A stretch of 63,164 nt of DNA, the filler included, from Choristocarpus tenellus KU-1152 (Eukaryota; Protista; Phaeophyceae), in NCBI GenBank assembly GCA_964200185.2. It is 13 parts of 13 records of this genome, joined end to end, with 100 filler letters (N's around TTAATTAATTAA, not from the genome) between each part and the next. Parts side by side here need not be neighbours in the genome. Positions count along the whole stretch, not along the records: positions 10,613 to 15,717 come from CAXNAD020011856.1; 12 more parts are not named here. One strand, 5' to 3'. Positions within the stretch are counted from its first letter, which is position 1. Every line of letters starts with the position of its first letter. Of this stretch, positions 1 to 63,164 are shown piece after piece. Under the pieces are notes generated by a model. That model was given only the letters and a program-made list of their open reading frames with translations. It searched no databases and was not told the DNA's origin. Made by a program: the position numbers and the translations under genes.

Positions 1-308
1 GATGTCCAATTGATGCATGACCTACCATCACTACTGGCTTGGAACGTCCTGCCAGAAACGCTTGTAGAGTCCAAGTACTGACAAGTATTGACCTGAGGTG
101 TACCTTTTCTTTGGAAGAGAGATCTAAGTATTTCATACTACTAAGCACAGAGCACTCAGCATTAGCACACCACCACGTTTGCTTTACATCAACCTCGCCC
201 CCAGAAGGAATCCCATTGTGCACAAGCCCACAACAAGAAGCGTATTGCCTGCTTCCAAGGGAACCAACCAAGAGTAATATTGGTGGAGGAGTTGTCCTGA
301 GAGGACTC

Positions 309-1013
309 CTAGGTAGGAAGGGAGTTGTCCGCGGAAGTAAATGACCACTGTTTCGGAACCCCACCCACACTATGGAAACCGTAACTGCCTTGACTTCGAA
401 ACTCCACCACAATCCTAAATTTGATCGTTTTGGTCACTCTAAGGCCGGGGGCTTCTTCACCACTTTGACGATGACTACATTTGCTGTATACAGACATTTC
501 ATGCCCCCCTTCGATCGACAAAGATTACATGTTATATATACTTCGAAGTACATATTTGTAGGGCAAATCGTATTACACACTGTTCCTGAAGTCTGTAAAT
601 AATACCAATTTTTGATTTTCTCCTCTTACACGCCATTTTCCCACGGACCATATATAACACATACTGATATCTCATGAGTATATATGTTTTGGTGAGGAAG
701 AGTACCTCAGTTCCACAGTGTATCATAATGTATGAACAAGACCAATAGTGTTGCCTTTCAGTCCCCTCGAGTTGGATGTAAACAAAAAAACGTAGAATGT
801 GCGTGCTTGGTTGGGAATTGAAAGAGTCGGACCTTCTATATTGCACCTATTATACGTTACATACCCAAATATTGAAATTTCTGTATTGGAGTTGTGCTTG
901 AGATGATTTCCCAGAGGAAAGATGGTGTGGCAAGCGTATATATCATACCCAGAAGGAGGTAATGTTCTTGTTTGAGTGAAGTGTGAAATAAACCGTACTG
1001 AGCAAATGGCCAT
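309..1013 (-). pseudogene. Possible decayed Ty1/copia integrase remnant
   Basis: One minus frame read through stops gives GLVHTL*...YIW...LFTDFRNSV*...YVLRSI...GHEMSVY...QSGEE, loosely matching the order of copia integrase motifs (LVHxD, Y.W, LRSD, GIxHE, QNG.AER). Catalytic residues are not intact. Confidence 0.25.
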
Positions 1014-2955
1014 GGGGTGTTGTCTTGGACATCATATTTCATAGGGTAAAGGAGCTCTAGTATTTGCCGAACAATCACATTAGAGAGAAAATGGTGATGA
1101 CTCTTGTCCTGACAACAGACTTTAGGTTTGATTTCAATTCGTGCTAGACCATGGACACGTCGTAGAGCAAATGGGCCCAGACCATCATATTATGAAAAAC
1201 GGGTCCTTTAGAGCAACTGATCTTGCAATGTTGTCTTAGATAATGGCCAGAATGGGCAGTTCATGCAACTATGAAAACGTCAATATGGAAACTCTCACTA
1301 TTTGTCTATCATATTTTACCTATTACTATTGTAATATACAAACTGAGAACTTGGAATGGAGCTCTATATCGTCAATTGAAAACGTATTCGGTACCACTGT
1401 TCAGTAGCCCTTGAAATGACCGTTGCCTAAGCCACGACACACCCATATACCCTCTCTCCTCTCCCTGTGGACCCACTCCAATGTACAGGTGGATGGCTGG
1501 GTGCAATACAAGCCATCTAGAGCTGCAAGAAAGGAAGAACAAGCATCTCTTCAGCAGTGATGCAGTCTTATGGGCTGGCCACAAGTGTCAGCAAAAAAGT
1601 TGTATCAGCAAGGTCTAGAAGGGTGAAAAAGAGAGGAGAATTCATCATTGCTGGTGGATGTGAACATCAGACTAGTGAAGAAATCAGTAACAAAAATATG
1701 TAGTATAGGGGAAGTGATGAGAATCTTTTGGGAAGCTGGTAGCCCATAGGGAGACATAGTCCATCTATATATATAAAAGGAAGAAACACATTACCTGAGG
1801 AAGAGGTATTTCACAGTACCGTGTGCGTTCAGTGGTTTCATCTCTGATCACACACGCACAAACATACACAAACACACACACGCGCAACAGAAGGGATGGT
1901 TGGCTCGCTCCCTCAGCATCTAGAAGGCATGGAACACAAGCAAAATCCGATCAAAGAGACCCCTATCCCTTCACCAATTCATATGCACGGTTTGATGTCT
2001 CAATTGGGTAGAGCTCTAGACATTCATACTGTCAACATCATCACCTGGTGGGTTAAAATAGCCAGTTTATATGACATGCTGTCCGGCAGGATGCAGAGCC
2101 CTGCCTGAACGCGGAAGAGGTGCAGTAGCTCCCTCTGCATATCGATGAAGAAGTGAGTGGGACGTCAAGTCTTAATCACCATCATGGTTTACGCGAAATA
2201 TCATCGGCACAAGAGCCAGTTCATATGGACAAGGTGATGGATTTTGGGCTGAACGTTCACAGGGACACAATTGTTGGCCCTCTGGGGATATCCACACCTC
2301 ACTTGGTGTAGTGGTACTTAGTTGACTCACCATGATTTGACAGGATTCAGATAAATCTTCGAGCAAACTCACACTACTCATATGGGTATGTAACAGGAAC
2401 TCCACTTTATGACAGCGCTAATTCTGACACAAATCACATCCTACGTAGACGAGAATGACCCTATTGCATGCAATCCTGTACTATGATGTGTAGAGGAATA
2501 TATTGACATAGTACTCGCACAGTATACAGCCACCTTCATAAACCCCAATGATGTCCTACACACTACATAGTATAGGGCAGGGTGCTGGGCAAAATTTAAT
2601 ACAGTAATGCAAATGTCGATGGGAAATATAGCAATAGCACTAGTATACCATCAATATGATCTCGAAACCCTGGTAGAGCACCTTGCCATGCACAACTGAC
2701 AGAGTGGACGACAAAGTTGAAATTCGGGGACAGAGAAATCAACCATTTGGCAACAGCTCCAGAACGCCCAATCTCTCTGGACTTTGATTGCAATGTGCTC
2801 AGGTACACAGGCAGTTGCCGCGAGTCGCCAATGGTACACACATCAGTAGGGCGGTGTGTAATACCTGTGCCCAGCGCTTCTGATTGCCTCCGCTTGCCAC
2901 TTGTTGAATGTGCTAAATATCCTACATTACAGCTAGAGTTGAGAAGAAATTGAAC

Positions 2956-3212
2956 GAGTGAAAGTATCTTGGAGGATATGAGATTTTCCCTGTTTGACCA
3001 TTTGACACTTGACTTCCCATGGGTTTCGATGACATTTTACCTACTCCAAAATATTTCGGAGTAGGGAAAATATATACGTTATGAAAAGGTGTGTCCGGGA
3101 CAAGGACATTGACATCTCCTAACAAACATGATAGCCAAAATTACATCAGAATGGCAACATCGGATTTTGTCCCCAAATGGACGCGGCTCTACCCTCTAAG
3201 ATACTTTGGCTC
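2956..3212 (+). mobile_element. MITE family A (~258 bp), full copy
   Basis: TIRs GAGTGAAAGTATCTTGGAGG...CCTCTAAGATACTTTGGCTC; interior shared with other copies in the window; no TSD recognisable. Confidence 0.9.
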
Positions 3213-3321
3213 AATAAATAATCGCTACACAAGAGCTGAAGGGATAAGACAATGCACTTCAGAGATGGTTGGCTCGTGTCTCAAGTTTGGGAGTTGTTTA
3301 GTGGCTGATGGGCTGGCAAGT

Positions 3322-3508
3322 GACTCAAAGTATCCGCGGGGGTTGTCGTCTGTCCATTTGGGGCCAATTATTTTATGTCGCTATTTCTGGGCGATTTGGT
3401 TGCATACGTCGATTGGATAAATGTAAGTGCACGTTTCCTGGTTATAGGCCAAGTGGACGCCCTGGTGCAGACCCTCCCGTCCATCCCCCCTCCAAGATAG
3501 TTTGGTTC
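3322..3508 (+). mobile_element. MITE family B (~180 bp), full copy
   Basis: GACTCAAAGTATC...GATAGTTTGGTTC flanked by 4-bp TSD AAGT (3318-3321 and 3509-3512). Confidence 0.9.
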
Positions 3509-3633
3509 AAGTATTAACATATGTATTCTTATTCCTCGCTATAATCTGCCCAATTTTCGAGTACTGCAGTTCGTTATATGAACACAAGAGTCAAAGTAGT
3601 GAAAGGTTGGGTCGAGTTGACACAAGTTTCATA

Positions 3634-3830
3634 GAGTCAAAGTATCTTAGAGTGTAGAGCCGCGTCCGTTTGGAGGTCAAAGTCCAATGTTGCGATATGG
3701 ATGTATTTCTTGCTATCGTGTTAGTTAGGAAGTGTCAATATCCATGTTCCAGACACACCTTTTCATAACATTAACACTTGACCTACTCCAAAATGTTTCA
3801 AAGTAGGTCAAAAATAATACAAGAATCCCT
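3634..3830 (-). mobile_element. MITE family A, truncated copy
   Basis: Starts GAGTCAAAGTATCTTAGAG and follows the family A consensus past the internal hairpin; second TIR missing; right boundary approximate. Confidence 0.8.
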
Positions 3831-5313
3831 TGTACAGAAGACTTTGTTTGAAGTTTCACCTTAAGGGTGTTCGTTGCGTGAGGCCCTTTACACCCAAAAA
3901 CATGCAATATTTTGATAAACATCATGGTGATGGCCTCATCAGTAACAGAAACGAAAATACATTCATAACGACACCTCAAGACAACCCTCACCTCAGCAAA
4001 CTCTCGTGCACCCTCCCCGCTGGAAGTCGAAGGTACATCTCGTGATCCGCATGGCTCACTTCACAGCTTCCTGCAGTCAGAAGACAAGGCCAAACTCTCC
4101 CCTGCTTCCCAGCTTGCTGGTGTGGCATCCTCACCCGTACGCCCACTGAGGGAAGAAACTGCCACACCTGCGTTATCTGTCTCATCAGGCTGCCTACCAT
4201 ATTCCGGGAATATCGGCAAGGATTGTCCTCCTGCCGGTGTGGCCAGTGTGCTCAGGGTAACTCCCAGAGTCCAGATGTCGACAGGTGTGCCGCATGCAAT
4301 CTCGGCTCTTGAACCAAGCACACGAGATACCTGCATTATTTTTGTGTTGTCCAACATATCTCACAGGGATGGGCTCCTTCTGCGAAAGTATTCATCATGC
4401 TGCTCCTCTAATACTTCCTAGTTTCATTTCCAGTTCATTGTAGGTTTACACTCCTTCCCATAAGTAGCTCATTATGAAGTACATGGTTGGAAGTTGTAGT
4501 CACTTGCAACACAACGCAACTCTGACAAAGGGAGATACAGCACTACTTCATACCCTCCTACGCACGTGAATACTGAAATACACATATAATGGACTTTGTT
4601 CCTCTTGTTGTCAAGAATATAGGCAGTGTGTAAGTAAGGTGGTATGGTTTTGTTATATTTGTGAAGGAAGATATTAATACGGACCAATTCCCAATGTCGT
4701 CAATGCAAGGTTGTAGCTGACTGACGGAAATGTGGTGCCTCTTCACCACCGTCCCATGTGCTGCATTCCCTCATGCTAAGTACTAAACCTAAGACCTATT
4801 CTGGCGGGTAGTGGTGATGAACTTCATAATGAACTTCCTGTGGAGCATTCTTTGGTGCTAAAATACTGTTCTTGAATTTTTGCACAGGCAAGGATTTTGA
4901 TTGTGGTTCTTCCGGATATGCTCTTGCGAGGTCGGAGGGGTATCCAACAACTTACATGTTGTATAGTGATCTGAAGAAGAAGTTCAGGCCGTGCCCCAGG
5001 AGAGTTAGGAAAACATGAGATGCAGGATGAGGTCAACCATGATCCCTTGATCATTTTCCTTCCAAAAATACGTACTTTGATCTCGGACAAATGGCAGACA
5101 AATGCCATATCACATTAAATTGCTCGTAACTAGCATGGTTGTTTGGCTGCCTAGGAATGGCGCTATGATTCGCAGAAGGTCGAAAAAAGGTCACAACTCT
5201 GTGTGGGGTTCTCAATCACCACAGGGATACACATACATATATTATGCCATGTTATGACAATTAAAATCAAAATCACAGAGTATGTGAAGGATCCTCTGCC
5301 GAATCTCACCATG

Positions 5314-5413
5314 NNNNNNNNNNNNNNNNNNNNNNNNNNNNNNNNNNNNNNNNNNNNTTAATTAATTAANNNNNNNNNNNNNNNNNNNNNNNNNNNNNNN
5401 NNNNNNNNNNNNN
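5314..5413. other. Artificial contig-joining linker (N44-TTAATTAATTAA-N44), about 12 copies in the window
   Basis: The same ~100-bp six-frame-stop spacer also starts at about 10513, 15718, 19230, 28771, 36469, 42531, 45377, 48662, 51266, 55155 and 60492. Confidence 0.98.
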
Positions 5414-5752
5414 TACCCTTCGTGATGTCCAAGAAGAGGTAGATGAAATGTTCACAGGGGGGGGTGGGCTATCATCAGGTTTTAGAGGTCTGGAACCAAC
5501 AGTCCTGGGAGAAGTTCGCCTGTTGGAGGAGATAGCCAGGTGCGCATGACTATGTTGCGGTGGGTTTATGTAAGAAAATAGTCAATCGTGGTAGGGTATG
5601 TGAGAAGAGGGGAGGACCTTAACGAGTGGAGAAGGGTAAGGTGACGGGTGATTTGGCGAACCTGACAAGGAACAACCTCAACCTTCTTCATAACCGCTTA
5701 ATCTCGAGGGCGTTCATACCACCGAGGTGTTCTTGAGACACATAACTTTCAG

Positions 5753-8018
5753 TATCGACGATGCACTCCTCATGAATTCCTTATCCAGCCTCAAAGAGCA
5801 GCTAGGATCGGCTAATGCACAACTTGAGTTGGCTCGAAGTGGCGACACTGAAAACGGCAGCAAGAAGCGCCATCGCCAGGATTCCGGCAAGTCTCCCGGG
5901 TCTTCCTCCCCCTTCAACAGGTCTGCATGTAATTTTCGCCGCTGTGTTGCTTATTGCATTTCCGGTCAAGGGCTGGGTCCTAACTACGGGCGTCCAGTCC
6001 ATTACCTCGCAATGTGGAGCCTCATTATGGATGTATTGATGCAGAACCACCTACCCAAAATGCATCGTAATCCGTTAGCTTTGAAAGAACTGCAGGATTT
6101 ATGTTCTTTTTCCCCACCCCCCGTCAAATTGTGTACGGCTACTGTGACGGAACCATCCTGATATTTTTGGACAGTGATAGTGCAGTCGATATTTCCCTGC
6201 ACCCACTAAGCCTCAAGGTGGACCTCCTTCAATCCCAGCTGGAGGAGGAAAGAGTTGCACGACAGTTAGAGGCCCAGCGGCACAAGATAGCAATGGGGGA
6301 GGCAGAGAGGACTAAGGGGAAACTACAACGCCAAGTGAGTTAGGACTTCTCCGTCCCCTTATCCAGCCCACTTCTCATTTCTCAACACACATGATGACCT
6401 CTCCCCGCAATGCCCCCACTAAGCGACTTGGCTCTCGCTGTGGATTCTTAATAGCCCCCCCCAGCAGATTGTTTGATTTTCTTACAGGGACATGTATGAC
6501 AACTATCATACTAACACTTCAGGTTGTAAGTGAAGTTTTTAAGAGTTAAGCATTTTCGCTTTTTCCCAGGGAGGTGTGTGGCAGCATATTTGGCAACATA
6601 TTTAACTTGCGTCTTTTGTTTGCTGTGGTCTAATTGATGCAGCTTTTGAGGGGGTTTCCACTCACTATCAGGGGCTCCAACTATTCATGCTTCTGGTCAT
6701 GGAGACAAAATCATTTGTGAGTAGTACTATGTTTTTTGGTTTGTGGTTGTGTGTGCGTCAGGGGTTAAAAGATGCAACTGTTCTTTGGGGGGGGCACCCA
6801 CTAAATTCGAAAATTTCCCCTCTCTGCCGAGCAAGTAATCAGAGGTCAGCAAGGTGGTATGTGGTATAATGTTGCAACATTTCCACTATGAGTACACTAC
6901 ATGGTTTGTAATTTGATGTTTTCTGTAAATATTTTTTTTGGAAGTTATACAATACCACTGACTAAACTGATACCCTAGTAAAATCACTGGCGTGTTTATG
7001 TGTGTATGTTCATGTGTGTATTGTAGAACTGTGCTGTATAGGATGTGAGTCTCCAATCATAATGTTGGGTAGGATACTGTCAAGTGTTGCATGCACAACG
7101 GTGAGGTGGGTTGAGTGTACGGCAGATGAACTTCCAATATATATACAGTGTGTGTGTAACAAGCAGCATATAGCAGCAAAAGAAGTGCTTGTGGCACAGT
7201 GTGCTGTCTGTGGGTGGAAGCTGAGTTTTGAAGAAAATATTATAACTTTCGGGATGCCTTGGATAGATTATGTTCTTTACTATTTACTTTGCTTGCTGCA
7301 TTCAGGGGTAGTCCATTCAACTCATGACTTGAGATGAGCAATCACTCTGCATTGCTGTAGCAACAAGAAGTGACAACTCCTCATTGATGGTTTTTTGTGT
7401 GCCCATTGGGAGGGTAAATTGTCCAGTCCATAAAGCCATTACGGGTATGTGTTTTGTGTGTCATGTTTTTTGTTCTTGTGGAGGATCGTCTTGCCAAACT
7501 CCCATACCATGACAGCCACTCTGAAACTGCCGTGCCTTGCTCTAGAAATCAGTGTGTGTGTGTGTTTGTTTGTTTGTCTGTTAGTGTATACGAGTGGCAA
7601 GTTCCCCAAAAGAGCATGACAGGCACCACTCAAACAGTGTTGCAACACCTCCTTTTCTACTCACCAGCTGCAGTATCCTTTATATATATATATATATAAA
7701 TTTTAATTTTACGTAACCAAGGTGCTACTGACTTCACTGCGTCACAGCGTAAAAATAAATAAAACAACAATAATAACAATAATAATAATAGAATATTGAA
7801 AGTAGTAACAACCAGGGCTTGTTCTCGATTCGTGTATAGGTGAAGTTTCTGGCCGAGGAAGAGGAGGAGGCAAGGAAGGAATTGGAGCGGAAGCAGGAAA
7901 TGTTTCTGGCAGAGCAGTCGCGGCTTGAGGAGTCCCTCAAGGAGGAGAAGCTTGCAACAGCACAGGCAGGAGAAGAGGCCAAGCAGCACGGGCAGAGAGA
8001 CTGTGACAAACTGGAGAG
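5753..8018 (+). CDS. Internal exons of an unknown coiled-coil protein (5753-5920, 6211-6334, 7840-8018)
   Basis: AG/GT-bounded, phase-compatible exons encoding E/K/Q/R-rich helices (IDDALLMNSLSSLKEQLGSANAQLELAR; VDLLQSQLEEERVARQLEAQ; VKFLAEEEEEARKELERKQE). Confidence 0.65.
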
Positions 8019-9117
8019 GTGTAGTATAATCGCGCTGTGGGTGGGAAAGGAAAAAGTGTTTTTCTAAAGTTTTTATTAAATGGAAAAAAATAAAAAATAT
8101 TTTTTTTTTGTATTGCATTTTTACTTGCTAAATATAAAAATACTTTTTATCTGGTACTGTTATCATGCAGAGCCGGGATTGCTCTGTGGGTGGGACATGC
8201 TGTGGTTGCTCTCCGTCACGTGTACTCACACATTTTTTTATTATTTTGTGGTGGGAGTTCAGGTGGAGAGGGTGGCGTATGTGTGCCCACTGCTGCACTG
8301 TTTGGAATGTATACATTGCCTTTGCTAGTACATTTTTTGGGGTTTATTTTGGTTGAAGTACGGTAGTGTGTAGTAGTCCTTGTGTGTGTGTGTGTGTTTG
8401 TGTGTGTGGTGTAGTGATTCAAGTGAGAGGTTTTCATTGGTTGGATTACAAGACCAATTGTAAAATGTTTGCGACTCTTGTGGGATTTGCTGCGAAAATG
8501 TGTAAGCAATCCGACACATACTGTCAAGATTTTCTTCTGTGTGTTTCATACTGTTTTGAGCTGACTAATACGTAAGAAAGGTGTTGAAGCTGGTGGTGTT
8601 GTGTACGCGGCTGTCAAGAATATTGATACGTCTTTTTTGTCGGTAGGTGAAAATGGGGGGGAGAGATGAGGGCTTGGGGTAAGGGGGACGAAGGCTTGCT
8701 TTGCTTGACGTTCTGATTTCCATCCGGCTTAGTATTAGGCAGAGGGGGCGGCGGGGGGAGGGGGGGGTGCAATGAGATCACACCTTGGAAAAATCAATTT
8801 CCAACAAGGCAATGGCCGTTCCTGTCATAGGTCGGAGTTATGCATGTCGATGCACGTCCTCACTAATCAAAGCAAAGATTTAGGAGTAAACTCTTTTATT
8901 TTTTGGGGTCCAAATCGTTTGAACTCGTTGATTTTTTTTTTTAAGAGTGGTGTGGGACAAGTGTTCTGACGATATGATTAGATGATGTACAAATCAACAA
9001 ACTGTGATTTGTACAACATGGGCTCACAACCGCAGTGGGATTGAAATCAATATTATTTCTACCGGGGAACTGTTTACCTATCTCTCACACATGGGAGATC
9101 AATAGGTATAAGTAGTT

Positions 9118-9546
9118 TACATAATTTGTAGATAGGGGAGTGGTACAACAACAAATATATGTATATAATTTGTAGATAGGGGAGTGGTACAACAAATATA
9201 TGTACATAATTTGGAGAATTGGAAGTGGTACAACAACAAATATATGTACATAATTTGGAGATAGGGGAGTGGCACAACAAATATGTGTGTACATAATTTG
9301 GAGATAGTGGAGTGGCACAACAAATATGTGTACATAATTTGGAGATGGTGGAGTGGCACAACAAATATGTGTGTACATAATTTGGAGATAGGGAAGTGGT
9401 ATAACAACAAATATATGTACATAATTTGGAGATAGTGGAGTGGGACAACAAATATGTGTGTACATAATTTGGAGATAGGGGAGTGGCACAACAAATATGT
9501 GTGTACATAATTTGGAGATAAGGGAAGTGGTACGACAAATATTTGT
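9118..9546. repeat. Minisatellite, 10 copies of a 41-44 bp unit
   Basis: Consensus TACATAATTTGGAGATAGGGGAGTGGCACAACAAATATGTGTG; length variation comes from CAA and TG slippage. Confidence 0.95.
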
Positions 9547-9903
9547 ATATGTTTTTTTAGGGAGGAGTGATGTTACTGATATGAAAAATACAACCAGTGA
9601 CCAGCGACGTACCAAGTAATATACTGGTACGTGTTTTCAACTTTAAAAAGTCAAGTGAGGAACCCCAACACGTCACGCTGCAGGTATCGTGTTACCCAGG
9701 ACCCTGCTGGGACTTGCTCAACATGTTAGTTCGGAAGGGGGAATGATATTTTTTTAGGAGAAGAACAAAGGGAATGAAGTACTGTATGTAATTGCAGCAG
9801 TAGCAACCTGTAAGATTCGTGCGCGATTGTTCTTTTTCCTTGTCGAGTTACGTCAATGCAGGACTTCTCGCAATTGTTCTTTTTCCTACTGAATCGCGAC
9901 CCC

Positions 9904-10018
9904 AAGACTTGTACACAGTTTGTTCTAAGACTTGTACACAGTTTGTTCTAAGACTTGTACACAGTTTGTTCTAAGACTTGTACACAGTTTGTTCTAAGAC
10001 TTGTACACAGTTTGTTCT
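9904..10018. repeat. Perfect tandem repeat, 5 x 23 bp
   Basis: AAGACTTGTACACAGTTTGTTCT repeated five times with no spacers. Confidence 0.97.
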
Positions 10019-10632
10019 TTCCCGTTAAATAACAATGTTACATTTCTGCGTGATGATGAAGTAGGGACCGATTGACGATGCACTACTTTGTCCTCTCTAC
10101 TTGGAGGGACGAATCATCTTCACATGTTGTTGATAAAATGGTGAGTGATATCTACAAATCGTGTGTACTTGTACTTGGTAACCGACAATGCTATATCAAC
10201 AACTTATCGAGAGTTGCACAGCATTCCTCAACGGTGGATTGTATAGTCGGTGCATGATTTGTGGTGCAATGAATCTCGTCGGAAATGTTTTTTTAAGTCC
10301 TTGGCCGCTCCTTCAACCTCTTCGTACAATTTTTTTTTTCACATTTTTGTCATCGTCCACTAACTCATCAAGCAAGAACGACTTGCTTCATGATAGTGGA
10401 CTGGCTTTTGTCAATTTGTTGAGTTTTAGGTTTTCCATTCCTGACAGGCGTATGTATGCATGTGATGTAATTTGTGGGAAGATGTGAGCCCTCGGTGTAG
10501 CGATTCCCCCCCNNNNNNNNNNNNNNNNNNNNNNNNNNNNNNNNNNNNNNNNNNNNTTAATTAATTAANNNNNNNNNNNNNNNNNNNNNNNNNNNNNNNN
10601 NNNNNNNNNNNNGTACATCCGAATACCAACAA

Positions 10633-10803
10633 GAAGTGGGGGGGGGGGGGGGGATCTGCACCAGTTTGACCATTTAGGTCAAAACCAGGAAACGTGCACT
10701 TACATTATACATCGGACGATGCAACCAAATCACCCAAAAATTGCAAGAAGAAAAAATTGGCCCCAAATTGACATCCGCCACCCCCTCCCAGATACTCTGA
10801 GCC
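10633..10803 (-). mobile_element. MITE family B, reverse copy with one degraded end
   Basis: Ends CCCAGATACTCTGAGCC; interior is the reverse complement of the family B consensus; left boundary approximate. Confidence 0.8.
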
Positions 10804-10913
10804 ATCGTGGAGGGTATCTTCTGAATGAGGCTAAGGTGGAAAGCAGATAAGTATTCCCTTGTAGCATCTTCCAAATGACTTTAAAGACTAGAAGTCAAGG
10901 AAGTTTTTATCAC

Positions 10914-13900
10914 CTTTGGTCGCTTAATCTTCTTACGGAAGATCTTGAGGAGAGTATCATGGAAAACAGTGACGTCTGGTACCAGATCATTAAATTTTGT
11001 CATCACCTCCTCCTCCTTCTCCTGCCAGATCTGCATGCAGTCGACCAGAAAATTGGATTTTGGTAAAGGCAAGAACTTGACTTGATGTATTTCACTCTAT
11101 CAGACAGAGATAGGGTGGACAGAGACAGAGACCCAGTGCACACACTGGGTCTCTAAAACCATAACCATAACATTCTCATAACCATACCTGCAAGCTTCCA
11201 CACACTAGAAATAACTGTTTTAGAGATTGGAGACCATCTCTACTCTGTGCATCTGATATTAGGACAAGCAGGCGCTCAATATGTGCGATGATAATCTTAT
11301 GTGGGTGCAGAGGAAGAATTGGATAATAAAATAGCGATATAGAGATGTAAACATTCTGTTTGCCAGAGAGGGGTGCACACATTAACACACAATGCAGCTC
11401 CGACCTCGTTGTCGTGTTTATTAGGAAGTGCCAATATCCATGTTCCGGATACACCTTTTCATAATTTGCACATTTTACCTACTCCGCAACATTTTGGAGT
11501 AAGAAAATGTCATTAAAAAAACCTGTTGAAGCCAAGTCCCAAATGGACAAACAGGGCAAAACTCCTACCCTCTAAGATGCTTTCACTCAGAGGTTTGCGC
11601 TGAGTGCTAAGAGCCCTTGCAGAGATGGTGCAAAACTTTGTGTAGGAGAAACCTAGTCGGCCAGTACTATATCACCACACCAGGACGATAATAGGTAAGA
11701 GCTAGCAATAACAATGTACTTCAAAGTCTGCACTTCAGCCTAGCTTAAAGAAAACAATCAACTAGAATCCACACATCTATAGCAAGTGGGAAAGATAAGA
11801 GAGGAAAGTACTCCAGGCGCGACCCATGGTGAAATTGTAGGGTAAATCGGTCCTGAATGAGGTTTCTGGGAATTATAGAGAGGCAACAAGAGTCATGGTA
11901 GAGTATATTTCATCCCCACCTCGGCTTCTGCCTGTTTTGCGCCAAGCTTGCTCTGGCAAACGTTGATGGAAGTTACGACCTCTTTCTTTTCAGCGCTCTT
12001 CTTCTCTTGCTTCTCGGCCAAGCCGGCATCCTTGGCATCAAATTGATGAAGAAGATCGAGTTCCTTCGCTCAATGAAAGAGAGATGGAGGGAGAATAAGT
12101 TTTTGCAAGAGATACCTGCTTGGCAGAGTGAAGGTTATGAGACTTCATCATATTTCAATCAAACTTGTTGTCATTAGCAAGATATTGATGAGGCTTTTAG
12201 CAACTGGTGAGTGAAAGTATCTTAGAGGGTACCAATTTTGTCCTGTTTGCCCATGTGGGGCTTGGCTTCCCATGGGTTTTTATTGATATTTTACCTACTT
12301 CAAAATGTTTCGTAGTAGGTAAAATGTATACGTTATGAAAAAGAGTGTCCAGACAAGGATATTGACATCTCCTAACAAACATGATAGTCAAAATTACACC
12401 AAAATTGCGACATTGGATTTTGGTCTCCAAACGGACGCGGCTGTACCCTCTAAGATACTTTAGTTCTGGTGTCTTTGACAAAAAGCTATGAATACGGCAG
12501 CAAATTCTCAGAGTGGTTCCCCAGTGCGCCCTGAGTGGAGTGTGCCCAGGAATTCAACAACTTCACCTTCATGTATAGGCTTACACGACATTAAGGACGC
12601 TGCCTGGTTGGCCCCTTGAAGAATAATCTATTGAGATAATCTTCTCCCACAACTGTTGATGGCCACTGTAGCGATGAGATAATCTCATCCTTACGCAGGA
12701 GACACATGGTGCTTGGGACTCTGTCTCTGTGCTGCACCACAAAAAAATGAAACATTTCCTTATAATTGCTATAATGTTAAGGAGATTCGTTTCTATACAA
12801 TGAATGGATTCTAGTGACGTATTTTATGGCAATAGAATCACAGCCAGAGTATCTTAGAGGGTAGAGCCACGTCCACTTGGAGGCCAAAATCCAATGTTGT
12901 GATTTCGATGTAATTTTGACTATCTTGTTTCCTGAGAAGTGTCAATATTCTTGTTCGGGACACACCTTTTCATGACATACACATTTTACCTACTGCACAA
13001 ACATTTTGGAGTAGGAAAATGTCAAAAAAATGTCCATGGGAAGCCAAGCCCCAAATGGACAAACAGGGCAAAACTCGTACCCTCTAAGATACTTTCACAC
13101 ATCACCTCATCCATCTAGACTTATCAATGGAAATACCAGACCAACACCATCACATGTACTTCTCCATCTCGTGTAATTCAGCTCTGTGATACAAGTGGTA
13201 GTTAGTGCACATACTAATAATCATACATGAGTGAAAGTATCTTAGAGGGTACGAGTTTTTCCTTGTTTGTCCATTTGGGGCTTGTCTTCCCATTGGTTCT
13301 ATTATGACATTCTTCTAATCCAAAATGTTTAGGAGTAGGTAAAGTGTGTATGTTGTGAAAAGGTGTGTCCAAAACATAGATATTGACACTTCCTAACAAA
13401 AACAACAGCCAAAATTACATTAAAATTGCAACATTGGATTTTGGTTCCCAAATGGACACGGCTCTACCCCCTAAGATACTTTGGCTCACATTGTTGTCAC
13501 TTCCAACACAACCACCTATCATTGCCCACTTCAAATTCTCCTGCATCTCCGGGGGATACCTCACACTCCAGCACACTTGCATGCACTTGGCACCCTCCAT
13601 TTTTGAGGGATTGTCTTCTTAACTGAAGCATTCGTAGCTACGTTGGCATCTGAAATCGTGGACTCAAAACACCACATGTGGTATTATTCCCCTACATGCA
13701 CTCAACAAACAGGATCTCCCATAAAAAAACTACACACCTGCTTCAAGACTAGCAACTTCAGCTCGGCTGCCTTCAGGTTGGTAGCAGTGAGCATGCGCTC
13801 CCTGCGTAGGTCATACACTGCCTCATCAAAAGCAAGGACATTCTCAGCTGTTTTTTCTAGCAGGGCTCTCCTCTCATGCCGGAGCAACATATGCCTCGCT

Positions 13901-15380
13901 GCTTGTTCCTACAGACACATATAGATTAGACAAACATAGATAACATACATGGACAGATTGGAAGTGCTGAAGGAGAAATGCTGATTGAAAAGGTTTGTTA
14001 GTAAGGACCAGACAGCATAGAGTATGCTGTGTATGGGGGCAGGTAGAAGGGACGAAGATGGTGAGGATCTTCATTGAAACGTTTAGCCAACACATTGACA
14101 GGACGATAAAATAATGAATAAATTGGTACTTCACAATTTACCAAAACTTCAACAACAGATTTGTTTGTCTTGTTATCCTGCTAACCGCCGTTTTTTTCAG
14201 CATGGTAGCTGCGATATTGATATTGACTGGCCAATTCTCCATCAGAGTTTCACCTCAGGCTCAAAGTATCTGGGGGGGGGTGGCGGATGTCCATTTGGGG
14301 CCAGTTTTTTCATGTCGCGATTTTTGGGTGATTTTGTTCCATACGTTGGATGGATAATGAAAGTGCACTTTTCCTGATTTTGGTCCTAATGGACACTCTG
14401 GTGTAGACCCCCCTCCTCCCCAGATACTTTGGGTCCTCAATATATACTTGAAAATTGATTCCCAACAAAACAAACGAAGAGAGCTCTAGGGACAGTTATT
14501 AGTACAGGGACAACTGAAGGAAGCAACGGATAAAAAGGGGGGTCCACAATAGGGGTGTGGGATTGGAAGAGCTAGATTGAAGGATTGTGTGGGGTATGAG
14601 TCGGATGCAACGCAGAAACAGTGGTGGCAAGGGAGGGAGAGGATTGGTGCTTGTTCTAAGAAAGTGGAATGCAATGTCCGTGTGCAGTCAAATTTCTGCT
14701 GCAGGGCTTTACAGAGTGAGTTTTTTGCTAGGGAGAAAGAGTCTTCAGACTAGATGAGGGACTGTAGAACAGACTGGGGAATGAGATATGTATTGATCCT
14801 ACAGTGATGGATTTACTTTAGTATTTTGGACTCATCGTATTGATCACACACAACAAAAGGGTTGATCCACCTGCATCCTTTGTGATACACATGTTGTTAA
14901 TATTCTATTCCAACTCTGAAATTCAGGGGGAAGCAAGTCGGGTCTAAGATCTCGGTGGATCCCTCAATTGATAAGGGATGGAACCCGTCCAACAATGATG
15001 ATCACAGCACTTTGGATGATATACCAATGGATTATTTTGATAATAATACTAAAGTACTTGTATTCAAGTAACTTTTCTCGTATATTCTGCCACAAATAAT
15101 GCTAATGGTGAAACGTTTCTTGCAGGCCAAACTCCCATTGTGTCTCTGGTCCTTATCCCTTCCCCACCTCTTCTTCCAGAGCACTAGGCTCCCCCTCTGT
15201 TGGTCCCTTTGCCCCCAATGCTGCTGGAAGTCGCCCAATGACGCCTTCCACATCCTTCACCATGTGAAGTGCCTCTCTCCATGCCACTTCCATTCCTGTA
15301 CCCACTGCCGCCTCAGACTTTTCACCGACCTTTGATCTAGCTGCTTGTTTCCCCCCACAGTCTCCAGGTATGAAAGAGTC
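10914..15380 (-). CDS. CFAP44: Cilia- and flagella-associated protein 44 (WDR52), C-terminal coiled-coil exons (~15380-15168, 13908-13738, 12063-11920, 11030-10914)
   Basis: Phase-0 splicing gives PSALEEE|EQAARHMLLRHERRALLEKTAENVLAFDEAVYDLRRERMLTATNLKAAELKLLVLKQ|ELDLLHQFDAKD...KQAEAE|IWQEKEEEVMTKF...LLKIFRKKIKRPK, which matches my recollection of the CFAP44 tail (FD..LR.E..LK..L.QEL.LL.F; KIFKKKIKR). The 5' boundary of the first exon is uncertain. Confidence 0.8.
11418..11588 (-). mobile_element. MITE family A, partial copy in a CFAP44 intron
   Basis: Ends ACCCTCTAAGATGCTTTCACTC; the other end is missing. Confidence 0.85.
12209..12466 (+). mobile_element. MITE family A, full intronic copy
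   Basis: Both TIRs present; 4-bp TSD TGGT (12205-12208 and 12467-12470). Confidence 0.95.
12841..13100 (-). mobile_element. MITE family A, full intronic copy
   Basis: Both TIRs present; TSD ATCA (12837-12840 and 13101-13104). Confidence 0.93.
13229..13487 (+). mobile_element. MITE family A, full intronic copy
   Basis: Both TIRs present; TSD ACAT (13225-13228 and 13488-13491). Confidence 0.95.
14258..14435 (+). mobile_element. MITE family B, full intronic copy
   Basis: GGCTCAAAGTATCTGGGG...CCCCAGATACTTTGGGTC; TSD CTCA (14254-14257 and 14436-14439). Confidence 0.95.
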
Positions 15381-15573
15381 TACTCTTGAGGGAACAGTTT
15401 ATTTACCATGAGGAGGTGTAAGAGATGGTGTGTGGCAATCCTGATATTGCTTGTGTACAGTATTGCAACTTCTCATATTCCCATTAGGCAGTCAAATTGT
15501 TGCAAGATATAGTCTGTTGATATTCACAAAGCAGTAAAATGCTTCTGTGATATAAGGCATTAGCAAATGACAT

Positions 15574-15717
15574 GGGTCAAAGTATCTTGGGGGGGGGGGG
15601 GTATCGGCGTCCGTTTTTCACCCTTTTTTCGATTTTCCCTTTTTTTGTGTGATTTGGTCGCACATGTCGGATTTTAAAATTAAGCAAAAAAAAGGGTTGT
15701 TTGGTCGAAACGGACGC
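15574..15717 (+). mobile_element. MITE family C (GGGTCAAAGTATC terminus), cut by the contig end
   Basis: Shares the TIR core and GTCC box with families A and B; the same terminus occurs at 19210-19229 and, reversed, at 19405-19417. Confidence 0.65.
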
Positions 15718-16859
15718 NNNNNNNNNNNNNNNNNNNNNNNNNNNNNNNNNNNNNNNNNNNNTTAATTAATTAANNNNNNNNNNNNNNNNNNNNNNNNNNN
15801 NNNNNNNNNNNNNNNNNCTCAACCACTAATCGATTGTTTCGTTACTCTGTAACTGTCCGCGTAACTGTCCGATAGAGTTGGAAGAGTCTAATCGAACATT
15901 ACCCTGTGTGTTGCAGCTGGATCCCGCAGCGCAGACCATCGTTATACCTGTACAATACAGTCGCCTAAACTTGATGTGATATACTGCATGTACTGTACTG
16001 TGCAGTACTGAGAGACAAAACACTGGTATGCTGTGTACTGCTGGTCTCGACCACCTTTGTCCCTTACTTTGTTATATCTTGTTTTTTCAACTTTAAATAT
16101 AGCTTCTTGGTGCTCTTTGGTCAACTCCTCATTCAAGTAGTAAAAAAAATGCGAGTTTGCTCGATATATGAGAGAATTGCCAGGAAAACGTCGAAACCTT
16201 TCTTACTTACAGCGTGAAAAGTCGTCAAAATGCAATTTACCCTCTCTTATATCTCGTTTTCTCTTATATCGTCCTCTTTTATATGCACAAAATAATATAA
16301 TATATTGTATTATAATGAGGAAAAACTAGTGAAAACTACTCACATGTCTGAAATATTCCTAAATAACAGTTGTCGTAAAAGTGAAAAATGTTTTGTCTGT
16401 TTCCTATTTTACTACTAATGTCTACGTGTTGTACTCCTACCTTCGTCTGTCTCTAACCTATTCCTGCACCCTAGGGTGAGGAGCTAGGGAAGCATCTCAC
16501 GAATCTAGTAAGCCACTCCTTGCCAATCTCCCTGGTGACTCCAGCTTTAAACGCATGACCCATCTGGATAGGGTTACTTGCATTGCGACGTTAGGTGGGA
16601 TTTGATGGCACCTTTTCTGTTGTAGCCTCCATCTCCCCCCTGCAACTTGTGTACCTAGCTCATCCAGAAAACGTGCCGCTCGCTTGCTGAGGTGCCCAAA
16701 AATTTCCACCGTGAAGGTGTTGAGGTTATAATTACGAGGGTCAAAAGAGCCCTCGTAGTGGGTGCGCTTTCGCGCCTCAGCTGCAGCAGCAGCTACACAA
16801 TTGCTGAAGGATGAGTGGGAAAGGTGTGAGGTTGCCTGCACTTCTCCAAACGTAACATT

Positions 16860-17100
16860 GAGTGAAAGTATCTTAGAGGTACGAGTTTTGCCCTGTTTGT
16901 CCATTTGGGGCTTGGCTTCCCATGGGGTTTTTGTGATATTTTTCCTACTCCGAAATGTTTCGGAGTAGGTAATATATGTATGTTATGAAATGGTGTGTCC
17001 GGAACAAGGATACTGACACTTCCTAACAAATATGGAAATCGCAACATTGGATTTCGGCCCCCGAATGGACGCGGCCCTACCCTCTAAGATACTTTGACTC
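16860..17100 (+). mobile_element. MITE family A inserted in the CRE endonuclease
   Basis: Both TIRs present; it splits GLLLN|VTF. TSD is CATT/(C)ATT with one base overlapping the terminus. Confidence 0.92.
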
Positions 17101-17475
17101 ATTGAGTAGAAGGCCATTGTCCCAGTGCGGGGCTGATCCTGTGTCTGCAGGTGCCCCTGCATGGAAGACTAGATCCATGCGGAAATTCCTGTCAACTGTG
17201 ACTGGACTACCATCCTCCGTAGTGCAGGGGATGCCTATTCCCTTGTATAGGTGGTTGAGGCGTTCCACCATAAGGGTGTGTTGTGGCACCTGGCCTCCTG
17301 CCCTGGGGCAGATACGAGGATGTCTGATGTCGACATTTTACCTCCTGCACCTAGTTGCTGGGCACCTGTTTGACAGGGCTTCCTCCCTCCCTAGGGATCT
17401 GCTGGCTGTGAGTTTCAACTCTGCAGGGGGAATCTGGCATGCCGGCTCCAGGGGTTGTGTTGAGTCCCATGCATT

Positions 17476-17908
17476 TATTGCAGGCGAATAGCGCGAGCAT
17501 TTCTTCTCGTGTTCTAGCAAGCGCGAGCAGTATACGAGATTTGTAGCAAACAGGGGACCTTACAAAAAAAATGCTGATTTCTTAGAAGTTTCAGGAAAGA
17601 TTTGTAATTTGAGTACATAAACAATGGTTGGCAGATGTCTTTCGATTTGTAGCCTGTAGGATCTGGGTGCACGATGCAATTAAAGAATACTTTGACTATA
17701 CCACTCATCGTATCTCCTGCTCACTCTTGTCATCTCGATTGAACCTTTAAGTAAAGCTTTGAGCTAAGCACTGAGAATCATCGAGAGAAGAGTAGCTGAC
17801 ACCCATACGTCGCTATCAATTGTAGAAATACCCCCTGTATCGTCTTTTGAGGTCGTTGGATTTGAGTTGCACATCCTATGGAGGTGAGTTCTGAAGCGTG
17901 TTGTAACA
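17476..17908. mobile_element. Solo LTR-like insertion (433 bp) in the CRE element
   Basis: Termini TATTGCAGG...TTGTAACA, TSD CATT (17472-17475 and 17909-17912); removal restores the host GACAAGGGGCAAATGCATGG. A homologous copy at 62661 begins with intact TGTTACAGGCGAATAG. Confidence 0.8.
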
Positions 17909-19329
17909 CATTTGCCCCTTGTCCACACTTGCTCCAGTGCATGCTAACACTAATGAGGAGCTTTCCTTCCCCTGTTCCACTTCATTTGGAAGGCTGGCCA
18001 GTTGTGTTCGTAAGGAATCGAAACTAATCCTGTTCAGGAGGTGAGTAATCTCATTTTGGACCCTCCTTGTGATCCTGGCGTCATGGGCTGCCAAAATGTG
18101 GACCTCTGGGCAGAGTGTGAGAGATGTTGTTTCCCCCCAGGTTACCCAGTCTTGGCCAATGATTTCCGCTAGATCTTCTGAGGGGACACCTATAGAGAGG
18201 AGGGTGAGGATGGAAGATCCCAGGGCCCGTACTGTGGGACTCGCACAAGCGACTTTGCGATAAGGACTCGCCATGAGGCCCTTGCTGCCTTGCTAGAAGG
18301 GTGGGGAGAGTGGCTACTATTGATCCTACGAATGCTGCATGGGGGCGGTGTTTCATGGAGGAGAGGCCCAAGCCCCCCACACTTGTGGGTATCTGTGCCT
18401 GTACTTGTTGGTGGGTCTCTAGGCGGAGAGATCCATTGATACACCTCCCCTCAAAAAGTCCATCGCCTCTGTCGTGTCTGCTACTTCCATTGTCTTCTCT
18501 AGTGTCCATAACTAGGTGTTGTCTGCTTGCTCCATGTTGGGGCTTGCCAGGTGGGGGGAGTAACCCTCGCAAGATAGTGTAGGCGGGAGGAGAGGGGCCA
18601 GGAGTTGAGGAGCCAGGCCACCTGTTTGTCCTCCATCTCATTGAGGTGTGTGGAGAACGTTCGTGGCCCAGAGCTCTCGATCACCTCAGTCATGTGGGCT
18701 TGAATAAAGCCATCTGTTCCCACTGGAACCCCAGTGTGACGAACCCATTGGGGTTCTGGGCTAGGTTGATTCCCAGTGTAGAAAGAAGGTCCAGTTCTGA
18801 GGGCGTGAGTTTGGGGAGGTGCGGCAAAGGTCTTGCCCATGTTCACGTTAATAACTACCTCATGGAGGTCAGTGTTTAAGTGCTCGAAAGCAGCTATGAT
18901 ATCAGGGCCGATCTCCCCTACAGAAATGGACGTATCATCCAGATTGCTTTGGGAGGAACCCCCTGGGGTCCAAAGGCAGAATGGACCTGCTGCAGTGCCT
19001 TGTGTGTTGCCATGCAATATGTGAGGGGGCCAAGGGGGTTTCCTTGTTGTGCCCCTGAACTTGATGGAAGGTCCTTAATCCCTCCCTCATCCAGGGGGAA
19101 AAAGAAGATTACGGTTTTCTCCATATACCTCCGAGATGTAAGGCAGGAGTCCCGGTAGAGTCTCTGGGAGAGCCTTGATGGAGGTTGAGCGTCGGACGCT
19201 GTTGAAAGTGGGTCAAAGTATCTGGGGGGNNNNNNNNNNNNNNNNNNNNNNNNNNNNNNNNNNNNNNNNNNNNTTAATTAATTAANNNNNNNNNNNNNNN
19301 NNNNNNNNNNNNNNNNNNNNNNNNNNNNN

Positions 19330-19362
<33 letters not shown>

Positions 19363-19367
19363 AGAAA

Positions 19368-19400
<33 letters not shown>

Positions 19401-19951
19401 ATTTGATACTTTGACCCTATACATACACTTAAATAGAGAGGGAGGGAGGGAGGGAGAGACCTACTGCATCACCAGACTATGGGTTGTGGCACAAAATACA
19501 ATAATAAAAAAAAATGCATCAGCTCGTTACTCGCATCACTGTAATTTTATTGAGTGTGTATAATGTGTATGAAGATGTATTTGTGTGAGAGATCATTGTC
19601 TGCCTACGTAAGGTGTCTGTGGTTTTTTGTTTTTTGTTTTTTTTGGTGTTATTGCGTGGATTGGAACCTGTCAGGGATAGTGTGCTTAGGGAGTGCGTTG
19701 CATTTGCATTTGAATTTGAATTTGAATTGATTGACGCTCGAGTTGTCCTTGAATCTTCTTGTACCTCGATTGTCTCTCCCTCTATCTCTCTCCCTCTATC
19801 TCTCTCTAGCTTTCCCAACAAGACACCTTTTTCACACGCCCAGGTGAGTGTTCGTGGGGTCTTGTTTGTACTGTTTTTTGGCACGCCTAGTGTTTCCTAT
19901 TGAATCAGGCGGACTACACCAGGTGCGTAATCCTAACCTCTAAATCTATGA

Positions 19952-19975
19952 CCCTAACCCTAAAACCCTAACCCT
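19952..19975 (+). repeat. Short interstitial telomere-like (CCCTAA) tract
   Basis: CCCTAACCCTAAAACCCTAACCCT; similar tracts at about 44277-44305 and 56656-56673. Confidence 0.6.
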
Positions 19976-22900
19976 GTAGAAGCACCTCCCTTGTTCACCT
20001 GAGCCGATTTGCCAAGAAAAAGCCCTGGCGAACGATCTATTCCGTTACAACTCTCAGGGTCGTTTGCTCAGGGTCGTGGAGTTCTCACGTACACTCCATA
20101 CTTGGTGTTCTGAACTATGTCTAATTCGCAATGTTAACGGCAAGGCAGGTTTTCTTCTCCATTGGTAGCAGGCGTAGGTAGTGTGTTTTGTCAACCAAAC
20201 TTGTTGAAATTTTTTTTGCTCAAGACCTACCTACCTTTACCGTTATTTTTTTATTTTTTATTTATTTATTTTTATAGAAGAAACTTATGCTTGTCCTCTA
20301 CCCATGTCATTTCGGTCCGCTAAATATGTACAAAATTTGTGCTGGCTCTATTTTGTTGTCATTGTGTACGTACTCGTTGTGCTGGCTCTATTTTTGTTTT
20401 TTGTTTGTCGTGCGTGTGTGCTTGATTTGGTATGGTTTTTGTTTATTTGCAGTAATCTTCTGCACTTTTTCTTTCTTTTTGGGGGGGAAAATTTGGATTC
20501 TGAATGCACAATTACAACTCTAGCGGGCATTTTTTTTCGCCCAATGGTTGAGGACAATTTTGCCATGTGATAATGTTGAGGGCGCTACCACCAGAGCCCT
20601 AGAGCCCACTAGGAAAGTTCAATTTTTTCTTTCCATCTACACGTTGCTGTTCCTCATCCTACGGCGCAGTTCATCACCCTCTACCAGTCTCCCTGTTGTA
20701 GATTAGTGCTCAAGCACTACAAGACGCGTGATCCTCATAGTTGAACTATCCTCCTTTAGGTCTGTTACAGACGAGCAGACTTCTCTTTTTTTTGTGGTTT
20801 GAACTGACCCTTCGCAAAATAAACAAAAAAAAGGAAAAGGACAGCACGTTGGCACAATGGAGTCAAAGTAAACGAGAGGGACCCAGAGTTGAATTTTTAA
20901 GGATGTGGACGAATGTGTTTAAAAGTTGGGGGGGGAGGGGGGGGGGGGTTGTCGCAGATGTGTACAGGATGTTATCCAAATTATGTCGGAATTTTTTGTT
21001 TTCCAACAAATAGAGAAACGAACGCTCTCAGGTCAAACTTTGAACTTTGTGCATAGAAATAATAAAAATATGGTTGAATTGCAAGAGAGACTGAAGAACA
21101 AAGTACGCGATATGCCCCGAAACCTGGGTACCTCCTGTTTACTTTGAGACTCATGGGAAGGGTTTGCAATAGAAGACAACCCACAGTCATAGCGGGTACA
21201 TCACCAGTGGAATTGTCCCGGAAGTCAAAATCAGCCATGAACTACCAGGCTGCTTGCAGGTACACGTGCACACGTACAAGTTTCAATCTAATAACAATCT
21301 AATGACTACTTACACATACTAAGTGGTTGTTTCATTGCTTTTTTCTAGGCCAAATCCTGACCCCAACCTTCAAGCTCCCTCCCCCATCCCCCGACAACGA
21401 GTAGTGGAATGCAAACCATATCTACGAGCTGAATTCCTGGTCAAGCAGTAGTGTTGTGTCACTCCCCAGTGACTCGCCTGATCATGCCATTCTGGTCAAG
21501 CCCAGGAGCGATCAATGCATGTGATTAGCTACAGAGGGAGTATTATTGTTGATAATACTGTACTAAAGCATGCGTTAGAAGTATGTACCTCAAAGCAGTT
21601 TGCAGGATGCCACATATCTATAATGCATCTTACACACATATCTATATTAATGTATATTGTATATTATATATATATACTTCAGAGTACTTCTCCTCGTAGC
21701 AAGCATTAACTTCATTGACACTCTCTTCTTCTCACCCGCGCTGACCTAGCGTCCTCCTTCCTGTGTGCAAAATTTGCCTCTTCCTCTCAGCTCTGGAACC
21801 TATTGATCATGAGATGGAACTTTCCCCAGAACACCGCCTGCGAAATTGTGAAGGAAGGGTGAGAATCTATGCACAACCCTACTTTCCCATACCAGATTGA
21901 CTCCATTTTTTGGAGTACTCTTTCTGCTCACTCTTGCGTTTACTGAATGGTTGGTCCATCAGAAACAGAATTTTTGTCGGTTACCCAGTAGGGTGGTTCT
22001 TATGAACCTGTGCCGCCTGTCATATTGTGTCGTTCTGAGTTTGTTAACTTTGGAGCAGCGAGAGATAGGCAGGACGGCAGTATCAGTTGGCTCAATGTGA
22101 CATTAGACTGTTTCTATTGGTGTAGTAGTAAGCGGGTGTTGCTTTTCATGCCATGTTATTATTTTCTTTTGAACCAAGCTTTATCCCAAACTTTGCTCAA
22201 GTCTTCTGGCCGCTTGACTGCTGTTTGATGGAAGGTTTTTGTACTCTTAATCGAGGCATTACAATGGCAAGGCAAGAAACAACAACCTCTTGATATGTTC
22301 ACTCCATAAAATGAACCCTTAACCCTATCCCTACTCCAAGATGATCGTGTTTTCTACGTACAGTATATTATATGTATATATGTATATATGTATGTACCTT
22401 GAGATGGAGGATGCATTTTGCTCTATTGCTGAATGGTCTTCTTGTCGTGGCTGATGTTGAATTTTTTGTATGGGTATTGTTGTGATGAAAGCTTGACACC
22501 ATTGCAAGCTGCTGCAACATGCCTTGCTTAGGTTTCTTGCTTCTTGACAAGGCCTTTATGGAGTTGATTTCGAGGTATTTTACAGCTCAAATTTTGTGTG
22601 GTGGAACATAGTGGTTATTGCTTTGATGTGTCTGTATGGAGTCGAGATCTCATCCAGACCGACCGGTTCCATATTACCTATTCTTATCTGTGTAAACACG
22701 TGCAGCATCAAACCTGGCCATTGCCCAGTCTAGATTTGCTGTTAGATTTTTCTTTTTTGGCAGAAATTTTGTTATATATTGTGAGGTTACACACTCTGAC
22801 GAGGAAAAAAATCGTACTTATTTGTTGTGAGGTCCTGGAGATATCCGGGTTGGCAGCAAGGAGTTCACCGTGCACCAACTCTCTCTTGATCATGATTAGA

Positions 22901-24195
22901 TTTTTTAAGGGTTGATCGTGAAGTTCTAACCTCGACAACTGCGGAACTTGAATAATTGCTGAACTGCCTTCACCTAAACGATTTGTTTTTGCGATATTTC
23001 CGAGCTCCATAATTTGGGACCGGTTTGAGACATGAAGAGGTACAGAGTAGTTGCGACGATATTTGTTATACTCTCTGTAGCGGAAGGCGTGATTCATGCT
23101 GATGCTTATTCTTACACTGTAGACTGTTGTTGAACATCAGGTGTGGTCTTACCGCCCCCAATGGCAACTCAAGGATCAAGGTCAACGCCGCCATAAGCCG
23201 CCAGGGGATACGTCCACAGGGAATGAAAAGGGAAGGGGGAGGAGGAAGACAAAGAAGTGAAACGATTGAGATTGACCTTAGTCTGTTGAGGTCTGCTTAT
23301 TCGCAGAGCAGAAACTGACAGAGGATCATCACACACAAGAGATCCTGAGATGTTGGGTGGAGTGACGCTGATGTAGGAACCAGTTTCGGTGATGGGGAGG
23401 ATGCACCCACCAATCTTTCCTTAGGCAATGATTCAAGCGTACAGTTTGTAAGATTGATACTGATGATGATAGAAAAGTCTGCCTTACCTGAATCAGTGTC
23501 GCCCTTCAAAATGGTACAGTCTCTAGTCCAGTGTTCTGGGAGGTACTGTGGAGTATGTGGGCGTGGTTTTCAGGGGATTTGATGGACACTTGGGTAGATC
23601 AGCAAGACTATAGTTTTTTTGTTGTGGAAGCAGATGTCTACTATATATTGTTGCACAATAGTTTATGGAGAGGGTAGCAATGTACCTTGGTGTTTTTGAT
23701 ATCCTTTGCTGGAGCACTTTTAAGAGAAAATATTGAATATGTGTAAGACTGCGTGATGTATTGCTTGGATACCAAAGATATTGGAACTTGGTATCACCCC
23801 AATCAAATCAACGAAGGATCTAAAGTAATGAGATTGTGGTTGGTTATTGATAGTACGTAACAACAAGTTAGGTGTATCTACTGACCCTTGGAATCCTAGT
23901 GGAGGAGTCAGGCATCCTTTCGGGACCTTTGTATCTCTGTAGTAATTGACATGTCATGACTGAACATGTAAGATGTGAGGGCATTTCCTTCATCCGGATG
24001 CATCTTCCTTTTCCATCCCCCTGCCTGGACCAAATTAGAAGAAAAATCACCCGCAAAATTGGTATCAAACTGGGGCGTTTTTTACAATACTCCATCAAGC
24101 CACGAATGGACGACCTGGACTAACCCCCCCCCCCACCCTCTAGGATATTATGGGCCACTGTTGAGTCAAACTAATTGAGACGTAGGCACATTTGG

Positions 24196-24372
24196 GGCTC
24201 AAAATGTCTAGGGGGGGTGGCGGCTGTCCATTTGGGGTAAATTTGTTCATGTCGCGATTTTTGTGTGATTTGGTTGCATACGTTGGATGAATAATGTAAG
24301 TGCACTTTTCCTGTTTTGGTCCAAATTGACACCCTGGTGTAGACCGCCCCCGCCCCCTAGATAATTTAGGTC
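24196..24372 (+). mobile_element. MITE family B, full copy
   Basis: Slightly degenerate TIRs with a consensus interior; TSD imperfect. Confidence 0.88.
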
Positions 24373-24631
24373 TGGACTATTTTGCATTCTAAACCATCTT
24401 TCTTACCCTGTGCAATACGCTCCATTTCATTGCTTTATGTGCACAATAGTGTACGCAAAATTGACATTCTCCCTTCCACACACCAAGTGACAACACCATT
24501 CAGCACAGGCTCTTTTCTACAATTGTACAAACCGATGTATTTTTGCCCCTTCTCAGGATGCTTCAAATGCAACCCTGCCTACCTCTCAGTTGGTTTGAAT
24601 CTGCTATTCCTATTGCCTCTGTTGCGATATT

Positions 24632-24805
24632 GGCTTAAAGTATCTAGGGGGGGGTGGTGGCTGTCCATTTGGAGTAAATTTGTTCATGTCGGGATTTTTG
24701 TGTGATTTGGTTGCATACGTCGGATGGATAATGTAAGTGCACTTTTCCTGTTTTGGTCCAAATTGATACGGTGTAGATGGCCCCCGCCCCCCAGATACTT
24801 TAGGC
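24632..24805 (+). mobile_element. MITE family B, full copy
   Basis: GGCTTAAAGTATCT...AGATACTTTAGGC; TSD TATT (24628-24631 and 24806-24809). Confidence 0.93.
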
Positions 24806-25021
24806 TATTTTTTATCCTTCATCACTTTCTATAGAGAAAAAGCAAATCAATCTAGTACCTCCGACCAGCAGCAGCAGCAATAGATTGATCTTTCAAGCAT
24901 GAAAGGTTCTTGAGATTCCATTTGCCCAGTAAACCCACTTCCAATATTGACCATGTACTGCAGTGTAAAATTGACTGCAACAACAATAATATCTTCATCG
25001 ATTCACATCAAATCTGCGAAC

Positions 25022-25233
25022 TACCTAGAACAGCCGATTTCAAAAATTGAGGATGGAGCTTTTCATTGAGGATGGGCTTGACCCAAAATTGACTGNNNNN
25101 NNNNNAAACAACATAGAAAAACCAAATTCAAAAATTAAAAATTAATTTAACCCAAAATTGACTGGGATAAAGTGTCGATATGTTTTTTTTTTATTACTCC
25201 ATCCTCAATCTTTGAAATCGGCTGTTCTAGGTA
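25022..25233. mobile_element. MITE family D with a 37-bp inverted repeat bounded by TA
   Basis: TACCTAGAACAGCCGATTTCAAAAATTGAGGATGGAG and its reverse complement (1 mismatch); related ends at about 51468-51522 and 60629-60682. Contains a 10-N gap. Confidence 0.75.
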
Positions 25234-25519
25234 CGATAGAAGTGTATCAGTATGCTTTTGGAGTATATGCATACATATTTATGTATACACACTCTATCCA
25301 TAAGATTCAGAAAATGCAAATAATATCGTTCGAAACCCAGCAACTTCGGCGTACATACAGATATCTTCAAGATATATTTTTTCATTACGAAATGGCTGAG
25401 AAACTGTCCCCGGAACACAAATGTTTTTTTCGTAAATAATGGCAGATTTAGCAAAAAGAGCAGAATCGCGGAAAAGTCGCTGGAAATAATGGTTAATCGA
25501 CCATAACGTTGCTAGTACA

Positions 25520-26520
25520 CATCCTATCTATGAAGATGTGGTTAGTTGGATTCCTTGGCGCTTTTTGGATTAAATTAATTACTCGTCACTCCCATTCTCT
25601 CGTGAGGGCGTTCAAGATCACTTGATATCCATTGACAGAGACGCGTACATTGGGACCAAACTTGGTGGATTGAGGGAGTTGTTGGCTTTCGAACGATATA
25701 ATTTGCTTTTCTGAATTTTACATTTGAAAAAGTTATTAATAAAAAGTCGTAACGATACAGATTTACGGGATAGAGGAGTATATTGAGAAGACCCATCCCT
25801 GTGGAATTGACTGCTGCATTAATGATATATTTACCGATTGTTCGCCTCCTTTTTAAAGTGTATCAGTGTATGTATGTATCTATCTTGAGAGTCCACACTT
25901 TCTTTCAATTTCAAAGCACATTGTTTCCGCTTCACTTCTTCGATCGAGGGTTTGATCTCTTGTTTTGAAGGTCCTATACTATTGAATCACTGAGACAGGG
26001 TTCTACTCCTAATATTTTTTCGTAGTAATATTCAATAGTGGATTTAAGGTTTGATGCTTGCTTGTCAAGGGTTTTGAAGTTCGCAATAATATGGATGAGT
26101 TTGTAAGACATCTTGTGGGACAGAGAAGGTGTAACTGGGAGCCCATTCCTCCCCTGCAACGCCTTTTTTGTGAAATTGTTGAAAATCCAAGTCTCCATAT
26201 CTCGATGCTGACTATTCAATAGTGGGGGGGTGAGACAGGACTGTCCAGCAATATGTATGTAGCGAATCGGACTATTTTGGTCTGACAAACGGGTTTTCAA
26301 CATCCTTGGCGCCAGTAAAGGATATCTGGTTTGATAAGCTTTAAGGGACGCACACATGCATACTTCGTGGGTTCGATTTTCGCAAGGCTTTACAACCATA
26401 TGTACATATCATGAAAATAGCAGTGTTGTTGCCATAGCATGTTGGTGAAGTGAGACACCCACCCATTCATTGTTGGTAGGGTAGTCATTTTGATTTTCAA
26501 AGGGTTTTACACGTAAATCA
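25520..26520 (-). pseudogene. Possible decayed hAT transposase C-terminal region
   Basis: Fragments ENQNDYPT, LKTRLSD..HIAG..LTP and SSDLER..MG..SKKRQ occur in the order expected for a hAT catalytic tail and dimerisation domain; heavily degraded. Confidence 0.3.
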
Positions 26521-29184
26521 ATTCTTCTCTTCTAATGGATACCAGTGCTTCAACTTTATTTAAATTCCAAAAGAAAGTAAGACCTAAGGATGTGAATCGA
26601 AATGAATGATGAGGTTAAACTAGAGTGGTTCAAATCCTTCCGATCTACTATTAATTGATACAATCGAAGCGTACATTTGAGGAATTCCAGTGCAACGTGA
26701 GAGTAAATTCAAGTCAGGCCACATGATAGTATTATACTAATACTCAGTTATTTTTGTATTAATTAATATTTGAATTGCCAGGATTTATATTGTAAACCCA
26801 TACATACCAAACAAAAAAGTTACGTATTCTCAAGTTTTCTCGAGTCTACATCTGTCACACACAATCTGTCAAGACTGGACTGGACACTCGCAAATTAAAA
26901 CCAGGCGTTTAACCAGGTAACGCAGTTAGGATCTACAACAAGCCCTTCAACACATCTTTTGTACTTTGGTTCCATGTTGTATCCTATTCTACTATTGATC
27001 TCAATACAAATATATATATATATATATATCATACAGTGATATTTCAGAATTTAAAATAATTATATATGGTTGTGTTGTGTTTGGTGTTCGAGATGGTATG
27101 TGTTTAGTGTGTCAATACCTGAATAATCACACCTCCACACCCCATACATTACTGCCCCCCCCTCTGTCAATGCCACCAAGTACAGTAAACACACCCTTAA
27201 CTCTGAGAGGACTGTCAATAGTGACACACAATTGAGTTGTAATGAGCAGGGGCAGGGATGCTGTCTGTAGTGATAGTCCTGGTGTTAGAGACAAACACGA
27301 TAACCTAAGTGTGAGTGGTAGTAGCATTAGCGCTGGCATTGATGGCGAAAGCGGTGGTGACACTGGAAGTCATGTATCGAGAGGGCACCCAGACCAGGCC
27401 AGGTCGATATCTCCGTCCGTCGATTCAACTCCGCACAGTGGTGACCTTGGCTCATGGGCTGGTGGTACATTCGCCACCTCCTCGACTTTGAATCAGGGAA
27501 AGGTACCTGCACGCGCGCCAAAGCTCTATCTTGCGGAAGATATTATTGGAAACCGAAGGAGACCCACTGGCAAGGTGTCACCGATCTTCCAGCATAGCTC
27601 AGCCCCATCTCTCTCTTCCTTCCTGAACCTCATCTCTGGTAGTTTTCATCACCCCAGAACTTGGCCATGTGACATGCAAATTATTTCATTTTTCTTGTTG
27701 CTCTGCAAACTTTCTAATTTGACATGTCGCGAAATTACCAACCTGCATGCAACGCACGAGGATGACTTTCAATATCTCGAAAAGGGGGAACTTGGATTTA
27801 GCTGGACCTTATCACTCTTGTCACCACCCTTAGGGAGTATAATTTCTTCTGGCCATGATCAATCCATAGTCTGACAGTGTTGACATTCGTGGTTTTGGTG
27901 GTTACAAGAGTATTTGGCTTTGCACTTGCATCCTCCCCTTTCCTTGGAAATAACTTAACTACAGTCGGAAGTCTCCGCTGCTTTCACACCAAGTGAACAA
28001 ATGAGTCACGTGTCGAATGTCGGACTTCTGGAGTGTCGTTTCTAGCTTTCTAAAATCAAGTTGTACAGCTTACAACTACCTGTGGAAAATCATCAAGTTC
28101 AACAACCTTGCGTCAACAATACATGGGAAGATGAAAACCACACAACAAATTTGGCAATGCAACATACCTTAACTCGATCAAATCGTCTAACCACAGCATC
28201 AACTGTACTCCTAAATGGTAACCCCGAAAACCCGATCAACTACTTTGAAATACAGGTACCACAATGGAGGTGTGAGTTATGTAGGACTCAGCATCAATAT
28301 CAAATTCAAAACAACAGCACCGATCTTTCAACGTCTACCTTCACCCCCTCTACATTACTTCATTGACTAATAATATTGCATTATCTGATTTTATGATCCC
28401 TATAGAATTTCGTACCCATGTTATTAAACTAACCATCTGTACTGATACAATGGTAACTTCAATCAAATGAGGAAGCACAAGGATTTCAACTGTTGATTAA
28501 TACCAAGTAATACTACACATAAGTTTTGTATATTATAAGCATCATATGTTCAAACCTTCCCCACATGTTTCAAACTCCTGACAGGTTGCAAAATTTCTAA
28601 CCTTCGTGCAACGCGCCAGGATTCAGTTTCTATAAGTCAGGAAAGAGGATTTAGAATGTTACTCAAGCTCTGTCACTCTTCTACCCACCCTTAGGGAATA
28701 CCCCCCCCCCCCTAACCCCCGTTCACCCCATCGTTCCCACCTACTACTAGCGGTCCTAGTGGTTCTTTTTNNNNNNNNNNNNNNNNNNNNNNNNNNNNNN
28801 NNNNNNNNNNNNNNTTAATTAATTAANNNNNNNNNNNNNNNNNNNNNNNNNNNNNNNNNNNNNNNNNNNNTTTTAGATTAAGTCTCCCCTGTCGGACCGG
28901 CGTGGGTTTGTCGGGTGGGCCCCCCCCCCCCCCCCCCCAGATACTCTAGGCCTGTGCCTTTGGCCTTGAATTTTTTACATACTAGTTGGCCGCCCAACCT
29001 ACACCATTGGTCCTTCTTCTTCTGCCCTCCTCCAGTTCATGAATAGCTCCCCTGTGTTGAGGTTTGTAGCTCTGGAGGCAGTTTCTTGGGTGACTTTGGG
29101 GCACTCCATTTGATCTTAGCTTCTCAAAAGGCCCCATTTTCCGCCCAGACTGAACTTAGAGTTATGTTGAGCATTTACCCCCTT

Positions 29185-29272
29185 GTATTATCAATTGGTT
29201 GTATTATTGATTGGTTTATTATCAATTGGTTGTATTATCAATTGGTTATATTATCAATTGATTGGTTGATCA
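29185..29272. repeat. Degenerate ~16-bp tandem repeat
   Basis: TATTATCAATTGGTTG, about 5 imperfect copies. Confidence 0.85.
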
Positions 29273-29830
29273 ATGAACGCATCAATGTGGTTCACAGTAT
29301 GTAGTTTGGTACGCGAAGGGATAATGCTCAAATTTAATACAGATGTTGTCATGATGGAAAAAGATGTAACATAGAGCATGCTTGGATCTGTGGTCAGAAT
29401 GGCAATGTACAAAAAGAGAATAAAAATGTGCATGTGTTTGTATGTGTGTGTGTTAATAGATAGTACATATACACTCCAAAAAGAGGGACTAGGTATTGGC
29501 CGTCGACCCAGCGGGCTTGATCGTTGCCCACTGCCTCACACGCTTCACTTTCTTTTGCCCAATCATAAGATAAGAGTTCAGCTACCTCGGACTCTCTTGA
29601 CTCTTACACGAAAGGGTATATGTGGCATATGGATTGACAATGTAATCTTATCTTGGTACTCAGTCCCATTCACTCTCCTCTTGAGTATCCAGACACGCTC
29701 AAGGCTCATGGACTTGTGGGGCTTTGCTTGTGTGGGTTCCCCGCCTTCCGTTGTAGAAAAAAGAAATTTGACCGTGCAATTAGTCCCTTGAATTTTTCAG
29801 TTGAGCATTGTTGGTATACTCTGGAGTACT

Positions 29831-30072
29831 TCGAAGTGTTCCATATAGGGGTTCAATATCGAAGTGTTCCATATAGGGGTTCAATATCGAAGTGTTCCAT
29901 ATAGGGGTTCAATATCGAAGTGTTCCATATAGGGGTTCAATATCGAAGTGTTCCATATAGGGGTTCAATATCAAAGTGTTCAATATAGGAGTGTTTAATA
30001 TCAAAGAATTCAAGATAGGAGTGTTCAACATCAAGTTTAATATCAAATTATTCAATATCGTAGTATTCAATA
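29831..30072. repeat. Minisatellite: 5 perfect 28-mers (29831-29970) grading into degenerate 12-15-mers
   Basis: TCGAAGTGTTCCATATAGGGGTTCAATA x5, then TCAAAGTGTTCAATA and TAGGAGTGTTTAATA variants. Confidence 0.95.
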
Positions 30073-30153
30073 TACTAGGGATTCAACTGTTACAATTCAC
30101 TACACCATATTCCTTGAGTGATCTCTTCCCTCTTGCCTCCACACGCCCTCAAG

Positions 30154-30303
30154 TCCAAGACGGTATCGGTGATAGACAAGACCAGCATGAAGGAATACGT
30201 GGCCCGTTTTGAGGACACTTTTCTCAAGGGATTATCGCACAACACTCGAGCAAGGATTCGTGAGAGGGCAGAGCGCAAGGCTGCTTCCACGATTGACTTC
30301 TGA
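30154..30303 (+). CDS. Probable terminal exon of an unknown gene
   Basis: Pyrimidine tract and AAG acceptor, then SKTVSVIDKTSMKEYVARFEDTFLKGLSHNTRARIRERAERKAASTIDF-stop with coding-like composition. Confidence 0.5.
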   Translation, partial: SKTVSVIDKTSMKEYVARFEDTFLKGLSHNTRARIRERAERKAASTIDF

Positions 30304-30800
30304 GGAACTGAACCATGATTGACTTCTTGGGAAGTAAAGAAGGGATAATATATAGGATGACAAGATTGATCTGCGGATGCTTTATTACATTGACAGCTTG
30401 AAAGCCTGATGTACTTGAGATGTTGGGATTCGTGTGAGAATCACCTTCTCTGTTCCTCCGCCGTTCAACCCTCTGTGTTATCACTTTCACACAGGCACAT
30501 CATTCTTACGGGTCTGATAGGTCTCTGACTTGTTCGCAGGAACCAAGTTGAAAGGTAGTATTGAGTAAGAAATGTCGCTCATCTGCTTAAATGCCTTACT
30601 GTTTTGTTGTTGTTTTTTCCAGTGTTGTCCTGGTGTATAGAGAAGCAGTAATGCCACCAGCAGTAATACCCAACCCAACGCCATGAGTAATTGTTGAGAG
30701 GCAACCCCATACTGAGTGACCGTCAAGGTAGGACTGTACTATTCATAATGGCAGGGATACATATTTCAAAGCAATTCATCAACACATGGAATGAAGTAAA

Positions 30801-31058
30801 GACCCAAAGCATTTTAAGAGGGTAGAAGTTTTGCCCTGTTTGTCCGATGGGGCTTGGATTCCCACGGGTTTTTTATGCCCCTTTTGTGTTTTCTGTGTTA
30901 ACACAGTTACCTAAAATGGATACGACTATGAAAGGTGTGTCCTTAGCAAGGATATTGACACTTCCTAACAAACACGATAGCCAAAATTCGTCAAAATTGC
31001 AACGTTGGATTTATGATCCCGAACGGACGCAGCCCTACCCTCTTAAATGCTTTGGGTG
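30801..31058 (+). mobile_element. MITE family A variant subfamily
   Basis: TIRs GACCCAAAGCATTTTAAGAGGGTAG / CTACCCTCTTAAATGCTTTGGGTG; the internal hairpin is replaced. Confidence 0.85.
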
Positions 31059-33099
31059 AAAAACAATGCCCGACCCTACTATAGTAACACCATTCCAGGA
31101 CAAGTGGACGGAAAGGTCCTGGTTGAAATTTTCTTTGATTGTATTATATGTGGGGGTGAAAAGGGCTGACATTAGGAGAATTGTCCTGAATGGTAAACTA
31201 TCTGTCTCACTGCTGCTGACCAATATTCATCTCGCATTGAATAATTACAACAGAAGAAGCAACAGTTACCAACTCAATATTGCTCTTGGTATTTGTTCAA
31301 ATTACCATTATACTTCATATTATACTACAAATATGTGTACTATATTGCCCACACTGACATTTTGAAGATGTTATGGGGGAGAAGCACATAGTCAAAAGTC
31401 ATACTGTCACTACAGTGAATGTTGGTTAAGATAAGATAAACATAACCAGGAACATCAAGGACATAGTCAAAAGTCATATTGTTACTGCAGTGACTGTGGA
31501 TCAAAATAAAAGATAAACATTACCAGGAACATCGTGCACACAAACATACATAAAGTATAGCTTACCACCTGCCCAACGACACAAAAGGGGGTAAATCCTA
31601 GTTATTTCCTCAACCGTAACCCTTGCCAAGGACATCATGCAATTAGTGTGTGGGGTGTGTTCGAGTTCAACTTGATTTGGTTTCAATCATCTGTGCAACA
31701 ACAGATCAATGCACAGACCCGACCATCTACTCTCGTCCACGATCCTATCTTTTTTTCTTTTCTTTTTATTGAAATAAATACTAGGCGAGAAGAAAGGTGC
31801 GATCTATCTAGAAAAAAACGCTATTCTTGTGAAATGTATGGCTTAATCGGTACCATTCGAATTAATTCATTGAAACAAGACATCAAGGGGGAATTTTCAC
31901 TTATTTTCTCATGCATGTATGACATCTGTTCGCAGAGCCCCAAAACAATGGCTGGGGATTGGATCTCCTCATCCATACTTTTGTTGGAATCAAGTACAAA
32001 GAGTTTTTTTAGTCGACTTAACGTAAACGTTTGAGAGGTTTACAAAATACTAGGAAATAGCTCATCCACATAAACACACTTCAGGAGAATGGTTTGAAGC
32101 CTTTGGATCATGTGCCCTTCTTCTGTGTAGAGATTTATGCAGTACAGAGTGATGAAATTGAACAGGCATCATACAGCCCATTTCTGTTTTCCTTCGCCAC
32201 CAGCTGTTCAAGCATATCTAAGTGATGTTTGTTTGAGGGGCAAGCAGTTTGGAGGTTTGCTGGCCAAGAATCCCTCCTAATACCTGCTATCGTATGTATC
32301 ACACACCATTCTGAGCTCTGCCATGACGGTTCATTTCGTTTGTGCAGCTTCACAAGAAGCAAAACATAGTAACTGGGTATTAGTGCCAGTGATGCCTGCT
32401 GGCCTATGCAAATTTGTTAGTACACACTTCCCTCTTTCACGTTGTGTGCATGGTACAAGTACAGTTCTGCTTATTGGTGGTGCTGGCATTCACAATTAAA
32501 TACTACTATAATGTTAGTGGTTTTTATGTCAGTGCCAAGCAAGACGATAGTGACTATACAGTTCCTTTGTGTTCTCTACTAACCAAAAGGGTGATTTGTA
32601 GGTAGTACTATATTGCTTGAGGTACAATACAAACTAGTGGTGAGGATGTTGGAGGACCATGGCTTGACCATGAAGCTCACACACACACACACACACACAC
32701 AATTATCTTTATCTGGGCAGAATAATATCAATCTGCAAAAGAAAGCCCCTGTAGACAGTCAGATTTATTTCTACCGATCTGGTGAGGCAGATCAATCAAT
32801 ACATGATATGCAATGAGTAAACCACATATTTCCTCGACCCCAATTAATTGCAACGAAGATTCTAGAAATTATGGCGATCACTTCATTAGGCACTAATTTC
32901 GTCTCTTTATAACTTTCCAGGTTCAAATGCTTGAGTCGTCACAACGATGCAAAGATAAAGGACATACAAGGAGGATAAGGTGCACCTAGGAAACACAAGA
33001 CCCTGGAATTTTTTAACACATTCCATAGAAAAAGTTACGTAAATACAAACAACCCACACTTAAGTCAAAGCTGACGGTCATAAGTATTGATCATTTTTT

Positions 33100-33758
33100 C
33101 TATGTGTTCTTGCATCTTGCTTCAGCGAACTTTCTCATTATCGCTCTGCGATGGCCAACGCGAAACTCTGAAAGATCGTCTTCTGTCAACAGAGCCAGCA
33201 GGTCCAAACTGTCAAAACCCTCACTAACCAGGTTCCCAGCATACTTTCTTCGATCATCCTCTGTCAAGTTTGGTATAATTTCGACCAGCCAGTTCCCGAC
33301 AAAATCGAGACGACCAACGATGTTTTGGTTGATGGCGGTAGCGGACTTGTCCACATTGGCGACTTGGTTTGCCACTTCCGTACTGATATCCACCCTGTCA
33401 AACCCCACCTTTTTGTTGCACTGGAGTTCGCGAACCTGGTGGTAGTAGTCCATTTGCTTCACCTCCTTCAGTGGATAATGAGAGCGGAAGGTGATGTTGT
33501 TGCAGATGCACATATAGTTGCTCAACATGCATGGTGCCAAAGGTATTTGAAGTAGCAGGGGAGTAGTTATTGGAGCGACCAACTCACCTCCCATCCATGT
33601 CTCAAGAGTCTTTCCTTGCGGACCTTGTCTCTCACCCCTCTTCCCTCCACGAACTTCAATCGTACGACGTCCGCCCAGACCCGTCGCTGGTCATCGGAAG
33701 GTATTTTTCGCACACATCGAAAACATGCTCTATACAGGGATACAACTTTCTCCGTCAT
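33100..33758 (-). CDS. LYR-motif protein with a C-terminal SAM domain, 178 aa (exons 33758-33588, 33465-33100)
   Basis: MTEKVVSLYRACFR...VRLKF (LYR pattern), a phase-0 GT..AAG intron of 122 bp, then VGNWLVEIIPNL..KYAGNLVSEGFDSLDLLALLTEDDLSEFRVGHRRAI (SAM pattern) and a stop. Confidence 0.85.
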
Positions 33759-34066
33759 ATGAAACTACAAAGTAGCTGTCTGCAACTTATGTAGATCTAG
33801 CAATACATTTTCCACTGCACGGTAGAGTCCCTACTAAACGACTGTTATCCTGGTCTTCCTGCCATGGGCTGAGTGAGACTACTTCAATTGCCTGACTACT
33901 TCCAAATATCAATATCCTATAGTGTGGGTGTTCCATATCTTTACTTGGCCTGTTGTTTTGGTTTGGATTATGATATTTCACTTCATAATATGTTAGGACA
34001 GGAAACAAGTGTTGCTGCAAATGTGACAGGAAAGGGATACAGGGGTTGGGTGAAATTAGGTTGGGA
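33759..34066. promoter_or_regulatory. Putative bidirectional promoter / 5' UTR region
   Basis: 308 bp between the divergent ATGs of the LYR-SAM and RING genes; positional inference only. Confidence 0.5.
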
Positions 34067-36357
34067 ATGAGCATTATGGCGAAGCATTCATTTCCCAATT
34101 GCTCAATTTGCCTGTCCGGGCTCACATCTCAGCTGGCAGCAACACCATGCGGTCACATCTTCCACCACGATTGGTGAGATACTAGTATGCATCAGTGTAC
34201 AAGGGCAAATCATGAATACTGTAGGGATCATTTCCCTGGCCGAAGCTCCCCTGTACTTGTCGGAGGGCTCTTGGTGTGATTAAATTGGGCAACTGTCGAA
34301 CCTATGTAGTGAATTTTCCTCCCAGTTCTGATGTATTCAAGATGTCAACCGTTAACCACACCATGCTATCCTAAACGAATCCAATAAACCGCCATCGACC
34401 TGATCATCGTACACCAATGCACTAAAGCATCAACCAGTGGGTCCTGTATCATAGTAAATCTTGCCCTGAATGCAAGACACCCACGCCGGGAAACCTCCTA
34501 CGTCTCTTCTTTGAGGCCGGGGTGAGCGGTCAAGAGGAAGATAGTCTGGTCGTCGTGCCAGATTCTGGGATTAGGAACAGCGAACACCAGAGTTCGAGGG
34601 ACGAAGGAGAGTCGGTACATACAGGGGAAGTTGCAGATCTACGTCAGGCTATTGCAGCAAAGACCAATGTGAGAGAAACGAGTGCCAATGTTGATATCTC
34701 CCGCTCCAACTGAGCAAACCTCAATGGATGCCATATACACCCTCACTCCTGATCATTCCTGATCATTTGCCACGCATGTTGTTTCATGATCTTCCAGATT
34801 ATGATGTGTGCTTTATGATATGTAGAGGGTGCGCGCTTTTCTAGTTTGATGTTGTGCGTGTATTTCATCCCGCCTCCAGTCTATCTTGCGCTATGCATTG
34901 GTGTCAACTCTGTCACCTTCCCTGCCGATTGGACCACTGTCAGATTCTGGAGCAGTTGCACAATACGGTATTGGAAATCACAGGGAAAACAGATGAGATG
35001 GCGGCGGACCTAATGCTCTGGCGCGAGAGACACCGGGTGATCCAGGCAGCGAAGTTGGCGTCAGAGAGCAACCATGCCGCTATATTGAGGAGTAAGGAGA
35101 TCGAGTTGGTAAGGGTAGTGCATGGAGAATACAATGATTTTTCCGAACAATAGGGAGGTAAAACGTACGTGTCATTGATCAAGATGCTGTGTGGCCTTCA
35201 TGATGTTGCTAGGGTCCATGACGAAGTTGTTTATTCCTCCAAGGTGAAACCACTGCAGAGGTAGAGCTATTATTTCTTAAAAACCACAACAATTTCTTCC
35301 TCAGTCGATAAGTGTTTTTTTGTCAATTGCAGTTGAAGGTTCAGTTGGGCTGACCTGCTGAGGGCTGGAAACATTGAGGAGATAGCGGTGTTCCATGTTA
35401 AGCAAGAGTTCTGTTACCAACCATCAGCGCCTCTTTTGTGAACTTGTTTCAGAGCATGTGACTTGGTGTTCTAGCTCATGAATGAGGTAGAGATTGTAGT
35501 TTTACCACCGCATTTGTGCTATCTCACCGATACAAAGGAAGAGAAATCATGGAGGGAAGCTTAGGAGACTGCATCCTTCCTCCACATTATTCCAAACTAT
35601 TGGTAGTGTGACAGTGCATGGTGTCTGTCCTCAATTGCTTGTATGCCCACCACATGTCAACCCTTGTGCAAGATAGAGTTACGAGATTGTCAACCCCTTT
35701 TGTGTTCCCCCCAAATTAAAAAGGTCTTTCTTCTTGTAGTCCTGACCCCCCTTGTCTTAGGGTTATGGCGATATGTAAACTTCACACAAATGAAGAAATA
35801 GACGAAAGAAAAGGACATGCTTGAGAACAGTTTTCAGTTAATACTTGTTTGATTTACTGTAGTGTGGTACAATGACACAGATCCAGTGGAGAACATTAGG
35901 TCTAGGTAGATTACATACTTTGGCACTTGCAACCTTGAGAGATGGAACTGACTCTGAAGCTAGAATGTGTGAAGTGAACCATGTACAAATGGATTTGGAT
36001 TCTCAGAGGACTGCATTACACACACTCCTGCCTCTCTGTTCTCTTAACCATGTGTCCCTGATTCTGGTATTTTTAATCATTATTCAACTCTGTGATGTGC
36101 GTATACATGGAAAACATGATCCATATATATATATGTATATGTGTATTGTGTGTATGTGTATATATGTATGTATGTATTATGTCACTCAACAGTGCAAGAG
36201 GGAGAAGGAGGCAAACAAACTCCGCAGGGAGAAGCTTGAGCTAGAGAAACAGCTTGACCGGCATGAAAGCTTACACCGACAGAAGGAATACACACTGCAG
36301 TTCAAGGATGATGTAAAGCTGTCTTCCTCAGGCACACCAGGGGGGACACTTGGGCAG
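34067..36357 (+). CDS. TRAIP: RING-H2 E3 ubiquitin ligase with coiled coil, TRAIP-like, 5' part (exons 34067-34173, 34428-34668, 34944-35108, 36193-36357)
   Basis: Spliced CSICLSGLTSQLAATPCGHIFHHDC|INQWVLYHSKSCPECK..LLRLFF followed by coiled coil; the AAxxCGHxFH..QW..CPxC..LFF pattern is TRAIP-like. All exon phases are compatible. Orthology is not proven. Confidence 0.75.
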
Positions 36358-36406
36358 GTGCAATGAATGCTCTTGCCATTGTTCACGTCCCATCTCGCTC
36401 CCCCAG

Positions 36407-36465
<59 letters not shown>

Positions 36466-37331
36466 CCCNNNNNNNNNNNNNNNNNNNNNNNNNNNNNNNN
36501 NNNNNNNNNNNNTTAATTAATTAANNNNNNNNNNNNNNNNNNNNNNNNNNNNNNNNNNNNNNNNNNNNCTTATCAGAAAGAGACGGGGGGGCTCTTATCC
36601 CACAATCCCCTTTCCCTCTTTCTCTGTCGCATCTCCCCCGCTGCTCCCCCTCTTCTGAGAAACGGTCAAGAAGATAATAGATGCTAGGTTACCCTCTAGG
36701 TAGTCAGTTCACTACAATCACTACAACAACATGCTACAGTAAGCAGAGACAAGAACAGCATCATTCATCAGTATGTAACCACACACAGAGGTGATCAAGC
36801 AGTTACTAGCATGCAGACATGATCAATCTTGTGGCCTTATATAACCATTGCCCTAGTCCTCTTTCATCCATTCTATTGCTAGGTACCAACTTGTCACCTT
36901 GATCACATCCTCTGTGTGGCGAACAAGGGATGCCACCTGAGGTCCCATGCCGCCGCCTCTCACTAGCCCCCCTGCACCCCGTGTCACAACAATGCTACTA
37001 CCTCCCCCACTGTATATTGAGTTGTCCACACCATGTCCACATTAGTCCACATTAGTCCACATTGACCGCGATGTAGGGGGCAGAGTGTGTGGTGCAACGG
37101 TCAGCATGGTAAGGAAGGGGAAAAGTAAGGGTACTGAAGGATTCGCATGTCTGACCAAAAGCTGTGATCGCAAGGGATATATGGTTGTCTGGCTTGTTGC
37201 ACATCGAATACGTTAAGGACCAAAACATTGGTGCTAACCGTGCAGTGTTAGCAACAACAACTGCCCCAAACGCACCAAAGAGACGTATCAAGCAAATTTG
37301 AACATCACACACCAACTCATTCCTCCACATC

Positions 37332-38459
37332 TCAACCGTTTCTTCTTTCCACTTGGTCAGTTGGTGGTTCCTCACACGTGTTGAACCCGACACAGCAGGA
37401 CGTTATTGGCTTGATCACCCTCATGTGACGTATATAAAAATGCTCAGACCATGCATACTCTTCACACAAATACCTGAGCTGGCGCGTGTCGAGCTCAATG
37501 ATGTCAGTAGGGCTGGCATCGAAGCTGAGGGTAATACCATCCGCCAACTTGGTGGTTGTCACGGGCATGTTCGTCTTGGGGACCCCGTCTCTGCTGTCGC
37601 TAGAAGAAGCCGTTACTCGCTTCTCCCCCCATTCATGCAGGTATTCGACGGCCCTTTCGATCTGTTTCGTGAGGGGACCCAACGGGAAGCGGGGATATAC
37701 ATGCAGCTAGATCAAGACAACACAGTTGAGGTCTTCATAGACTTCGCATCACTGAAGTCATTATAGGGACCAATCCTCCATACCTAGGAGAAACCTTTCC
37801 AAGAAGGATCTATCCAGCACCAACTTGGAGTTGGTGTTCCACCTGATCTAGACAAAAGCACTTCGAAACGTTGTGTCACTCACAACCAAGACTCGGATTT
37901 TCTTATGCCTCACCGGGACCTCTTGGAGTTCTATCTGAACGATCGTGGAAGGAGTGTCTTCAAGGCCGTACCCACCAACGCCGACGTTGCTACGGAATGA
38001 GCTACCTGGCACCTCTCCTTGTGGAGAATCAGGTACCTGCATCCGGAGAGTGCTGGTCCCACCCGGCATTTTTCGTAAGGGTAAGTGCCCCCAGCTTCCA
38101 CACAAATGAAGAGACCAGGCGCTTCCGCTCGTTCTTTTATGAGGGGTGTGTGCTACGACTCCTCCAGTCCAGTTGTGGCGGATGGAAGCAGGGTGGGAGA
38201 GTACACACTGTCTTGGCAGCACTGGTCCTCGTCCAGAAGGGGAGACAGGGAGAAACCCTTCAGACACACCACCCAGATATATAAGTGTCAGTACTGTTGA
38301 GGCAGTGAACGAGAACCAGGTGGAACGCGTGCCTCCATCAATCCTTGTTCGATACCGTTGGTTGGATGGTGGGTAGTCAAGGCAAACCTTGGTTGCCGCC
38401 TGACATGACCGACGTGCATCTCGATAACAGTCTGTTGCAGTAGAATACGAGTCCATCAC
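37332..38459 (-). CDS. Hypothetical protein with a signal-peptide+Phe presequence, putatively plastid-targeted (exons 38459-37914, 37706-~37474 or 37332)
   Basis: TVLTLIYLGGVSEG-FLPVSP followed by an S/R/P-rich stretch resembles heterokont bipartite targeting; phase-0 GT-AG intron 37913-37707. The 3' structure is uncertain. Confidence 0.6.
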
Positions 38460-38764
38460 TAATACAACCCGTCTTGAGGACCTAGTAGCGCTGTGGTGTC
38501 AGACACTACAGCTAACAGGACTCCAATTGCGTGCTATTGGTACTTGTAGCAGTTTGTAAGGTTGATGTAACAATGCAGACAAGAATCAGGTATAGCAACT
38601 CTAAATATAATACATCAATCGGGTACACTTCTTTCACAAAGATATTGGTTTGTTGTATCCTTACTCACCTCTTTGCAATCTTTACCATTGTGTTGCAAAC
38701 TACGAGATACAAGGTACTGGGTTACCTCATCAGATATTCCTTTTGGGAAATATTTGCAAGCTAT
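38460..38764. promoter_or_regulatory. Putative bidirectional promoter / 5' UTR region
   Basis: 305 bp between divergent predicted ATGs; positional inference only. Confidence 0.4.
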
Positions 38765-41700
38765 ATGGTGGTGTCATCGCGTTCGCAAGTCCTGGGATCT
38801 GCGGACGAGAGGCAATCAAAGTTTAAACAGAGGAAGCGTCCAGGTTCAAGGGTGACCGTGACGGTGAGGATACCAAGACCAGGATGGGCAATATGGGGCA
38901 ATAGGTTACTCCTTGTATTTTGTGAGGAGTAAATATTTAATCAAGGCCTTCTGCAAAGTCTGAGTATTGGAAAGTGGTCATTGGATGTTGTAACTATGAT
39001 ACGGAGACCATAATGATGTAGATGATGTGTCTTGCACCCAAGGAATGAGCACACTTTTTTTGTGTTATCATAGACTTCATCCTCCCATGGCTGATTTGAC
39101 CTCTGCAGGCAACCCCAAAGCCGAGCGTAAAAGAGGTGGCAGGTGGAATCTTTCTCTACACCACCCGTGTCCGTGACGGGAATGATTACTTCTTCGTATA
39201 TGAGGTAAGCGTCTGAACTGGAGGTTTTTCCACCTTAACCCAATTTCGGGATAGATCGTAGGGAGAGGTTGGTTGGATCAGCAAACGCCCTTGTTCTCAA
39301 TACGTGCATACTTCGGGCACTCAAAGGGTTTCCCCGAGAATCTTAATACAATGATTCTCTGTGTTTATACCAGCCTGATCTTGACGGTCTGTGCAGTATC
39401 CACAAACAACTGATATAGCTCGATGCTCCCTCTGGGCTCAACTCCCTTCTAGACCTTGTCCTTTCTCTTACTGTCCACGAATACTGCCGCTGTCCCGTCG
39501 CCATATTTTCACATCAGGTGGAGTGTGTCCTTCCTCGCCCCCAAAGCTTGCGCTTTTCCATTGATTTTTCGGGTTCCACAAACCTGATGCTGCTCGGAAC
39601 CACGTCGGCACAGACGGACACGAGAACAGAGCAACAGCTAATGGCAGAGGTTACTGCAGTACCTTTCAGCCGAGTAGTGGTGGCTAGAGTGGCGATAAAA
39701 GACCCTAATCAAGGAGGCATAATCCGGGTGAGTGTCTAGACTCCTTGTGCTTCATACTCGGGTGAAGTCGTTCCTCTTTCACCTCTTTACTTTCCTCTAT
39801 CCCTTCATTCTTGTTTCCTTTGCTGTTTTTCATGTCCCGATGTTCATGCTGAGATGCAAGTCTTGGTATTGACAACAAGAAATGATTTTTTCCTTTGTGG
39901 GTAGCCTCACCTAGTGCAGACGAAGCCCTTCAGCCCTTGACCTCTCGCGCACCACTCCACCCCTTTGAGCCTAGAAATACCTGATATATGCATTATTTTT
40001 TTATGTATCAACTATATGCAACAAAACCATCCCATTCTACTGTGGCAACAGCTAACCTGCTTTGCAACCACCCCTTTCTTCCAAAGTACTTTCTCCTTTT
40101 AGCCTACCAACACACTCTGCTAAGGCATCCTACTGCTCCCCAAAGTCTTTATCAAACCAATCATTGCACACTCGGCAGAACACATTCAACTGGGACCTCC
40201 TAGATCCTCCTGCGGAGAGAGAGGTCACAGCTGCGGTACAGGCAAATGTTCACTCAATATCTCGGCTCATGGAGAGAATGGCTCCACTATCACTTGCGGG
40301 AGATGGACAAGCTTGTGGAGGCACAGGGCTGGGTAGGGGCACCGCCGTTTCAAAGAGCATGAGAGCATCAGTCGATGATATTGTGAAGCGGTGTCATGCC
40401 CACGGGGTGAGGTTCTTACCGCTCCAGTATTGGGCTGAGGTGGAGAGGGTGGTGGGCATGTATGTTGGCCCTCAAGGTTGACTGTGCTTTGGTTTTTCAG
40501 GTAGCATGGTTGAAGGAATACCATAGTGGGTGATGAGCATGATGTCAGGTGAAAGCAGATGTTCAATTGTGGGGCAGCAAGCACCCTTCTCGACTCAAGA
40601 GTTACACTAGCTTGTGATGTTTGTTGAGAGAAACTATAGTATGGTGCAGAAAAAACATGTTTTATTGCCTAGTTACATACATATCACCTAGTCATGTGGA
40701 TGGTTGGATAGCATTCATCTATTCAATTGTCTTCACACGCACACCCTCAAGAAAAGGACTATCTGTATCAATTAGTCAAGTCCTATACAAATACATGAAA
40801 GGAGAGATGTACTTTGAAGCATAAGAAACCCCTCTGAAGAGCAGAAACTTGGTAAGTTTCTTATGAGCTGCAGAGGAACGGAAAAGGGATTTTGCTGCTT
40901 TAAGTGATGCAAGCATGTTGAAAAATGATGGAAGGTGACAAAAAGCATTGGTGACCCAGTTCCTTTTAAGGCAGGAATGGTTTGTCCTGACAATGAGGCA
41001 ATTTGGAGATTTCGTCAATTTCTCCCCTATATTGTCCATAAGATTGTTGCACAATTGTACAAGGGCATTTGGTTCCTTGTAAGGCGCCTCCAACTATGTG
41101 GCACAATTTCTCCATTGTACATGGTATGTACAATCAACGGTAGCAGAGACAGGGAGAGAATATTGTTGAACAATTTTGAGCCCCGATTGGAAGGGTGCTT
41201 CCATTTGATTGTGACTATTGCAGGTCCAGCCTGTCTGTTCCCCCTGCCAGCTCCCCTGGGAAAAAAAAAGAAGAGAGCGATTCTTGAGCAATTTTTGGGT
41301 AAAACGGTACGGTCACTCCCAGCTTGCCTGGACTTGGTTATCTCATCTCTTTTTTCCCCTTACCTATTGATACGACCATTATGCCAGTACTAGACATGTT
41401 TCCCACATGGAAACACAACAGTGTACTTGGTGTTTTTATTCTTATTTTTCCCAACAGTGTACTTGAGAGATACAATACGCTGCTGGTGCCTGTGCCCTCC
41501 CTTCCTCTGCCAGGGTGTATGTTTCGTCTTTCGTGTTATCCCTCTCAGACCTCCACTCCTCCCTGGATATATGTGACTCCTCCCCTTCCGTTGATGTGTG
41601 CCCCCCTCCTGCTCCCCTCCCTCCCAAATGATGCATTTTGTTCCCCCTTTTGTTTTGTTTGTTTGCAGGTGCTCTACGTCGATCCTTTATTTCCTCCAAC

Positions 41701-42530
41701 AGATGTGTCACTAGGACCCTCCCTTGCCAGAAAGGCTGCCTGGAGACGCCCCTGTGATTTTCCTGATGCGTTCTGCCCACCCCCTTCCTCATTTTCATTG
41801 ACCTCTGCTGCCGCTACTTCAGAACTACGACAACGACGGGGTTCCAAAAAAGAGGCGTTTCTGTTGTCATTAGCGAGACAAAGAGCTTTCGGCACTGGGG
41901 GGCAGCCCTCACCAAACGATGTCCGAGGAGCAGTGATGGCAGCAGACGCTTCCTTAACTTGTGCCCTCAAGGCGTTGGCCTCAAGGCCCCATCTTGTACA
42001 CTCTGCTCTAAGTCTCCACAGTGGCAGAGAAGTCACAGGGGGCAGAGCAGGCTTAGGAACAGGCAAGAGTTCCGATTTGAGTTCATCGTTGATGTCTGGG
42101 TTGGGTGGGGGGGGTGCATCCGAGATCGGGGCATTTGTGGTTTGCCTGTGTATTGGGGGTGTGTGGGAAGAGGCCGTGTTGGATGAGTTCTTTCCCTGCT
42201 GGCCTGGAGGGAAAGGAGATAGAGGTGTTGGTGCAACTGGCAGGGTGGGAGGACCATGCCTGTCACGATCGCACGGCTCTGGGCTTTGGGTTTGTATGCT
42301 AGAGAAGGCGTATGCTTGGGCATGTGGGTCGTACTCAGTGGCTCTGGGGGGTGTCAGGTCCTCATCCAGCCCTTACACCCTGGAATTGGAAGGGCAAGGA
42401 GGTATCCCAGCAGTGGTTGCAGCCGAAGAAAGGGTTGCTGAGGTAGGGACAGGTGCCAAGGTGACTGGGGGGGAGAGGAGGTGGAATGGGGGGGGGAGGG
42501 AGGTGGTGGCTATGCCGGCTGAAGTTTTGT
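38765..42530 (+). CDS. Calpain-like (CysPc/Peptidase C2) protein lacking the catalytic Cys, 3'-truncated (exons 38765-38863, 39109-39204, 39518-39727, 40179-40406, 41669-contig end)
   Basis: All introns are phase-0 GT-AG; calpain motifs YVDPLFPP..SL, WRRP, PNDV.., ALASRPHLV, GVWEEAVLDEFFP, LWVCMLEKAYA..GSY..LGG. Confidence 0.85.
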
Positions 42531-42630
42531 NNNNNNNNNNNNNNNNNNNNNNNNNNNNNNNNNNNNNNNNNNNNTTAATTAATTAANNNNNNNNNNNNNN
42601 NNNNNNNNNNNNNNNNNNNNNNNNNNNNNN

Positions 42631-42682
42631 CCCTGAGCTACCGAGCAGACAGTCAGCTGACTGTCTGCTCGGTAGCTCAGGG
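42631..42682. repeat. Perfect 52-bp palindrome at a contig start
   Basis: CCCTGAGCTACCGAGCAGACAGTCAG followed directly by its reverse complement; CTAGT follows at 42688-42692. Confidence 0.95.
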
Positions 42683-44862
42683 GTTTACTAGTGTTTCAAC
42701 AGGCTCGACCCTGGATGGGCGTGTTCGGTACGGCACGCTAGGCAACAATGTTTGGGTTAGGGGCCGTGACTAGGGGGTCATACAACCGCTTGGGTACACC
42801 ATCATGTCAGCCACACATGCTAATACATGCTATGTGAACAGACGAAAGCCGCAACATCCGCTAAATGCGCTAAATCATGATGGTATGTTCACGATATTGG
42901 TAATTCAGAAACGCTCCCATATAGGCTGCAAAAAGATTGAACGTTTCTTGTATGGGACTCACCTTCCGGTTTCCTTTGAAGGCATGGCGGCGTTCGATGG
43001 TTGGACTAAGCCTCTCAATTGATCATGTGATGTCTGCATCGGGTGGGCACGTTGGAAATGGGACAGGGGAAACTAACAGAAGGAGAGAGAGAAAATGTTT
43101 TGCGCATCGAGTCAGGTCCAGAGAGGATGGCATGTCGCTGTCGGTTCACATCATCCTCAAGCCGTACGCACTTGATCACCTTGCACGAAGAGGAAGTCCT
43201 GTCGTCTTTTTCCCTTCGGACATGCCCGGTGTTTAGCGTTACGTACAGCGCACAGGGATAGCGACAGATGAGCCCGAGCCTCGTGGAGAGGATACGCACC
43301 TAGTCTCCCTTGACCAAGAAAGTGTGGTCTTTTCAACCTATATTTTTTTCCGGTTCTACAACAATTTCACAATAATCGATAAAAGAACAACCGCCTTTAC
43401 CGAATGTTGTACCCTTATAAAATTGTAGTATATATATTGGGGTTCCGAACAGGCTAGTTCATGTGTTCCTTTTCATCGGGAATTAAAAAGGAGATCTAAT
43501 AAGGGGAATTTTGCTCTCTTCACAGATGTATTGAAATTCGTATGTATGCCTACGGCGGCATTGAACTAGAGCAAATAGAGACAAAAATATGTAGATATAT
43601 ATAGATATATGTAACTCTCCATCCGCTATTTCTTCATTAGTGTGAGAGGGTCAAAACTTTGAGTTTGCATCTTTTTTTCATATTTTTGCACTTTTGAAGA
43701 AATATATCATAGTGTATAAAACAAAAAATCTTTCGCCAAGCCATATACGCGACAAACCTCGCACTCGCTCACTCTTTCCACAACAAACCAATGGGCCCTG
43801 ACAATATAGAGGAATCGTTGTCGCAGTTCTTAGAGAGGACCACACCCATCGCGCCGCAGATGTACGATGACCACCCGCCAGCCACTAGGGGATCTTGCTA
43901 ACAACTGGAATGAACTCGTGAACGCCGGAGAGGTAGACCCCAGGACATCCCAAAGGCAAGGCCAGGCCTCTGTCACAGCTAGACACACTCCAATTTAGTC
44001 TGTGCGTTCTGTAATTACCTGAAAGAGGGATTAGCGCTTGAAGACTAGGCATAGCGAAGCATATGGTCACCATATCCTTCCGAAATCACACATTTGCATC
44101 GAAATCAGAGACACGTGGGGTTCACCAGTTCCACTGCAGCTCCGAACCGGTGACGCACACGTCCTCCCATCAAGAGCAGAACGAAACCTAACGACGAAGT
44201 TCGTGTCCTCCGATACGTGCATTCTGATATGAATTGGAACTAAACGATGTTCCTTCCAGTTTCTGTTTCTGATCCCAACCCTAACACCTGTCCCAACCCT
44301 AACCCTGTGCCTCAACCCTCACACCATCCCTGATCCTTACACAATAATGCAATTATGCCAAGACATGTTTCGCTCTTCCTTCATCCACTCGCTTCATGTC
44401 ATTTTTGCCATACTTTGTCGTACGGTAAAGTATGGCAAAAGTTGTGGCGGTCCACATACCAACTTATTTCTGGGGACACGCCTCCAATCAGTCATCCTTG
44501 ATTTTCCAAAAACTCAAGCGCAATCTCATATCCCCTGTAGAGAAAGAGGCACATACAATGGTATGTGCATCTGGGGATATGTATAGACCGATACCACATG
44601 AAACATTCAGTATCCCTTCCACCACAAAACTCATCCTACACAATAGTTTACGATTCGACAGAACACGTCAATTGTAGTACATACATACGCCAATATTATC
44701 TAGGGCGAAACCCAACAAGCATTTGTCAACTGTTTCCCAAAAACATCAGATCAAAACACACACTCTACTGTTCAATAAACTACCTCAATTCACTTCGTCC
44801 TATATGCTTCATGGGATGTATTCATGTTCTTGGCATCGCTGTATGAGAGAGCAACAGTACCG

Positions 44863-44971
44863 GGCTCAAAGTATCTGGGAGGGGGTAGCGGCTGTCCATT
44901 TGGGTCAATTTTTTCATGTCGCGTTTTTTGGGCGATTTGGTTACATACGTCGGATGGATAATGTAAATGCA
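44863..44971 (+). mobile_element. MITE family B, 5' part abutting a family A copy
   Basis: GGCTCAAAGTATCTGGGAGG... follows the consensus up to AATGCA, then switches to a family A TIR. Confidence 0.88.
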
Positions 44972-45228
44972 GAGTCAAAGTATCTTAGAGGGAGAGACGA
45001 GTCCGTTTGGGGACCAAAATCCAATGTTTCAATTTTCATGAAATTTTGACTATTGTGTTTTTTGGGAGATGTGAATATCCTTGCTCTGGACACACCGTTT
45101 CGTAACATACACATTTTACCCACCCAAAAACATTGTGGAGTAGGAAAAATGTCATTAAAAACCCTTGGGAAGACAAGCCCCCAAGGACAAACAGGGCAAA
45201 ACTTACACCCTCTATGATACTTTCACTA
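44972..45228 (-). mobile_element. MITE family A, full copy
   Basis: GAGTCAAAGTATCTTAGAGGG...CCCTCTATGATACTTTCACT. Confidence 0.9.
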
Positions 45229-45302
45229 AACGTTTTCCCACCAAATCAACAAGTCCCACCACTACTGCCCCTTCCGGAAATCTGGGAATTAGGGAGGGAG
45301 AT

Positions 45303-45376
45303 GAGCCAAAGTATCTTAGGGGGTCGAGCCGCGTCCATTTGGGGGCCAAAATCCAATGTTGGAATTTTGATGTAAT
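45303..45376 (-). mobile_element. MITE family A end, cut by the contig break
   Basis: GAGCCAAAGTATCTTAGGGGGTCGAGCCGCGTCCATTTGGGG. Confidence 0.88.
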
Positions 45377-46067
45377 NNNNNNNNNNNNNNNNNNNNNNNN
45401 NNNNNNNNNNNNNNNNNNNNTTAATTAATTAANNNNNNNNNNNNNNNNNNNNNNNNNNNNNNNNNNNNNNNNNNNNATCTGTGTTGGAGTTAGATGCAAA
45501 CCGTGTGACCCGGCAGTACGTAGAAAAGGTGGATCTAAGTAGTATTTCGAGTGGTGGATGTTCATTACCTTGACCGGTTTAATATTATGGTTAAAAGAAC
45601 ATGTCAAGATTCATACAAAGTGCTATCTCTTTCGTTTGCTATGTCGATATATCAATATTCATTATGATACTCGTTGTCGATTTTATGAAGGAAGACACAA
45701 TAAATGTAATTTCAACCCCGAGCATACGTACTCTGCGGCCCCGGGCCCGGTCTGAAATTGGCAGGAAAAGTGTGTACTTCATATGTCCAAAGCGCTTCGC
45801 GATGATGATGATGATGGTAGATTCGCCTCCTTTGTCGCCTCTTCAAACGGCAGCGAGGCCCGAACCGAACAACGCTCATGGCAGATTTAGTCAGATCGTT
45901 ATGTATGCTCTTTCGTAACGCATGGTGTAAGCTTGTTTGATCCTGTCTTCCGCGTTCTCAGTCCAGTTATGGGTCAGCCCGCCTTCGAGAGATATTGCAG
46001 GGGTGTTCTTCGAGTGTTCCTTCTCAATAACTCCTCACTTGCCCACACAACCAACATTTTTAATTAG

Positions 46068-48661
46068 GAGCTATACAAGGATTTTTCCAAAGACGCAATA
46101 CGGGTGTATCCTGATGACCCTTCCAAGCAGGTAAGCAAGGAATACTTCCTCCGATCGCTCAGAGAGGACAGGCCCAACATTCGGGTGAGGGTAGGAGGCG
46201 AGTTTATGAAATGTGACGTATGTGTCACGTTATAAGAGAAGCGGCACGGTGTGCCTGGTGTAAAACCCACGAACGACTCCACCGTCCTCGAGTCCATCGA
46301 TAAGGAGCTGTCAGACCATCGATAGGTAGGTGTCCAGCGTTAATTTTGCAACAAGGGTACAGTGACAACATGTCACCGTCATTGCCCTCTGTTTTGAAGT
46401 AAATCCGTGTCCTTTTGCGAATGAAGACTCCCACGTAGGTGTTTATGGCAGCAGCAGTAGCCTCACTCACCGCGAAACTTGCTGTTTTTAGCTGCCCAAA
46501 CACCTTGTAAGACAGACTACTTCCTGGTAGTGTACAACGGGCTGTGGGAGGGACAGGTCATGCAGCGGTCTTCCGGCCTGGTACGTGCGTACTTACTACC
46601 ATCCCGATAACATGGTGTTTGTCTTGAACGCAGCAATAAAAAACATATCCCAATACTAACATCTATTGTTACCCAGACTACATTTTTGTTACTAACTAAC
46701 CTGATACGTGTTAACAAGCGACATTTTTTTTTTTAAGCTTTGAGCAGATTTATTTGATTAATTCACGTGATGTTGCTGTCCCCCATTCGCCAGATTATCA
46801 AAACGGATCGGCTGGTCATCGCCAACAGTACCAGCAACGCCATGCAGGCCAAAGCCGACGGCAAACCTCTCGGCTTCGTGTTCATGTCCGTAGACGCTGC
46901 GAACCAGACAGCACACGCCCTCCCAGCACTTTACCCACCTACCCACGGCGGTGACAGGTAACCACACGCACGCATAGTCCATCCGACAAGAAATTTGCAG
47001 CCGCACGCGGAACAGAATAGACGACCATGTTTTATTCTACGGATGAGTGCAAAGTCCCAAGAAATAATCGTCAAAACAAACGCACATAATTCCACTATTC
47101 CGTTCATCATGATGACATTTCTTTACATGTTCCTTTCGTTCATGTCCCCCTTATTAGGGGCTACTCCGAGCACCAGAAGATCATGGCCGCACAGGTCGAA
47201 GACCAGTTCGCGGAGGTGTTCTTCACTCCTATCAATCTTGGAGGAGGTACATACTGTAGAGTAGCGTTAGAGCTAATCAACAGGTAGTGGAGATCGCAGA
47301 CATGTACATCAGCCGTATGGGTGTATGTCCTCTACATTGCATAAACAAATTACATCACCCCTCTTTTTAGCTCCAAATAAACAATGCGTAAATGAACAGA
47401 GTACTTTTTGCCAACAGTTGTTGAACATTATTGTTCGCGCAGGTTGTAACCTTGTCTGCACAGCCACCCACCTTGCCCTCACAAGGCTTATCGACAATTA
47501 CCATAACAGCCTCGATGACGCAGGGAATTGCATCATCCAGCACGCGCATTGGCAGGTAAGAAGGTTTCATCTTGACACGACCTACTCAACACATACTCGC
47601 TGAATACCAGTCACCAAGTAACTAACTGCACGGTCTTTAGTTTTGGTTTGTGTGTTGCAACCTGCATGTATTATGGCGGTGATGTAGAGATTGCACTCTA
47701 GCAATACTGGAAACCTACCCTGTTCCTCCACGAAACGTGACGAAATGGGCTGACATATCGGCCTCACGCCCATCCCTCCCTCGCTCCCAACTCCCCAAAC
47801 TGGCCAGGTCGACAACTGCGTCTCAGAGAACAAGAACAATTTCTTTCTCGGATATGCCAGGCTGTTGGTTGCGGCGAGTGTCATTCGTGTGATCGAGATA
47901 CATCTTATGATGGTGGGGCACACGCATATCAAAATCGATCAGATCTTCTCCAGGTATTTAGGCAAGATATGCAAGTTCGATAGCCACATAGTGTATTTAT
48001 ACGGACAGATACAGCCTCAAGGCTTGCAGCTCACACTTTTTGCATTCCTGGAAGGTTTATGGTCGTACGCTGTAATTGATCGATTGGCTTTTGATTTCCC
48101 CACAACGAAATTGAACGATAAGATCAACTGCCAAAACTGTTTTGTACCATACTCTCGAAACAAAACAATGAAAAAAATTGTACGCATCATCCATTTTTAT
48201 ATCTATACTTCCATATACACGCATCAGAGCATGTGCCTGCATATATATCTTGATTCTCCACTTCGCTTCTTTCGCCCCTGCCTCGAAGTTAACTTGCTTG
48301 CATTTCACCTTCAGGTTCTCACGTGGAAGAAAAGGCAAAACATATTCACAAGAACACAGCTGGGTGAAGAGCTGCAGGCCTCTTACTCGGAGATTCCAGT
48401 ATACTACATGACCCTGCGGAACTAGGGCAATTTCAAGGGACTCCTTCGCGGTCGCGTCAACCGTGTCCCCAACATCACGAGCTACAGGGCTTTTCGTGTT
48501 GAAAAAGGCGGTGATGGGCGGGTGAAGGTTAGCGTAAAGCACTACATGCACAGCACAGACTTGAGTGGGATAGGCGGAGACCTTGCTATGAACCCCAACG
48601 CCCCTCCGCACGACCTCTTCATCGGCCACCCGCCTCGTATCCAAGATGCACCACCCTACCA
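46068..48661 (+). pseudogene. Intron-containing Sola-type DDD transposase, inactivated (exons 46068-46325, 46794-46957, 47158-47246, 47443-47555, 47808-47953, 48315-contig end)
   Basis: Five phase-compatible GT-AG introns join FMKCDVC, FMSVDAANQ..LP (D1), WQ|VDNCVSENKN (D2), LMMVGHTHIKIDQIFSR (D3) and NITSYRAFRVEK..G.V. Stops at 46233, 46323 and 48423, and a 1-nt frameshift near 48340. Confidence 0.8.
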
Positions 48662-48864
48662 NNNNNNNNNNNNNNNNNNNNNNNNNNNNNNNNNNNNNNN
48701 NNNNNTTAATTAATTAANNNNNNNNNNNNNNNNNNNNNNNNNNNNNNNNNNNNNNNNNNNNCAACGTTTGCCCTTACAACAGGTATGTTAGCGTGACACT
48801 CGCACCTCACGGCACTCACTCTGCACTTGACTCAACGTTCAAAAGAAAAACTCCTACACCAGAG

Positions 48865-49570
48865 TCTCATACACACATCAAGAGGAGGGTACTGTCTAAA
48901 AGGACTCCACCCCTTCCAAGATAAACAAACACAAATAAATGCAGACACAAAACCATAGTAGCACTGAACTTGGGTATTGCCATAGACTCTCCCCCTTCAG
49001 AACTAAAACACAGCAACGGCAGGATACTAAGACCATGACTCACAGTCACAAAAGAGATTGGGTGTTGTCATGGAAAGGCTTACCCTTACTAGGAACTATG
49101 AATATATGAACAATAAAAAATAACAATTGAGAGCATCTCAGCAAGTCTCTCCCTCTTCACAACTATCAGCAAAAATGAATACAGGCACAAAATTACAATA
49201 GCACTGAAATAGGGTACTGCTTAGACTGTCCCCCTTCACAACTATAAACACAAATTATAGGACACCAAGATGTCTCACAGTCAAAAGAAAAACAAGGTCC
49301 TGCCATATAAAGGCTTGCTCTACGAACAAAAAGCATACCAGAAAGAGACTCAGAAAATTAGGGAGTGTCATCGTAAGACTCTCCCTCCTCACAAATATCA
49401 ACATAATTGAATATGGATGCAAATTACACTAGTACTGATAGGGTGTTATCATAGACTCTTCCCCCTTTAGAACTATAAACACAAACAATAGAAGACATGA
49501 ATCATGTCTCAAATACCAACAAAAATGTCAAAAAACCACATAAGATAGTAAATGTCGTAACAAGGCTACT
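48865..49570. repeat. Diverged tandem repeat, about 3 units of ~240 bp
   Basis: AGCACTGAA..GGGTA..ATAGACTCTCCCCCTTCAGAACTA(T)AAACACA recurs at about 48960, 49200 and 49432. Confidence 0.75.
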
Positions 49571-49799
49571 CACACTGGTTGGAATGCGAAAGGAAGACAT
49601 GCTATTCGCCTGTAACAGAACTACAAGTGCAAAAATACATATATATACTGCTTTGCACCTGTTTCCTAGCTAGCAAAGAGAAGCTACATGCTAGCGCTAG
49701 TTCGAATATCCTTGTATGATGACTTCTTTGAGCGAGATCGACTGGTCACACAAGATGCAAATACCTAAGATTCTACCTTTGGCTTTGTTCCTGTTTTGT

Positions 49800-50740
49800 A
49801 GCTGCCAAAAATGAGCTATGTACCAATGATTATGCGATAATCCTCGTGTGGAGACTCTTTACGCAAATTAGACAGGTGGTACAAGCTGCAGGTTCTGAAC
49901 GATATGTAATTTTGTACTCATGCCAAAAAGAGGAGTCACGTGCCAATGGTTGGTTGCATGGAAACCTTTTTAGAATTTTGGTAGGTGACACGAGCTGCAG
50001 GTGACTTGAAATATAGAGTCAAAGTATCTAGGAGGGTATAGCCGCGTCCATTTGGGGGTCAAAATCCAATGTTGCAATTTTGATGTAATTTTGGCTATGG
50101 TGTTTCTTTGGAGATGTTGGTATCCTTGTTTCAGATGCACCTTTTCGTAATGTATGCATTTTACCTGCTCCGAACATTTTGGAGCAGGTAAAATGTCATT
50201 AAAAACCCGTAGGAATCCAAGCCCCAAATGGACAAACAGGGAAAAACTCATACCCTCTAAGATACTTTCACTCATATCTACAGGCGTGGCCTGTTTTGTA
50301 ACTGCCAAAGAGGAACAATGTGCCGATGAGTGCGAACATACTCGTGTGGCGACTTTTTCCAGCGATTTAGACCAGTGACACGACCTGCAGTGGCGAAAAA
50401 GTGCATCTAACTGTTTTGTATGTTTCAAGTGGAGGAGGTACGTGCCAATAGTTTTGTGCAAGTCCTCTGTAACGATATATATTTGTGTACTGTAAACTAT
50501 TAACACAGTGACACGACCTGTATGTGTGAAATAAAAAGAAATGTATCGAAAGCGTCAAAGAGGAGCTGCGTACCAATGGTTTTGCGTAAGTATTTGGGCA
50601 AAAGGACTAAATATTGACACGACCTGCAGGTGCAAAATTGTGTAATTTCTACTGAGAGTGAAACTATCAATGGTTTAGGTTTTGTATCTGTATTGTATCT
50701 GCTTTGCAAGTTCCAAAAGAGGAGGTACATATGCATGTTT
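49800..50740. repeat. Diverged ~120-bp tandem repeat interrupted by a MITE
   Basis: Alternating AAAGAGGAG..GTRCCAAT and TGACACGACCTGCAG motifs recur about 5-6 times. Confidence 0.7.
50016..50273 (-). mobile_element. MITE family A, full copy
   Basis: Both TIRs present; perfect internal hairpin ATTTTACCTGCTCC/GGAGCAGGTAAAAT. Confidence 0.93.
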
Positions 50741-51873
50741 TTGAGCAGGTGGTCGTGTATCTTTTGAAATTGTCCGTGGTGTGAGCGAAACGCAAGAGAA
50801 GAGTAGTAAGGATGGGATTCTGTTTTGGTAACGTACAACGTATAGACACACGCACAGACTCTCACACAACTAATTATACAGGCTCCGTTCATGCCTTGCT
50901 TCTCGTGTGTTGAGTTCAGTCATTCCATTGCTCATCACTCTGCCTTCTCCCTCGAATATTGTGCTGTACCTTTATCGCATTACAGCAATCAAGGCTTGCT
51001 GCCTCATTTTGGGGTTCCTGTGTTTTCGTAATTTAGCAATAGATAGGATAGTATAATTTATGTTTAAACCGTACCACTTGGCACGTGGACTTAGGATTAT
51101 CGAAACCAGATAACCAAGAAAAGAATCTGGACAGGTTGATTTCGAAAAAATCAGACATAAAGGCATACAATATACAAAAATAATACAATCTGTGGAAAGC
51201 ATGTTGGTTTGTTATGATACCGTTATTACCGTATGCCATATACCGTTATACCGTGGTACCGATTANNNNNNNNNNNNNNNNNNNNNNNNNNNNNNNNNNN
51301 NNNNNNNNNTTAATTAATTAANNNNNNNNNNNNNNNNNNNNNNNNNNNNNNNNNNNNNNNNNNNNCCGAAACATTTCCAAACAAAGGACATATCCCGGGC
51401 CCTTCCAAGTGCAAAAACAGTTGCAAAAAAAAAACCTTTCGGTACTTTTTTAAGACCGTTTTCACAGAACCATCCTCATAGCCCCGCTCCATCCTCAATT
51501 TTTAAAATCCACTGTTATAGGATATTTTCTGCATTTTGTGGAAGTTTATCACACAATGATAGAGAAATCAACATTCTCCAGACAATGTTAGTCCTTCATC
51601 CATACAAATAAAAATATGGGTGAATTGAAAAAGATTTTAAAACTGGCTTCAAATGCTAATCGGGGCAAAGCCTGAGTAGCCCTCGTTTACTTCAGTTCAT
51701 GATGCACCGAGATGTTAAAAAACATGGTACAAATGTCATCTATGGAGAAGGAGGGAGCAAACACATACAAACATAACCGATCCTTTCTTTGTCAAAACAT
51801 CAATAAAATGAGAGTATGTTCATGTATAAAGGGTGGAGTCAGCAGTACACTGCACTATTATTGTGGAAGGTTA

Positions 51874-51983
51874 CACCGTCAATAATAGCATGGTAAGAGC
51901 ATATACTATTATGCCAATCCCTCGGTATCACCGTCAATAATAGCATGTTAAGAGCATACACTATTATGCCAATCCCTTGGTAT
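51874..51983. repeat. 55-bp tandem duplication
   Basis: CACCGTCAATAATAGCATG.TAAGAGCATA.ACTATTATGCCAATCCCT.GGTAT occurs twice. Confidence 0.9.
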
Positions 51984-53346
51984 CCAATTTGTTGTCAAAA
52001 TCTATTACCTGCAGACAAATTGGCATATATATTACTTCCCCGACAGTATGTTATGCGGAGCTGAATCCACAATATTTAGTCGCAACCACCATATTCGAAA
52101 GTAAACATATCACTATATACTACGTATCACTATATACTACGTATCACGAACAAACACTGAAAAAAAAAAATGTCGTGTTATTAAGGTGTTCTGTCTGGTG
52201 CACTCCAGTGAAGGTGGATTGTGATAGAGGTTGGGGGTCCAGGAAGCAGGGGGCACGAGTGGGCAGCAGCAACTACGTCTGAGTTAGGAGGTGGCAGGGA
52301 TATACTCCGGAGTAGGTTTGAGTCAGTCAGGGTAAGGGATGGGCAGGGTAGTACATTGAAGTTACGTCATGCTGTAAAAGCCGCCAATTGCACTATCGGT
52401 GCAAAGAGCAACCTTCCATCGACCTCTCCCTGTTCTTTCTCGATGAGGTACATGGTTTTACCTAAAATCGCTCGATGTTGTAGCAGTAGTGTTCTACCTC
52501 TGTAGCTAATGAGCATGAGAAACAAGAAGCAATGCTTACCAATAGAAGGTCAGGATTTTCTTCCAAAAAAATGGGTTCCAAATCAAGGAAACAGTAACAG
52601 GTAGACTTTAAAAAAAACATGCAGCGTACTACAAACCATGCCTTCATCACACGTAAGCATGGATTCAGTCTACCAAACACGCGCTGTTAACCCACAACAT
52701 TACTAACAAAAAAAAAAATTGGGTGCCACAGAGATTGTGTGTGTGTGTGTGTGCGTGTGCGTGTGCGTGTGCGTGTGTGTGTGTGTGAGAGGAGGAAGCA
52801 GGGGGTCAAAATATCCACAACTCCACACCAAAATGTTCCTCAAACGGCATCACTACTACTGCAAAGTGCCGTGCTATACAGCCTCACCCCTTCCACTATA
52901 CTCAAGCCTGCAATCAAGGTACACTTCAAACCTCAAGTGCCCACGACAAGGGAGTGTAACCCCACCTTAAGCCCCTCAAAAATCGAACAAAATAGCCATC
53001 ATCCAGTCTCGCCCTCTTCAACTTCTACCTGCCAATCCTGGACCTTTCTTTTCCCCTCGGAAAAACCATCAACCATGCCTTGGCCTCTCTGCTTCAACAA
53101 AATGCTGCACACAACCTGTTCTTCTCTTCAAGCCCCTCCCTCACACACACAGTAGCTGGTCGAAAATACCCCCAACTACCATAGGAAAAAAACACCCCCA
53201 AGGACATAGAATGAGATCTTGCCGTTGCATTGGTGCCCTCGCCACAGTCACAATATGAAGTTAGCAATGCAGGGAAAGGCAACAAAACCTGGGAAGATCA
53301 TCTTTCACTACCAAAGCAAAACGGTAGTCTCTACTCTATCTTCTCC

Positions 53347-53905
53347 CTACAGTGCATAGTTCTCCTCCAAGTAGTCTACAATCTCTGAGCTCTCGTACCC
53401 TCTTGCCCCCGTGTTGGGGTCGATAAGGTAAGGGGTCTGTCCGGCACCTGCCATGTCAAACAGCTTCTGGCGCTGGTGAGGTCATCACGGAGTGGGGACA
53501 TCACCATGAAATGAAAAGAATTATGGGGGTGGGAAGGAAGGCCGACAGAGGAGGTGAGGGGAGAGTGAACAGGGCAAAGAGGAGCGCAATAGTATTGAGA
53601 GAGAGAGAGAGAGAGAGACAACAGGGCCATACACCAGCACATAGTTTACAGTTTGCGAAATTGTCAAGCATCAGGCTTCCCTTTAGTTCACTTCACCCTG
53701 TATCCCCCCCCCCACATCTAGTGAGGACAACTGGACATACGCTCCCAGATATCAAACATTCAGAAACAAGGCTTTAGGGTAGGTGTGCATGCGCTTTCTT
53801 GTGCAGGTTTAGGTGTAGGTGTTTGTGTATTACCTTGGGGCTTCCCCTGGCGGCAGATACGAACTTGTGAGGGATCTCCAGCTCACAGAGTTTCTCACGC
53901 ACCAC
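53347..53905 (-). CDS. GST N-terminal/thioredoxin-fold protein, last two exons (53905-53834, 53472-53347)
   Basis: Spliced VVREKLCELEIPHKFVSAARGSPK|RQKLFDMAGAGQTPYLIDPNTGARGYESSEIVDYLEENYAL-stop; VRE.L.ELE, PYL.DPNTG and ES.EIV.YL are hallmarks of the plant/algal GST_N-type thioredoxin family. Confidence 0.85.
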
Positions 53906-54841
53906 CTGCAATGAACAAATAAAAAAACATAGTCCTGTTACTGTAACATAGTCCAGGCAAATATTGCTGTAGTTCAGACAAAACTTATTGCAGCCTCTAC
54001 AAATATTAATGTAATCCAGATTGAACATTATTGTTGCAGTATGATTATTAATACATTTTATTGCTATTACTATCATCACTATACACTCTCCGTCTACCAC
54101 ATAGTCTTGCCCTCTTAATCACCTAGATACTATGACGATTGTGCCTTCATCCTGTTACCTGGCCTGCCCTCCTCACGCTACTGGGTGGGGGTGCTCGCCC
54201 TCTAATCCACAAGGGCAATGGATCCATGGTTGACAGTGCCATACATAACAAAAGCACACAAGCAAATGACAGGAACACTTGACCGGAACAATTGACAGCA
54301 CAATACCCCCCCCCATCTCCTCCGTCACACCTGTACTTTACACCTCCCCTTATCAACCTATCCATATTTTAGGTCCACTACTCACATCAAAAGCAGGACA
54401 ATATATACATATAATTATATATATATATATAGGAGTGCATTATCAATAACACAAAAGATGAGTAGGCTATGTTTCAACACGGTCCAGACCTTCCTACACT
54501 CTTCAGAATACAACTCATCTTACGTAAAAAAAAATCTGAGGAATCCAATGCAAAAATCGGTGTTTTTGAAAATCGGAGGTCATCCGGAAGAGGTACATGG
54601 ATAAAGGCACAGACTTATGGGACAGAGGGAGTACATACATACATACATACATATATATATCTGTTCCTAGCTGTGGGGAAAGGGACAGAGTTGTCTGCAA
54701 CGCCAGTTTGAACAACAACAAAAAAAGAAGAAAAGGGGGCATATGAGTCAAGGAGGAAAAAATAATAATAAACAAAAGAAACGAGAAATTAAATCGCAAA
54801 ATTCCGCTTCTTCCACCCCCTCGCCGCACGTAACTCTACTT

Positions 54842-54890
54842 CCAAACTTAGAAAAAGAAGGGTCTTCCAAACTTAGAAAAAGAAGGGTCT
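54842..54890. repeat. 25-bp direct duplication
   Basis: CCAAACTTAGAAAAAGAAGGGTCT occurs twice. Confidence 0.9.
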
Positions 54891-56094
54891 CCCTGAACGA
54901 AATGTCCGACCTACATTCACCTGTCGGAGGGTCGTTTCACACGACAGGTTCGACCTTCGTCTGCAAAAGGGTATCCAAGCGCACACAATGTATATACACA
55001 CGCAGTCATTGCAAACGCAAGACACCTGATGCACGCCTTCCATCAATCTCAGGAAACAAGACATACGTATGTATTATGTGTTAAGCAAACACACGGACCA
55101 CCCCCCACTCCCCCCGGCTAATTGCACTGCACTTGTACAAAAAAAAAAGGGAGGNNNNNNNNNNNNNNNNNNNNNNNNNNNNNNNNNNNNNNNNNNNNTT
55201 AATTAATTAANNNNNNNNNNNNNNNNNNNNNNNNNNNNNNNNNNNNNNNNNNNNGCGGCTGTCCATTCGGGGCCTACTTGCACACTTCTGAAAAAAAAAG
55301 TACCCACAAAGCACACTCCAAAAACATGCACCACCAGAAAGTCAGAGAGGTCCTTAAGAACTCAACAACAGCCTCCTTTCAGTAAAATTTACTGGCTCTA
55401 TATGTTGACTGGCTCTACGCACTGGCTACAATGAGAAAGAACAGTAATGGGCGTTTTGTCCCACATTTCTCTCTCCATACATTATGGCAGGATAGAGCAC
55501 ACGCTCTAACATCTCATCGCCTCTTATCTCAACTCAAACCAAGCACAAAAGAGGACCCGATGAGCTTTTTCTTCTACAGGCAGAGCATAGACTGGAGTCT
55601 GACCAACAACAGTAACACCCCAATTTCTCCCATTCCAAAAAAAAAAACACTCCAATTTCTTCCTAGTCCTTGTTGCTCAACCATAACTCAGTTAAAAAGC
55701 ATTAACTACTGGTCCCTTCTTTTTCAACATGTTCTAGGCACACATACTCTCTGGGGCACTCAACTCCGGCGGCAAATGCAATAAAAAAGTTAATACAGGC
55801 ATTTGAAAAAAATACTTCCTCACACGACCCCGTTAAATTTCAAAACACTAAAGACCTCCTCCCATGTTTGCTGCTCTTCACCAAACCACCTACCCTCAAC
55901 AAGCCAACAAACAACGGTTCACATTATCAAGGAGATTCTTCACCTCCCCTATCCAATCCTTGCATACCAGTGAAGTCAATAATGCTTACACTTTTAAATA
56001 AAAGACAGACACAGACACAGACACACAGACACACACACACCTCTGTGATGACCAAGCCCTCTTTACCTCCCTACCCTGAAAAGCAAAGGTCAAC

Positions 56095-58016
56095 CTCCCT
56101 GATCGCTGCTGCCCCTGCTGCTCCCCTTGGTCCTCCCCCCCCCCCTCGTCAATTTCTTCCCTGCGACCATGACTCCGCCTCTGGAGCTGGTTCTGCCCCT
56201 GTCCCATCCCTCTTCCCTGACCCCTCCCCTGCCCCAAAACCACTGTGTCCTCTTCACTATCTTGGTCGCTGTCCTCATCTGCAACATAATAACCTATCAC
56301 CAAACACCACAAACCAAGGAACAAAAGAAAATAACCACAACAGAAATAACAGTAACAATAATAATAATAAATTTATTTATTTTAAATAGTCTGCAAACGT
56401 GTCAGTAACATTTGATCCAACAGGACGCGCTTCCCCTGCATTTTTTTTTCTTTTCTTTAAAAAAAATAATCTTCACAACATCAAAGATGCTACAACTACA
56501 TTAGGTACAACTCTTCACTATGAACTGCAGCTGAGCATATAATCCAGTCACCACAGAGTAAGGCCGGCATCTGCACCTTACACATATCTTGCTTACTGCA
56601 CCATTCCCACAGCTACTTACACACTTCCGCCCTACATGTCTCCCTGAGGTAGGAACTAACCCTAACCCTAACCATCAATTTGGACCGCAATTTTACCAAG
56701 CACAGTACCTCTATCCTCTTGTTGAAGCAAAGAAAAAAAGAGAGCAACCCATCCATTTCTAGTCTTACACATCATAATTTATTACCCTTGTGAATTCCAA
56801 TTCCGATAATGTTGCAACAAAATCAATGTTCTTTTTTTTTATTATTAAAGAGAAAAATAGAACCATTTTTTTCACAGTCGGAGCCGCTGAACAATTCCGA
56901 AACTTCCTGCCTTTCCCTGTCTTGGAATATCGACTATAGGCAGAGGAGCATTATAAAAATTCATCCCTTTAATACAAACGATTTTTTGTTAAGAAGTTCC
57001 ACACAAAACACACCGTGAAGATGTAATTTTGGTCTTAGTCGTATACCTTCTGAAACATTTCACAACCAAGCTTTACCAACACACCCATCAAGAGGCTCAC
57101 CTACATCATGAGAAAGTGCCTGACTCTGATATTAAAAGGAATTATTCACACCATTGCAACAACTGTCCCACCACTACATAGTCAGAACGATCTCTTACGT
57201 ATACTCCAATTCATATGCACAGACCTTCCATAGTCAGAGGGGTTGGTTTTGGGATTAAAAACTGGGTGATACTGCCAGCATCTCCCAACTCTACAGTGTC
57301 CTTCAGGTCTCAATTAGAATATGAGAGGTACCTATCTCTACCTTTCCTAAAGGGGGATGGGTTAAACACAACTTCAGTGTAGTTGATGTTGAATTGCAAG
57401 TGCCTCATGGTTGTGACCCTTCTCACAGCAGGGTGTACAGCAGCTAGCAGCTATTTAGGGTGAGAGCTTTTTTGGAGTACACCCCTTCCATACCCTCCGT
57501 CACATGCTTTCTCCATTTCTACAACACAACCAACCCTCAGCAATGGTGTTGGGCTGTTTATTCAGTCACAAATATGGCTGTTTGGTGACAGCTACAAGTA
57601 TTCTACCAATAGCTGCTATAATATACAGTACATATTGTTTGCCTCACTCACCTCCTTCCTTGAGATTTGTCACAAGGTTTGAAACGTCAGACCCATCTAG
57701 GCCAATAAGTGGTGAAGAGGTGTGACTGTTCAGTCGGGAAGGGTGTGTCTTGCCCCAGTTTGTTCCCTGCAGTGTAAACAAATAGTTCAACAAACAACAG
57801 TGATGAGGAAGAGGTTCCACAGGGTCGGCTCTGGGACAGAGATTAACAAGCACATACACTGTGAACAAAATAACAGCTTTTCCGTAACCTCTCCATTTTC
57901 TGTAACATGGAATGAAGTGTCAAGAATTGTATTGAAAACCCCATGTGAGGAGGAAATAAAAAATGTGTAAGAAAAATATGATTGATGATGATTCCCTCAT
58001 TCCTCCTCTAACACAG

Positions 58017-58048
<32 letters not shown>

Positions 58049-58736
58049 ATCAGTTTCCTCTACCACCCCCCCAAACACAANNNNNNNNNCCTCCCTGCAT
58101 GTATGCATAGTATGCCACTCTAAACGAATCCTGGAACATACACAACTGCCCTTGAGAATCACAAACACCTTCCAATTTATTAGAATAAAACCACAGTACA
58201 ATCTTGTATTATGGTGCAACACAAAGAGTGGCACAGCATCATGTCTTTCGAATAAGCTTTAAGTATGCTAAATCCATTCAGAACAGGTAGAAGTCTTTCC
58301 CACATCATAGAAATACCTACTTCGACAGCAGGAAGGCGTGTCTGGGAAGGTGATATTGGATTCCTTGTGAATAATGAGGTAGGAAGTAAGACCGTTACAT
58401 TCCCACATCCCATCCACTGTAACGCTTGTGGGGGGAGAGCAAAACGTCTCATTATTCAACCCTCCATGAGGAAGGATGGAAGGCGTTATCCACATCGTGT
58501 ACTCATTCTGTTATCTGTACATTCCATTTTTTATTCATTCTTTTTGTGCTATAAATAGTCACCCACAACATAACTCTCCAGGGTCGTGGCCAACTGAGGA
58601 ATACTGCTATCTTTTTCTGAATAGGAATACTACTATCCTAGAACGCCTTCTACAAAAACTTGAAAATATAAAAAGAACACGCATGATTTATTTTTTTTCT
58701 CAAAAGACGTAGACAACACAAAAAATAACACAAAAT

Positions 58737-58769
<33 letters not shown>

Positions 58770-60430
58770 TCAATCTCATCAACCAACCTTCAAATTTCTC
58801 ACTGCTAATGGATTCCCCGTAGACGGCACCAAACCAAGAGACAGACCCTGATCCATGGTACGGCCTTGTGTGATGCCCACCTCCCGACCCATCAAACGAA
58901 TCCATCTTTCTTAGCACCTCAAGGTGCTGCTCAGCAAGAGAATTGCCCAGGCCATCCAGCGATCTTCCCCTGATTCTACCACCATCCTTCAAAGTCAAAT
59001 AGAAATCGATGACAACAGGGATTCATGAATTTGACTGATGGGCTGATGCACAATTTTGACTCGGATGGGGGGGGGGGGTAGGGCAAGGAAGCCCCACATA
59101 TGTGAACAATACAAGTAGATGTGCAATGAAAAACGTACATTTTTTGCTTTGCTATTCCTCAATGCCAACACCGCATCAGTTGGAAACCCACACGACAGTA
59201 GCAATACCCCTTGAAGGAGAGTGTATTTATTGGAAAATTGTGTGTGGTATGCTTTATCAGGGTATGTTTCCTGCTGCACACCTCGAGTGACCAAGACAAC
59301 AACATTGGACATGCATACTTTTCTCGGAAATGTTCGGTGTGACATGGATGATAATCATACATAAAACTCCAGAGAACAGGTACACCCTCCGCCGGATGAC
59401 TCTGTAGATACGTAGATACAAACTTTAACAACAACTTCTACCTGCTGGGCCTACCAGATGTATACTTAGCATTAGACTATTATCAGCATTCTCTTGACGT
59501 AAAGCAGCCAAAATCTGTAACTATCATCACAGCACCCTCACACCCCTTCCACCTGTATGTCACCCCATACCACCCTCCTTTCCTTCCATCTTCACAGGGC
59601 AGTATTAAAAATTTAAGCATACAGCCCAACAGGCACGCAGGCAGGTAGGCAGGCAGGCAACTGATCCAAAACTTTCCCACTCACTCCCAACTTGGAAATT
59701 GCCCCTGGGTGGAGTGGTACAATGCCTATACATTTACCCCTCGAACGGTACAACCAATTCTACCGACAGTTATATCACCGACAGTTCCCAATTATTAATA
59801 GTCATACCATACCACTGACTGGACCTACAACGCTAATCAAAATGCCGCTACACACTAAGAAACTGAAGAGACACAACAAAATATATACATACATACACTA
59901 TTATATCTCTTCAATCTCAATTAGATGGTTCTATCCATTTTCTTATTTCTCTTACTAAAAAAAAAATTACACATTCCTTGAATTCACCGCTGAGTGATTC
60001 AGACCCCTACAATAACCACAACAGGCAGTCAGCCAACCAGCCAATCTACTCCACCCCCCCCCCAAAAAAACAACAACAAATGAATGTTCTGCTTTTCACC
60101 AGAAAAACGCCTTCCCCTCAACCCGTTCGACGTTATCCTACCATTAGATCCCACATAGTAAGAACAGGTGGTCCTCTCCCCAAGCTTTCCCAGGTGTTCC
60201 CATCGCAGCCATCCTGCATCCCACACACAGATCGAGGGCTGTCCACAAAGCAATCCACATGGTCATCCAATTCTCCATCAACCCCCCTGACCCCCACAGT
60301 ACCCTTGGTACAAGCCCCTGGTCCGGTCCCATTGGAAGTCCTGTTTCTGTTACCACTCCCCCCACTCCCAAGCTCCAGCTGAAGGTTATGAATAGGGTCA
60401 TCATCCTTCCTCCCTCCACTGTTCTCCATC
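56095..60430 (-). CDS. Internal exons of an unknown Gly-rich protein (60430-60142, 58986-58788, 56278-~56095)
   Basis: AG/GT-bounded, phase-compatible open segments (..PPVLTMWDLM|DGGRIRG..SEKFE|DEDSDQDSEED..); no family recognised. Confidence 0.5.
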
Positions 60431-62660
60431 CTGTGTAGTTGAAGAGAGGTTGAAGTACGTGCAGGGGGGGGGGGAGAAGGGGGTATCGAGGNNNNNNNNN
60501 NNNNNNNNNNNNNNNNNNNNNNNNNNNNNNNNNNNTTAATTAATTAANNNNNNNNNNNNNNNNNNNNNNNNNNNNNNNNNNNNNNNNNNNNCCCCCCTCC
60601 CAGATACTTTGGGTCGTTTTCGATCGTCAACCATCCTCATAGCCCCGCTCCTTCCTCAATTCTCCAAGTGTGCTGTTAATGGCAAAGCATTATTGGCTCA
60701 GGCAAACCGAAAAAAATGCATATACAAGTTTCAACACACGTTTCAAAAGAAACAGGGAGTGAATGTGCGCCTTCTGTATAGATAGAGGGCCGCTTATCTA
60801 CTGGGTTTTTGTCAGTGCCTGCAGGTGGTGAAAAATGAGATATCTAACTCAACTTGCCTGTGGGTCCTTGATACCCTGCTCCCAATATTCCAGTTGTGGT
60901 TTGTAACATTTTAGAGAAAAGTGAGGGGAAAGGCGCTCTTGTGATGAGAACGACTGTCTATACAGCATATGAAACTAACAGTCCTAAATTAGGGAAAGCA
61001 AGGGAAAATCGCAAACAAAAGTGTACCTACCATTACATGTCGATATAGATCATAGTTTTATGGTGTTTTTATTAAAAACATAGGCTACTCATTCAATTTG
61101 CTTTGATATGATGCAGCATCGTCAGTCCGTACTGAACGTTGATTTGTCCATTGCAATGGTCGCTATTCTCATTTTCATTATTAGCTCATTAGCACATCGT
61201 CACAACTCACCCAGAAGATCACAGTATTCAGGAGGTATAGGAACAGTCGCTTAACTATCACTCATACAGGCATACTATGTGTAACAGCAGTTACGTTAGA
61301 TATGGATTCAAGCGTAGCTTCTTTTTCACACAAGTTATCAGTTGCATAGCATGTGTTGATTCTTATATTTTGCTTGACTGGCATTCCCCACCGTAGGACA
61401 TCCTGTTCACTCTGTAACACGTATAAGACACACACCGGGATGCAATATAAACAGAGTTAAAACCATCCTCCTAAACCCTTCTCTACCAAGGTTACAACCC
61501 TCTTCACAGAGGATGGATTTCTTCATTTGAGCGCCTCAATGAATGAACACACAGTTCCTATCCATCACCGTCTGCTTGAGTAATATATGCCACAGACATA
61601 CCAGTATCCATTTCACTCCCAAGCAAAGTCTGACTGAGTAAGAGAAACCTCCAGACGCACCAAACCGAACCCGCAGGTGTCTTGTTGCACTTTGACACAC
61701 ACTTGCCTCTAAACGTGTTAATCACAGCACAGCCAAACATACCTTTAAATCGAACACTGTCTGACTGAATACAACATGTCATCAGACCTACCAGAACAAA
61801 TTAATCAGTGCTTTGTTGCGCTATGACCTCCTTCGTCTCAAACCAGACACATCACAACAACACACAACTCATACGAAATGAGGTTATGCAATGAGGTCAC
61901 ATGCACATCTACTTTTCTTACATAAATATTTTTTCAGAAGTAATTCCTTCAACACTTCAGTCAACACCACAAGCTTCCCCTTTGCTTTGGTCTCCATAGC
62001 ATAGTTACTCACTGCATGAAAGGTTCAGAATGGCATCTACTTGATGAATTTTGCAGCAGCGAGATCCGGCTATTTCCCATAGGCGGCACAAGTCTGAACT
62101 CATCAAGCATCTTCTCAATTGCCTGGTCGTGTGGACAAGAGGGTTAGCACAGGAGACCTCTTATCGTGAGTGCTGTTATGGCCTTGACATAAATGCATTG
62201 GTATTTAGGAAGGCATTGACAAGGAAGAGGAAATACAAAGGAATTAGAGACTTCCTCTGTTCTGATATAACATCACTTTTGCAGCTATGATGAATAAGCA
62301 AGATTTTTTTATATTTTCATGTTCATATATATGTTCATATTTTATCGGTATATTATGCAGACACCAGAAGGTTGCCTACCAAACTCTCAGGCAAAATGGG
62401 ACAGCCTACACCTATCTATGATTCCACCCCTGATTGGAAGTACGTGGGGGTGAGTGATGGGTGGTGAGCAAGGGTGTTGTTGTTGTCCTCGGTATTCTCG
62501 ATCAGGGTGCGGAGGTGTGATGTGGTAGGAACACCAAGCGTAAGGGAGTGTGGCAGGGGCGTGGGATGGTGTTGAGATGGTGGCGTAGGATGGTGGTTGA
62601 GTGGGGACAGAGGGACGGTTGGGTCATTGGCGCAAGTGATGACCAGGTTGGTGACAGTAG

Positions 62661-63079
62661 TGTTACAGGCGAATAGTGCGAACATTTCTTTCTGGGTGTC
62701 AAAATGCATGAACATTATACATACGTAAGAATTCATAAAAGAGGAACCTTTGAATTGATAGAAGATGCAGATTAAGATTCGAAATGCATACATAACCTTA
62801 CAGAATAGATGTCAACTCCTGAAAGTTGCAGAATAAAGATTTATGATTGAAGTATTTACACAGTAGTTTACAGACGTCATTTAACTCTTTGGATGTAGAA
62901 AAACGGCGAATGATGTTAATAAAAGGCTGAGTTGTTGACCACACGATGATTCATTTCTTTGATCCTTACCCTCTGTTGATAAAGCGAAAATCGAGACATC
63001 GACTGAGCTAAGCATCAACTGATACCATACATGATCATCATCTGTGGATCCCCGCGTATCGTCATTTTAAGGTTGTTGG
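62661..63079. mobile_element. Second, diverged copy of the solo-LTR-like element
   Basis: TGTTACAGGCGAATAGTGCGAACATTTCTT start; colinear similarity with 17476-17860 (ACCTTACA, GAGCTAAGCA, GTATCGTC..GTTGGA). Confidence 0.75.
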
Positions 63080-63164
63080 AGCTCAAAGTATCCGGAAGGG
63101 CATGGCGGCTGTCCTTTGGGGTCAATTTTTTCATGTCGCGATTTTTGAGTGATTTGGTTGCATA
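63080..63164 (+). mobile_element. MITE family B inserted in the LTR, cut by the window end
   Basis: AGCTCAAAGTATCC..GGCGGCTGTCCTTTGGGGTCAATTTTTTCATGTCGCG matches family B. Confidence 0.88.

What the first reader, a model, noticed from the sequence alone, without database searches (positions are those of the whole stretch)
12209..14435. MITE ends with a 12/23-rule-like asymmetry: bipartite TIRs whose spacers differ by one helical turn
Seen: each end has a terminal block (G-nnnn-AAAGTATCT), a spacer and an internal box GTCCATTTGG. In family A the box starts at position 31 from one end and 41 from the other in the copies at 2956, 12209, 12841, 13229 and 50016; the others give 40/31 (16860), 30/41 (44972) and 42/31 (30801). 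Family B has an unrelated interior and different G-rich spacers but shows 32/42 (14258) and 31/43 (24196); the 3322 copy gives 31/51. Spacer length is therefore kept while spacer sequence is not. Known: heptamer-spacer-nonamer ends differing by about one turn define V(D)J RSSs and some Transib/RAG-like transposons, which start CAC and make 5-bp TSDs. These elements start with G and make 4-bp TSDs. Inference: a different DDE/D superfamily may have independently evolved obligate short-end/long-end pairing.
Basis: partly seen in the sequence, partly recalled or inferred. Interest (0 to 1): 0.85.

Follow-up and report, generated by a model that had tools for sequence, protein, structure and literature searches.

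The report
MITEs with one-turn-offset asymmetric ends
These are small non-coding transposons in the introns of a flagellar gene of a brown-alga-like genome; a conserved 10-bp inner motif sits 10 bp further from one tip than from the other, as in the fly P element, but nothing here shows that a short end must pair with a long end.

Summary
Three full family-A copies (about 259 bp), one truncated A copy, one full and one decayed family-B copy (178 bp), and one cut B-like copy (C) all share the same end layout. Each end has a terminal G, four variable bases, AAAGTATCT, a spacer, then the box GTCCATTTGG. The spacer is 16 or 26 bp in A and 17 or 27 bp in B, so the box starts at 31/41 and 32/42. All four complete copies have perfect 4-bp target duplications.

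- Constancy within family A is simple descent and has no statistical power.
- A and B are not independent. Their short ends are colinear, including a shared 25-mer 54-79 nt from the tip.
- The C copy has a 21-bp spacer at its short-type end.
- No further copies could be retrieved from any collection, so symmetric copies could not be sought.
- Ends of this kind are already known. The P element has 9 versus 21 bp between its inverted repeat and a 10-bp transposase site and is explicitly compared with RSSs. piggyBac has asymmetric ends that are required in cells.

The superfamily is unknown because no transposase is present; the 4-bp duplications fit Sola best. This is probably an ordinary new MITE group with P-like asymmetric ends. 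An enforced spacer rule remains possible but untested.

The parts
12209..12466 (+). Family A copy A1, 258 bp. Long end on the left (box position 41, mutated to GCCCATGTGG at 12249-12258); short end on the right (box GTCCGTTTGG at 12427-12436, position 31). TSD TGGT at 12205-12208 and 12467-12470.
12841..13100 (-). Family A copy A2, 260 bp, inverted. Short end on the left (box at 12871-12880, position 31; outer base C); long end on the right (box at 13051-13060, position 41). TSD ATCA at 12837-12840 and 13101-13104.
13229..13487 (+). Family A copy A3, 259 bp. Long end on the left (box at 13269-13278, position 41); short end on the right (box at 13448-13457, position 31). TSD ACAT at 13225-13228 and 13488-13491.
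11410..11588 (-). Truncated family A copy A4. Only the long end survives (tip at 11588, block AAAGCATCT, box at 11539-11548, spacer 26). About 82% identical to A3 over 180 bp.
14258..14435 (+). Family B copy B1, 178 bp. Short end on the left (box at 14289-14298, position 32, G-rich 17-bp spacer); long end on the right (box GTCCATTAGG at 14385-14394, position 42, 27-bp spacer). TSD CTCA at 14254-14257 and 14436-14439.
10624..10803 (-). Decayed family B copy B2, 83% identical to B1. The short end is intact (tip 10803, spacer 17, box GTCAATTTGG at 10763-10772). The long end has lost its tip block and carries a G16 run (10638-10653), so its tip cannot be placed.
15574..15717 (+). B-like copy C, about 70% identical to B1 and colinear with it, cut by the edge of the piece. 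The short-type end has a 21-bp spacer (including a G13 run) and box variant GTCCGTTTTT at 15609. The second box (reverse complement) lies at 15706-15715, and the other tip lies outside the piece.
12389..12413 (.). Third conserved block, a 25-mer 54-78 nt from the short tip of A1. Its counterpart in B1 is at 14312-14336 (55-79 nt from B's short tip), with 21/25 identity. It is partly kept in C.
13738..13908 (-). Host exon of a CFAP44-like gene. The next exon is at about 11920-12069. Copies A1-A3 fill about 47% of the intron between these two exons; the other copies lie in neighbouring introns.

Best explanation
These are non-autonomous cut-and-paste DNA transposons (MITEs) of one lineage, with family A and the more closely related B and C. 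They are mobilised in trans by a transposase that is not in this piece.

Shown:
- Small size, no coding capacity, tips 5'-G...C-3' and 4-bp target duplications.
- An imperfect inverted repeat of about 24 bp whose conserved core is positions 6-14 (AAAGTATCT).
- A second conserved 10-11-bp box (GTCCATTTGG[G]) in inverted orientation at both ends, 10 bp deeper at one end.
- A further conserved block at the short end only.

Inferred: the architecture works like the P element. A catalytic or tip-binding part of the transposase contacts the tip block, and a separate sequence-specific DNA-binding domain contacts the box. The 10-bp difference keeps the box on the same face of the helix relative to the cleavage site, so both geometries can be bound. 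The two ends are therefore structurally distinct left and right ends.

The asymmetry was most likely present once in the common ancestor of A and B, probably in the autonomous parent, and was inherited. It probably makes the two ends functionally non-equivalent, as in P and piggyBac. A strict spacer-length pairing rule is not demonstrated.
For: - Anatomy, duplications and spacings.
- No Pfam domain in the ORFs that cross the elements and no homologue of the 94-aa ORF spanning A1. No tRNA or Rfam match, so these are not SINEs.
- Between A and B the tip block is 9/9 identical and the box 9-10/10, while the tip bases 2-5 and the spacers differ. This is the pattern expected of two protein-contact blocks.
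- The short ends of A and B are colinear: block at 6, box at 31/32, 25-mer at 54-78/55-79. The local score of 30 exceeds the maximum of 24 reached in 300 shuffles. This indicates common descent in the same orientation.
- Precedents: the P element has a 31-bp inverted repeat plus a 10-bp internal transposase site, with 9-bp versus 21-bp spacing (PMC7776569). piggyBac LE35/RE63 asymmetry is needed in cells (PMC7351741). Transposase binding to subterminal motifs of a MITE has been shown for Emigrant/Lemi1 (PMC1636448, title and abstract).
Against: - No transposase or autonomous copy was found, so protein contacts and the superfamily are inferred.
- Only two families have both ends visible, and they are related, so the conserved offset is effectively one or two observations.
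- Copy C has a 21-bp spacer at its short-type end. This could be slippage or a homopolymer assembly error in its G13 run, or real tolerance of other lengths.
- The 9-mer flanking the box at the long end of B matches the one at the short end of A. This crosswise match conflicts with the simple short-to-short homology and is unexplained.
Confidence: 0.55

Rival explanations
1. One reading: a true 12/23-like rule. The transposase synapses only one short-spacer end with one long-spacer end. Spacer length, not sequence, is what is selected, and this evolved independently of RAG/Transib.
For: The offset is exactly 10 bp in both A (16/26) and B (17/27) although the spacer sequences differ, and B is +1 at both ends. 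Comparable asymmetry matters for function in P and piggyBac (PMC7776569, PMC7351741).
Against: - A and B share descent in the same orientation, so the offset need not have been maintained twice.
- Within-family constancy has no power: 2-3 indels per about 258 columns predicts about 0.4 in the 42 spacer columns.
- Copy C has 21 bp at a short-type end.
- No test for symmetric mobile copies was possible.
Confidence: 0.15
2. Frozen accident. A single indel of about 10 bp at one end of an ancestral element was tolerated, perhaps because a whole helical turn preserves phasing, and has been passively inherited. The two ends are interchangeable and symmetric elements would move equally well.
For: A and B share ancestry. 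C shows that spacer length can drift. The long spacer of A holds a box-like string at position 32, where the short-end box sits (7/10 matches in A1, 6/10 in A2 and A4), which hints at a small tandem duplication.
Against: The box-like string is no better than composition-matched shuffles (0.17-0.68 of shuffles reach it). In the transposons tested experimentally (P, piggyBac), structurally asymmetric ends turned out to be functionally required. The short end also carries an extra conserved block, so the ends differ in more than spacing.
Confidence: 0.25
3. The box is not a binding site. It is only the best-preserved remnant of a once longer inverted repeat, and it looks conserved because the families are related.
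For: Sequence beyond the box also shows patchy similarity between ends and between families.
Against: The box is 9-10/10 identical between A and B, and the tip block 9/9, while the bases between and beside them are near random. B and C, at about 70% identity overall, still keep GTCC.TTT at the homologous place at both ends.
Confidence: 0.08

Closest known systems
Drosophila P element ends (P superfamily, THAP-domain transposase)
   Same: A terminal inverted repeat plus a separate 10-bp internal transposase-binding site. The distance between the two differs between the ends by about one helical turn (9 vs 21 bp) and has been explicitly likened to 12/23 RSSs (PMC7776569).
   Different: P makes 8-bp target duplications, has 31-bp perfect repeats starting CATG, and its offset is 12 bp. 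Here the duplications are 4 bp, the tips are G...C, the repeat is imperfect and about 24 bp, and the offset is 10 bp. The transposase is unknown.
piggyBac ends (LE35/RE63)
   Same: 4-bp target duplication. Short terminal repeat and internal repeat arranged with different spacing at the two ends. The asymmetric pair is required for transposition in cells (PMC7351741).
   Different: piggyBac inserts strictly at TTAA and starts CCC. Here the duplications are TGGT, ATCA, ACAT and CTCA, and the tips are G...C. The piggyBac length difference is much larger than one turn.
V(D)J RSSs and 12/23-type Transib inverted repeats
   Same: Two conserved blocks separated by spacers of poorly conserved sequence that differ by about one helical turn (PMC8355894).
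   Different: RSS and Transib ends start CAC, use a heptamer and a nonamer, and Transib makes 5-bp duplications. None of this is present here. The pairing rule is demonstrated there and not here.
Sola superfamily (DDD transposase, 4-bp duplications)
   Same: 4-bp target duplications with variable terminal sequences (PMC10741241). A published Sola1 MITE repeat also contains GAAAGT and GTCCATTTT in the same order (PMC3845634).
   Different: Sola1 targets AWWT, which none of the four duplications here fits. The spacing of the shared strings differs. No transposase is available to test membership.

Membership tests
MITE (non-autonomous class II TIR element) | Small size, terminal inverted repeats and flanking target-site duplications | tested here: met
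   178-260 bp. Imperfect inverted repeats of about 24 bp. Perfect 4-bp direct repeats at all four complete copies.
MITE (non-autonomous class II TIR element) | No coding capacity; multiple diverged copies | tested here: met
   No Pfam domain above threshold in ORFs crossing the elements, and no protein homologue. There are 7 copies or fragments in 5.1 kb at about 70-84% identity.
Transib / RAG-like (RSS-type ends) | Termini start CAC (heptamer CACAGTG-like) with an A-rich nonamer | tested here: not met
   Tips read G-N4-AAAGTATCT. There is no CAC and no heptamer or nonamer.
Transib / RAG-like (RSS-type ends) | 5-bp target-site duplication | tested here: not met
   All four duplications are exactly 4 bp.
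Transib / RAG-like (RSS-type ends) | Obligate pairing of a short-spacer end with a long-spacer end | not testable with these tools
   This needs a genome-wide census or transposition assays. Read-based and collection searches gave nothing.
P superfamily | 7-8-bp target duplication; THAP-domain transposase | tested here: not met
   The duplication is 4 bp. The transposase is absent from the piece, so the THAP part is untestable.
piggyBac | Insertion at TTAA; termini CCC...GGG | tested here: not met
   Duplications are TGGT, ATCA, ACAT and CTCA. Tips are G...C.
Sola | 4-bp target-site duplication | tested here: met
   The definition is from PMC10741241.
Sola | DDD transposase of the Sola type; for Sola1, an AWWT target | tested here: inconclusive
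   No autonomous copy or transposase was found. The four duplications do not fit AWWT (PMC3845634), which argues against Sola1 but not against other Sola groups.
Ginger | Termini 5'-TG...CA-3' | tested here: not met
   Tips are G...C with variable bases 2-5. The definition is from PMC10741241.

The most novel reading that the evidence does not exclude
A DNA-transposon lineage of a brown-alga-like stramenopile (4-bp duplications, G...C tips, superfamily unknown and possibly new) has a transposase that assembles only on one short-spacer end plus one long-spacer end, measured by helical turn. This would be a convergent 12/23-type rule outside RAG/Transib, and it would be readable directly from MITE populations.
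Probability: 0.15. Interest if true: 0.6.

Novelty: new member of a known kind. Interest (0 to 1): 0.35.

Why it matters
If spacer length were truly enforced, these abundant MITEs would be a natural population-scale experiment on how transposases tell left ends from right ends. They would also be a further convergent example, beside RSS/Transib, P and piggyBac, of asymmetric synapsis. As it stands, the piece documents an apparently undescribed MITE group in a brown-alga-like genome. The group has a clean bipartite end structure and heavy intron loading of a flagellar gene. That is useful for repeat annotation and as a handle (tip block plus box) for finding the autonomous element.

Tried and rejected
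- Block-gap-box pattern scans of metagenome, prokaryote-genome and viral collections gave 16, 13 and 23 hits. All were unpaired and had no similarity to the MITEs. The one loose 'pair' (L043) is phage coding sequence. The exact family-A repeat found nothing in viral contigs.
- I used the 94-aa ORF that spans A1 as a protein query to fish out other copies. It had no candidates.
- I fetched about 95 kb of CFAP44 loci from relatives (L017-L020, L057, L058). They hold no A, B or C copies, and their introns do not align, so no empty-site comparison was possible.
- Origin of the long end by tandem duplication of the box: the box-like string at position 32 of A's long spacer is not above shuffled controls.
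- Nested-insertion origin (an inner element bounded by the boxes): rejected, because there are no direct repeats flanking the boxes (read).
- SINE or structured RNA: rejected, with no tRNA or Rfam match.
- Searching papers for the motif strings gave only unrelated primers.
- Bao et al. 2009 (tried by DOI and by PMC id) and Yuan & Wessler 2011 (by PMC id) are not held.
Full report
**What is there.** The piece (10613-15717) is eukaryotic, about 43% G+C. It carries exons of a gene on the minus strand. One exon (13908-13738) has splice-like borders. It finds homologues at up to 88% identity, including a 687-aa model with a faint CFAP43-type coiled-coil Pfam hit. Longer relatives are named CFAP44 by several sources. 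The nearest named species are the brown algae Scytosiphon and Ectocarpus and the ochrophyte Chrysoparadoxa. Three further exons align to the relative's locus L020. The host is therefore a brown alga or a close stramenopile relative, and the elements sit in introns of its CFAP44 gene.

**The elements.** Repeat finding and alignment define seven copies or fragments:
- Family A: A1 12209-12466, A2 12841-13100 (inverted), A3 13229-13487, and truncated A4 at about 11410-11588. They are mutually 80-84% identical.
- Family B: B1 14258-14435 and decayed B2 at about 10624-10803 (83%).
- Copy C, from 15574: about 70% identical to B1 and colinear with it, cut by the edge of the piece.

The four complete copies are flanked by perfect direct repeats of exactly 4 bp (TGGT, ATCA, ACAT, CTCA). 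In every case these repeats begin five bases outside AAAGTATCT. The tips are therefore 5'-G...C-3' (C at one tip of A2), with bases 2-5 variable.

ORFs that cross the elements have no Pfam domain, and the 94-aa ORF spanning A1 has no homologue. There is no tRNA or Rfam match. These are MITEs.

**The observation.** tabulates every end.

| End type | Spacer between AAAGTATCT and box | Ends seen |
|---|---|---|
| A short | 16 bp | 3 |
| A long | 26 bp | 4 |
| B short | 17 bp | 2 |
| B long | 27 bp | 1 |

The offset is 10 bp, about one helical turn. The block-plus-box arrangement is specific to these elements. It does not occur elsewhere in the piece. In three large public collections it appears only as sporadic, unpaired chance matches with evenly spread gaps.

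**How much the spacing evidence weighs.**
- Within family A the spacing is simply inherited. The three full copies differ by only 2-3 indels in about 258 columns. About 0.4 indels are therefore expected in the 42 spacer columns, and seeing none says nothing.
- The only informative comparison is between families. From A to B the tip block (9/9) and the box (9-10/10) are kept. Tip bases 2-5 and the spacers are largely different, and both spacers are one base longer. That pattern fits two protein-contact blocks held at constrained distances.
- A and B are not independent, however. Reading inward from the short tip, both have the block at 6, the box at 31/32, and a shared 25-mer (21/25) at 54-78 and 55-79. 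The local alignment score of 30 exceeds the maximum of 24 reached in 300 shuffles. The block is partly kept in C.
- The short ends are therefore homologous, and the asymmetry was most simply present in the common ancestor.
- The claim of an 'unrelated interior' is accordingly not quite right.
- One observation cuts the other way and remains unexplained. The 9-mer directly after the box at B's long end (ACCAAAATC) is the one found 2 nt after the box at A's short end. The 15 nt after B's short-end box resemble those after A's long-end box (10/15). Neither match is strong on its own (one search gives a score of 18 against a null 95th percentile of 20).
- Copy C has 21 bp at its short-type end. 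The excess lies in a G13 run, so slippage or a homopolymer assembly error may explain it. It could equally mean the length is not strictly fixed. Its other tip is outside the piece. The long end of B2 has lost its tip block and cannot be measured.

**Attempts to enlarge the sample.** All of them failed.
- The MITE ORF found no relatives.
- About 95 kb of orthologous loci from relatives contain no copies, and their introns do not align.
- The family-A repeat is absent from viral contigs.

The decisive question is whether mobile symmetric copies exist. It could not be addressed.

**Mechanism.** The best reading is a P-element-like architecture. A tip-proximal block is contacted by the catalytic assembly. 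A separate 10-bp box is bound by a sequence-specific domain and sits one helical turn deeper at one end, so that it keeps the same rotational setting. An extra conserved block is present at the short end only. Together these make the two ends distinct left and right ends. Staggered 4-bp cuts at the target give the duplications. The anatomy is shown. The protein contacts, the need for both end types and any length rule are inferred.

The idea that the long end arose by a small tandem duplication of the box was tested and is not above chance. A nested-element origin is rejected because there are no direct repeats around the boxes.

**Comparison with known systems.**
- P elements have 31-bp inverted repeats and a 10-bp internal transposase site, spaced 9 bp at one end and 21 bp at the other. 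The review itself calls this reminiscent of 12/23 RSSs (PMC7776569).
- piggyBac has asymmetric LE35/RE63 ends. Only the asymmetric pair supports both excision and integration with the native transposase in cells (PMC7351741).
- Some Transib families carry 12/23-type repeats (PMC8355894).

End asymmetry outside RAG/Transib, even asymmetry of roughly one turn, is therefore established. Membership in those families fails on duplication length, target and tip sequence. Among superfamilies with 4-bp duplications, Sola fits best (PMC10741241). A published Sola1 MITE repeat even contains GAAAGT and GTCCATTTT in the same order (PMC3845634). However, the Sola1 AWWT target is not seen here, and no transposase is available, so the superfamily is undetermined.

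**Verdict.** It rests on effectively one or two related data points, and its concept has known precedents. I rate it a new member of a known kind (MITEs or transposons with asymmetric bipartite ends), of moderate interest. There is about a 15% chance that a genuine spacer-length pairing rule is at work.

Noticed in passing
window 10880-15305, minus strand: The host gene is a CFAP44-like flagellar gene. Its exons are about 75-88% identical in protein to brown-algal or ochrophyte homologues. All seven MITE copies lie in its introns. The intron between exons 13908-13738 and 12069-11920 is about 1.67 kb, and three A copies make up about 47% of it. The corresponding intron in relative L020 is about 0.5 kb and holds no such copies.
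   Followed up: partly
window 10638-10653 and 15589-15601: Long homopolymer G runs (G16 and G13) sit inside the spacers of the B2 and C copies, against G9 or an interrupted G run in B1. These tracts change the tip-to-box distance. They could reflect slippage or assembly error.
   Followed up: partly
window 12288-12325 (and the homologous place in A2-A4): Family A has a central near-palindrome: 18-nt arms, 89% complementary, with a 2-nt loop.
   Followed up: no
window 12389-12413, 13410-13434 and 14312-14336: A third conserved block (ATTTT.G.GT.ATTTTG-like) lies about 55-79 nt from the short tip in A and B and is partly kept in C. It has no counterpart at the long end and may be an additional end-specific binding site.
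   Followed up: partly
window 14395-14403 versus 12416-12424, 12884-12892 and 13437-13445: The 9-mer directly after the box at the long end of B equals the one 2 nt after the box at the short end of A. This crosswise similarity conflicts with the short-to-short homology given by the 25-mer and is unexplained.
   Followed up: partly
PMC3845634 Table 1: A published insect Sola1 MITE inverted repeat contains GAAAGT and GTCCATTTT in the same order as the tip block and box here, at different spacing. This may be coincidence or a hint of Sola affinity.
   Followed up: no
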